Shown here piece by piece: positions 1-35,268 of a stretch of 35,268 nt of DNA. A program made the translations under genes and the position numbers. Below the pieces are notes generated by a model. It was given only the letters and a program-made list of their open reading frames with translations. It was not told the DNA's origin and ran no database searches. This DNA comes from an uncultured Candidatus Saccharibacteria bacterium. Its GTDB lineage: Bacteria > Patescibacteriota > Minisyncoccia > Minisyncoccales > CAZBVF01. Within the stretch, counting starts at the first letter, position 1, and every line of letters begins with the position of its first letter. The stretch is taken from positions 102,993 to 138,260 of the forward strand of contig CAZKKG010000001.1 in the NCBI GenBank assembly GCA_964553275.1, given 5' to 3'.

Positions 1-74
1 TCCTCTGGAGTTTCTGGAGTTTTATTCTCTGGAGTTTCTGGAGTTTTATTGGCGGTCGAAGATATCTCCTCCAT
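1..74 (-). CDS. Partial hypothetical protein (start only, runs off the window); MEEISSTANKTPETPENKTPETPE...
   Basis: ATG at 74-72 lies 1 nt after the VirB4 stop, and the frame is open to the window edge. Confidence 0.6.
   Translation of the reverse strand, partial: MEEISSTANKTPETPENKTPETPE
3..50. repeat. 24-bp tandem direct repeat x2 (CTCTGGAGTTTCTGGAGTTTTATT), encoding NKTPETPE x2 on the minus strand
   Basis: Two identical adjacent copies at 3-26 and 27-50. Confidence 0.9.
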
Positions 75-75
75 A

Positions 76-3000
76 TTACTTTATCTCTCCTTTTAAGGTT
101 TGTTTTGCTTTTCTAATTTTCAGGACCTCTTCGGGAGAAGTGGTGACAAACTGATCTTCACCGTAAGACGCAACGACTTTCATTAAGACATGTTTTGAGC
201 CGGCAAAGAACAATCCGTCCCCTACAGGTGTTTCTATGAGGACGTTTTTTTCTCCGTCGGTCAAGTCAAAAGTCTTTTGAACGATTTCAATCATTGCAGG
301 ACTCTGCTTCATTAATATATGCAGGGCGGAATTGGTAATAATTGGTTTTCCGTAGTCAGATTTCATAAAGTCAATTACGTCTTGGGTTACGGTTGTAACT
401 CCGAGCCAATATTTCCTTGCCCTTTTTACGATTCCAAACAGGAAAGAAGCACCGTCTTCGTTTTTCATCATCCACCATGCTTCGTCTATTACCAAGATTC
501 TTTTTTTAAGCTCGCTTTTTACGGTGTTCCAAATATACCTAATAATGGTAAATATTGCTATTGGTCTTAATTCGTCCTCCATGTCCCGAATACCGAAAAC
601 TACCATCTTGTTTTTCATATCAATATTTGAGGGTTGGTTAAAGAAGTTGGCATAGGTTCCTTTGGTAAACTTTCTCAATCTGACCAAAAGAGAATCAGTG
701 CCCTCCATTGTTTCTAAAACGCTTTCTAAATCTTCCAGTAAGGGAGTGTTATTTTCCCATGTCTTAGGATCGGAAAATGGAGTGATGTCTTTGGAAGCGT
801 AAGTTTCCGCTAATGCCCTGTCCATGATGGCGTCTTCTTCGGGAGTCATTCCTTTAAGCATGATTCTCAAAAGTCCTACCAGGTTAATTACATTGGTCCT
901 GATGATATCTGCTGCTTCTTCATCCTCTCTGGGCAGGGGCAAATCAAAAGGATTAATGTGGTTTTTTGAAGACAGAGATATGCTGAAAAAAGACCCTCCC
1001 ACTGCATCTGACAGGAACTTGTATTCGTTCTCGGGGTCTATCACTATGCAGTCGACTCCAATCATCAAAGAGCGGAGGATTTCAAGCTTAATGGCATAAG
1101 AATTATGAACAAACATTCCTCCTCTACCGGCTAAAAATACTTCATTATCTACGGTTAAGTCATAAACATACTTTTCTTTTTTCCTTTTTATCTTTTTAAT
1201 CTTGGCAATTGGATCCCAGAATAAATCAGAATTTACTAAAGTTTTTAGTTGAGCTAATTTTTCTTCAATCTGGGAAATTTTGTTTATTAACACCTCTTGA
1301 TAATTCTGCTGAACATAATGAGCAGACCTCTGAATTAATTCATAACAGGTATTACTTTGAAACCCTTGATTTAAAGCACTTTCTAAATTAGGATTGAAAT
1401 ATTTCATCGTTAAATCCATCTCTCGGAAGCCGTTATGAATTGCTGTCTTGACTTCTGGCAAAGAGTAAGAATTTCCATTAATAATCTTTATTGCCTTAAA
1501 TACGTTAATTGACCTAGGTTTTACTTTCCTATTTTTTATTAACTGCCAACTGTGGTTTAAGGTTTGCCATAGAGCTCTATTTAACTTTTTGTCATTTTCC
1601 CCCAAATTTATAATCTCAGCTAATTCGGGCAATTCGGTTAAAATTTTAAAAGTAGAAGACAAATTTTTAAAATGCTGGATTTTTTCTTCAATTTTATTGA
1701 TTACTCTTTGGAGATGTTGGGGAGAAGGGTTTCTTTTTCCACTTTTCCAATCTACAATATCGTGAATCCCATAGAGTATTGGTGGAAAGATTTGCTGAAT
1801 TTCTGAAAAAATTGTTCCAATTTCCGGAATAAGGTCAACATTAGTATTCCCCTGTTTTTTTATGGTTTCTGAAAGTTGCTGCTTTTTCCTTTTTGAAATA
1901 AAATTAATATTTTTAGCGAACTTTCTAAGATTATCCTGGCCCGAAATAGTAATTTTCCAATACTCTCTTTTTCTTTTCCAATCAGAATTAGCAGCCCGTT
2001 TTCTTGTTTTTGAGATTCTTCCAATAATTCCAAAACAATAAAGAAGATAACTAAGTTCGGAAATTAACTGGGGAGATTTTGAAGTGGTTGAAATGTAAAT
2101 ATTTTTTTCAACCCCGCCATCTCCCTCAAAATATGCTGATAAATATTGGGCAATCTTTTCTCTTTTTGAACTAAAAATAAACGGCAGGACCTTCTTTTGG
2201 TTGGACTTCCCTTCTCCTCCCAAAGCTTTAATTATTTCAACAAAGACCCTTGAGGCAATAATGACTCCTCGATTCCCGTAATAAAAGGGAATTCCCAATT
2301 TTTTAAGGGAAAAATCGATATCCTGAAGAATCTCTCCGTCTTTATTGCTAACCATTATTGCTTTGTTTCCAATCATTCCTTCGGCACATATGTAGCCGGC
2401 TATTTTTAGGAGTTCAGCAGTTATTGGGAACTTAATGCCTAAAGAATATTTCTTCTTTCCGTTTTTAGATACGATTCTTAATTCTTTAAGTTTTTCATCA
2501 TTTGGCTTAATCGAAAGGAAATTCAAAATTTTCCAAAGATATTTTATTGGTATGACTCTACTGTCACGATATTTATAAAGATAACGATCAAGTTGACTAT
2601 CGATATTTGCATTTTTTAAAACTCTATAATTTTCTTGAATTAAATGTTCAGCTCCTTTAACATAAATATTTTTTGAATTTTTAAGCAATTTTAAGAGATT
2701 AAAAGATTTTAAAGGATTCTGGCTTTCAGGGATATTTCTAGGCAGGGGAATAAATTCTCCTTCTTTTATTTCAGAACTTTTAGCAGCCATCACTTTTCCG
2801 TTTCTAAGAATTAACATATTATGATCTCCGGTAGTAGTGATTTCTCTGCCGCTCCGAGTAGTAAATTTATAAAAGATATCCGGCGCTTTTTTTCTCATTG
2901 CTACCGTAACCTTGCTCCACCTTCCTTTAAGGTTTTCATCAAAACTGTAAACTTCGATTTCTGGATTAATTACCCCCTCCATTTCTTCATCGATAGGAAT

Positions 3001-3882
3001 GGTTCCATGTTTCTTAATTAAATTTTCAATTAAAGGGCCAATTCTTATTAGTTGGATTCTATTTTTGTTTTTTATTAAAACCGGCTCATTCCCATGGATT
3101 GTTTTTCCGGAACCTGCCACTCCAAAAACAGTGGAGTTTGCGTTCTCCAGGGAAAATCTGTCAAAAAGTATCAGGGAGTTGTTATGCTGGTTTATTCCAT
3201 ACAATATCCCTTGGTTCGAGCTTAGATCAAAAGAAATGAAGGGAAATATGCTGGATAAGGGAGCGGTATTCATTGGCGTGTGAACCAAAAGCAGGTCTCG
3301 TCCGTAGGGGGCGGTCGAATTAAACCCCATGTTTTGCTGGTAAAGGGCAGGCTTGATATAGACTAGCCTTGATTCTAAAACTGATCTTAGATCCATTTCT
3401 ATCTTTCCCATTTCTTTTTCGTTCTCAGCATATACCGTTATGTATATTCCGAATTCAAACATTCTTTCCTGAGCCGTAATTAATTTATCTCTTAATTGTT
3501 CCAGATCCCTGTGCGCTGTTTCCAGGGCGGGGTCTCTTATTAATCCCTTTTCTTCCCTTTCCATCATCTCAGCTTGGGCTTCTGTTACCCTTTTCCTTAA
3601 TTGTTTTAAAGTGAGATTTACATCAACGGGATGTAAAAAAAGAGCAACATCCATTGGAATCCCAAGGTTAATCACGGGAGAAAACCACCCCGTGCTTAAA
3701 TATCTGGGGTAGGAAAAAATGAAGAAGGTTTTAGCAATCCTTTCCCCTATTTTTATACAGTTCTGCCTAACTTCAATCAAAGAAGGGGCAATGATGTCCT
3801 GAAGATCTATGCTTGCCTCTTTATATACTTCCGGTATTTGTTTTTTTCTGCCGAAGAACGGCATCTTCTTAAATATTCTCAT
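76..3882 (-). CDS. VirB4/TraC-like type IV secretion ATPase, intein-containing (about 601 aa after splicing)
   Basis: Walker A GVAGSGK|S is split by the intein. Also VIDPENEY, Walker B LVIDEAW and RARKY..TTVTQ, with an adjacent PrgI-like gene. Confidence 0.9.
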   Translation of the reverse strand: MRIFKKMPFFGRKKQIPEVYKEASIDLQDIIAPSLIEVRQNCIKIGERIAKTFFIFSYPRYLSTGWFSPVINLGIPMDVALFLHPVDVNLTLKQLRKRVTEAQAEMMEREEKGLIRDPALETAHRDLEQLRDKLITAQERMFEFGIYITVYAENEKEMGKIEMDLRSVLESRLVYIKPALYQQNMGFNSTAPYGRDLLLVHTPMNTAPLSSIFPFISFDLSSNQGILYGINQHNNSLILFDRFSLENANSTVFGVAGSGKTIHGNEPVLIKNKNRIQLIRIGPLIENLIKKHGTIPIDEEMEGVINPEIEVYSFDENLKGRWSKVTVAMRKKAPDIFYKFTTRSGREITTTGDHNMLILRNGKVMAAKSSEIKEGEFIPLPRNIPESQNPLKSFNLLKLLKNSKNIYVKGAEHLIQENYRVLKNANIDSQLDRYLYKYRDSRVIPIKYLWKILNFLSIKPNDEKLKELRIVSKNGKKKYSLGIKFPITAELLKIAGYICAEGMIGNKAIMVSNKDGEILQDIDFSLKKLGIPFYYGNRGVIIASRVFVEIIKALGGEGKSNQKKVLPFIFSSKREKIAQYLSAYFEGDGGVEKNIYISTTSKSPQLISELSYLLYCFGIIGRISKTRKRAANSDWKRKREYWKITISGQDNLRKFAKNINFISKRKKQQLSETIKKQGNTNVDLIPEIGTIFSEIQQIFPPILYGIHDIVDWKSGKRNPSPQHLQRVINKIEEKIQHFKNLSSTFKILTELPELAEIINLGENDKKLNRALWQTLNHSWQLIKNRKVKPRSINVFKAIKIINGNSYSLPEVKTAIHNGFREMDLTMKYFNPNLESALNQGFQSNTCYELIQRSAHYVQQNYQEVLINKISQIEEKLAQLKTLVNSDLFWDPIAKIKKIKRKKEKYVYDLTVDNEVFLAGRGGMFVHNSYAIKLEILRSLMIGVDCIVIDPENEYKFLSDAVGGSFFSISLSSKNHINPFDLPLPREDEEAADIIRTNVINLVGLLRIMLKGMTPEEDAIMDRALAETYASKDITPFSDPKTWENNTPLLEDLESVLETMEGTDSLLVRLRKFTKGTYANFFNQPSNIDMKNKMVVFGIRDMEDELRPIAIFTIIRYIWNTVKSELKKRILVIDEAWWMMKNEDGASFLFGIVKRARKYWLGVTTVTQDVIDFMKSDYGKPIITNSALHILMKQSPAMIEIVQKTFDLTDGEKNVLIETPVGDGLFFAGSKHVLMKVVASYGEDQFVTTSPEEVLKIRKAKQTLKGEIK
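1102..3102 (-). mobile_element. Intein with LAGLIDADG homing endonuclease, 667 aa (residues 261-927)
   Basis: Starts TIHGNEPVLI after GSGK. Block B TTGDH, endonuclease motifs IAGYICAEG and LSAYFEGDG, block F VYDLTV, ends VHN followed by Ser+1. Removal restores GSGKSYAIKLE. Confidence 0.95.
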
Positions 3883-3889
3883 AATATGT

Positions 3890-4522
3890 TTACATAATTT
3901 CTGGAGGAACTTCCGGGTAATATCCGACTTCTGCCTGCTGGGGATGATGCAAGCTCCAGAAAAGCTCGACTAATTCAGGGGTAGTTAAAGGGATTGCATT
4001 AAGCCCGCATCTTCTTAGGCCGAGGGCTAAGAATTCCATTCTCTGCCAAAGCTGGTCTTTTGCTCTTTGAAAATCTTCCTCTTTGAGTACGGGCATCGCC
4101 GCTTTTTTAATCTTGCTCGTTACTGAACCTTTTTCTTCCACAACGGAATAAGGGACCACAACATAGAAGTGCTTGGTCATAATAGAACCTTCCCCTATTA
4201 TATCTTCAACGAATTTTCTGTATTCTGCGGTTTGAATTCGAAGAAGTTCATTGTTTTGTCCTTTTTCCAGCTCTTTTAACTTGTCTATATATCCGGTCAT
4301 ATTCAATCTTCTGGTCTGGATTGAAATCTGGCACATAAAATCAAGAGAGTTCAAAAAACTCTGGAATTGATATATGATAGCATTTTGTTCTTCAACCGGT
4401 TTCAAAGCGAAGTTCAAGGAAGAAACCATCATTATTCCCCTTAAGGCGTTGTTCTTAAGTATTAATACCCCGTTCCTTATCTCTTTTAATTCTAAAAACT
4501 TTTGAGTGCTAAAATCTGCCAT
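3890..4522 (-). CDS. Conserved VirB4-associated (TraC-like) protein
   Basis: STQKFL..EIRNG..VSSLNFALK..EQNAII..FQSFLNSLDF pattern typical of the gene preceding virB4 in CPR; operonic position. Confidence 0.7.
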   Translation of the reverse strand: MADFSTQKFLELKEIRNGVLILKNNALRGIMMVSSLNFALKPVEEQNAIIYQFQSFLNSLDFMCQISIQTRRLNMTGYIDKLKELEKGQNNELLRIQTAEYRKFVEDIIGEGSIMTKHFYVVVPYSVVEEKGSVTSKIKKAAMPVLKEEDFQRAKDQLWQRMEFLALGLRRCGLNAIPLTTPELVELFWSLHHPQQAEVGYYPEVPPEIM

Positions 4523-4546
4523 AAATATTTAAGCTCTTTTAATATT

Positions 4547-4951
4547 TTATCTTTCCCCCATCTCTATCTTAGTTGAAAGCTTTTTTAACCTGCTTTTGCC
4601 TGCAATATCTAAAATAGGAGCTTCTTTCTTTTCTTCCTCCACTTCCTTCTTTTTAATAAGTTTTGGAGGAGAATCGCTTTTTTTCCAAAGATATACCTTT
4701 GAGGAAGCGGAAAAATAGAAGAAATTTTTAATTACAGTAGGCATGGGGATTCCCTGTACTTTTCCGAAAGCCAAAAAAGAGCTTCCTCCGATAAACACAA
4801 TAAGGCCGAGCAGAAAGACATAGAAAGGGGTACTGTAATAAAGGACAACGCATATTGCCCCGGCAATTCCAAGATATATTGACTGTTCAAAGGTGAAAGG
4901 CCCTACGATTTTCGGCTTTCTCTGAATAAATTTTGGAACAAGAAAAGGCAT
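4547..4951 (-). CDS. PrgI-family (VirB3-like) membrane protein
   Basis: VPKFI..KPKIVGPFTFEQ N-terminal motif, two TM helices, KVQGIP and VYLWKK. Confidence 0.8.
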   Translation of the reverse strand: MPFLVPKFIQRKPKIVGPFTFEQSIYLGIAGAICVVLYYSTPFYVFLLGLIVFIGGSSFLAFGKVQGIPMPTVIKNFFYFSASSKVYLWKKSDSPPKLIKKKEVEEEKKEAPILDIAGKSRLKKLSTKIEMGER

Positions 4952-4980
4952 AATATTAATGAGATAGAATCTTCTTTATC

Positions 4981-5379
4981 TTATTCAATTTCAACAGGCT
5001 CTCGGTAGACATCCTTTTTCGGTGGTTTTTTTTCTTCCTCTTTGCTTTCTGCAGGATATTCCATGTCGTAAAGCTCGCTCAAACTGCGTTTGACGGAAGA
5101 AAGAATAAAGCGGTTAATTTCGATGAAAACTTTCTCAGCTTTCTCTTTGCTCAGTTTAATTTCCCTTTCTAAAACACTTTTAAGCTCCTTCGGAGAGGTA
5201 ATTCCCAGAAAAACATCTCCCACTGCTTTTGCTATCTCTGAAATATCCTCTTCTTCTATGCCGTTTCTGGTACATATATTCCAAATATCATTCGCTGTTT
5301 CTTCTGAGAAAATTGCATTCTTTAAATCCTGAGGAAGGTTTTCATAAAGTTTCCAAAGCTGTTCTTTGGTATATTTCAT
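4981..5379 (-). CDS. Hypothetical protein, helical, in the T4SS-like cluster
   Basis: 132-aa ORF co-oriented with the prgI-like gene; LPQDLKNAIFS and C-terminal DVYREP. Confidence 0.7.
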   Translation of the reverse strand: MKYTKEQLWKLYENLPQDLKNAIFSEETANDIWNICTRNGIEEEDISEIAKAVGDVFLGITSPKELKSVLEREIKLSKEKAEKVFIEINRFILSSVKRSLSELYDMEYPAESKEEEKKPPKKDVYREPVEIE

Positions 5380-5482
5380 ATTTTTGTGTATTCACACAGA
5401 TATATTTGATTTACCTTATTTTACATCTTCTCTAATTTTATCACAAATAAGGAATATAAACTATAGATGTTAAAACTTGTCA

Positions 5483-5501
5483 GTTGAGGTCAAACCTCAA
5501 C
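5483..5501. repeat. Short intergenic palindrome GTTGAGGT-CAA-ACCTCAAC (REP-like)
   Basis: Perfect 8-bp arms; the core GGTCAAACC is shared with 17800-17816. Confidence 0.7.
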
Positions 5502-5512
5502 CAGCTATTCTA

Positions 5513-5541
5513 TTGACAATATTATTGTTTTATTGTAGAAT
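5513..5541 (+). promoter_or_regulatory. Sigma70-type promoter for the SPFH gene
   Basis: TTGACA-17 nt-TAGAAT. Confidence 0.7.
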
Positions 5542-5605
5542 AAGCTATTAGTAAATTTAAAATAAAATAAGGAAAGAATAAAATATAGAAAGGATGTGAA
5601 GTGAA

Positions 5606-6511
5606 ATGTTAGTAATAGTAGTATGGTCTATCATTGTTTTGGTAATAGTTGTCTTTTCTCTCGCAGGATATACAACAGCTCAACAACAAGAGAGAAGGAT
5701 AGTTGAGTTTTTCGGAAAATATTCTAAAACTCTTCGTCCTGGTCTTCGATGGATAGTTCCTGGTGCGATGAAGATAAGAGCAACTGTTTTAATTTGGGAG
5801 CAATCTATTCCATTGTTTAGTGAGCCGGTAAAAATTGATTTCAAAGACGGGTCAGCGGTTCCAAAAGGGGCCGAGGCCTTTGTAAAGACTAAAAGTCCAG
5901 ACATTCCTTATAAGGTTGGCGATGATGACAAAGCAAAGAGCGGAGCATATAGGGCTGTTTATGAAATCGACAATTGGAAGACGGCTATAAAGAAATTAAT
6001 TGAAAACACCATTCGAAGTTATTTAAATGGCTTGACAATTGACGAAGGTGTGACAATGAAAAAAGCGGGGTTTGACTTAAAGGATAGATTTCCCAAAGAA
6101 GAATTAAAAAGAATTGAAACTGCTCTTGCTTCTTGGGGGTTTGAATTAAAAAAAGTGACTGTTACGGACTTTGATCTTGAGGCAGATTTAGTTAAGGCTA
6201 GGGGCGAGGTTCAAAAGAGGAAAAGAAAAAGAGAAACATCTGAAGAAGAAAGAAAAATAAGAGCTTTGGAAACTATGGGTTCGCTGATTTCGATGATATC
6301 TCTTTACACGGGCGAAGAAGAAGAAGATATTCAGAAAGAAATACGGAACAACAAAAAGTTAAAGAAGAAATTCTTTGATGTTTCTACAGATCTGATTACC
6401 AGAAGAATGAGTATAGATGGCAATGCTTTAACTGATATCAGAACACAGGGAGGTGATGAAGGTTTCAAGGGAGGCTTTCTCGATCTAATAGCTGCTTACA
6501 AAAAAATATAA
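5606..6511 (+). CDS. SPFH/Band 7 (stomatin/prohibitin-like) membrane protein
   Basis: N-terminal TM, then ERRIVEFFGKYSKTLRPGLRWIVP and WGFELKKVTVTD, with a coiled-coil tail. Confidence 0.8.
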   Translation: MLVIVVWSIIVLVIVVFSLAGYTTAQQQERRIVEFFGKYSKTLRPGLRWIVPGAMKIRATVLIWEQSIPLFSEPVKIDFKDGSAVPKGAEAFVKTKSPDIPYKVGDDDKAKSGAYRAVYEIDNWKTAIKKLIENTIRSYLNGLTIDEGVTMKKAGFDLKDRFPKEELKRIETALASWGFELKKVTVTDFDLEADLVKARGEVQKRKRKRETSEEERKIRALETMGSLISMISLYTGEEEEDIQKEIRNNKKLKKKFFDVSTDLITRRMSIDGNALTDIRTQGGDEGFKGGFLDLIAAYKKI

Positions 6512-6521
6512 GAATATTAAA

Positions 6522-6552
6522 AAAGAGGGTCTTTCGGCCCTCTTTGATTTTT
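6522..6552. terminator. Bidirectional intrinsic terminator between convergent genes
   Basis: AAAGAGGGTC-TTTC-GGCCCTCTTT stem with A and T tracts on either side. Confidence 0.75.
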
Positions 6553-6563
6553 GTTCTACATTT

Positions 6564-8786
6564 CTATTTTTGCCCCACGTCTCCTTCTTTTCTTTCTACA
6601 GCACCTCCCTCTCCAGTATCTGGGATTTTTCTTTTCTTTTTTTTCTTTTCTTCTCCTTCAATAAAGGTATCTTTTTTTTCTTTTTCCTTCACTTTCTTTA
6701 AGAATTCTGCCACTGAACCAGAAGGCTCTCTTTTAGATATGATATAATCAACTATTTTTTTATTCTCTTCGTACGCCTGCTCGTTTGGCTTTTTTGGATC
6801 TGGAAGGCCGACTCCCAAGTTTCCGGCAGCGCTGCCTTTGAGGTATTTATTAAGGCGGGAATTATTCTTTTCAAGCCAGCCGGGCTCTTTAAATTCTATT
6901 GCATCTATGTCCTTTTGAAACCTGTCAAGGAAACTTCTTCCAAAGGCATCAGCTGCCTTGCTTATCTGGGCCCCTTCCCAGAATCTCACTATAGCTCTTC
7001 GTACATTAGGATCTTCAAAACTTTCTTCTTCTATTTTGTGAACCTCGGAAGCTTTTACTTTGGAAATTATCTTTTCTGCAGAACTTGTAATTCCCTTCGC
7101 AATATCTTCTTTTGTTATATCTATCCCTATTTGTTTTGCGGTTTCAGGAGACACCTTTTCTCTTAATTCATCAGCCAACTTAGGCGTGGCAATAATCATT
7201 TTTTTAGAGAGGTCCGGATCAAGATCCGACGCTTCTTTATTTATGCTTAGTATTTCCTTTTTACCAAGGCCACGTTTCTTTAAATCACCTATTTGGCCTT
7301 TTTCTATTGCCCCCTTGAGCGCTCCGATTTTATCTTCTTTGGTACCCGTCACTATAGTGGAAATGTTTCTGTCAGGACTGGAACCCTCTGCTTTTTTGGC
7401 CACTCTTTCAACATCTGCCTTTAGGGATTCTTCTATTGCCAGACCCGTCTTGCCAATACCTCTTCTAACGGCCCAATAAGGGGAAGTAAGCACATTGGCA
7501 AATCCTCCGGCGAATCTTTTAGCTTTTCCTCCAAAACCTTCTTGTTCTTTACCCCATTTTGAAAACGGAGAAACCAGACTCGACTCTCTTTCAAGTCTTT
7601 CTTTTGCCTTTTTCGGCATAACATTTAGCGCGGCGCTTTTTGCTCTCTCTCCTGCTCTTTTCTTTGCGGCATCCCAGGGTTTTTGTACTGCAGCCTTTCC
7701 TGCTCCTTTGAACCCTGACACAATAACTTCCGACCCCATTGCCGAGAGTTTAAGAGACATTACCAGACCAAAAATTAGAAAGCCCAAAGGAACAGAATAG
7801 ACAATAATTTCGTTTAGAACCCCTACTTCACTTGTATTCCATCCCAATACGTCTCCAAGGGCCTGCCCAGGTTCATTTGGGTTAACCATTCCTGTCAAAA
7901 CGTGCTCTCCTAGATAAAGGAAGAAGGCGGCTATTACTCCCACAAATGACCATTGTATCAAGTGTCCCCACCATTGTTCCCAGATTTTTTTAGTGGCGGG
8001 CAGAATATAGCAGACAAAAGCCAGGGGTGATAAGATTACTAACATCCAAATAGCGATGTATCTTAGCAAAAATATGAAGGCAAACATTAGTAGAACAAAA
8101 AACGATATAAGGTTGAAGGTAATTAAAGCCAGGGATTCGGTTAATTTTGATATCTGTTCGGTGGTTTTAAGGATCTGCCATCCGGGTATTACCCTGTCTG
8201 CCATTGAAAGTATTTGATTTGTTAGCTGCCTTAATCCCGAAGTATTCTCTAAGAAATAGTTCATCATGATGTTTGCAGCATCAACAATTACACCGCATAT
8301 CACATGAGAGAAGTTCACCAGCAAGGCCACGGCAATTAGCTTAAAAAGAAGTTTTTGCGTTTCGTAATTCTTTGTTCTGAGAATGGTTGTGAAGGCAATA
8401 ACAATTAAAGCCAACACCAAGCCTATGTTTACAAAACTTCTGGTTACATCTAATCCGAGTTTGATAATTTCATTTTTAGCAGGGTTGGTATATGAAAGCG
8501 AGACAAAAGCATCGCCGGTCACCCATTGTAAAAGACCTCCGGCTATGGCAGCCAAAGCCCCTGTTGCTAAAAGTATTACCTGAGCAAAAACATTTATGAG
8601 TGCGTAGGGAATAAAAGTGACTGCTCCTACTATCCAATCCCACCAGGCAGCAAAGGTTAAATTAGGAAAAAACAAAAAGCTTGCTGAAATTAGAGCAAGG
8701 CAAACTAAAAATATCTTCTTGCCCAAAGAGGGCAGAAAAAACTTTTTAACTTTTTCTTTAAAATTAACCATTGTTTTATTATACAC
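6564..8786 (-). CDS. VirB6/TrbL-like polytopic membrane protein with a long cytoplasmic tail (start may be ATG 8771)
   Basis: Many TM segments, ALLVNFS and LLRYIAIWMLVILSPLAF..LP...WW signature; near virB4. Confidence 0.75.
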   Translation of the reverse strand: MYNKTMVNFKEKVKKFFLPSLGKKIFLVCLALISASFLFFPNLTFAAWWDWIVGAVTFIPYALINVFAQVILLATGALAAIAGGLLQWVTGDAFVSLSYTNPAKNEIIKLGLDVTRSFVNIGLVLALIVIAFTTILRTKNYETQKLLFKLIAVALLVNFSHVICGVIVDAANIMMNYFLENTSGLRQLTNQILSMADRVIPGWQILKTTEQISKLTESLALITFNLISFFVLLMFAFIFLLRYIAIWMLVILSPLAFVCYILPATKKIWEQWWGHLIQWSFVGVIAAFFLYLGEHVLTGMVNPNEPGQALGDVLGWNTSEVGVLNEIIVYSVPLGFLIFGLVMSLKLSAMGSEVIVSGFKGAGKAAVQKPWDAAKKRAGERAKSAALNVMPKKAKERLERESSLVSPFSKWGKEQEGFGGKAKRFAGGFANVLTSPYWAVRRGIGKTGLAIEESLKADVERVAKKAEGSSPDRNISTIVTGTKEDKIGALKGAIEKGQIGDLKKRGLGKKEILSINKEASDLDPDLSKKMIIATPKLADELREKVSPETAKQIGIDITKEDIAKGITSSAEKIISKVKASEVHKIEEESFEDPNVRRAIVRFWEGAQISKAADAFGRSFLDRFQKDIDAIEFKEPGWLEKNNSRLNKYLKGSAAGNLGVGLPDPKKPNEQAYEENKKIVDYIISKREPSGSVAEFLKKVKEKEKKDTFIEGEEKKKKKRKIPDTGEGGAVERKEGDVGQK

Positions 8787-8793
8787 CCTGATT

Positions 8794-9639
8794 TTAAAAC
8801 AATAAATAGTTTTTAAAACTTTTTGTTAATCTTTTCCATTCTTCAATGTTCAAAGTTTCTGCTCTTCTTCCCGGATCTATACTGTTTTTTATAAGCTGCA
8901 ATTTCGTTTCCTCCTTGTTTAATTTTAACACTTTTGAAAGATTGTTTAAAATCTTTTTCCTGGGATGGGAAAACCCCGCCTTGACGATTTTAAAAAACAA
9001 ATCAGCGTTAATCGGCTTTTTACCAGCATTAATCAGTGGCGTTATCCGGAGAATGGCAGAATCTACTTTTGGACTGGGCCAGAAATTCTTTTTTGAAACG
9101 TAAGTTATTGTCTTAGGTTTTGAATAGAACTGGACAGAAACAGCAAGCATGCTCATTTTAGGAGGGGAAGCCGTTATTCTCTGAGCTAATTCTTTCTGTA
9201 TTATCAATACCATTGATTCCGGTTTTTTCTCGCATTCTAAGAATTTTCTGATCAATGCAGACGTAATATAATATGGAATATTTCCGCATAACTTGTAGGA
9301 TGAAACTCCAGAGATTTCTTTATCGGACTCCTTTAGGATATCTCCTTTGATAAACTTGATATTTTTAAGGTTCTTAAGATTTTCTTTTGATATTTCAACC
9401 ATTTTTTCATCTTTTTCAATTGCAATAACCGTTTTTGCCCTTTGAGATAATTTTTCAGTCAAAAATCCCGTTCCCGACCCCGCTTCAACCACAACATCTT
9501 CCTTAGAAAGCTGCAAAGCTTCTATAAATTTATCAGCTGCTTTCTCGTTAATAAGGAAATTCTGTCCTAATTTTTTTAGAGGACAGATTCCGCGTTCTTT
9601 TAACTGCTTTTTTAAATTCTTGAGATTCGTTCCATTCAT
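8794..9639 (-). CDS. rsmA: 16S rRNA adenine dimethyltransferase RsmA/KsgA
   Basis: LGQNFL, EAGSGTG, IEKD, GNIPYYITS and FWPSPKVDS. Confidence 0.95.
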   Translation of the reverse strand: MNGTNLKNLKKQLKERGICPLKKLGQNFLINEKAADKFIEALQLSKEDVVVEAGSGTGFLTEKLSQRAKTVIAIEKDEKMVEISKENLKNLKNIKFIKGDILKESDKEISGVSSYKLCGNIPYYITSALIRKFLECEKKPESMVLIIQKELAQRITASPPKMSMLAVSVQFYSKPKTITYVSKKNFWPSPKVDSAILRITPLINAGKKPINADLFFKIVKAGFSHPRKKILNNLSKVLKLNKEETKLQLIKNSIDPGRRAETLNIEEWKRLTKSFKNYLLF

Positions 9640-9766
9640 TAAGATGATTATAGCGCTTTTTCTATTTGTGGAAAAATCATTTGACTTAATCTCTTGATTG
9701 ACTTATTATGTATGTAGGCTTATGGAAAGCCTTTATTTTATCTACAACGAGCTTCTAAAAAAGGGA

Positions 9767-10819
9767 ATGAAAGGATTAAAAGACACACAAGACACCTTAA
9801 AAAGGAGATGTAGTTTTCCTTTTATTTGTTTATTAAGAAATAGAAGAACCTTGCTGCTGCTTGCCCTTATAGCGGCCTTTTTGTTAGCTCTTAATGTCTT
9901 TCCGTCCTTGCTAAAGAAGGAACAAAAGATAGTTTTTCTCTCGGATTTAGTTTTCCCTTTTGAAAAAGAAAATGCAGAAAAACTGTTTTTATCCCCAAAC
10001 GTTTGCGAGAGAGAGTATCCTGATTTAAACTTGATGCAAGAAAATTCTTTAATGGGATTTTCCTCTCCCCTATTGATGGATTCCGAGGTATTAGCAACGA
10101 TGTCCCAAAACGACCTGGAAATTTCAAAGGAGATTATAGAGTATGTTATTAAAGAAGGAGACAGTTTGTGGTCTATTGCCCAGAAGTTTAATATTTCAAC
10201 CGATACGGTCGTTTGGGCAAACGATATTAAAAGTGCTTTGATAAGGCCGTCCCAAAAACTTCTAATCCTGCCGGTTTCAGGAATAATGCATTTGGTAGAG
10301 GAAGAAGATACGGTCACCGGACTTGCTGAAAAATACAAGACAGAAAAAGAAAAGATTGTTAGCTTTAACGATCTTACGGGGCAGGAGGAGCTCTTCGTAG
10401 GGGAAATTCTTATTATCCCTGACGGAAAAGTGCCTTTCTATTCAAGTATTTCTCCTGTGAGCGCTTTCACGGGTCTTTCCACTAATAACTTCTACGGCCA
10501 AAGCCATTCTTTTCCATACGGCCAGTGTACTTGGTGGGTTGCTCAAAAAAGAGCTATCCCTTCATGGGGGAACGCCAATGATTGGTTAGGCAGTGCTGCA
10601 GCTTCCGGATACGCCGTATGCCGGGGTAGATATTGTATTCCTCAGGTAGGAGCGGTGATATGTCTTGAAGGGCACAGATTATACGGTCACGTAGGATATG
10701 TGGAACAAATAAAAGGAGATAAAGTTGTCTTTTCTGAGATGAACTATATAGGGTTGGGGAGAATGAATTACAGAACTTTGAGAATGGGAAGTTCTCTGAT
10801 AAAGGGATATATATATTAA
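9767..10819 (+). CDS. Membrane-anchored LysM x2 + CHAP peptidoglycan hydrolase (start uncertain; the ORF opens at 9698)
   Basis: TM segment, YVIKEGDSLWSIAQKF and a second LysM; CHAP motifs GQCTWW, GNANDW, GHVGYVE and SEMN. Confidence 0.85.
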   Translation: MKGLKDTQDTLKRRCSFPFICLLRNRRTLLLLALIAAFLLALNVFPSLLKKEQKIVFLSDLVFPFEKENAEKLFLSPNVCEREYPDLNLMQENSLMGFSSPLLMDSEVLATMSQNDLEISKEIIEYVIKEGDSLWSIAQKFNISTDTVVWANDIKSALIRPSQKLLILPVSGIMHLVEEEDTVTGLAEKYKTEKEKIVSFNDLTGQEELFVGEILIIPDGKVPFYSSISPVSAFTGLSTNNFYGQSHSFPYGQCTWWVAQKRAIPSWGNANDWLGSAAASGYAVCRGRYCIPQVGAVICLEGHRLYGHVGYVEQIKGDKVVFSEMNYIGLGRMNYRTLRMGSSLIKGYIY

Positions 10820-10846
10820 ACAAGAATAAGATTTTTGAGGATAACA

Positions 10847-10870
10847 AAAAACAGGCATCAGCCTGTTTTT
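10847..10870. terminator. Bidirectional intrinsic terminator
   Basis: AAAAACAGGC-ATCA-GCCTGTTTTT between convergent genes. Confidence 0.8.
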
Positions 10871-10893
10871 ATATTAATTGAAAGTTTTTATTC

Positions 10894-11286
10894 CTAACAG
10901 GTATTCTTTTGAGAACTTCCTTTCTTGTATTCAATACAAAACCTTGCCTCGGGACAAGCCTCAAGCCTTTTTATCTGGATCTTCTTTCCACATTTTTCAC
11001 AGATTCCGTATATTCCTTTTTCTATCTTTTCCAAAGCTAAATTAATATTTTTTAATTTAATTTCCAAGCTGTGTTCAATAGAAAGACGCGTTGAATATTC
11101 TTCCACTTGGTCTGCGGATACTTCTGCTGTTTCTCCTCCTGCTTCCTTATTGAATTTCGGGAAACGGCTCTTCCAATTTCCCTTTATCTTGGAATCTTTG
11201 ATAGCAAAAGTCTTGAGCTCCTTTTCAATATTTCTCCCTTCTTTTAATAGAGTTTCTTTAAATTTTTCTAACAGTTTTTTATTCAT
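10894..11286 (-). CDS. DksA/TraR-family zinc-finger protein
   Basis: Coiled coil, then LALEKIEKGIYGICEKCGKKI...RLEACPEARFCIEY. Confidence 0.85.
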   Translation of the reverse strand: MNKKLLEKFKETLLKEGRNIEKELKTFAIKDSKIKGNWKSRFPKFNKEAGGETAEVSADQVEEYSTRLSIEHSLEIKLKNINLALEKIEKGIYGICEKCGKKIQIKRLEACPEARFCIEYKKGSSQKNTC

Positions 11287-11299
11287 AATTTTTCGAGAA

Positions 11300-12739
11300 T
11301 TATCTTTGATACACTTCATTTAACTTCTTTTTTGTAGCTTCGTCAACTATTCCTGTCCCTTCGACGTACCCCCAAGGCTTTAAGATTTCTTCACTGTATT
11401 TTTGCTGAAATCTTTTGACGGCTATTTGGCTCAAAGAACCGTAATATCCGGTAACTATTCCCTCGGGATATATTTTAATATCTTTTGCCAGCCAATTCTG
11501 TAATATTTCAACTTCAGTTCCTCTGTCGCCTTTCTTCAGTTCCTTGGTGATTTCGACTTTATGGTCAACTAATTCTATCATGCTCTTTTGGGAAGTGGTA
11601 AAAATGAAGTAGTCTTTGATTAATCCGTAAGACATTCCGAACCCTTCTTGATAAAAAGTTAGATATTTGTATTTTTGTCCCGAGCGCGTAACAGTTTGGA
11701 AGGAATGCTCCGCCATTAACTTTTCTTTGCCCATTACTTTAAATAGCGGCTCAAAGTCCCCTTTCATCGTCTTCTCCCATAAAAGAAACAATTCTTCTAA
11801 TGCTTCTCTCTTTTTCTTTCCATCCCTTTCATTCATAAGAGAGAAAGGCTCTTTCAGTTTTGTTATAAATGCTATTTGGCTATTTTGAGGAGAGTAAGTG
11901 AGAAGGGTGAAGTCTGTTTCTACATTTTGAAAAAACCATTCAGGGGGTTCTATTTTTAAGATTTCTAAGAATTCTTCTAGATTTACGGTCTTTTCCGTAT
12001 CGATATTGTTGACGATAATCCTACTAAACGATCCTTCGGGCAGTCCGGAATTGAACTTACTTGAAAGAACGGCGGGCATTTCTTCATTCGCGGAAATCTC
12101 TACTACAGAAGTGTTTTCTACTGAAAGCAGAGAGGGGGGAACGCTTATGCTCCCGGGTTCGTCAGCAGGTTCTCCTGCTGGCGGCGGACCTGGTTCGCCA
12201 TTGGGGACAGAAGGAGTCTCATTTAGTCCGAATATATCAAAGCCAAATACCAATATGGCTCCGATAACAGAGAACGTCAAGAGTATTATAATAATTCTGT
12301 TAGCTATTTTTTCAAAAGAGGAAGGCTTGGTTTGAAAAACAGGGCGGAATACGACTTGTTTCTTTTCTTCTTTTTGAGGCAAAGGAGTTTCTTGTTTTGT
12401 CTTTGATTTCAGCATTTCTACAAATTCCTTTCTTTTTTCTTCCTCTTCCTTTGAAGTTTCTGTAAGTTTTTCTATAATTTTCTCTTTTCTGGTTTCTTCT
12501 TGTTTCATATCCAGATTCTCCTTTTGCGCCCTGTCTTGAATTTTCTGCACTATTTTCTGCTCTTTCTCCTGTTCCCGAGCCTTTGCTAAATCTCGTTCTT
12601 CTTTTCTTGCTGCTTCCTTTATTTCTTCTGCGGCCTTTTTCTCTTCTTGGCTGGGAACCAAAGACAACTTCCCGCCGCACCAGCCGCAGAACTTATCGTT
12701 TTCCGAAATCCCTTTTCCGCAAAAAGGACAAGGTTTCAT
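11300..12739 (-). CDS. Membrane protein with N-terminal zinc ribbon, single TM and C-terminal peptidoglycan-binding domain
   Basis: CPFC..FCGWC, a hydrophobic helix, and LKKGDRGTEVEILQ..TGYYGSLSQIAVKRFQ. Confidence 0.8.
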   Translation of the reverse strand: MKPCPFCGKGISENDKFCGWCGGKLSLVPSQEEKKAAEEIKEAARKEERDLAKAREQEKEQKIVQKIQDRAQKENLDMKQEETRKEKIIEKLTETSKEEEEKRKEFVEMLKSKTKQETPLPQKEEKKQVVFRPVFQTKPSSFEKIANRIIIILLTFSVIGAILVFGFDIFGLNETPSVPNGEPGPPPAGEPADEPGSISVPPSLLSVENTSVVEISANEEMPAVLSSKFNSGLPEGSFSRIIVNNIDTEKTVNLEEFLEILKIEPPEWFFQNVETDFTLLTYSPQNSQIAFITKLKEPFSLMNERDGKKKREALEELFLLWEKTMKGDFEPLFKVMGKEKLMAEHSFQTVTRSGQKYKYLTFYQEGFGMSYGLIKDYFIFTTSQKSMIELVDHKVEITKELKKGDRGTEVEILQNWLAKDIKIYPEGIVTGYYGSLSQIAVKRFQQKYSEEILKPWGYVEGTGIVDEATKKKLNEVYQR

Positions 12740-12764
12740 GTTTTTGATAATTATTAATTTAATT

Positions 12765-14585
12765 TTATTCTTGCTTTCCCAGGGGTTTTCCGCAGCTGTT
12801 GCAGAATTTCATTCCCTGCCTGTTTTCCGCCCCGCAATAGGGGCATGACAATGTCTTTGGAACAGGTTTTTCAGCAGGTGCATCGGGAACATTCTCTTGC
12901 CCTTCCTTGAGAACAGTTTCTTTTCTCTGCCCCGTTAATTTTTCATTAATTTGTCCAAGTTTTTGCTTCATCTTGCTTTCGTAAGCTAATATCTTCTGGT
13001 ATTCATCGTCCAATGCAGTTATATCCTTATTTATTTTTTCAATCTCTTTTTCAGAACTCCATTTTTTGGTTTCTATTTCTCTTACTTTTTCTTCTGCCTT
13101 TCTTCTTTCTTTCTCAATATTCCTTTTCTCAGCAGATTCCGTAATCAGCCTCTCTTTATCCTCTATGAATTTTATCTCCTCTTCGAGAGTGTCTTCCTGT
13201 TCTAAGATTCCACCTAGGATCTTCCTATATTCTTGCATTTCTTTATTCAAAGAGAGTTTTTTGGAACTGAGGGGATTCTTTTTTTCTCCAACTTTTTGAA
13301 GTTCCTTCTCAAGTTTTTCTTTTTCCTCCTTAAGGGCTTTAGATTCAAGTTCTCTTGATATTTCTTTCAGCCTTTTGTCCAAGGATTGTTCTTTCTCGGC
13401 TAATCTTTTGTAGTCCTGTTCTATTTCTTTAATCCTTTCTTTTATTTTTTCCTTTTCTTGATCGAGATTCCATCTTGTGTTTTCTATCTCTTTTCTTACT
13501 TCTTCCACCCTCCATCTTTCTTTTTCAACATCTCGTTCTTCTCCAATGTTCCTCTTTTCTTTCTTTTTAAGTTCCTGTTCTTTTTCTCTGATTGTCCTTA
13601 TTCTCTTCTCGGCTTCTTTCTCTTTTTCCTCAACTTCCTTAATGTTTTTATCCATTTCAACCAGCTTTATGCTCAAGGAATTTTTAATAGTTTCCAAAGG
13701 TTTCTTTCTGCTGCCGTATATTTTAATTTCTCCTTCAATTCTCGTCTTTTCTTCTTGAAGGGTTTGCTCTTTTTTTTCTTCCTGCTCCTTTTCTACTTCC
13801 TTTACTTCCTGTTCTTTTTGTTCTTTAGTTAGTTCAATCTTTCTCTTTTCAAATTCTTTCATTTGCTTCTCCTGTTCCACCCTTCTTTGTTTTTCTTTTT
13901 CTTCTCTTTCTTTTTCTTCTTCCAATTTTCTCTTTTCCTGTTCTATTGCTTCTTTCGCCTCCTTTTCAGCTTCTACCCTTATTTTCTTTGCCTGCTCTTC
14001 TATCTGGAGCATCATCATTATCCTCTTTTCTTTTTCTGCCTCTGTTGCTTCGGGTTCCTTTTCCTTTTCGGGCTCTGCCTGTTTTTTTTCTATTCTCACT
14101 TGTTTTTTCTCTTCGGGTTTTTTCTCCACTTTCTTTATTTCTTCCTTTTCTTTTTGAGCCTTTTTTTCTTTTTCTTCTTGCAAAGCTTTTTTGCGGGCTT
14201 CTTCCGCTTTTTTCTTTGCCTCTTTGATTTGCTCTTCCCAAGGCTTTGGAGAAGCGGGTTTTTCTTCTTTTTGAATAGCCATTTTTTCTTTTTCCCGCCC
14301 TAAGGGAACGGGAATTTGTTTTTGAGGAAAACCTTTAATTATCTTTTTTTCAAGCTCAGGCCATTTAACTTCTTTTTTCGGAATTTCAAGCGGTTTTGAC
14401 ACCTTTATTTCCTTTGTTTTTCTTTTCCCAAACTTCGAAAACAATCTCTTCAAAGGAGATAAAGTTTCTTTTTTATCCTCCGGCCTTATTTGCTTTTCTT
14501 CAAGTTCTGCAACATCCTTTTCCATTGTTCTTATCTTGTCTGCTTCTATTTTTATTCTTTCGAAGCCTGATATTTTTTCTTGCAT
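12765..14585 (-). CDS. K/E-rich coiled-coil protein with C-terminal zinc ribbon
   Basis: Long charged heptad-like sequence ending CPYCGAEN..MKFCNSCGKPL. Confidence 0.8.
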   Translation of the reverse strand: MQEKISGFERIKIEADKIRTMEKDVAELEEKQIRPEDKKETLSPLKRLFSKFGKRKTKEIKVSKPLEIPKKEVKWPELEKKIIKGFPQKQIPVPLGREKEKMAIQKEEKPASPKPWEEQIKEAKKKAEEARKKALQEEKEKKAQKEKEEIKKVEKKPEEKKQVRIEKKQAEPEKEKEPEATEAEKEKRIMMMLQIEEQAKKIRVEAEKEAKEAIEQEKRKLEEEKEREEKEKQRRVEQEKQMKEFEKRKIELTKEQKEQEVKEVEKEQEEKKEQTLQEEKTRIEGEIKIYGSRKKPLETIKNSLSIKLVEMDKNIKEVEEKEKEAEKRIRTIREKEQELKKKEKRNIGEERDVEKERWRVEEVRKEIENTRWNLDQEKEKIKERIKEIEQDYKRLAEKEQSLDKRLKEISRELESKALKEEKEKLEKELQKVGEKKNPLSSKKLSLNKEMQEYRKILGGILEQEDTLEEEIKFIEDKERLITESAEKRNIEKERRKAEEKVREIETKKWSSEKEIEKINKDITALDDEYQKILAYESKMKQKLGQINEKLTGQRKETVLKEGQENVPDAPAEKPVPKTLSCPYCGAENRQGMKFCNSCGKPLGKQE

Positions 14586-14676
14586 ATTTTGAAATAGAAA
14601 AATTAAACCTAAAACTGAACAAAAGATATGTTTTTGTTCTTGGGTTCTTTATTTTAACATGTGGGACGAACTTCTT

Positions 14677-16842
14677 TTATTTCTTCTCAAGCTCTGCCTC
14701 CTTTGCAGAAAGATTTATTCTTCCCTGCTCGTCTATGGATATTACTTTTACGGATATGGTATCGCCCACCTTTATTATATCCTCTACTTTCTTAACATGA
14801 AAGGGTCTGAGTCTGGATATGTGTACAAGTCCTTCCTGTCCGGGCAGAACTTCAACAAAAGCGCCGAAGTCAACGACTCTCTTTACCTTGCCCTGGAAGA
14901 CTTCTCCCACCTGAACCTCTCTTGTAATGTTTTCAATCCAATCAATTGCCTTCTTGGCGGACTCCTCTTTTTCTGCGGTAATGAATACTTTTCCCGAATC
15001 TTCAATTTCAATGGAAACTCCACACTTTTCAATAATTTCATTTATTGTTTTTCCTCCAGAACCTATCACTTCCCCTATCTTTTCGGGTTTGATCTGAATG
15101 ATATATATTCTGGGAGCCCAAGGGCTCAAGCTTTCTCTTGGTTTTGAAATTGTCTGTTCCATTTTTTCAAGAATATGGAGACGCGCTTCTTTTGCTCTTT
15201 GAAGGGCTTCTTTTAAAACTTTTTCATTAATACCTGCAATCTTAACATCCATCTGGATTGCGGTAATTCCTTCTTTGGTCCCGGCCACCTTGAAATCCAT
15301 ATCTCCGTAATGGTCTTCGGGCCCCTGGATATCCGTTAGAATTCTGTATTTGTTTTTTTGAAAAGATTCAGAAACAGAAGGTTCTTTGGAGTCGGTAACC
15401 AAACCTAAGGCAATACCGGTGGCGAGCCTTTTAATAGGAACGCCTGCATCCATTAAAGCCAAGCTCGAGCTTGAAACTGATGCCATACTGCTCGAACCGT
15501 TTGAAGAAAGGATTTCTGAAACTATTCTCAAGGTGTATGGGAAATCGTCTACGTCTGGAATGAGGTTCGCTAAAGCTTTTTCTGCCAACATGCCATGCCC
15601 TATTTCTCTTCTCCCGGTTCCTCTGAGAGGCCTGACCTCTCCTACGGAATATGGGGGGAAGTTGTAATGGTGCATAAACCTTTTCTTGCCGATAAACTCC
15701 ATTCCTTCAATCAATTTAGAATCCCGAGGAGACCCCAAGGTTAAAATGGAGAGGGATTTTGTTTCTCCTCTCTGAAAAACCCCCGAACCGTGGGTTCTGG
15801 GAAGAAAACTGACGTCGCAGGAAATATCCCTCACCTCGTCAATCTTTCTTCCGTCGGGTCTTCTCTCTTCTCCGGAAGGTTTTTGTATAATATTGTCTCT
15901 GATAGTTTTATCTAAATCCTCTTCAAAGAAATTCAAAGCATATCTTACTTTGCTTTCTTTGTTTGGGTCTTCTGAATATTTCTCTTCAACGGAAAGCGCC
16001 AGAGCTTCTCTCAGTTTATCCACTCCTTCCATGCCCTTTTCTTCGTAGATGGCTTTTTCCATCTTGTTTGATAGAAATTCTTTAATTTCTGATTCCAGCC
16101 CTTCTTCTTTTACGGGTTCCTCTTCCTTTATTTTCTCTTTTGCTGATTTTTGAATAATTTGATTTTGAAAATCAAAGAGTTTTTTAAAATATGGCAGACT
16201 CCACTGATAAGCTTTGCAGACCAATTCCTCGTCCACTTCTTTTCCTTCGGCCTCTATCATGTTTATCAGGAGATTTGAATCCTTCTTGCTTGAAGGGGCC
16301 GTTGCAAAAACCAGATCAAGCTTGCTTCCTTCTCTTTCTTCGTATGTGGGATTGAGGGTGAAATCTTCCTTATCTCCCTTTTTCCCTATTCTCAAAGCAG
16401 CCGTGGGGCCGTTCCATGGGATATCAGAAATGCTTAAGGCGATGGAAGCTGAGATGATTCCTAATACATCGGGATCGTTCTCTCCGTCCCAAGAAAGGCA
16501 TGTTATTATCACCTGCACCTCTTTCTTAAAACCTTTTGGAAATCTCGGCCTTATGATTCTGTCTATCAGTCTCATGGTTAGAATTGCTTCGTCTGAAGGT
16601 CTGTTTTCCCTCCTCATAAATCTTGAGCCGAGAATCTTGCCTGCAGCATAGAACTTTTCCTGGTAATCAACGGTTAAAGGGAAAAAGTCCTGTCCTTCCC
16701 TTTCGCCGCCCATCACTGCGGTTGCCATGACAACAGTATCGCCGTACCTAACCAGACAGGAACCATTTGTTCTCCCTGCAAGCTCATTTATTTTTACTCC
16801 TAATTCTTTGCCGTTAAGGTTTAATTTAAAATCTTCTTTCAT
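14677..16842 (-). CDS. pnp: Polyribonucleotide nucleotidyltransferase
   Basis: FFPLTVDY, RRPDGR, RREIGHG, SNGSSSMAS and DMDFKVAG, plus KH and S1 domains. Confidence 0.98.
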   Translation of the reverse strand: MKEDFKLNLNGKELGVKINELAGRTNGSCLVRYGDTVVMATAVMGGEREGQDFFPLTVDYQEKFYAAGKILGSRFMRRENRPSDEAILTMRLIDRIIRPRFPKGFKKEVQVIITCLSWDGENDPDVLGIISASIALSISDIPWNGPTAALRIGKKGDKEDFTLNPTYEEREGSKLDLVFATAPSSKKDSNLLINMIEAEGKEVDEELVCKAYQWSLPYFKKLFDFQNQIIQKSAKEKIKEEEPVKEEGLESEIKEFLSNKMEKAIYEEKGMEGVDKLREALALSVEEKYSEDPNKESKVRYALNFFEEDLDKTIRDNIIQKPSGEERRPDGRKIDEVRDISCDVSFLPRTHGSGVFQRGETKSLSILTLGSPRDSKLIEGMEFIGKKRFMHHYNFPPYSVGEVRPLRGTGRREIGHGMLAEKALANLIPDVDDFPYTLRIVSEILSSNGSSSMASVSSSSLALMDAGVPIKRLATGIALGLVTDSKEPSVSESFQKNKYRILTDIQGPEDHYGDMDFKVAGTKEGITAIQMDVKIAGINEKVLKEALQRAKEARLHILEKMEQTISKPRESLSPWAPRIYIIQIKPEKIGEVIGSGGKTINEIIEKCGVSIEIEDSGKVFITAEKEESAKKAIDWIENITREVQVGEVFQGKVKRVVDFGAFVEVLPGQEGLVHISRLRPFHVKKVEDIIKVGDTISVKVISIDEQGRINLSAKEAELEKK

Positions 16843-16853
16843 GTTATTTCATG

Positions 16854-17378
16854 TTATTTTAAGAATTTTAGCGACATCTTTCGGAGGAGATATTTTCTTT
16901 GGTCTTTTTCAAGATCAACAAATTCATCGGCTTCCTCCTTGAGTTTTGAAGAAGCCGATCTTCCAAAAGCAATGACTTCCACTCTTTTACCTTGATTTTT
17001 AAGATATTCTACTAATTGAAGAAAATCTCCGTCACCGGAGACAAGGACAATAGTGTCAACGCTTTGACATATCCTTATGGCATCAACTGTAATGCCAACG
17101 TCCCAATCAGCTTTTTTCATTCCTCCGTAATATTCCTGCAACTCCCTCACTCTGGTTTCTATTCCAAGCTTTACCAAGGCGTCAAAGAAGGGTTTCTCTT
17201 CCCCCGTTTTTGTTTTTACCACGTAGGCAAGAGCCCTGATTAGGCTTCTGTCTTTGACCGCCGTTGATAGGATTTCTTTGAAGTTGACTCGAGCTTGGTA
17301 CAGATTCTTTGCAGAATGATATAGGTTTTGAACGTCTATGAGGACCGCTATTCTTTGTTCTTTGTGTGTAACTATCAC
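16854..17378 (-). CDS. NYN/LabA (DUF88) PIN-fold protein
   Basis: IDVQNL, KADWDV, VSGDGDF and ADEFVDL. Confidence 0.9.
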   Translation of the reverse strand: MIVTHKEQRIAVLIDVQNLYHSAKNLYQARVNFKEILSTAVKDRSLIRALAYVVKTKTGEEKPFFDALVKLGIETRVRELQEYYGGMKKADWDVGITVDAIRICQSVDTIVLVSGDGDFLQLVEYLKNQGKRVEVIAFGRSASSKLKEEADEFVDLEKDQRKYLLRKMSLKFLK

Positions 17379-17392
17379 GATATTTAATTTGA

Positions 17393-17659
17393 TTATTTTT
17401 TAAGACCTGTTTTCTTTAATATATTAGCGTATCTTTTTGAGCTTTCTTTATTTAAGTAGTTGAGCAACTTTCTTCTCCTGGCTACCATTGCCAGCAATCC
17501 CCTTCTTGAGTGGATGTCTTTCGAGTGTTTTTTAAGATGAGACAACAATCTCTTAATTTCTTCGCAAAGCAAAGCAATCTGGACTTCGGGTGAGCCGGTG
17601 TCAAGCTTGTGCAATTCGTATTTTTTGATTATCTTTATTTTTTCTTCTGGTGTCAGCAT
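17393..17659 (-). CDS. rpsO: 30S ribosomal protein S15
   Basis: [12 protein letters not shown] and [12 protein letters not shown]. Confidence 0.98.
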
Positions 17660-17799
17660 AATTTGTGAAGATTAAATAAAAAATTAAACTTGAGAGATTT
17701 TTAATTTTGAAATATTTTAATCTTTTAGTCTTGTTTTTTATCAACTCTATCTTATCTTAATTTCTGAAAAATAGCAAATATCTAGCGTTAACAAATTAA

Positions 17800-17816
17800 C
17801 CAGGGTCAAACCCTGG
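17800..17816. repeat. Short palindrome CCAGGGT-CAA-ACCCTGG (REP-like, or tRNA terminator)
   Basis: Perfect 7-bp arms, with the same core as 5483-5501. Confidence 0.65.
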
Positions 17817-17848
17817 CATGTCCGAACTTGTCTTCTGCTCTTTGCTTG

Positions 17849-17921
17849 TGCCCCGCACAGGAGTCGAACCTGTAACCTTATCCTTAAGAGGGATCTGCTC
17901 TGCCAATTGAGCTAGCGGGGC
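17849..17921 (-). tRNA. tRNA-Lys(CTT), CCA not encoded
   Basis: Acceptor GCCCCGC/GCGGGGC, D arm GCTC/GAGC, anticodon loop CTCTTAA, T arm ACAGG-TTCGACT-CCTGT. Confidence 0.95.
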
Positions 17922-18666
17922 GTTTTACATCTTCAAGTAAATTTACTGGTCGGGGAACTTCTTTAAGTGATTTCCATTCTTTTTGAACAAATTCTGTTTG
18001 AAGTGTAATATCTTTTAAGGCAGCTTTTATCCATCCAAATACACGATGACGCATATCAGTTCCTTTTGGAACTACAATTCTTATTGTCCCGTAATAAAGA
18101 TTGTTTTTCTTATATCCTTTATTGGGAGGTTTTACGAAACTTTTACCAAAATTTTCAAGAGGAACACCAGTTAATTGCGACCAAAATTGTTTTATTTCCT
18201 GTTCATTTTGTTGAGGATAGATATTAAGTTTTGCTTTTAGGTCTTTCGTAGAAACTTTGAAAATTTGGCTAAACCATTTTACCATAAAAAGTATAAAATG
18301 GGGATCGGAATTTGTAACAGCAAAATGATTCGTTTTACTTCCTTCTGACCAATATAAAGCTGCTCCTAAAAAGCGATATGTTTCAAAAGAAAGAGGAAGA
18401 AGAATTTCTTTTTCGGCTTCTTCAATAATTTTCGCTATTTCTCTTTTTCTTCTTTCCTTTTGACTATTTGGACCTCTGGCTAAAAGTAAAACTTGTCTTG
18501 TATAAAGCCGTTCTCGGTCTTTAGGCCCTAAAGGAACATTTATACACCAAAGCCTAACTGTACTTTTCGCTATATCTAACTCTTTTCCTATTTCTCTATA
18601 ACTTAATCCTTTCTTCCGTAATTTAATTGCTTCCTTTTTCAATTTTGAGTATTTTGATTTATCCAT
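17884..18666 (-). CDS. HTH + single-motif LAGLIDADG-like putative endonuclease; the 3' end overlaps tRNA-Lys
   Basis: N-terminal HTH (GLSYREIGKELDIAKSTVRLW), LGAALYWSEG motif and TNSDP. ATG 18666 has an upstream AGGA, and the stop codon lies in the tRNA anticodon loop. Confidence 0.7.
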   Translation of the reverse strand: MDKSKYSKLKKEAIKLRKKGLSYREIGKELDIAKSTVRLWCINVPLGPKDRERLYTRQVLLLARGPNSQKERRKREIAKIIEEAEKEILLPLSFETYRFLGAALYWSEGSKTNHFAVTNSDPHFILFMVKWFSQIFKVSTKDLKAKLNIYPQQNEQEIKQFWSQLTGVPLENFGKSFVKPPNKGYKKNNLYYGTIRIVVPKGTDMRHRVFGWIKAALKDITLQTEFVQKEWKSLKEVPRPVNLLEDVKRPASSIGRADPS

Positions 18667-18686
18667 TTCATTTTTCCTATTTATTG

Positions 18687-18708
18687 CTGCCAATTGAGTT
18701 ATGGAGGC
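18687..18708 (-). pseudogene. Orphan tRNA 5' fragment GCCTCCATAACTCAATTGGCAG
   Basis: 18/22 identical to the first 22 nt of the downstream tRNA-Lys, with the last 12 identical; no matching 3' half seen. Confidence 0.75.
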
Positions 18709-18716
18709 AATACCTC

Positions 18717-19214
18717 TTACCTCATCAATATATCTATTTTATAGTTGTTTCTCCAATTATTATCAGCAATTTCTCTGGTCATTTCTCCGGCCGGTTCCCA
18801 TACGACATATGCAACATCAAAGGGTTCCGAGGAGATTATATCCTTATTGCTGAAAAAGGCAAGAGATATCTTGTCAATTTCCCAGTCTTGAGCGGTAATT
18901 TCTTCAATAAGCTTATCGGTAACTACTTCTATTCGGGAACGATCTACCTTGGGAATAATAACATCATAGGTCTTAATTCTGGCGTATGGGTGGTTAACTG
19001 AGCTTTCTCTCATGACTTCGTAATGTATCCCTTGGATTTTTCCCTCAATGACTTTCTCCGACTGAGGCATATTCTTGATAAAAGAATCGCTTAAAACTTC
19101 TGCAGAAGGCGGGGAAGTGCTTTTGTTTTTAATAATATAAAAAATAAAAGAGGATATAAAGAGAATAAGGGCAATGGATATTGAAACGAGTAAAATTGTA
19201 TTTTTTTTATACAT
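18717..19214 (-). CDS. Hypothetical membrane-anchored protein (165 aa)
   Basis: ATG 19214 follows the upstream gene stop; MYKKN plus a hydrophobic helix, then a soluble domain. Confidence 0.7.
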   Translation of the reverse strand: MYKKNTILLVSISIALILFISSFIFYIIKNKSTSPPSAEVLSDSFIKNMPQSEKVIEGKIQGIHYEVMRESSVNHPYARIKTYDVIIPKVDRSRIEVVTDKLIEEITAQDWEIDKISLAFFSNKDIISSEPFDVAYVVWEPAGEMTREIADNNWRNNYKIDILMR

Positions 19215-19227
19215 AAAATAGATATCT

Positions 19228-22200
19228 TTAGTGTCCTCCCGGACAGTAGCACTTACTGGCAGAACAATAGCAATCTTTTCCCGAAGTTGCCGAGCATTTG
19301 TTGCCGTTAGTATTCCTTGTGCAAGTGCAATCATTTTCTTCTACATCTAAAAGGGTGCAGAGGCCGGAACCATCGCAACTTGTATGATATTTCTTTTTAG
19401 TCCCATCTGCTTTTTCATCGCAACTTCCATGATAATCACAGTCAGAGCAAGAACTCCAGGAAATGTCAGTTTCACATCTTGCTCCTTCAGATTCATAATC
19501 TCCGTCAGTAGTACAGCAGGTAGAGAAAGGGTCGCACTCGCCTCCAAAAGACGATTCGTCTTTTACGCATTTTCCATCTTTACAATGTTGTGAATATAAC
19601 ATAGCCGAACCACATTCATCGCCATCCGTATCTTGGGTATCAGTGCAAGTTGTTGTTTCTTTATCGTCAACAGAACAAGAGCCAAAAGCGTCGCATACCT
19701 TATGATTTTTATATTGCGTACCGGTTATGCTTTCCTGGCAGTCACTGGCCTGATCCCAGTCAGTGATGCATGTTCCCCAGGAATAATCGGTAAAACATCG
19801 GGTTCCTTCGGGCTTGTATTGTCCGTCAGGGTCGCAGCAGGAAGTCCCGGGAGTACATACCATATCAGAATAGTGCTCGCATTGTCCGTTCTCGCAATAA
19901 CCCGCCCCTTCGTCACAAGGAATGCCATAAGTATTTCTGGTAATTACACAGTCCCGATATATGTCCCATGAGGAAATATTGCAGTTTCCCTGTTCATCAC
20001 AAGCCATTGTTTTCATGCTCTGGCTTCCAATTTTCATATTATCGCACTCGCTGGTATATTCTCCGCCCGTACATTCGCTCCAATCATATTCTTGGCAGAT
20101 TTTTGCGTATTCTTCATAATATCCTTCATCTGTGCAGCAGGCTGTTCCGGGTTCACATTCCTTCGGTGTATCGGGATTGCAGCATTCTCCCCACAAGGTG
20201 CTTGACATGTTGCATTCTCCATCAATGCAAGCATATTTAAGTGTTTTTTTGCAGTAATTATTGGGACAGTTAGGACAATAAATCGTACTGTGTTTACAGG
20301 TGGCGGTAAGCTCGCCGCACGCTTCTCCGTCAGTCTCTCTTACGCATACGCAGCTGTTGGGTTTTTCTTCATAACCTACGCTAGAACACTCTTTATTATT
20401 GCAAGTTTTAATTGGTCTAATAAAGCTTCCGTTCGATGTATAACTGCATTCGCCCTCGTTGTCCCACTCGCAGGATATGCATTGGTTGGTAAAATAGGCT
20501 CCGACTAAACATACTGTTCCATCAGAATCATAACAACATCCATCGCTGCAGCAATCGTCTTCGTCAGTACACTCGCAGCCTTCCGGGAAAACATTTTCAC
20601 AACTTGAACTGCCAGCATCGCAAAATTGGTTAAGGCTGCAGCTTTCTTCAACTTTCCATTCAGACCCTTCATCCCAATCGTCCCATGATCCGGTACATTC
20701 GGCGCTATCGCCGGAACAGTACTGGTTTTTAAAGTGATATCTAACGCCAACATCGCTTCCGGGATCTACTCCCCAAGGACAGCCGTATCCTTCCTTGTAA
20801 TCAAAGTCGCAAATCTCGTTGCTGTCGGAATAATAGCAATTATCTTCACAGCAATCACCGTAGGCGCAGTCGCAATCGTTGTTGGGTTCACAGAATTGGG
20901 TTGTGAGGCAGGATTTGTCTTTTGCCGAGCAAATATCTGTATTATTGCAGGATTTTTCAACTTCCCAGTTGGACCAAAGTCCCCAATCTCCCCATTCACC
21001 ATTGCAATACCCTGAACTCCCGGAGCAATATCTATCCTTTTTCCGAGCTCTTATTCCGAGATCATCTCCGCAATCTGTTCCCCAGGGACAGCCATAATCC
21101 GTTTCTATTTCAGCATCGCATTTTTGATTGGTATCCAAGAAGTAACATCCGTCGCAGCATGCACCGTTTATACATTCACACAGGGAAGATGCACAGAAGG
21201 AGCTGTATTCACATGCTCCAGCGCCTGATACGCAGTATTCTGTCGAGTCGCATGATTTATATGTTTTTTTATTCGACCAGTTTCCCCAATCCGTCCATAA
21301 GCCGGTACAGCTTGCACTCTCTCCGGAACAAAATTGATATTTGAGCCTGGTCTGCACCACAACACTGTTTCCGCAGTTATCAGAAGGATCGGTAGACGGA
21401 AAATCACCGCTGCAGCTCCAGAGATAGTCGGCTTCATATTCGCAAGCTTGAATTTTGGGATGATAATGGCATCCATCGCAGCACGGTCCGGAGGTACATT
21501 CGCAATCCGTTGCTGTTGTTTTATTTCCCATAATGGCAAAAATAGAAAAATGACTGGTACTAGCAGTCACTGTGTTATTTACCGTATCTACGGCACTTGG
21601 CAGTCCCACCCAGCGGGAAAGAATTTCATCGTAGTGATAAATAGCCAAAGTGTCTTCATCCAAACCGGCAATTTGGCTGTCGGTATAGGCCAAGGTAATA
21701 GTGGCTGGTATTGTAGTATCTTCTTGAGGAACAACCAAGTAAACATCATCTCCGATTATGCCTTGGCTTTCGGGAACGGAATTTACTTCATTCGCCACAA
21801 AATCGTCAGTAGATCTTATTGGAGTAACAATGAGATTGCTTTCTGCTGTAGTTTCTGTTTCACAATAGACTTTTATGGTGCCTATGGGAGGGTAATTAAA
21901 TCCGCTATATTGTGATCCGCCTGAATTATAATCTCCCGTAAATTCGCAATACCACCCTTCACTAACGTTGCTTAATTCATTTCCTCCCGTCAGCGTTGTA
22001 TTCTCTCCGGGAATGCATTCGCCGCCCGTGGCTATTTGGTCCGTATCTTCGCATTCAAGAGTTTCCTTTAATGGAATGCCGAAAGTGTTTGTATCGGAAT
22101 AAGTTTTTTCATAAGTTTCTGTTCCGTCGTCTTCAGGAGGAACATAATCAGGATCTGGTATGCAGTCAACGCTTATATTAACTTCAGGAGGGTAGAAAGT

Positions 22201-23073
22201 GTTCAAGTTTACGTTTTCGCTTTTTCCTCTAAAGGTACAAGTATATCCTTTACCATCATCGCTAATTCCCTGGCTAGTAACAAGCGTCTTGCTTTCATCT
22301 ACCGGGGTGCATTCTCCGCCTGTAGCTATTTCGTCTAACTCTTCACATTCTTTAGTTTTTGTTACTAAGTCGCCAGAAGTGTTTGGGTCGGAGTATGTTT
22401 CTTCTTCCTCCTCAATACAATCAACTGTTGTTTCACCATTAGCAGAAACTCCATCCGGGTCTATAGCCTCAAAGTCGCAATAATATCCCTTTCCATCACT
22501 AGTAATTCCTTCACTAGATACTTCACTATTTTCTCCCGGTTCACAACTTCCTCCCGTAGCTTCGTATCCCGAATCACATTCAGACGATACTTTAACACTA
22601 TCCTGACCTGTATCAGCAGTGCCGGAGGTTGTGTTTTGTTCTGGTCCTGGTTGTCCGCTACTGCCAGAAGTTTCGCATTCAATTTCCCACCATTTATACA
22701 AAGGACTGTCTGTTTGCGTCTTCACGATTCCGCTTCCAACTAAAAGTGCATCTATTATTATCCATGCACAGTAGATGATAATCAATCCGATAACCACCGA
22801 AGTAATGGTCGTATTTGCGCGCCTTAATGCCGCAGGACTTATTCCTCCGAGATAGTACAGCACGCCTCCGAATAAAAGCATGAGCGCCGCTAAGGGCGGT
22901 ACTATATTAATCATCACAAGCTTTACAATGTTGTTGAACATAACAAAGAGATGGCACAAAGTGCACTCTGGTTGTCCTTCTCCTCCGCAAGGCACCAGGC
23001 CTTCAGCATGGATTAAAAAGGGAACCATAAGAAGAAAAAGCATTGCAAAACCCGCTAAGATTGTTTTTTTCAT
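19228..23073 (-). CDS. Large surface protein: pilin-like N-terminus, ATGG-C repeats, HFS-motif domain and Cys-rich disintegrin-like repeats
   Basis: Signal peptide, GLVPCG..CTLCHLF and two TM helices (CPR pilin/VirB2-like); 3 C..ATGG.C repeats; TSHFSIFAI; about 7 CxC...CC repeats. Confidence 0.8.
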   Translation of the reverse strand: MKKTILAGFAMLFLLMVPFLIHAEGLVPCGGEGQPECTLCHLFVMFNNIVKLVMINIVPPLAALMLLFGGVLYYLGGISPAALRRANTTITSVVIGLIIIYCAWIIIDALLVGSGIVKTQTDSPLYKWWEIECETSGSSGQPGPEQNTTSGTADTGQDSVKVSSECDSGYEATGGSCEPGENSEVSSEGITSDGKGYYCDFEAIDPDGVSANGETTVDCIEEEEETYSDPNTSGDLVTKTKECEELDEIATGGECTPVDESKTLVTSQGISDDGKGYTCTFRGKSENVNLNTFYPPEVNISVDCIPDPDYVPPEDDGTETYEKTYSDTNTFGIPLKETLECEDTDQIATGGECIPGENTTLTGGNELSNVSEGWYCEFTGDYNSGGSQYSGFNYPPIGTIKVYCETETTAESNLIVTPIRSTDDFVANEVNSVPESQGIIGDDVYLVVPQEDTTIPATITLAYTDSQIAGLDEDTLAIYHYDEILSRWVGLPSAVDTVNNTVTASTSHFSIFAIMGNKTTATDCECTSGPCCDGCHYHPKIQACEYEADYLWSCSGDFPSTDPSDNCGNSVVVQTRLKYQFCSGESASCTGLWTDWGNWSNKKTYKSCDSTEYCVSGAGACEYSSFCASSLCECINGACCDGCYFLDTNQKCDAEIETDYGCPWGTDCGDDLGIRARKKDRYCSGSSGYCNGEWGDWGLWSNWEVEKSCNNTDICSAKDKSCLTTQFCEPNNDCDCAYGDCCEDNCYYSDSNEICDFDYKEGYGCPWGVDPGSDVGVRYHFKNQYCSGDSAECTGSWDDWDEGSEWKVEESCSLNQFCDAGSSSCENVFPEGCECTDEDDCCSDGCCYDSDGTVCLVGAYFTNQCISCEWDNEGECSYTSNGSFIRPIKTCNNKECSSVGYEEKPNSCVCVRETDGEACGELTATCKHSTIYCPNCPNNYCKKTLKYACIDGECNMSSTLWGECCNPDTPKECEPGTACCTDEGYYEEYAKICQEYDWSECTGGEYTSECDNMKIGSQSMKTMACDEQGNCNISSWDIYRDCVITRNTYGIPCDEGAGYCENGQCEHYSDMVCTPGTSCCDPDGQYKPEGTRCFTDYSWGTCITDWDQASDCQESITGTQYKNHKVCDAFGSCSVDDKETTTCTDTQDTDGDECGSAMLYSQHCKDGKCVKDESSFGGECDPFSTCCTTDGDYESEGARCETDISWSSCSDCDYHGSCDEKADGTKKKYHTSCDGSGLCTLLDVEENDCTCTRNTNGNKCSATSGKDCYCSASKCYCPGGH

Positions 23074-23144
23074 GTTGATTAATTATATCACGGAATTTTA
23101 AATATTTAAATAAAAGAATTAAAAAATCTTCTTATGAATTTTAT

Positions 23145-23219
23145 TGGTGCCCTCGCTCCGACTCGAACGGAGATCTACGAGTCCGAAGCCCGTTATGTTA
23201 TCCATTACACCACGAGGGC
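23145..23219 (-). tRNA. tRNA-Arg(TCG), CCA encoded
   Basis: Acceptor GCCCTCG/CGAGGGC, anticodon arm ACGGG-CTTCGGA-CTCGT, T arm CTCCG-TTCGAGT-CGGAG, 3' ACCA. Confidence 0.95.
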
Positions 23220-23233
23220 AGATATTTGATTTA

Positions 23234-23249
23234 TGTTCCACGTGGAACT
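23234..23249. promoter_or_regulatory. parS site
   Basis: TGTTCCACGTGGAACT is 15/16 to the parS palindrome TGTTCCACGTGGAACA. Confidence 0.8.
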
Positions 23250-23331
23250 TCTTGAAAAAACTCTTTGCTCTTATGATTTTACCAGATATTTGGAAAAAAA
23301 CAAAATACGGGATATAATGAGGAAAATAAAT

Positions 23332-24870
23332 ATGAATATTCCAAAAGAAGTAAAATTTATCATTTCAGAACTTGAAAAGAACGGTTTTGAATCCTTTATT
23401 GTCGGAGGTTGCGTTCGAGATCTTTTTAACGGGAAAGAGCCCAATGATTGGGACGTTGCCACTTTGGCTGAACCAAAGGAAATAGAGAAGATCTTTCCGG
23501 AAAACTATGCAAATAATGATTTTGGAACGGTAACGGTTCGGATTAAAAAAACAAAAGACGATTTCTTTGAAGCGGAAGTCACCCCCTACAGAATTGAATC
23601 AAGATATACCGACAAAAGGCATCCTGATGAGATAAAATGGGCGAAAAGCATAGAAGAGGACTTAAAAAGGCGCGATTTTACCGTAAATGCTATGGCTTTG
23701 GGAATAAGATTCATTTCTTCAATGGAACCTCAGCCCTTAGGCCAAATTTATGGAAAGGGAGCAGGAGGAACCTATCCGGAAGAAAAAATGAAAATTGATA
23801 TTATTGATCTTTTCGAAGGCCGAAAAGACCTTAAAAGCAAAACCATTAGAGCCGTAGGAAAGGCAAAAGACAGGTTTTCAGAAGATGCCTTAAGGATGAT
23901 GAGGGCGGTAAGATTTGCTTCAACCTTAGGGGCAGGATGGAAAATTGAAGAGAAGACAAAGAAAGCTATTAAAGAGAATGCTCACCTTCTTTCCGTTATT
24001 TCCAAGGAAAGAATCAGAGACGAGTTAATGAAAATCATAATGTCAGAAAGGGCCAAGCAAGGAATTGAACTTTTAAGAGAATTAGACCTTCTCAAGCATG
24101 TTATCCCCGAGCTTGAAGAAGGGTATGGTGTAAGTCAGAATAAGCACCATACTTATGAAATCTACGACCATAACTTAAGGTGCTTGGGTTATGCATCAGA
24201 GAAGGGATACAACAAATATGTAAGATTGGCTGCTCTTCTTCATGATATTGCCAAGCCAAGAACTAAAGAAGGAGAAGGGATTGATGCTACCTTTTACGGC
24301 CATGAGATAGAAGGAGCTAAGATGACCAGGGATATTTTAAGAAGGCTTAAGTTTTCAGGAAAAGACATTAAGAAAGTAGTAACTTTGGTGAGGTATCACC
24401 TATTTTACTATAACGTGGATGAGGTTTCAGAGTCTTCGGTAAGAAGGCTGGTTCGCAATGTAGGCTATGAAAACATAGAAGAGCTGCTTCAAGTTAGATA
24501 CTGTGACAGGATTGGATCCGGATGTCCCAAAGCAGAACCGTACAAATTAAGACATTTAAAGTATTTGATTGAAAAAACTTCTCACGATCCTATCTCCGTT
24601 AAAATGTTGGCAGTTTCAGGCAGTGACGTTATGGATATATTAAAGATTTTCCCTTGTTCTAAGATAGGACAAGTTCTGGACATTTTGTTAGGACATGTTT
24701 TATCCTATCCCAAGAAGAATAAAAAAGATGTCCTAACAAAAGAAATTGAACGCTTGGGCAAGCTAAAGGACGAAGAATTAAAAGATCTTGCTGAAAAATC
24801 CCGGAAAGAGACCCAAGAAGTTGAAATGAAAATGGACTTTATGACGAAAAAGAAGTATTGGGTAAGTTAA
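23332..24870 (+). CDS. cca: CCA tRNA nucleotidyltransferase with HD domain
   Basis: VGGCVRD, DWDVAT, DLKRRDFTVNAMA, FSEDALRMMRAVRF, ERIRDE and LLHDIAK. Start moved to MNIPKEV because the longer ORF overlaps parS and a TATAAT box. Confidence 0.9.
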   Translation: MNIPKEVKFIISELEKNGFESFIVGGCVRDLFNGKEPNDWDVATLAEPKEIEKIFPENYANNDFGTVTVRIKKTKDDFFEAEVTPYRIESRYTDKRHPDEIKWAKSIEEDLKRRDFTVNAMALGIRFISSMEPQPLGQIYGKGAGGTYPEEKMKIDIIDLFEGRKDLKSKTIRAVGKAKDRFSEDALRMMRAVRFASTLGAGWKIEEKTKKAIKENAHLLSVISKERIRDELMKIIMSERAKQGIELLRELDLLKHVIPELEEGYGVSQNKHHTYEIYDHNLRCLGYASEKGYNKYVRLAALLHDIAKPRTKEGEGIDATFYGHEIEGAKMTRDILRRLKFSGKDIKKVVTLVRYHLFYYNVDEVSESSVRRLVRNVGYENIEELLQVRYCDRIGSGCPKAEPYKLRHLKYLIEKTSHDPISVKMLAVSGSDVMDILKIFPCSKIGQVLDILLGHVLSYPKKNKKDVLTKEIERLGKLKDEELKDLAEKSRKETQEVEMKMDFMTKKKYWVS

Positions 24871-24948
24871 AATTAGAAGTTGGTTGTTGAAAATTAGAAA
24901 TTGGTAAACTATTTTTCATTTTCTATTAACTATTTTCTGAGATATCAA

Positions 24949-25019
24949 CGGAGTGTGGTGTAATGGTAGCACGAGTTCCTCGGGTGAATTTAGCCCGGGT
25001 TCGAATCCCGGCACTCCGA
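24949..25019 (+). tRNA. tRNA-Pro(CGG), CCA not encoded
   Basis: Acceptor CGGAGTG/CACTCCG, anticodon arm AGTTC-CTCGGGT-GAATT, T arm CCGGG-TTCGAAT-CCCGG. Confidence 0.95.
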
Positions 25020-25034
25020 CTGTTTTTTTGCCAA

Positions 25035-25050
25035 TGTTTCACGTGGAACA
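25035..25050. promoter_or_regulatory. parS site
   Basis: TGTTTCACGTGGAACA matches the canonical parS consensus. Confidence 0.85.
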
Positions 25051-25067
25051 TTCTAATCTACAATTTA

Positions 25068-25685
25068 ATGAATAATATGAAAAGAGATGAGATAAATCGA
25101 ATTTTAGAGGATCTTAATAAAACTCAAAATAGAAATATAGTTATCATTGATTTTGGTAATGTCCAGAAATGGGAAGAAAGTTTAGGATGGAAAATAGGAA
25201 TTAAACAACTAGGAGGTTTAGTTAAGTGTTTTGCTCAAGGGAAAAGATTCTTGCGAAGATTCTACTATGGTTCCGATCTTGGGCCGAAAGAAAAGTCAAA
25301 AACCCTAAGTTTATGGTCGTCCATGGTTTTGGGAAAAGCCAGAATGAACAACTCGGAAGTTATTACCAAAAGGGTAAAGTATATCCCTGACAAAAATTAC
25401 AAAACAGGTTTTCTTAAAAAATGTAATTTCGATGTTGAAATCTCCGTTGATTTAATAAAAGAATCTGACAATTACGATAAAATAATTTTGTTTTCGGGAG
25501 ATGGTGATTTTGGCTATCTGCTTGAATATTTAAAGGAGAAATATAATAAAAAATCTATTGTTTTTGGAGCAAGAGGGCACATTGGCAAAGAATTGTACGA
25601 TGCAAAATCCAGAGGAATTGTTAGCAGTATCCTGTACGCAGAGGATTTAGAGTATAGATTGAATATGAGCAGATTTAGAAGATAG
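25068..25685 (+). CDS. NYN-domain (PIN-fold) putative RNase (start 25068 or 25077)
   Basis: IDFGNV, RFYYG, KCNFDVEI and FSGDGDF acidic motifs are intact. Confidence 0.85.
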   Translation: MNNMKRDEINRILEDLNKTQNRNIVIIDFGNVQKWEESLGWKIGIKQLGGLVKCFAQGKRFLRRFYYGSDLGPKEKSKTLSLWSSMVLGKARMNNSEVITKRVKYIPDKNYKTGFLKKCNFDVEISVDLIKESDNYDKIILFSGDGDFGYLLEYLKEKYNKKSIVFGARGHIGKELYDAKSRGIVSSILYAEDLEYRLNMSRFRR

Positions 25686-25687
25686 AA

Positions 25688-25750
25688 ATCAAAAACCCGC
25701 TTGAAAGCGGATTTTGATCAAAATCAGGTAAGCCTATAGCTTACACTATC
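25688..25750 (-). ncRNA. Candidate small RNA convergent with the NYN gene
   Basis: Minus-strand promoter upstream, hairpin GTAAGC-TATAG-GCTTAC (25728-25744), then terminator CCGCTT-TC-AAGCGG followed by a T tract; no ORF. Confidence 0.5.
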
Positions 25751-25778
25751 ACCTTATAATATACAAAATTATTGTCAA
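25751..25778 (-). promoter_or_regulatory. Minus-strand promoter pointing at the NYN 3' end
   Basis: TTGACA (25778-25773), 16 nt, TAAGGT. Confidence 0.5.
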
Positions 25779-25784
25779 GAGCAA

Positions 25785-25793
25785 TTATCCACA
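25785..25793 (+). promoter_or_regulatory. DnaA box
   Basis: Perfect intergenic TTATCCACA. Confidence 0.55.
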
Positions 25794-25857
25794 GACAATA
25801 AGATTTGCAAAATGACAAGGGTTAATGCTAAGAAAACAGTTTGAGAGAAGGCTTTCT

Positions 25858-25931
25858 GGGCCGATAGCTCAAAGGAAGAGTATTGCATTCGCATTGCAAA
25901 GATAAGGGTTCGAGTCCCTTTCGGTCCACCA
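25858..25931 (+). tRNA. tRNA-Ala(CGC), CCA encoded
   Basis: Acceptor GGGCCGA/TCGGTCC with G3:U70, anticodon arm TTGCA-TTCGCAT-TGCAA, T arm AAGGG-TTCGAGT-CCCTT. Confidence 0.95.
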
Positions 25932-25982
25932 AAGTTAATATGTTTTAGATTTGAAATTGTTTTTAAGTGTTTTAGCTTATAA

Positions 25983-26150
25983 ATGAAGCGGACATCACCT
26001 TCCAGACAGTTTCTGAAAGAGAAAAATAAAATAAAGTCGATTTTGTCGCCGGCAGGTAAAGAAAAGTGCTCGATTCTTTTAAAAAGGACAGATGTGCCGA
26101 TTGTGTATTTAAACGATAAAAAGGCTATACTAGAGAAGAAAGAACCCTAA
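25983..26150 (+). pseudogene. Probable C-terminal remnant of an NYN-domain gene (55 aa)
   Basis: FLKEKNKIKSILSP..KCSILLKRT..IVYLND resembles the segment after SGDGDF in CPR NYN proteins (recognised from memory); catalytic part is missing. Confidence 0.55.
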
Positions 26151-26206
26151 AAGAAAAAGCCCCCGATGTGGACAGCCACATAAGGGTCTCTTTCGTAGTG
26201 ATACTA
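26151..26206 (-). ncRNA. Candidate small RNA convergent with the NYN remnant
   Basis: Long hairpin AAAGAGACCCTTATGTGG-CTGT-CCACATCGGGGGCTTTTT downstream of a strong minus-strand promoter. Confidence 0.5.
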
Positions 26207-26208
26207 TA

Positions 26209-26236
26209 ATAATATCACATTATAAAGGGTTGTCAA
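26209..26236 (-). promoter_or_regulatory. Minus-strand promoter with extended -10
   Basis: TTGACA, 16 nt, TATTAT with a TGn extension; overlapped by inverted repeat GTGATA-N9-TATCAC (26198-26218). Confidence 0.65.
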
Positions 26237-26391
26237 TAGTCAGGAAACTTTCTTAACCTACTCATATGCAAACTGACAAAAAAGAAGAGTTTTTTACCTT
26301 AACACTTCTTAATACTTCTTTTATCTTTTATCTTTTTTTTGGTATAATCTTCTAAGTCCTAAAGTAAGCTAATATTAATAAAAACAATTTT

Positions 26392-27171
26392 ATGGAAACA
26401 CAGGAATTAGCTTCCAACATTAATCAAAAGCCTGTTCAATTGCCCGGGTTTTTCAAGCTTTTGAAAGAAAGCTTGGGAATAGTTAAAGAAAGATTTTGGA
26501 TTTATTTAGGAATTATACTTATTCCAACAATAGGAATAAGTATAATTATTGTTCTTCTTGCTATCGGGGCGAGTTTATTAACGGCACTTTTTGCCGTTTC
26601 AGGATTTAAGTGGGCGTTTCTTATCATCCTTCTTATGCTTGTCGCTATTGTTGTCATATGGCCGACGCTTGCTATTCTTTATGTTGCCAAAGAGAGAAAT
26701 AGAGATGTAGGCGTTTTTGAAGCTCTAAGAAAAACTTTTCCTAAGATTTTACCTGCATACTGGATTTCTTTATTGGTCAATTTGGCTGTTTCCGCTGGAT
26801 TTCTCTTTCTTGTAATTCCCGGTTTTATTTTTTGGGTTTGGTTTTCTTTAGCTACCCCCGTTCTTTTATCAGAAAACGTTAGGGGGGTTAAAGCTTTATC
26901 AAGAAGCAAGGAATTGGTAAAAGGAAAAGCATGGGAAGTCTTTGTTAGACTGATGGGATTAACGATAATTGGCGGATTGGTTAGTTTTATTACAAGCCCT
27001 CTTCTTAAAAGTGATATGGTCGTTAAAAATCTGATTGCCTATTTAATGCTAATTCCAACAGCATTAGTCCTTAATGTTTTTATTTTTTTACTTTATGAAA
27101 AACTAAGGGATATACGGAAAGAGGATTACAAGGAAGAAAGGATAGAAGGAGAAACTTATCAAGGAGCTTAA
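26392..27171 (+). CDS. Integral membrane protein (about 6 TM, DUF975/YciC-like)
   Basis: Alternating TM helices, LFLVIPG and ALSRSKELVKGK.W. Confidence 0.75.
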   Translation: METQELASNINQKPVQLPGFFKLLKESLGIVKERFWIYLGIILIPTIGISIIIVLLAIGASLLTALFAVSGFKWAFLIILLMLVAIVVIWPTLAILYVAKERNRDVGVFEALRKTFPKILPAYWISLLVNLAVSAGFLFLVIPGFIFWVWFSLATPVLLSENVRGVKALSRSKELVKGKAWEVFVRLMGLTIIGGLVSFITSPLLKSDMVVKNLIAYLMLIPTALVLNVFIFLLYEKLRDIRKEDYKEERIEGETYQGA

Positions 27172-27264
27172 ATCAGCAATAGGAACGTCGAGGTTAAGAT
27201 TCCATAGATTACTAAAGAGGCGAGAGCCTCTTTTTGTTTTCTGCAAATATTGGCTCCAAATCGC

Positions 27265-27292
27265 TTGACAAACTCCGTTAATTTGGTATAAT
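27265..27292 (+). promoter_or_regulatory. Consensus sigma70 promoter
   Basis: TTGACA, 16 nt, TATAAT with TG extension. Confidence 0.8.
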
Positions 27293-27348
27293 ACAGACGA
27301 AAAGAGAGGAATTTCTTTTCAAAGTATATTAAAAAGGAGGCAGGAAAA

Positions 27349-27492
27349 ATGTTATTATACATAATTCCCGGAGTGGTTTTGATTTGTTTAGTATATTTGA
27401 CTGATGGTAGAAAAATAGAACATAAAATTGGCATCAAGAGAACAAATACTGATCACGATTGTATGGTTTCAATGGCTTACTCAGATTGGTAA
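27349..27492 (+). CDS. Small hydrophobic protein, 47 aa (MLLYIIPGVVLICLVYLTDGRK...), absent from the ORF track
   Basis: Follows a consensus promoter and an AAGGAGG SD; N-terminal TM helix. Confidence 0.5.
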   Translation: MLLYIIPGVVLICLVYLTDGRKIEHKIGIKRTNTDHDCMVSMAYSDW

Positions 27493-27544
27493 AACTGGAG
27501 GATTCAAGAGTTTTTCAATAAACACTTGAAAGGAGGTGAAAAAA

Positions 27545-27757
27545 ATGCCTCGGGATGAAATAAGTGATGTCAGAAAGGGAGAGATTGCTTTGGCTATCTT
27601 GAAATATAGGATACAGAAAGAAGGTATCCATCTCGGACCGAATCTTAAAAGAGAGCTAGGTAATTTATCCAAAGAGACAGGGATTCCTCAAGACGAGCTG
27701 AAAGAATTTTGGAAACTCTATATTAAGGAGTTTCTCAAAGAAACTTTGAGTGAGTAA
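27545..27757 (+). CDS. Small hypothetical protein (70 aa)
   Basis: Perfect SD AAGGAGGTGA before the ATG; helical RKGEIAL..RELGN..GI...E pattern. Confidence 0.75.
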   Translation: MPRDEISDVRKGEIALAILKYRIQKEGIHLGPNLKRELGNLSKETGIPQDELKEFWKLYIKEFLKETLSE

Positions 27758-28111
27758 TGGGGAAAAGAGAAGAAGGCAGGGTTGAAGCATTTTTGCTTCC
27801 TAAAGGGGTAATTGCACTTCCTTTGCAATTTTTGCAAAGCAAAGGCAGAACAAGAACCTTTCCCCCCTTCTTCTCAAACAAATCGTAGCTAAAGGTTACG
27901 ATATAAAGGAGAATCGGAAGAAATCTTTTCAGATTTGAAAATTATCTCATTAATTTTCTCTTCTGAAATCTAAAGATTTTCTTCTCCCTCCTTTTTATTT
28001 CGTTTCCAATGTTTCCTAATCAATAGCTTGGACGCACTCAAGAGAGGTTACTAAAGAGATGACAAACGATATGCGCGGATTTATGAAAAGGCTTTATTAA
28101 ATAAATTTGCC

Positions 28112-28141
28112 TTAAAACAGGGACCATGGCCTCTGTTTTAA
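28112..28141. terminator. Terminator-like hairpin
   Basis: TTAAAACAG...CTGTTTTAA arms around a GC core. Confidence 0.5.
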
Positions 28142-28170
28142 TTTTATCTACAATCAATACCAATAAAAAG

Positions 28171-28195
28171 CTTGTTGAAGCCAGGCTTCAACAAG
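28171..28195. repeat. Perfect palindrome CTTGTTGAAGCC-A-GGCTTCAACAAG
   Basis: 12-bp arms, 1-nt centre, intergenic. Confidence 0.8.
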
Positions 28196-28336
28196 GTGTA
28201 CTAAGATTTGAGGTTTTAAAATAAGGCAACTTATTTAGTTCCGGCAGTATCTTTTTTATGTTTCAGAATATGTACGATTTATGTACATATTGTAGAATAC
28301 AGAAAAGAAGTTGTTAATGCCTAGAATATTAAATCC

Positions 28337-28365
28337 TTGACATATATTCGGGAGTATAATAAAAT
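28337..28365 (+). promoter_or_regulatory. nusA promoter
   Basis: TTGACA-17 nt-TAAAAT. Confidence 0.65.
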
Positions 28366-28404
28366 TAAAGACAGTTGGAACATTACAGAAAATGATTTTT
28401 AAAA

Positions 28405-28433
28405 TGTCCGTTGGAAAACGGGCAATCTTTTTT
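28405..28433 (+). terminator. Leader terminator/attenuator upstream of nusA
   Basis: TGTCCGTT-GGAA-AACGGGCA followed by ATCTTTTTT. Confidence 0.55.
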
Positions 28434-28508
28434 AAACTAATACCAGGTTTCAAAAGATAAATTCCAAGTTATTTCATGGAATTTTATGTTGAAATTTGAC
28501 GATACAAC

Positions 28509-29813
28509 ATGGATTTAAAAACTTTTACCTCAGCCATTGCTCAGATTGCAGAAGAGAAAGGGATTTCTCAAGAAAGAGTTATTGAAACAATAGAATCTGC
28601 AATTGCCGCAGCTTACAAGAAAGATTATGGGAAGAAAGGCCAGATTATTAAAGCCAAACTTGCCCCTGAAACGGGCGGAGTTAAGTTTTGGCGCGTAATG
28701 CAGGTTCTTGATGATTCCATGGTCTATTCTGAAGAGGAAATAGAGGATCTTAAGGAAAAGAAAATAGAGCCTATTGACGATAAAGTTAAGTTTAATCCGG
28801 AAAAGCATATTATGCTCAAAGAAGCCAAAAAAACAGAATCGAAGATAAAAGCAGGAGAGGATTTAATCCAACCCTTAGAAAGTCAAGGCGATTACGGGAG
28901 AATTGCAGCTCAGACAGCAAAGCAGGTTATCTTGCAGAAGATAAGGGAAGCGGAAAAAGAAAGCATCTTTGAGGAATACAAAGAAAAGGAGGGTGAAATC
29001 ATATCGGGGATTATCCAGAGAATAGAAGGAAGAAATATGTATTTTGATATAGGCAAGACCTTAGCTGTTTTAACCAAAGAAGAACAGATTCCCGGAGAAT
29101 TCTACAGACCGGGCCAGAGATTAAAGCTGTACATCTTAAAAGTGGAAGAAAACTCAAGAGGTCCTTTAATCTTTGTTTCCCGCGCCTATCCTAAATTCAT
29201 TTCAAAGCTTTTTGAGCTCGAGGTTCCCGAGATATTGGCAGGCTCTATTGAAATTAAATCCATTGCAAGGGAAGCGGGCTCCAGAACCAAAATAGCGGTT
29301 TCTTCAGAGCAGGAAGGAGTTGATCCTATTGGAAGCTTGGTCGGACAGAAAGGCACCAGAATCTCGGCCGTTATAAACGAGCTTGGAGGAGAAAAGATTG
29401 ATGCCATTGAATATGCAGCAGAACCTGACCAATATGTTGCAAATGCCCTTTCCCCAGCCAAAGTTTTAGAAGTTAAAATTATGCCCAAAAACAAGGCATT
29501 GGCAATTGTGCCAGAAGACCAGATTTCGTTAGCTATCGGCAAGGAAGGCCAGAACGTAAGATTGGCTGCAAAGCTGACGGGATGGAAGATTGACGTTAGG
29601 GGACCTGAAGGCGGAAAAACGGAAGATTTGAAGCGAGAACCCGAAGCAGGAGAAGAAAAGAAAGATGAAAGCAAGAAAAAACCTAAAGAAAAAGATAAAA
29701 AAAAGAAAGCAAAAAAGAAATCTTTAAAGAAAGACGCAAAGGCCAAAAGTTCTAAATCTTCTGAATCCAAAACTTCTGAACCTGAAGAAGAGGACAAAGA
29801 AGATAAAAAGTAA
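28509..29813 (+). CDS. nusA: Transcription termination factor NusA with K/E-rich tail
   Basis: GRIAAQTAKQVI, S1 domain, AREAGSRTKIAV and LAIGKEGQNVRLA. Confidence 0.98.
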   Translation: MDLKTFTSAIAQIAEEKGISQERVIETIESAIAAAYKKDYGKKGQIIKAKLAPETGGVKFWRVMQVLDDSMVYSEEEIEDLKEKKIEPIDDKVKFNPEKHIMLKEAKKTESKIKAGEDLIQPLESQGDYGRIAAQTAKQVILQKIREAEKESIFEEYKEKEGEIISGIIQRIEGRNMYFDIGKTLAVLTKEEQIPGEFYRPGQRLKLYILKVEENSRGPLIFVSRAYPKFISKLFELEVPEILAGSIEIKSIAREAGSRTKIAVSSEQEGVDPIGSLVGQKGTRISAVINELGGEKIDAIEYAAEPDQYVANALSPAKVLEVKIMPKNKALAIVPEDQISLAIGKEGQNVRLAAKLTGWKIDVRGPEGGKTEDLKREPEAGEEKKDESKKKPKEKDKKKKAKKKSLKKDAKAKSSKSSESKTSEPEEEDKEDKK

Positions 29814-29873
29814 GAGCTGATTTGAATTAAAAATTCGTTTTAAACTTTAATTTCTCATTTTTGTTCTAAAAAT

Positions 29874-31871
29874 ATGATATACCTTTCACTTGTTGTTTCC
29901 CTTTGCGCTATATTCTTCTCTTTTTATTTAGCAAACCAAGTTAAGAAAATCTCTCCGGGTTCAAAGAGAATCCAGACTATTTCCGGATATATTGCCGAAG
30001 GAGCAAAAGCGTTTTTAAGAAGAGAATTCGAGATTTTGGCATTCGTCTTGATTTTTTTAGCTTTAATCTTAACTTTTCTTTTCGGTCTTGCTACGGGGAC
30101 TACATTCCTTTTCGGTGCTTTTATTTCTGCCCTTACCGGATATATTGGCATGAAGATAGCCACTCAGGCTAATGGCAGGTGCTGTAATGCTGCCATCTCG
30201 AGTCTTTCTAAAGCATTCGGGGTAGCTTACAAATCAGGTTCGGTAATGGGAATGTCGGTAGTGGGATTCGGCCTTTTGGGGCTTTTAATCGTTTGGCTCG
30301 TCTTTAAGGACCCCAATATTTTGGTTGCCTATGCTTTCGGAGCTTCATTGGTGGGTCTCTTTTTGAGAGTAGGGGGAGGAATCTATACAAAATCAGCAGA
30401 TGTTGGCGCCGATCTTGTGGGAAAGATTGAAAAAGGGATACCGGAAGACGATCTCCGAAACCCCGCTGTTATTGCAGATGCGGTGGGAGACAACGTAGGG
30501 GACATTGCGGGCATAGGTTCGGACCTCTTTGAATCATATGTTTCTGCTATCAGCGCCAGTATTATTCTGGGAATATATATCTTTGGAGAAAAAGGATTGA
30601 TCCTGCCAATTCTTCTCGCCTCGGCAGGAATCATATCTTCAATCATCGGAAATCTCTTGGTTAAAATCCCCGAGGAATCTTCTTTAAAAAAGGATTCTTT
30701 TAATTTTCAAGAGCAGACAGAGAGGGTAAGAAATTCAATGATGAAGGGCCAGACGGCGGCAAACGTTCTAATGGTTGTTTCTGCCTGGGTTATCTGCTAT
30801 AACTTTGGAAGCGTAAAGCTATTCTTGGCCGTGTTGTCGGGAATTTTAGCGGGGGTGCTAATCGGAGAGGCAACCAAGTACTACACTTCCGATAAATACA
30901 AGCCGGTTCAGGAAATTGTCAAAGCGTCTAAGGGGGGCGCTTCCATTAATATAATTGAAGGGCTTTCGCAAGGAATGTTTTCGGTTGCTATTCCGGCAGT
31001 GGGAATTGCAGCAGCCATGATATTGGCTTTTGAGTTTGCGGGGCTTTACGGAATTGCACTGTCCTCTCTTGGAATTTTAGCGGTCTTGGGAATTAACCTG
31101 TCTTCTGACTGCTACGGACCCATTGTTGACAATGCTGCGGGTATAGCGGAAATGGCAAAACTTCCTCCCGAGGTGAGGCAGAGAACGGACGCTTTGGATT
31201 CGGTAGGAAATACAACCGCTGCTACGGGCAAAGGGTTTGATATAGGGTCTGCCGGTCTTGCCGCAATGGCTTGGATTGCAACATTTTTTGCAGTAGCAAA
31301 CATAGAAACGGTTAACCTCATAAACCCAAGGGTGATTGGAGGAATCTTTGTGGGAGCAGCCCTTTCGTTCCTGTTCTGCGCCATTACCATAAGAGCGGTT
31401 TCCAAGGGAGCGTTCTCGGTAGTGGAAGAAGTAAGGAGGCAGTTTAAGGAAATTAAAGGGTTAATGGAAGGAAGAGCAAGGCCCGATTATTCAAAATGCG
31501 TTGACCTAACCACAAAGAGAGCCTTAAAAGAAATGATCTTGCCCGGGTTTTTAGTCATTTTCATTCCCCTTTTAACCGGTTTTGTCTTTGGCCTGGAAAT
31601 GCTCGGAGGCCTTTTAGTAGGCGCTTTAGTTTCAGGGTTTTTGCTTGCAATAATGATGGCTAATGCCGGAGGCGCCTGGGATAATGCTAAAAAATACATT
31701 GAGTCGGACGAGTCTGAAGAGAGGGGTTCTCAGGCTCACAGGGCAGCGGTGGTTGGCGATACCGTTGGAGATCCCATGAAAGACACCGCAGGTCCCTCGC
31801 TTAACATTCTAATCAAGCTCATAGGGGAAGTATCGGTAATCTTTGTTCCCCTGTTCCTGCTTTTTAATTAA
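29874..31871 (+). CDS. hppA: Membrane-bound ion-translocating pyrophosphatase, K+-dependent type (probably Na+)
   Basis: GGGIYTKSADVGADLVGKIE, DAVGDNVGD, DLFESY, GNTTAA and GDTVGDPMKD. Confidence 0.95.
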   Translation: MIYLSLVVSLCAIFFSFYLANQVKKISPGSKRIQTISGYIAEGAKAFLRREFEILAFVLIFLALILTFLFGLATGTTFLFGAFISALTGYIGMKIATQANGRCCNAAISSLSKAFGVAYKSGSVMGMSVVGFGLLGLLIVWLVFKDPNILVAYAFGASLVGLFLRVGGGIYTKSADVGADLVGKIEKGIPEDDLRNPAVIADAVGDNVGDIAGIGSDLFESYVSAISASIILGIYIFGEKGLILPILLASAGIISSIIGNLLVKIPEESSLKKDSFNFQEQTERVRNSMMKGQTAANVLMVVSAWVICYNFGSVKLFLAVLSGILAGVLIGEATKYYTSDKYKPVQEIVKASKGGASINIIEGLSQGMFSVAIPAVGIAAAMILAFEFAGLYGIALSSLGILAVLGINLSSDCYGPIVDNAAGIAEMAKLPPEVRQRTDALDSVGNTTAATGKGFDIGSAGLAAMAWIATFFAVANIETVNLINPRVIGGIFVGAALSFLFCAITIRAVSKGAFSVVEEVRRQFKEIKGLMEGRARPDYSKCVDLTTKRALKEMILPGFLVIFIPLLTGFVFGLEMLGGLLVGALVSGFLLAIMMANAGGAWDNAKKYIESDESEERGSQAHRAAVVGDTVGDPMKDTAGPSLNILIKLIGEVSVIFVPLFLLFN

Positions 31872-31880
31872 AACACATAT

Positions 31881-33197
31881 ATGAAATTTACTCTTAAAAA
31901 ACTGCCGGAATCAAAAGCTGAAATTAACATAGAAGTTCCTTTCGAAGAGTTTGACAAGTATTACAAGGAAGCTCTTTTAAAGATGGGTAAAGATATTGAA
32001 GTTCCCGGCTTTCGCAAGGGGAAAGTTCCTTCCGACGTTATTGAAGGCCGTATCGGCAAGGAAGGGGTTTTGGCCGAAGCTGCCGAGAATGCGGTAAAAG
32101 AAACGTACCTCAAGGCAGTCAAAGAATCAGAAGACAAGATCGAAGCTTTAGGAAGACCCGAGGTTCAGGTATTAAAGCTTGCTCCCGGAAATCCTTTGGA
32201 ATTCAAAGCTGTTCTCTCCATAATGCCGGAAGTAAAGCTGCCGGAATACAAAGAGATTGCAAAGAAGGTCAAAAGGGAAAACCCCGAGGTTTCGGAAAGG
32301 GAGGTTGAAGAATCTTTAAAATGGATTCAGAAATCAAAAGCAAAGTTTACCGCAAAGGATGTTTCCCAGAAAGGCGATTGGGTTGAAATTAAATACAAGC
32401 AATTGGATTTGGAAGGCAAAGAATCAGAAGACGACGCTTCCCAATCTTTTGACGATGCCTTTATTCTCGGAGAGGGAAAACTGATTAAAGGATTCGAAGA
32501 GAATTTAATCGGAATGAAAGCAAATCAAGAAAAAGAGTTCTCTTTTCAAAAAGACGACTCTTCTGAAAATCTAAAGTTCTGGGTTAAAATGAAATCGGTC
32601 CAGAAAATGGAATTGCCGGAATTAAACGATGATTTTGCCAAAAGCATATCCCTCCCTATATATCAAGCTCCGGGACAGCAAAAGCAGGAGTTTGAGAACT
32701 TAACTGCTTTAAAGCAGGCTTTAAAAGCAGGGCTCCTTAAAGAAAAGAGAATTGAAGAAAAGCAAAAGACGAGGCAGGAAATGTTGGAAAAAATATCAGA
32801 GAAAACTGAGATAGAAAAGATTCCCGAAATATTGATTGAAGAGCAGAAAAAGAAGTTCTTGGAAAATCTCAAAGGAGAAGTCTCCAGGAATCTTAAAATG
32901 AGTTTTGAGGACTACCTTAAAAAGATTCAAAAAACGGAACAGGATATGTTAAAAACCTTTGAAGAGCCGGCTAAAAAGCAGGTAAAAACTTCTCTTGCCT
33001 TAAGGGAGATTCAAAAAAAAGAGAATATTGAGGTTTCTGACAAGGAAATACAGGAAGAAATCGAGAAGATTCTCAAGGACTATGCTTTACAGGGAATACA
33101 AGAGAAAGACATTGACCCGGAGCGCCTCAAAAGTTATACTAAAGAAGTAATTAAGCAGGAAAAGGCTTTCCAAATCTTGGAATCCTGCCTGCAATAG
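31881..33197 (+). CDS. tig: Trigger factor
   Basis: [14 protein letters not shown]-like domain, upstream of clpP. Confidence 0.95.
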
Positions 33198-33207
33198 AAT
33201 AAAGCTT

Positions 33208-33792
33208 ATGAACCTTATACCAACAGTTGTTGAGAAAACCCAAAGAGGGGAGAGGGTCTATGACATCTATTCCAGACTTTTGAAAGAAAGGATAATTTTT
33301 CTTGCAGGTCCCATAGACGATGTTGTGGCAAATTCTGTTATTGCCCAGTTGCTCTTTCTCGCCTCTCAGGATTCCAAAAAAGACATACAATTGTATGTTA
33401 ATTCTCCGGGTGGCTCTGTTACTGCGGGTCTTGCGATTTATGACACAATGCAGTATGTAAATTGTCCTATCTCAACCGTTTGCGTCGGTATGGCAGCATC
33501 AATGGGAGCGACCCTTTTAGCTGCAGGAGCCAAAGGCAAGAGATTTGCCCTGCCAAACGCAGAAATTCTTTTGCATCAGGTAGCGGGAGGAGTAACGGGC
33601 CAGGCGGTAGAGATTGAGATTACCGCAAGACAGATTATTAAGATTAAAGATAAGCTGAATAAAATCCTGGCTAAACATACGGGTCAGTCTCTTTCAAAAG
33701 TGGAAAAGGACACCGACAGGGATTTTTATCTTTCCTCTGACGAAGCCAAAAAATACGGCATTATTGACGAGGTTATTAAAGCAAAGGCATAA
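33208..33792 (+). CDS. clpP: ATP-dependent Clp protease proteolytic subunit
   Basis: [32 protein letters not shown] and DTDRD. Confidence 0.98.
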
Positions 33793-33793
33793 T

Positions 33794-34096
33794 ATGTCCA
33801 AACCCAAGCTTCCCGAATCTTTTAAACCCCTTCTTTGGTCTTACCGTTTTTCCGAAATTGATCCTAGAGAAAACAAAGAAAGAATTATTATCAATACCAT
33901 TAATTATGGAGATTGGAGTCATTGGCAATGGATTGTCAGATTTTATGGAAAGAAGGAATTAAAAAAGATAATAGAGGATATTCCGGTCAGTGAGTTTCAA
34001 AAGAGAGCTTTAAATTTAATTTGTCTATTGTTAAAAATAGATAAGATGAAATATGAAACTCGAGGCGCTAAAATCAGAGCAGCAGAAAATACTTGA
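33794..34096 (+). CDS. Small protein of the type preceding AbiEii-like nucleotidyltransferases (DUF6922-like)
   Basis: LLWSY..ID...II..INYG..WQWI..YG pattern; overlaps the start of an NTase-like remnant. Confidence 0.6.
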   Translation: MSKPKLPESFKPLLWSYRFSEIDPRENKERIIINTINYGDWSHWQWIVRFYGKKELKKIIEDIPVSEFQKRALNLICLLLKIDKMKYETRGAKIRAAENT

Positions 34097-34169
34097 GAAA
34101 TTGAAATATTTTCCAGAATTCTATTTAATCCGCTTTTTATCGAAGGCGGTTTTTAATAGGGAAAAATAA
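34053..34169 (+). pseudogene. Truncated AbiEii/AbiGii-like nucleotidyltransferase
   Basis: MKLEALKSEQQKILEKLKYFPEFYL breaks off just before the expected xGGT motif and runs into a terminator. Confidence 0.55.
34130..34155 (+). terminator. Intrinsic terminator
   Basis: CCGCTTTT-TATC-GAAGGCGG followed by TTTTT. Confidence 0.6.
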
Positions 34170-34286
34170 TTTGAGGGGAGAATGGAAACTTTATAAATTA
34201 TTATATTATTGACAAACTTTATAAAGTTATGCGGAGAAAGAAAATAGTTCTTACTTGGTACTTAATATCATTTTTGACGTAACTTA

Positions 34287-34320
34287 AACTGGAAGTACCC
34301 ATAAATGGGTACTTCCAGTT
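34287..34320. repeat. Perfect palindrome with 16-bp arms
   Basis: AACTGGAAGTACCCAT-AA-ATGGGTACTTCCAGTT. Confidence 0.9.
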
Positions 34321-34514
34321 CACGAATTGATTTTTTTATCTATGAGGAAGGATTATATTCTAAAGTTAATGAGATCCAAGAACACCGTTTTTACCACAAA
34401 CAACATTTATAAAAGAGTGTTGAGATTCAACCTCGACAGGATGAGAAAGAGCCAAATCTTACAAATCATTACGATTATCTGATTTGACTTGTTCTCTCAT
34501 TTTGTCATATTCTA

Positions 34515-34778
34515 ATGAGAGAGCTTATGTTAGAAATTAAACTTCCTGTTTCTATTCTTCGGGAAGATAAAAAATATATTGCTTATACCCCTGCTTTAGA
34601 TTTATCAACCTCTGGGAAAAATTACGAAGAGGCTAAAAGTCGATTTGAAGAAATTGTTGATATTTTTTTCGAAGAACTTGTTAAAAAGGGCACATTAAGA
34701 GAAGTTCTGCAGGATTTAGGATGGAAACGTGCGCGAACAAAATGGATTCCTCCAATAGTGCTTGACAGGAGGCTTTAG
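34515..34778 (+). CDS. HicB-like antitoxin, no partner hicA seen, possibly 3'-truncated (start may be 34527)
   Basis: EDKKYIAYTPALDLSTSGKNYEEAKSRFEE HicB-type fold. Confidence 0.7.
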   Translation: MRELMLEIKLPVSILREDKKYIAYTPALDLSTSGKNYEEAKSRFEEIVDIFFEELVKKGTLREVLQDLGWKRARTKWIPPIVLDRRL

Positions 34779-34813
34779 ACAAGTTAAACTTAAGATAAAC
34801 TAAAGTTTAACTT
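34762..34813 (+). promoter_or_regulatory. TA promoter with operator inverted repeat
   Basis: TTGACA-17 nt-TAAACT; AAGTTAAACTT (34781-34791) and AAGTTTAACTT (34803-34813) form a perfect 11-bp IR over the -10. Confidence 0.75.
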
Positions 34814-34819
34814 AGAATT

Positions 34820-35032
34820 ATGGATAATATTATAAACCTCAAAAGTTTAAGAGAGAATATGCAAGAATATGCCCAAAAGGTTGAAAAGGGCCGTTCTTTC
34901 ATTGTCTTTAAAAGATCTAAACCATTATTTAGAATTTCTCCCATTGAGGAGTCTCCCTGGGAGGAAGTAATAGATTTTACCAGAATAAAGAAAGGAGGAG
35001 TTGATATCAAAGAACTATTGAAGCGTATATAA
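34820..35032 (+). CDS. Phd/YefM-family antitoxin
   Basis: IINLKSLREN..EYAQKVEKGRSFIVFKRSKPLFRISP. Confidence 0.8.
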   Translation: MDNIINLKSLRENMQEYAQKVEKGRSFIVFKRSKPLFRISPIEESPWEEVIDFTRIKKGGVDIKELLKRI

Positions 35033-35041
35033 TTATTCTAT

Positions 35042-35268
35042 ATGGATAAGATTAAGAAAGCGTTAAATAAATTAAGTTCTAAAGAAAGACAACAGCTTAA
35101 AAAGATTCTTTCTCAGATAAACAACAGAGATTTTCAAGACTTAGACCTAAAAAAACTAAAAGGAAAAGATGATGTTTTTCGTATCCGTAAGGGGAATATG
35201 CGTATTATCTTTCATAAGCTTAATAATTCTATTAAAGTTTTAAGCGTGGAACGCAGAAACAGCAAAAC
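35042..35268 (+). CDS. RelE/ParE-family toxin (partial, runs off the window)
   Basis: MDKIKKALNKL..DLKKLKGKDDVFRIRKGNMRIIF; directly after the antitoxin. Confidence 0.8.
   Translation, partial: MDKIKKALNKLSSKERQQLKKILSQINNRDFQDLDLKKLKGKDDVFRIRKGNMRIIFHKLNNSIKVLSVERRNSK

What the first reader, a model, noticed from the sequence alone, without database searches (positions are those of the whole stretch)
17849..18708. Candidate tRNA-homing cassette: orphan tRNA 5' end, HTH-LAGLIDADG gene, intact tRNA-Lys
Seen (minus strand): GCCTCCATAACTCAATTGGCAG, a tRNA acceptor 5' strand plus D loop that is 18/22 identical to the start of tRNA-Lys, breaks off abruptly. An HTH + LYWSEG (LAGLIDADG-like) ORF starts 20 nt later and reads into an intact tRNA-Lys, stopping in its anticodon loop. 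There is no integrase, and the duplicated piece is the tRNA 5' end, whereas integrative elements usually duplicate the 3' end. The fragment's acceptor and D strands do not pair fully with the present 3' half, so it comes from a different allele. Inference: a free-standing homing endonuclease that cuts in a tRNA D arm and installs a resistant replacement tRNA. tRNA 5' processing would also clip the mRNA and remove its stop codon, limiting expression.
Basis: partly seen in the sequence, partly recalled or inferred. Interest (0 to 1): 0.85.

Follow-up and report, generated by a model that had tools for sequence, protein, structure and literature searches.

The report
Mobile nuclease gene cassette replacing tRNA-Lys
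A small selfish gene for a likely DNA-cutting enzyme sits between the leftover front end of a lysine-tRNA gene and a complete copy of it, and it belongs to a very large, unnamed family in ultra-small bacteria in which each branch is tied to one particular tRNA gene.

Summary
A 5' relic of tRNA-Lys lies at 18687-18708(-), a 261-aa ORF at 17884-18669(-), and an intact tRNA-Lys(CUU) at 17848-17921(-). The ORF runs 38 nt into the tRNA and stops at the TAA of its anticodon loop.

This is one member of a large unannotated family in Patescibacteria (CPR): 1466 clusters at E<=1e-10. In 26 of 30 relatives' loci the gene abuts the 5' end of a same-strand tRNA gene, and protein clades follow tRNA identity.

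Twenty of 23 syntenic tRNA-Lys-rpsO sites in related genomes are empty. Against the closest relative, 90% DNA identity runs from the first base of the relic to the tRNA's end, while rpsO next door is 74%. So relic, gene and tRNA move as one cassette.

- Relics mostly end at tRNA position ~32/33, at the anticodon loop and not in the D arm.
- No "resistant" allele signature separates linked from empty tRNAs.
- Reading into the tRNA follows from a local frame difference.

The LAGLIDADG assignment is partial. Profile matches cover half the domain and a homodimer is predicted, but Foldseek gave no LAGLIDADG hit. No nuclease activity has been shown.

The scan met this family twice before on other DNA.

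The parts
17844..18708 (-). The whole mobile cassette: tRNA-Lys 5' relic, leader, nuclease-like gene and intact tRNA-Lys
   Evidence: blastn against L031 gives 90.0% identity over 867 nt, running exactly 18708..17844. Flanking rpsO is 74.2% and the upstream gene has no match. The same boundaries appear in the pairs L071/L077 and L037/L076.
18679..18708 (-). Relic of the 5' part of a tRNA-Lys gene. The clear 22-mer is 18687-18708. The decayed continuation CAATAAAT is 18679-18686, reaching about tRNA position 32.
   Evidence: 18 of 22 identity to the intact tRNA, z 6.0. Its centre TCCATAACTCAAT is identical to the genome's own tRNA-Lys(TTT). It starts 8 nt after the stop of the upstream gene, where empty relatives have the tRNA itself. 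Aligned with 19 other relics.
18670..18678 (-). A-rich leader between the relic and the start codon
   Evidence: The same A-rich junction (..CT|AAATAAAAAATG) follows the relic in sister loci. No promoter-like site lies between the relic and the ATG.
17884..18669 (-). 261-aa ORF: HTH, long helix and a LAGLIDADG-like domain. The last 12 codons and the stop lie inside the tRNA gene.
   Evidence: Homologues number 677 at E<=1e-3 in the 90%-clustered set and 3455 / 1466 / 36 clusters at E<=1e-3 / 1e-10 / 1e-30. The AF2 model has pLDDT 92.4.
18544..18660 (-). N-terminal three-helix HTH (residues 4-42)
   Evidence: Pfam HTH_23, E 1.9e-5, residues 10-41. 67 of 82 family members hit HTH_23. Helices 4-19, 24-31 and 35-42 in the model.
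17956..18411 (-). Nuclease-like domain (residues 87-238), with the motif LYWSEGSK and an acidic residue, E109, that is invariant in A1 (codon 18343-18345)
   Evidence: E109 is invariant in 82 sequences. In A2 that column is E in 90% or more of the 61 rows; L030 reads D there. The profile hits I-DmoI motif 2 at E 0.003 and 0.036. hhalign against 23 true LAGLIDADG_3 domains gives probability 64%, E 6.5e-5. The domain model has pLDDT 93.0. Homodimer score 0.69 against a best control of 0.00. Foldseek found no LAGLIDADG structure.
17848..17921 (-). Intact tRNA-Lys(CUU) that is part of the cassette
   Evidence: ARAGORN; Rfam RF00005 at 64.8 bits.
17799..17817 (-). Terminator-like hairpin 31 nt after the tRNA, outside the cassette
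   Evidence: Consensus scan only: 8 pairs followed by a T-rich tail. 2 such sites found against 1.4 expected.
18717..19334 (-). Left flank: 205-aa ORF with no family match. Its stop lies 8 nt before the relic.
   Evidence: RNA-library contigs run from this gene across the relic into the ORF.
17393..17659 (-). Right flank: rpsO (ribosomal protein S15), the syntenic anchor used to find empty sites
   Evidence: Pfam Ribosomal_S15, E 3.5e-30. Found in 57 of 61 genomes searched.

Best explanation
The region is an ~865-bp selfish cassette made of three parts: a 5' relic of tRNA-Lys (positions 1 to ~32), a free-standing homing-endonuclease-like gene, and a complete tRNA-Lys(CUU) gene. The encoded protein has an N-terminal HTH and one LAGLIDADG-like domain and is predicted to act as a homodimer.

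Proposed mechanism (inferred, not shown):
1. The enzyme cuts an uninterrupted tRNA-Lys(CUU) gene in or next to the anticodon loop.
2. The break is repaired from a cassette-bearing copy.
3. The two homology arms are the tRNA gene itself. The recipient's positions 1-33 pair with the relic, and its 3' part pairs with the cassette's whole tRNA.
4. The gene is copied in together with a working tRNA-Lys, and the recipient's own 5' part is left or converted as the relic.

Because both arms are tRNA sequence, the cassette would need no flanking synteny and could move between distant lineages. The gene has no promoter of its own here. It is probably transcribed from upstream, with the relic as its leader and the tRNA as its 3' end. 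Other clades of the family do the same next to other tRNA genes, usually in the spacer between two tRNAs of an array.
For: **Tie to tRNA genes**
- In 26 of 30 loci from 61 related genomes, the homologue ends within -117..+46 nt of a same-strand tRNA start, with more than 10 tRNA identities.
- The baseline in the own genome is 11 of 405 long open frames.
- All 19 genome loci at >=45% identity precede tRNA-Lys(CTT), and 33 of 38 metagenome loci do. Of the other five, 3 are contig ends, 1 precedes Arg(tcg) and 1 (30% identity) precedes Ile(tat).

**Clades follow tRNA identity**
- Quick tree of 67 rows: a Lys clade of 47 rows with support 99 (43 Lys, 3 contig ends, 1 Arg), plus Met 5, Ala 4, Gly-gcc 2 and Ile 2.
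- The tree needs 15 label changes against a shuffled mean of 23.6; 0 of 200 shuffles were as low.

**Sporadic presence at a conserved site**
- Of 23 rpsO-linked tRNA-Lys(CTT) sites, 3 are occupied and 20 are empty (with for absence of the gene there).

**The cassette moves as a unit**
- 90.0% DNA identity to L031 runs from relic base 1 to 4 nt past the tRNA. rpsO is 74.2% and nothing upstream matches.
- The same edges appear in two other pairs.

**Common relic end**
- By my own reading of the 20 relics listed, about 12-14 run to tRNA position ~32/33 and are then followed by an A-rich leader and the ATG.

**Decay typical of selfish genes**
- About 11 of 49 matches carry in-frame stops or are fragments, and many genomes hold several copies.

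**Nuclease-like features**
- An acidic residue is kept at the end of the motif helix: E109 is invariant in the 82 rows of A1, and in A2 the column is E in 90% or more of 61 rows, with D in L030.
- The profile matches I-DmoI and true LAGLIDADG_3 domains of relatives.
- The predicted homodimer scores 0.69 against a best control of 0.00. That mark was reached by 20 of 30 solved pairs of one chain and 1 of 23 proteins solved as single chains. The three runs agree in at least 90% of contacts and partner pLDDT is at least 83.
- The interface includes symmetric contacts of the motif helix: 11-11, 15-15 and 18-18.

**Weak hint of co-transcription**
- Contigs from RNA libraries of three studies bridge the upstream gene, the relic and the ORF. 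DNA carry-over in those libraries is not excluded.
Against: - No nuclease activity, cut site or homing event is shown. All mobility evidence is comparative.
- Foldseek found no LAGLIDADG structure with either confident model, whole or domain-only. The best hits are OmpA-like with TM 0.35-0.4.
- No Pfam, NCBIfam or PHROG nuclease family matches.
- Profile support covers only helix 1, the first two strands and helix 2, and it is modest (probability 64%).
- The intact tRNA in the cassette still carries any target that lies inside the tRNA. No allele signature explains self-immunity.
- Most non-Lys clades show no relic: 1 clear case (L016) among the non-Lys loci with a downstream tRNA. The 'tRNA halves as arms' model is therefore shown only for the Lys clade.
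- The relic region is less conserved between the window and L031 than the ORF is, so how much of it is donor and how much is recipient is open.
- The loci for the Lys clade were recruited by similarity to the query, so the counts are not an unbiased sample.
Confidence: 0.72

Rival explanations
1. The cassette is mobile, but the protein is not a LAGLIDADG-type homing nuclease. It could be a DNA-binding protein or another kind of enzyme, and the cassette would spread by ordinary recombination through its tRNA repeats after DNA uptake.
For: Foldseek retrieves no LAGLIDADG structure for two models with pLDDT 92-93. No curated nuclease family matches. A conserved helix-bearing insertion sits between strands 3 and 4. 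The self-immunity problem disappears if nothing is cut.
Against: An E/D-G motif is kept at the end of the first domain helix: E109 is invariant in A1, and E is in 90% or more of A2 rows with D in L030. The only nuclease matches of two profiles are I-DmoI. hhalign against true LAGLIDADG_3 domains gives E 6.5e-5 with EG aligned on DG. The predicted dimer packs the motif helices on each other. Arms of 33 and ~43 nt are short for unaided recombination (general knowledge). The strict tie between clade and tRNA identity needs a sequence-specific step.
Confidence: 0.14
2. It is a domesticated host gene, for example a WhiA-like regulator built from a dead LAGLIDADG domain plus an HTH, that controls or accompanies tRNA transcription and is inherited vertically with frequent loss.
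For: The HTH is the only curated domain. The gene is co-oriented and tightly packed with tRNA genes everywhere. The gene is intact in many lineages, and RNA-library contigs cover it. The WhiA comparison is from recall.
Against: It is present at only 3 of 23 syntenic sites. Copies are multiple, and about 11 of 49 matches are broken. The cassette is 90% identical where rpsO is 74%. The putative catalytic acid is kept. A relic of a displaced tRNA has no role in a regulator model.
Confidence: 0.08
3. It is what remains of something else that targets tRNA genes: an integrase-type island that lost its integrase, or a tRNA intron (group I or archaeal type) carrying an endonuclease gene.
For: tRNA genes are classic integration sites. 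The relic ends in the anticodon-loop region, where tRNA introns sit, and the best structural-sequence match, I-DmoI, is intron-encoded. The last two points are general knowledge.
Against: The unit is only ~865 bp with the same edges in many lineages, and no integrase is present. The duplicated piece is the 5' end, not the 3' end. Rfam finds no intron between the relic and the tRNA, even at E<=1. The downstream tRNA is complete by itself. The relic does not pair with its 3' half (read).
Confidence: 0.03

Closest known systems
Phage T4 SegB, a free-standing GIY-YIG homing endonuclease in the T4 tRNA gene cluster (PMC2330249; abstract read)
   Same: Both are free-standing endonuclease genes placed among tRNA genes. 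SegB's recognition site is tRNA-gene sequence, and inheritance carries the neighbouring tRNA genes along and replaces the recipient's markers.
   Different: SegB belongs to a different nuclease family (GIY-YIG, against LAGLIDADG-like plus HTH) and is in a phage, not a cell. It recognises the conserved T-psi-C motif shared by many tRNAs, whereas here each clade keeps to one tRNA identity. T4 has no 5' tRNA relic and no duplicated target.
Homodimeric single-motif LAGLIDADG homing endonucleases such as I-CreI, and I-DmoI (I-CreI features are from recall; the I-DmoI match is)
   Same: Both have a motif helix ending in an acidic residue followed by Gly, then two strands and a helix. The predicted two-fold dimer goes through the motif helices. 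The size is that of one domain.
   Different: Those enzymes are encoded inside introns, so insertion destroys their target. This gene is free-standing with an intact target copy beside it. It also carries an N-terminal HTH, a 40-residue helix and a conserved insertion between strands 3 and 4. Foldseek did not match it to those structures.
LAGLIDADG genes in introns and spacers of CPR rRNA operons (PMC8172020 and PMC7143001; passages read)
   Same: The host group is the same. [quoted passage not shown]
   Different: Those reports concern rRNA introns or mention spacer genes only in passing. They do not describe a tRNA-specific family, the relic or the cassette.
Integrase-borne genomic islands in tRNA genes (recalled)
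   Same: The target is a tRNA gene. The element restores a working tRNA and leaves a partial duplicate.
   Different: Islands duplicate the 3' end, carry an integrase and are kilobases long. This unit duplicates the 5' end, has no integrase and is ~865 bp.

Membership tests
LAGLIDADG homing endonucleases | LAGLIDADG motif helix ending in a conserved catalytic Asp or Glu, followed by Gly | tested here: met
   The motif is LYWSEGSK. E109 and Y106 are invariant and G110 is in >=90% of 82 sequences. In A2 that column is E in 90% or more of 61 rows, and L030 has D. EG aligns on the DG of 23 true LAGLIDADG_3 domains and on the EG of I-DmoI motif 2.
LAGLIDADG homing endonucleases | Significant sequence match to curated family models (Pfam LAGLIDADG_1, _2, _3) | tested here: not met
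   No LAGLIDADG family appears for the window protein at E<=1 or among the 25 most frequent of the 84 families matched by the 82 members at E<=0.1; the other 59 families were not shown. Only profile-level matches exist: I-DmoI at E 0.003 and 0.036, and hhalign at probability 64%, E 6.5e-5 over 50 columns.
LAGLIDADG homing endonucleases | alpha-beta-beta-alpha-beta-beta-alpha fold resembling solved members | tested here: inconclusive
LAGLIDADG homing endonucleases | Single-motif members act as homodimers through the motif helices | tested here: met
   This is prediction only: score 0.69 against a best control of 0.00, a mark reached by 20 of 30 solved pairs of one chain and 1 of 23 single chains. 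The runs agree in >=90% of contacts and pLDDT is >=83. Symmetric contacts 11-11, 15-15 and 18-18 lie in the motif helix. The pass may reflect likeness to solved dimers.
LAGLIDADG homing endonucleases | Site-specific double-strand cleavage with 4-nt 3' overhangs | not testable with these tools
   This needs an enzyme assay.
Free-standing homing endonuclease genes (intron-less homing) | Sporadic presence at one conserved genomic site, with empty alleles in relatives | tested here: met
   3 occupied and 20 empty among 23 tRNA-Lys(CTT)-rpsO sites.
Free-standing homing endonuclease genes (intron-less homing) | The gene and adjacent markers are transferred together (co-conversion), seen as an island of high similarity | tested here: met
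   90.0% over the 867-nt cassette, against 74.2% for rpsO and no match upstream. The edges repeat in two other pairs.
Free-standing homing endonuclease genes (intron-less homing) | The carrier's own target is protected by sequence differences | tested here: not met
   No column differs between 44 linked and 19 empty tRNA-Lys alleles at p<0.01, and the anticodon loop CTCTTAA is invariant in both sets. Pair-specific co-variation was not tested.
Integrase-type tRNA-targeting islands | Integrase gene and a duplicated tRNA 3' end | tested here: not met
   No integrase lies among the neighbours. The duplicate is the 5' end.
tRNA introns carrying an endonuclease gene | An intron RNA fold and exons that together make one tRNA | tested here: not met
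   Rfam at E<=1 finds only the tRNA. The downstream tRNA is complete. The relic pairs at only 5 of 7 acceptor positions with the 3' strand (read).

The most novel reading that the evidence does not exclude
This would be a self-sufficient 'tRNA-swap' homing cassette. A homodimeric LAGLIDADG-like enzyme would recognise the naturally near-palindromic anticodon arm of one tRNA gene and cut at the anticodon, with the relic ending at 33/34. Repair would use the two halves of the tRNA gene itself as the only homology arms. The cassette could therefore enter any genome that has that tRNA, whatever the neighbouring genes, and overwrite the host's tRNA with its own. With a clade for each tRNA identity, the family would be a main driver of tRNA-gene turnover and of tRNA array structure in Patescibacteria. 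It would also be a natural library of nucleases with tRNA-gene specificities.
Probability: 0.35. Interest if true: 0.82.

Novelty: new variant of a known kind. Interest (0 to 1): 0.68.

Why it matters
- If the mechanism holds, this is a very large protein family with no match in the curated libraries searched (1466 clusters at E<=1e-10) that targets tRNA genes one identity at a time. Free-standing homing genes of that kind are otherwise known mainly from phage T4's tRNA cluster.
- It would explain three things in ultra-small bacteria: orphan tRNA pieces, tandem tRNA pseudogenes, and protein genes wedged into tRNA arrays and rRNA-operon spacers.
- It would show a way for a homing gene to escape dependence on flanking synteny, by carrying both halves of its target as arms.
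- It raises a clear open problem: how the linked, apparently identical tRNA gene escapes cutting.
- The enzymes could also serve as new site-specific nucleases.
- Three full-text searches found no paper describing this. I read only their listings, plus passages of two papers.

Tried and rejected
- **Foldseek against viral structures** gave nothing usable.
- **ESM Atlas search on the domain** gave no usable hit and holds no model.
- **PHROGs scan of 61 domain sequences** gave only unnamed families, each hit by 1-2 members.
- **Phage carriage.** No relative was found in IMG/VR by pattern scan or in 50,697 phage records by tblastn. This covers only those collections and only close relatives. The first IMG/VR attempt, with alignment A1, failed because no stretch was conserved enough.
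- **BLAST for tRNA-Lys(CTT) in the two same-family genomes and G005** returned tRNA-Lys(TTT) or tRNA-Arg. G001's rpsO locus has no tRNA. So the nearest relatives gave no direct empty site, and order-level relatives were used instead.
- **RNA-library contigs** cover most of the cassette at low depth. They leave gaps around the tRNA at different places in different runs. They show no start, end or strand, so they say nothing about RNase P clipping of the mRNA.
- **A displaced 3' half of the old tRNA downstream of the intact tRNA** was looked for by eye. No convincing T-arm or acceptor remnant was seen.
- **An intron reading** was considered and rejected.
- **The 'resistant allele' idea** was tested and not supported.
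- **The careful tree** did not finish in 300 s. The quick tree is reported.
Full report
**What is there.** The following lie on the minus strand.
- A complete tRNA-Lys(CTT) is at 17848-17921 (ARAGORN; Rfam tRNA 64.8 bits).
- A 261-aa ORF runs from the ATG at 18669 to the stop at 17884-17886.
- Eighteen nt upstream of the ATG is the 22-mer GCCTCCATAACTCAATTGGCAG (18708-18687). It matches the first 22 bases of the tRNA at 18 positions, 6.0 sd above shuffles.
- Its centre, TCCATAACTCAAT, is identical to the genome's own tRNA-Lys(TTT), so it is clearly a lysine-tRNA 5' end.
- The ORF overlaps the tRNA by 38 nt and stops at the TAA of the anticodon loop.
- The host is a 486-kb, 24-contig genome. 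Its relatives carry names such as Nealsonbacteria and Patescibacteria.
- The gene is single-copy in this genome.
- No integrase lies nearby. The neighbours are pnp, an NYN-domain gene, rpsO, a 205-aa orphan ORF, a 1281-aa pilin-like protein and tRNA-Arg(tcg).

**The protein.**
- Curated libraries see only an N-terminal HTH (HTH_23, E 1.9e-5). NCBIfam gives nothing above its cut-offs. Sixty-seven of 82 relatives hit HTH_23, and no LAGLIDADG family is among the 25 most frequent of the 84 families those relatives match; the other 59 were not shown.
- The family is very large: 677 proteins at E<=1e-3 in the 90%-clustered set, and 3455, 1466 and 36 clusters at E<=1e-3, 1e-10 and 1e-30 in the 50% representatives. 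Some weak hits may be HTH only.
- In an 82-sequence alignment, R18, W41, Y106, E109, W163 and G194 are invariant. The motif LYW(A/S)EGSK is the best-conserved stretch.
- A profile of that alignment hits I-DmoI and no other nuclease in the PDB sequence set. The match covers I-DmoI's second LAGLIDADG motif, the next two strands and a helix, at E 0.003. A domain-only profile gives E 0.036.
- I built a control profile from 23 genuine LAGLIDADG_3 domains, mostly intein-borne, found in the same set of relatives. hhalign aligns 50 columns with the family's EG on their DG, at probability 64% and E 6.5e-5.
- AlphaFold models are confident: pLDDT 92.4 for the whole protein and 93.0 for residues 87-238. 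They show a three-helix HTH, a 40-residue helix, and then helix, hairpin, helix, strand, extra helix, strand, helix, helix.
- Foldseek found no LAGLIDADG structure for either model. The best matches are OmpA-like domains at TM 0.35-0.4, and nothing useful came from viral structures.
- A two-copy prediction of the domain passed its controls. The score was 0.69 against a best control of 0.00. That mark was reached by 20 of 30 solved pairs of one chain and 1 of 23 single chains. The runs agree in at least 90% of contacts and pLDDT is at least 83.
- The interface has symmetric contacts of the motif helix (11-11, 15-15, 18-18), as expected of single-motif LAGLIDADG dimers. The pass may reflect likeness to solved dimers.
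- My reading is that this is a divergent LAGLIDADG-derived domain with its catalytic acid kept. That is not proven.

**The tie to tRNA genes.**
- In 61 related genomes, 27 have a match, often several copies, and about 11 of 49 matches carry in-frame stops or are fragments.
- In 26 of the 30 loci fetched, the gene ends directly at a same-strand tRNA gene. The identities include Lys-ctt, Met-cat, Gly-tcc, Gly-gcc, Ala-ggc, Val-gac, Arg-tct, Arg-tcg, Arg-gcg, Ile-tat, Ile-gat, Thr-ggt and Gln-ttg. The gene often lies between two tRNAs of an array.
- The four exceptions are two loci with no tRNA found (L005 and L012, which form a clade of their own), one contig end (L026) and one HTH-only match (L027).
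- In the own genome, only 11 of 405 long open frames have such a neighbour, this gene included.
- The own genome has tRNA-Phe and tRNA-Gly(gcc) 15 nt apart. That is an empty version of the Phe|gene|Gly loci L015 and L029.
- All 19 genome-collection loci at >=45% identity precede tRNA-Lys(CTT). The one at 30% precedes tRNA-Ile(tat).
- Of 38 metagenome loci, 33 precede tRNA-Lys(CTT), 1 precedes tRNA-Arg(tcg) with tRNA-Lys just upstream (L091), 1 precedes Ile(tat) and 3 end at the contig edge. Several of these loci are near-duplicates of one another.
- A quick maximum-likelihood tree of 67 rows groups the proteins by downstream tRNA. I left out rows with internal stops, rows shorter than 180 aa and exact duplicates. 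The careful search did not finish.
- The groups are a Lys clade of 47 rows with support 99, Met 5 (98), Ala 4 (98), Gly-gcc 2 (99) and Ile 2 (99). The tree needs 15 label changes against a shuffled mean of 23.6; 0 of 200 shuffles were as low. Near-copies, and recruitment of loci by similarity to the query, inflate this clustering.

**Where the ORF ends.**
- Across clades, the stop falls in one of three places: 0-2 nt before the tRNA, at the tRNA's own T8-A9-G10 (offset -10, the commonest), or, for Lys, at U36-A37-A38 (offset -38).
- L002 and L003 stop 1-2 nt before the tRNA. The sister locus L031 stops at T8-A9-G10.
- The window is in a different frame over the last codons, so it runs on to the anticodon loop. 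The -38 ending recurs in L038 and L040.
- Reading into the tRNA therefore follows from extreme packing and is not a conserved device.

**Empty sites.**
- I used rpsO as an anchor. It is found in 57 of 61 genomes, and 30 loci were fetched.
- Twenty-three of those loci have tRNA-Lys(CTT) just upstream of rpsO. It is usually preceded by a small pilin-like gene and tRNA-Arg(tcg), 410-732 nt away.
- Three sites are occupied: the window, G027 and G031. Twenty have no homologue there (checked).
- In the empty sites, the tRNA begins 0-15 nt after the upstream gene's stop. In the window, the relic begins 8 nt after the stop of the 205-aa ORF. In L077 it begins 6 nt after tRNA-Arg. So the relic occupies the native tRNA position.
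- One empty allele (G030) starts GCCTCCG and matches the window's relic at 20 of 22. G031's intact tRNA matches it at 21 of 22.

**The relic.**
- Among 44 unique Lys-clade loci with enough upstream sequence, 20 have a recognisable tRNA-Lys 5' relic. Five have the ORF directly after tRNA-Arg(tcg) with no relic. The rest, mostly the more distant subclade, have no clear relic but do have their own TGnTATAAT-GGAGG promoter and ribosome site.
- Written against tRNA numbering by eye, about 12-14 of the 20 relics continue through the D arm and the 5' strand of the anticodon stem to C32-U33. They then switch to an A-rich leader (..CT|AAATAAAAAATG).
- A few relics are shorter (16-18 nt). One (L034) runs to position ~39.
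- The window's 22-mer is followed by CAATAAAT. Set against L031's ..AAGTAGTAAAT, this is the same continuation with a 2-nt deletion.
- The common break is thus at the anticodon loop and not in the D arm.
- Relic and intact tRNA are different alleles in every locus. The two allele types are swapped between the window and L003, so neither is 'the resistant one'.
- Comparing 44 linked with 19 empty tRNA-Lys(CTT) sequences column by column gives no difference at p<0.01. The anticodon loop is invariant in both sets.

**The unit that moves.**
- blastn of the window region against L031, whose protein is 89% identical, gives 90.0% identity over 867 nt. The match runs from 18708, the first base of the relic, to 17844, 4 nt past the tRNA.
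- rpsO next door is 74.2% identical, tRNA-Arg is 74%, and the upstream gene has no match.
- Two other pairs from different contexts (L071/L077 at 81%, L037/L076 at 80%) show the same edges. A pair in which one partner lacks the relic (L031/L067) starts at the ORF.
- A selfish gene that is much more similar than a ribosomal protein gene beside it, with sharp edges at tRNA position 1 of the relic and the tRNA's 3' end, is what transfer of the whole cassette would leave.

**How it most likely works** (inference).
- The enzyme cuts an uninterrupted tRNA-Lys(CUU) gene near the anticodon, and repair copies the cassette.
- The left arm is tRNA 1-33, pairing with the relic. The right arm is the rest of the tRNA, pairing with the cassette's own tRNA.
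- This accounts for the edges, for the relic at the native position, for replacement of the host allele, and for independence from flanking genes.
- The direct repeat of relic and tRNA 5' part would also allow precise loss.
- A near-palindromic anticodon arm would suit a homodimer, but that is speculation.
- No promoter-like site lies between the relic and the ATG. Contigs from RNA libraries of three studies run from the upstream gene across the relic into the ORF, and one spans the ORF end and the tRNA. These are contigs, and DNA carry-over is possible. This fits transcription from upstream, with the tRNA cut out of the 3' end.
- Whether RNase P then leaves a stop-less mRNA is untested.
- The main unexplained point is why the linked intact tRNA is not itself a target.

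**Comparison with the known, and novelty.**
- The closest described system is phage T4 SegB. It is a free-standing GIY-YIG endonuclease in a tRNA cluster that recognises tRNA-gene sequence and drags neighbouring tRNA genes along (PMC2330249; abstract read).
- The differences are the nuclease family, a cellular rather than a phage host, one tRNA identity per clade, and the relic-plus-whole-tRNA architecture.
- CPR papers mention LAGLIDADG genes in rRNA introns and protein genes beside spacer tRNAs (PMC8172020 and PMC7143001; passages read). In the passages I read, they do not describe this family.
- Three full-text searches listed nothing on it. I read only the listings. Supplements were closed and could hold annotations I did not see.
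- The scan's own earlier notes report the same family and the same reading on two other genomes. I used them as leads only and re-derived every claim here.
- I class the finding as a new variant of a known kind, namely free-standing homing genes.

Noticed in passing
window 1903-2157 (-), inside an open frame of 1297 aa: There is a genuine LAGLIDADG_3 domain (54.6 bits, E 4.8e-15) within a very long ORF, most likely an intein. The own genome has 7 such matches.
   Followed up: no
window 19228-23073 (-): This is a 1281-aa Cys-rich protein whose N-terminus matches the T4SS_pilin family (E 5.4e-7). At the same place, between tRNA-Arg(tcg) and tRNA-Lys, the relative read (G016, L124) has only a ~190-aa pilin-like gene, and Arg-to-Lys gaps of 410-732 nt in 15 other relatives leave room for only a small gene. 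The gene has therefore grown about six-fold here, or has been joined by a second ORF (the 205-aa one).
   Followed up: partly
L124 (G016) about 1300-1455: A nearly full but broken tRNA-Lys(CTT) pseudogene lies 6 nt before an intact tRNA-Lys(CTT), with no endonuclease gene between them. The pseudogene covers acceptor 5' strand, D arm, anticodon arm and T-stem 5' strand, and then breaks off. It may be a scar of a lost cassette or another route of tRNA replacement.
   Followed up: partly
L016 (G050) about 1376-1450 in the oriented locus: An Ala-clade member has a whole, non-functional tRNA-Ala-like sequence upstream of the ORF. The pseudo-tRNA's anticodon loop reads AAATAAT, similar to the A-rich junction that follows the Lys relics. 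Its 3' end does not pair with its 5' end.
   Followed up: no
L091 (metagenome locus): This Lys-clade protein (56% identity) sits between tRNA-Lys(ctt) upstream and tRNA-Arg(tcg) downstream. It is the only clade member found before a different tRNA.
   Followed up: no
L038, L039, L042, L048, L086, L087: 20-40 nt upstream of the ORF: The distant Lys subclade shares a conserved leader..AGTTCGGCTGTCATGTGTGATATAATTGGAGGT.., with an extended -10 box and a Shine-Dalgarno sequence. Its first part resembles the end of the relic in L046 (GCAGTTGCC), so it may be a further-decayed relic.
   Followed up: no
G001, G002 (same family) and G005: BLAST with the window's tRNA-Lys(CTT) returned only tRNA-Lys(TTT) or tRNA-Arg in these genomes, and G001's rpsO locus has no tRNA. 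The closest relatives may lack a tRNA-Lys(CUU) gene or keep it elsewhere.
   Followed up: partly
L005 (G041) and L012 (G001): These two homologues form their own clade (support 99) and have no tRNA detected within 1.5 kb downstream. This is the one branch of the family seen without a tRNA neighbour.
   Followed up: no

Follow-up and report, generated by a model that had tools for sequence, protein, structure and literature searches.

A LabA-like NYN ribonuclease gene and its convergent small RNA: a candidate toxin/RNA-antitoxin-like module in a Candidatus Saccharibacteria genome

The window that we analysed, a 35,268-nt stretch of the genome of an uncultured Candidatus Saccharibacteria bacterium, carries between two tRNA genes a stand-alone gene for an NYN ribonuclease (NYN-A) and, directly behind it and facing it, a gene for a small RNA (sRNA-A). 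A second small-RNA unit, sRNA-B, lies beyond the next tRNA gene, beside the remnant of another NYN gene, NYN-B (Table 1). The ends given for sRNA-A are predictions from the spacing to the −10 hexamer and from the U-run. The NYN-A frame closes with a TAG codon at 25683–25685, and its likelier start, judged from an alignment of 28 homologues, is the second ATG at 25077, giving a protein of 202 aa.

Table 1 Features of the NYN-A/sRNA-A locus and of the adjoining second unit, in window positions
Feature	Position	Strand	Evidence or remark
tRNA-Pro(cgg)	24949-25020	+	Left border of variable slot
NYN-A ORF, LabA-like NYN RNase, 205 aa	25068-25685	+	ORF list; reading frame intact
Shared bidirectional terminator hairpin, 12-bp extended stem	25687-25719	both	Compensatory changes in 9/12 pairs
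sRNA-A, predicted, ~57-60 nt, no ORF	~25744 to 25688	-	R1 match, fold, family alignment A3
Conserved single-stranded linker	25720-25727	-	Family consensus YYNGAYUUUNWUC, extends into terminator stem
5'-terminal hairpin HP1, 6-7 bp	25728-25744	-	Compensatory changes in 4/6 pairs
sRNA-A promoter	25751-25778	-	-35 TTGACA 25778-25773, 16-nt spacer, -10 TAAGGT 25756-25751
TTATCCACA, DnaA-box consensus	25785-25793	+	6 nt upstream of -35
tRNA-Ala(cgc)	25858-25931	+	Right border of variable slot
NYN-B C-terminal remnant, 55-aa ORF	25983-26150	+	tblastn with intact 161-aa NYN-B of L152
sRNA-B unit	26152-26236	-	-35 26236-26231, -10 26214-26209, predicted start ~26202, hairpin and U-run to ~26152

The Pfam NYN family (PF01936) matches the NYN-A protein with an E value of 4.9e-15, scoring 56.7 bits where the curated threshold is 24.2. 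Four aspartates, D28, D122, D145 and D147 (SGDGD motif), which we take to be the active residues of a metal site, are invariant in 28/28 aligned homologues, in agreement with a preliminary description of this DNA as holding a stand-alone NYN gene with intact acidic motifs. The fold of NYN-A was predicted with a pLDDT of 92.4, and a Foldseek search with this model retrieved the LabA-like NYN structure 2qip (E 1.5e-9, TM 0.73 on target) and the NYN domain of MARF1, 5yaa (E 1.9e-4); a profile of the 28 homologues also found 2qip, with an E value of 3.6e-10. Domain, motifs and fold are therefore common to NYN-A and to LabA-like NYN proteins (VPA0982, PDB 2qip; MARF1), but the NYN-A subfamily differs from them in about 40 extra residues and in the fixed RNA gene at its 3′ side. 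For LabA-like NYN proteins no RNA partner is described in the literature that we searched, and a search of the open-access literature and bioRxiv found no paper that connects an NYN/LabA protein to an antisense RNA or an RNA antitoxin. PADLOC gave a partial match only, to its generic NYN model, and viral contigs yielded no NYN-A orthologue but 44 distant NYN relatives, the best with 33% identity over most of the length. NYN-A orthologues share 55–80% protein identity.

There is no protein antitoxin gene for NYN-A, as had been noted before: the genes up- and downstream vary between loci, and the gap to the upstream gene is often just 1–30 nt. NYN-A lacks a conserved promoter of its own, and its expression would hang on the upstream DNA. 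Because NYN-A here lies between tRNA genes and behind the gene for a CCA-adding enzyme, we considered whether it is a housekeeping RNase or a protein-only RNase P. This was rejected, since the gene is absent from 40/40 relatives of the same order and present in only 5/401 genomes of the phylum, spread over five families. The position between two tRNAs, part of the preliminary description, is correct for this locus but is not a feature of the family; only 6/82 other loci lie near a tRNA gene, which further disfavours a housekeeping role.

The minus-strand promoter that faces NYN-A can be read directly from the sequence, as it was in the preliminary description, and it aligns exactly with a promoter kept in 63 loci of the family. 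Its −10 has the form TAnnnT in 60/63 loci, the −35 matches the consensus at five or more of its six positions in 51/63, and the two are separated by 16–18 nt in 61/63; the sequence of the spacer drifts while the hexamers stay. By its sequence it is a sigma-70-type promoter belonging to sRNA-A itself, often with an extended −10. The window's own −10 is weak, with consensus bases at just 3/6 positions, and a consensus scan missed this promoter.

The covariance model R1 matches positions 25687–25746 on the minus strand with 80.3 bits, and the same segment folds with −21.1 kcal/mol (z = −4.3). The RNA opens with the hairpin HP1, whose loop carries a YUNR motif in 47/63 loci, continues through a linker and ends in a terminator hairpin that it shares with NYN-A. 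The linker is unpaired in the family fold and in single-sequence folds, and its UUU and UC are invariant across the 63 sequences (columns T25–T27, T30 and C31 of alignment A3). Antisense action alone would leave this linker, the best-conserved sequence of the RNA, unexplained. In the terminator, the hairpin at 25697–25710 scores as terminator-like on both strands, but the U-run is strong for sRNA-A and weak for the NYN-A mRNA, with runs of at least five T in 52/63 loci on the minus strand vs 0/63 on the plus strand. Because the minus-strand U-run stops 2–8 nt from the NYN-A stop codon, sRNA-A barely reaches the coding sequence, and the earlier picture of an ORF-less RNA of about 60 nt with a hairpin and a terminator fits what we find. 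With its 5′ hairpin and strong terminator sRNA-A looks stable, unlike the classical RNA antitoxins, which are labile. A peptide encoded by sRNA-A was considered and discarded: the helices differ in length by non-multiples of three (57–74 nt in the alignment), as judged by eye, so no reading frame is kept.

The preliminary description had proposed covariance analysis of the 3′ flanks of homologous NYN genes as a check, and its outcome was favourable, with the promoter hexamers conserved and compensatory changes in 13/18 base pairs, distributed across both helices. In the alignment, 96.5% of cells are paired and covariation scores 0.398, compared with 86.6% and 0.200 after shuffling, and 0/500 shuffles reach the observed values; slid controls gave 29–54% pairing. 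Moreover, the alignment contains 84 G-U cells when read as a minus-strand RNA vs 4 when read as a plus-strand RNA, an asymmetry that points to a structured RNA from the minus strand. These data bear on the reading that there is no RNA gene here at all, the hairpin being only the terminator of NYN-A, the promoter a product of chance, and the conservation that of DNA at which a mobile cassette recombines or attaches. The weak −10, not called by the scan, would agree with it, but the retention of −35, −10 and their spacing in a drifting spacer, the two helices kept by compensatory changes and the G-U asymmetry all contradict it, and we regard it as extremely improbable.

Logan contigs from four metatranscriptomes cover parts of the locus. 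Contig X12 (depth 4.2) spans 25507–25778 and 25873–26234, bridging the 3′ end of NYN-A and the sRNA-A unit, and contig X13 covers 25157–25535; both come without strand, ends or proof of an RNA origin, and the parts that they leave uncovered are uninformative. A scan of positions 22500–28000 against Rfam 15, with E values up to 1, returned three tRNAs and one chance match, and no family at sRNA-A.

The linkage of gene and RNA is strict. R1 finds sRNA-A beside and opposite the NYN-A orthologue in 82/84 loci, and it succeeds in 4/4 genomes outside its training set. At L072 and L074, where it finds nothing, the 3′ flank is 0 and 25 nt long. Strong matches in 151 whole genomes are confined to the 5 that carry NYN-A, R1 finds nothing beside 57 loci of other NYN families, and in the window's own genome the search returns sRNA-A as a single copy. 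An apparent orphan copy in genome G046, a weak match of 34 bits, was dismissed as a plain bidirectional terminator between unrelated genes. The proposal that the NYN gene has a dedicated convergent small-RNA partner is thus borne out. At L034, the sole locus without the RNA, the match to the NYN gene is confined to residues 4–146; such loss of one partner accompanied by a truncated nuclease gene is decay typical of toxin-antitoxin pairs.

The preliminary description had also pointed to the same layout recurring 300 nt away. This recurrence is genuine, and it represents the RNA unit of the other NYN family beside the C-terminal remnant of its gene. The intact NYN-B protein of L152 aligns with the remnant over residues 120–156 (54% identity, E 1.5e-7 by tblastn), and the tail of the remnant is nearly identical to that of L038. 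In other genomes, homologues of sRNA-B come after intact NYN-B genes (alignment A4). Although the NYN-B gene of the window is reduced to 55 codons, the promoter of its RNA unit still scores 11/12, with a TG extension. The sRNA-B family resembles sRNA-A in kind, not in sequence, and keeps an unpaired 5′ stretch, AUCACnAYGA. The NYN-B pair is present in 100/401 genomes of the phylum, and this breadth makes a non-toxic regulatory RNase an alternative that deserves weighing.

In this genome NYN-A sits in a slot that itself varies: between the same tRNA-Pro and tRNA-Ala genes the sister genome G002 is empty and the sister genome G001 carries a HicA toxin pair. Across the family, hsdM lies directly upstream of NYN-A in 8/68 loci and hsdS downstream in 6/65, and in several loci, L097 and L108 among them, NYN-A is placed between the two, although most copies lie outside restriction-modification (R-M) operons. 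Other neighbours in these defence islands are RadC, AbiEii, Fic, Phd/YefM, Mrr, PD-(D/E)XK, DNA methylases and an integrase, and some are housekeeping genes (TrmD, FtsW, DNA polymerase III clamp loader). The anticodon nucleases PrrC and RloC are likewise embedded in type I R-M loci, and what restrains PrrC there is the R-M protein complex rather than an RNA. NYN-A between hsdM and hsdS resembles PrrC/RloC as an RNase gene inside a type I R-M operon, but the folds are unrelated.

Direct repeats of 17–86 nt flank the NYN-A cassette in 13/73 loci, and these duplications point to insertion events of the cassette. A mobile cassette flanked by duplications would also suit a conserved recombination site in place of an RNA gene. 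The repeats, however, are locus-specific and lie outside the conserved NYN-A/RNA element, and an integron attC or shared att site was rejected because of this locus specificity and because no core of the GTTRRRY type was seen by eye. On the sequence evidence NYN-A and sRNA-A together behave as a mobile unit, some 0.8 kb long, of accessory or defence type. The earlier proposal of a toxin or defence module is upheld in this respect only, that is, in the mobile accessory behaviour to which patchy presence, defence and mobile contexts and flanking repeats attest.

The same distribution can be set against the reading in which the pair is no toxin-antitoxin system. Here sRNA-A would act on a non-toxic accessory RNase as an antisense or 3′-end regulator, or serve it as a substrate, and the module would tune RNA metabolism, for example that of the operons hosting it, with no killing or defence. 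The frequency of the related NYN-B pair and the housekeeping neighbours would fit such a role. The extreme patchiness of NYN-A, its insertion into type I R-M operons or next to genes for AbiEii, Fic and Phd, the duplications that mark insertions, the HicA gene in the same slot of a sister genome and the truncated nuclease where one partner is lost argue against it, and we consider this reading decidedly unlikely. NYN-A and its convergent sRNA-A are, in our judgement, probably a toxin/RNA-antitoxin-like module, with NYN-A as a LabA-like ribonuclease effector (‘toxin’) and the cis-encoded sRNA-A as its regulator (‘antitoxin’).

In its layout the module appears nearer to the type I systems par and txpA/RatA than to type III. 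The par locus of Enterococcus faecalis pAD1 has convergent promoters, a bidirectional terminator and a YUNR U-turn loop that starts pairing; it is a type I system in which the antitoxin RNA II, of ~40–65 nt, faces the toxin mRNA RNA I encoding Fst (excerpts of PMC7472228). Convergent promoters, a bidirectional intrinsic terminator, a small RNA and a YUNR loop are common to par and the NYN-A locus. The par toxin, however, is a membrane peptide of ~33 aa whereas NYN-A is a soluble RNase of 202 aa, the par RNA sequences are unrelated to sRNA-A, and par has a second complementarity (DRa/DRb) over the toxin ribosome-binding site, of which none was found at NYN-A in 56 loci. Pairing of the par kind with the NYN 5′ end was rejected for these 56 loci, as the duplex energies of the whole sRNA are weakest in the 5′ windows; pairing of the linker with the NYN 5′ end was rejected as well, at about −6 kcal/mol and no better than with foreign linkers. 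The sole repeat in the window is a 13-mer at 25293–25305, in a variable part of the NYN-A coding sequence.

At txpA/RatA the antitoxin RNA overlaps the 3′ end of the toxin mRNA only, and decay depends on RNase III (excerpts of PMC4147584). The Bacillus subtilis pairs txpA/RatA and bsrG/SR4 share with NYN-A an overlap at the 3′ end, and the genome that carries NYN-A encodes RNase III, but the toxins of these pairs are small hydrophobic peptides and the overlap is longer. Type I toxins of this sort are small hydrophobic peptides of <~60 aa, and NYN-A, soluble and 202 aa long, is not one of them. Accepted departures from this rule within type I are SymE, which is RNase-like and 113 aa long, and RalR (PMC4147584, in excerpt). 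SymE/SymR and RalR/RalA of E. coli place a nuclease-type toxin under a cis-encoded antisense RNA, as we propose for NYN-A. The differences are that the overlap of SymR takes in the start codon and 5′ end whereas sRNA-A sits at the 3′ end, that SymE has an AbrB-like fold rather than an NYN fold, and that LexA controls SymE, which has no DnaA box.

By analogy with txpA/RatA and par, a type I-like antisense mechanism seems to us the likeliest, though we put it forward tentatively. The two transcripts would meet at the common terminator, strong for sRNA-A and leaky for the NYN mRNA; the convergent layout would make them complementary over the terminator, and over the whole of sRNA-A where NYN transcription runs on past the weak plus-strand terminator. 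NYN transcripts would read on into the complement of sRNA-A, and pairing would begin at the loop of the 5′ hairpin and at the single-stranded linker. RNase III would then cut the duplex, the NYN message would lose its protective 3′ end, and NYN synthesis would stay low. If synthesis of sRNA-A dropped, NYN would build up and cellular or invader RNA would be cut.

A different mechanism is one of type III kind, in which the folded sRNA-A would bind the NYN protein and block its active site or act as a decoy, the antisense overlap being incidental. Besides ToxIN, CptIN and TenpIN are type III toxin-antitoxin systems. Type III systems act in abortive-infection defence and reside on mobile DNA, and like the NYN-A pair they combine an RNase with a small structured RNA. 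That the most conserved sequence is a single-stranded linker, where the proteins are just 55–80% identical, favours binding to the protein, because a cis-antisense RNA needs no sequence conservation, and the unpaired AUCACnAYGA stretch kept in the second family points the same way. A search for Hfq in the window's own genome, which is 92.65% complete, came up empty, and this also fits protein binding. The partner is moreover an RNase, as is the toxin of ToxIN, an endoribonuclease that a small structured RNA keeps inactive (excerpts of PMC4147584). Against this, sRNA-A differs from every known type III locus: type III antitoxins consist of 36-nt repeats in tandem, which lie ahead of the toxin gene on its own strand and which the toxin processes, whereas sRNA-A is single-copy, convergent and free of repeats. 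We found no ToxI-like tandem repeats in 25686–25800. The membership in type III that was first suggested is accordingly not sustained, since there is no tandem-repeat array upstream on the same strand and both Pfam and fold assign the protein to NYN, not to ToxN/AbiQ. A type III-like action of the RNA is in our view possible but unlikely, and the antisense mechanism is the one that we prefer.

Next to the −35 of sRNA-A lies the 9-mer TTATCCACA, which we take to be a DnaA box. The exact 9-mer stands beside the sRNA promoter in 17/63 loci, compared with 1/59 and 0/56 control flanks, and with at most one mismatch it occurs in 24/63, mostly at 36–43 nt from the start of the RNA. The exact 9-mer occurs 7 times in the genome of the window vs 6 expected by chance, with no clear cluster. 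The box may tie the synthesis of sRNA-A to DnaA in about a third of the family. We found no paper that links a DnaA box to the promoter of an antitoxin RNA in the open-access literature and bioRxiv.

A wider reading, which is speculative and on balance quite unlikely as a whole, would join these observations. Pairs of an NYN protein and a convergent small RNA would form a large undescribed superfamily of RNA-antitoxin modules in the ultra-small Patescibacteria, with at least two families, of which A is rare and B is in about a quarter of the sampled genomes. Neutralisation would come from binding of the RNase to the invariant single-stranded motif of the RNA, which would be a type III-like architecture of a new sort, built around a PIN-like fold. 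DnaA would gate the antitoxin promoter, so that lost initiator activity, for example upon phage takeover or DNA damage, would free the RNase as abortive infection, and the cassettes would spread when DNA circles are taken up and integrate by a single crossover, leaving the flanking duplications behind.

Known RNA antitoxins counter peptide toxins in type I systems and ToxN-like RNases in type III systems. If our reading is true, a PIN-like NYN RNase with a convergent small RNA would add a new toxin fold to those controlled by RNA antitoxins, and sRNA-A, absent from Rfam 15, would add a new RNA family. Regulatory RNAs and defences of the Candidate Phyla Radiation are, to our knowledge, almost unknown. 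The pair described here is compact (~0.8 kb) and sharply defined, with more than 80 natural variants and many compensatory changes, from dozens of ultra-small bacteria, and whether sRNA-A acts by antisense or by protein binding could be answered in E. coli. The possible link to DnaA and the flanking duplications bear on how such cassettes may be regulated and may move in bacteria with genomes of 0.5 Mb.

The genome that holds the window comprises 486 kb in 24 contigs, with 36% G+C. The product of NYN-A, the intact NYN gene located between two tRNA genes, is an NYN protein (PF01936, E 4.9e-15), and an alignment with 27 homologues indicates that translation likely starts at the second ATG, at 25077. 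Residues D28, D122, D145 and D147 are invariant across this alignment, consistent with the intact acidic motifs noted in the preliminary description. The AlphaFold model of the protein (pLDDT 92.4) has structural matches in 2qip, a LabA-like NYN protein (E 1.5e-9), and in the NYN domain of MARF1. Profile, motifs and fold all place NYN-A in the LabA-like NYN family. Among 830 database candidates 748 are relatives at E ≤0.001; the best 120 share 55–100% identity and are about 200 residues long, and the named homologues come from Patescibacteria. A third NYN paralogue is present in the window at ~16959–17129 on the minus strand (181-aa ORF), with counterparts of ~170 aa in 36 of 40 same-order relatives.

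Features of the window around NYN-A and the two convergent RNA units
Feature	Position	Strand	Remark
CCA-adding enzyme gene	23233–24870		
tRNA-Pro(cgg)	24949–25020		
NYN-A ORF	25068–25685	+	
sRNA-A −10, TAAGGT	25756–25751	−	
sRNA-A −35, TTGACA	25778–25773	−	followed by 16-nt spacer
TTATCCACA	25785–25793		DnaA-box consensus, 6 nt upstream of sRNA-A −35
tRNA-Ala(cgc)	25858–25931		
55-aa ORF	25983–26150		
sRNA-B promoter, −35/−10	26236–26209	−	score 11/12, with TG
Membrane-protein gene	26392–27171		

The preliminary description had placed a minus-strand promoter, a hairpin and a terminator close to the NYN stop codon, and this observation was accurate. In the window, the promoter of this predicted RNA, sRNA-A, leads into a 6–7-bp hairpin; after an unpaired stretch come a 12-bp hairpin and the tail UUUUUGAUUU, which stops 2–8 nt short of the NYN-A TAG. 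The 12-bp hairpin has a terminator-like score on both strands. The promoter was missed by a consensus scan because its −10 element matches just three of six positions. One metatranscriptome contig spans 25507–25778, though such contigs carry no strand or end information. Judged from the window alone the minus-strand unit is weak, and it is the comparison of loci that makes it a firm predicted RNA gene.

For this comparison 80 metagenome and 3 genome orthologue loci were collected, yielding 64 3′ flanks that are non-redundant and 125 nt or longer. The sRNA-A element directly follows the NYN-A stop in 63 of these; in the sole exception, L034, the NYN gene matches the query over residues 4–146 only. 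In the minus-strand alignment, a −35 with at least five of six matches is found in 51/63 loci, a −10 of the form TAnnnT in 60/63 and a TGn extension in 39/63, while the spacer is 16–18 nt long in 61/63 and variable in sequence. These data show that sRNA-A has a strong promoter of its own. The RNA is predicted to begin 6–8 nt past the −10 and to fold (RNAalifold) into a 6-bp 5′ hairpin, a 10–12-nt single strand and a 12-bp terminator. Compensatory changes occur in 13 of the 18 pairs. Paired alignment cells amount to 96.5% versus 86.6% in shuffles and the covariation score is 0.398 versus 0.200; none of 500 shuffles reached the observed value of either, and sliding the partners by 1–3 columns left 29–54% paired. 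The helices contain 84 G-U cells on the minus strand versus only 4 if read as the plus strand. The minus strand carries a T-run of at least five after the stem in 52/63 loci, the plus strand in 0/63. The two transcription units therefore have a common terminator that is good for sRNA-A and leaky for the NYN message.

A covariance model of sRNA-A matched 82 of 84 orthologue loci, always in the orientation opposite NYN-A, and the two misses have 3′ flanks of 0 and 25 nt. Four of the matches are reference genomes left out of model building. A search of the window's whole genome gave one match, and among 151 phylum genomes the strong matches were confined to the five NYN-A carriers. A 34-bit match in this set proved to be an ordinary terminator between unrelated genes. 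The model matched none of 57 loci of other NYN families, and sRNA-A had no match in Rfam 15. NYN-A, a gene for a protein of RNase fold, and sRNA-A, a gene for a small structured RNA, have been inherited and moved as one unit, and we are confident that the pair is a functional unit.

The preliminary description had also reported the same layout 300 nt away. A real unit with an NYN partner of its own is present there, but it is no copy of the first RNA; its DNA instead matches units in two relatives. In G019, one of the genomes compared, a unit of this type (sRNA-B) follows an intact 161-aa gene of a second family, NYN-B. The 55-aa ORF of the window aligns to the last 37 residues of this protein (54% identity, E 1.5e-7), and its tail is nearly the same as that of NYN-B at locus L038, whose RNA unit differs from that of the window by a compensatory pair in the hairpin. 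NYN-B occurs in 100 of 401 phylum genomes (E ≤1e-25), and a −35-like hexamer faces its 3′ end in 28/33 distinct records. In an alignment of 29 sRNA-B sequences TTGAC is invariant and a −10 is present; the RNA keeps AUCACnAYGA unpaired at its 5′ end, then a hairpin whose apex, GGUUYCGUCC, is likewise conserved, and a U-run; in this rough alignment all seven pairs predicted by RNAalifold show compensatory changes. The stretch 25983–26236 is a decayed second module in which NYN-B was truncated to a C-terminal remnant and the RNA unit kept, so that the window has an intact module (A) alongside a decayed one (B). Other genomes carry NYN-B and its RNA as intact pairs. In L158, NYN-B is duplicated in tandem (G437:C3:960-1430 and 1858-2328); the two copies are identical, 898 nt apart and each have the same 3′ flank.

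The NYN-A/sRNA-A pair is probably a module of the toxin/RNA-antitoxin type, in which sRNA-A would restrain the NYN RNase. The preliminary interpretation stood as to an RNA partner and a toxin-antitoxin or defence-like nature, but not as to the label type III: no type III repeat array was found at sRNA-A, and without such an array and a ToxN-type fold the module is no member of the type III families. It has the layout of par but lacks the peptide toxin and direct repeats of that system, and its only likeness to SymE/SymR is a nuclease-type toxin paired with an antisense RNA. Our literature search found no account of an NYN or LabA protein partnered by such an RNA. Tentatively, we favour a type I-like antisense action. 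The layout would force overlap between sRNA-A and the NYN mRNA, and read-through would create a perfect duplex of ~57 bp. A YUNR loop in sRNA-A in 47/63 loci, an RNase III encoded in the genome, and an RNA hairpin that overlaps the CDS end in several NYN-B loci all count for this reading, and par (PMC7472228) and txpA/RatA (PMC4147584) are precedents. A search of the NYN 5′ end for a second pairing site like that of par found none. Direct, type III-like binding of sRNA-A to the NYN protein is a less likely alternative. The unpaired linker is the best-conserved sequence of family A, with invariant UUU and UC, and family B also retains an unpaired conserved motif; these motifs speak for protein binding because a cis-antisense RNA needs neither.

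The 9-mer TTATCCACA, which we take to be a DnaA box, is present within 110 nt upstream of the sRNA-A start in 17/63 loci as an exact match and in 24/63 when one mismatch is allowed; for the most part it keeps a single fixed offset just upstream of the −35, and it is sometimes inverted. Exact boxes were found in 1/59 and 0/56 equal-sized control flanks, and in family B units in 1/29 (4/29 with at most one mismatch). The window's own genome contains only 7 exact boxes versus 6 expected by chance. We hypothesize that sRNA-A is regulated by DnaA.

The gene order CCA enzyme, tRNA-Pro, tRNA-Ala is common to relatives. Comparison with loci L145, L146, L147 and L148 shows the interval 24949–25931 to be a variable slot, which in G002 is empty (109 nt). 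In G001 it is occupied by a DUF7387 gene and a gene for a HicA toxin (E 1.4e-16), in G009 by a HAD hydrolase gene and in G005 by two ORFs without assigned identity. Relative to G002, the insertion in the window covers roughly 25055–25857. In G002 a fragment like the 5′ half of the window's tRNA-Ala (L146 1687–1720) precedes a differently sequenced tRNA-Ala. The palindrome TGTT(T/C)CACGTGGAACA lies directly 3′ of tRNA-Pro in the window (25027–25045) and in the two sister genomes (L145 1742–1757, L146 1644–1677), G002 carrying it twice; it may act as a terminator or bind a protein. The window also has a 21-nt unit repeated 2.2 times (24857–24904) in the stretch from the stop codon of the CCA enzyme to tRNA-Pro. 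The G001 match to the CCA-adding enzyme (L145 92–1654) is interrupted in frame by a TAG and a TAA stop, which could reflect a pseudogene, sequencing error or recoding.

No conserved sequence was found upstream of the NYN-A genes. In loci where NYN-A is not joined to an operon upstream (L079, L089, L091, L122, L123 and others), only 14–22 nt separate a TATAAT-like box from the ATG and a Shine-Dalgarno sequence was not seen; there the message may be nearly leaderless. The cassette in metagenome contig L070 is immediately preceded by a further NYN-domain gene (1232–1939, 236 aa, PF01936 E 9e-13).

NYN-A occurs in 5 of 401 phylum genomes, from five different families. An orthologue is lacking in all 40 same-order relatives, which have only another NYN paralogue of ~170 aa. 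Neighbour genes are not conserved across loci. Immediately upstream of NYN-A is hsdM in 8/68 cases (gap 1–7 nt), and hsdS lies downstream of the cassette in 6/65, which places the cassette of such loci within type I restriction-modification operons. Other neighbours encode RadC, AbiEii, Fic, Phd/YefM, Mrr, PD-(D/E)XK nucleases, DNA methylases, KilA-N and an integrase, and housekeeping genes are also among them. Direct repeats of local sequence flank the cassette in 13/73 loci, 11 of them distinct (L064, L066, L067, L079, L094/L096, L103, L107, L118, L120/L121, L131 and L141). These repeats are locus-specific, 17–86 nt long, 85–100% identical and 796–930 nt apart, and in L064, L066 and L079 they consist of the 3′ end of radC. 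Their appearance is that of insertion duplications, marking insertion events, and our guess is that they arose by single-crossover integration of a circle bearing a stretch of homology. The NYN-A/sRNA-A pair is an accessory, mobile cassette.
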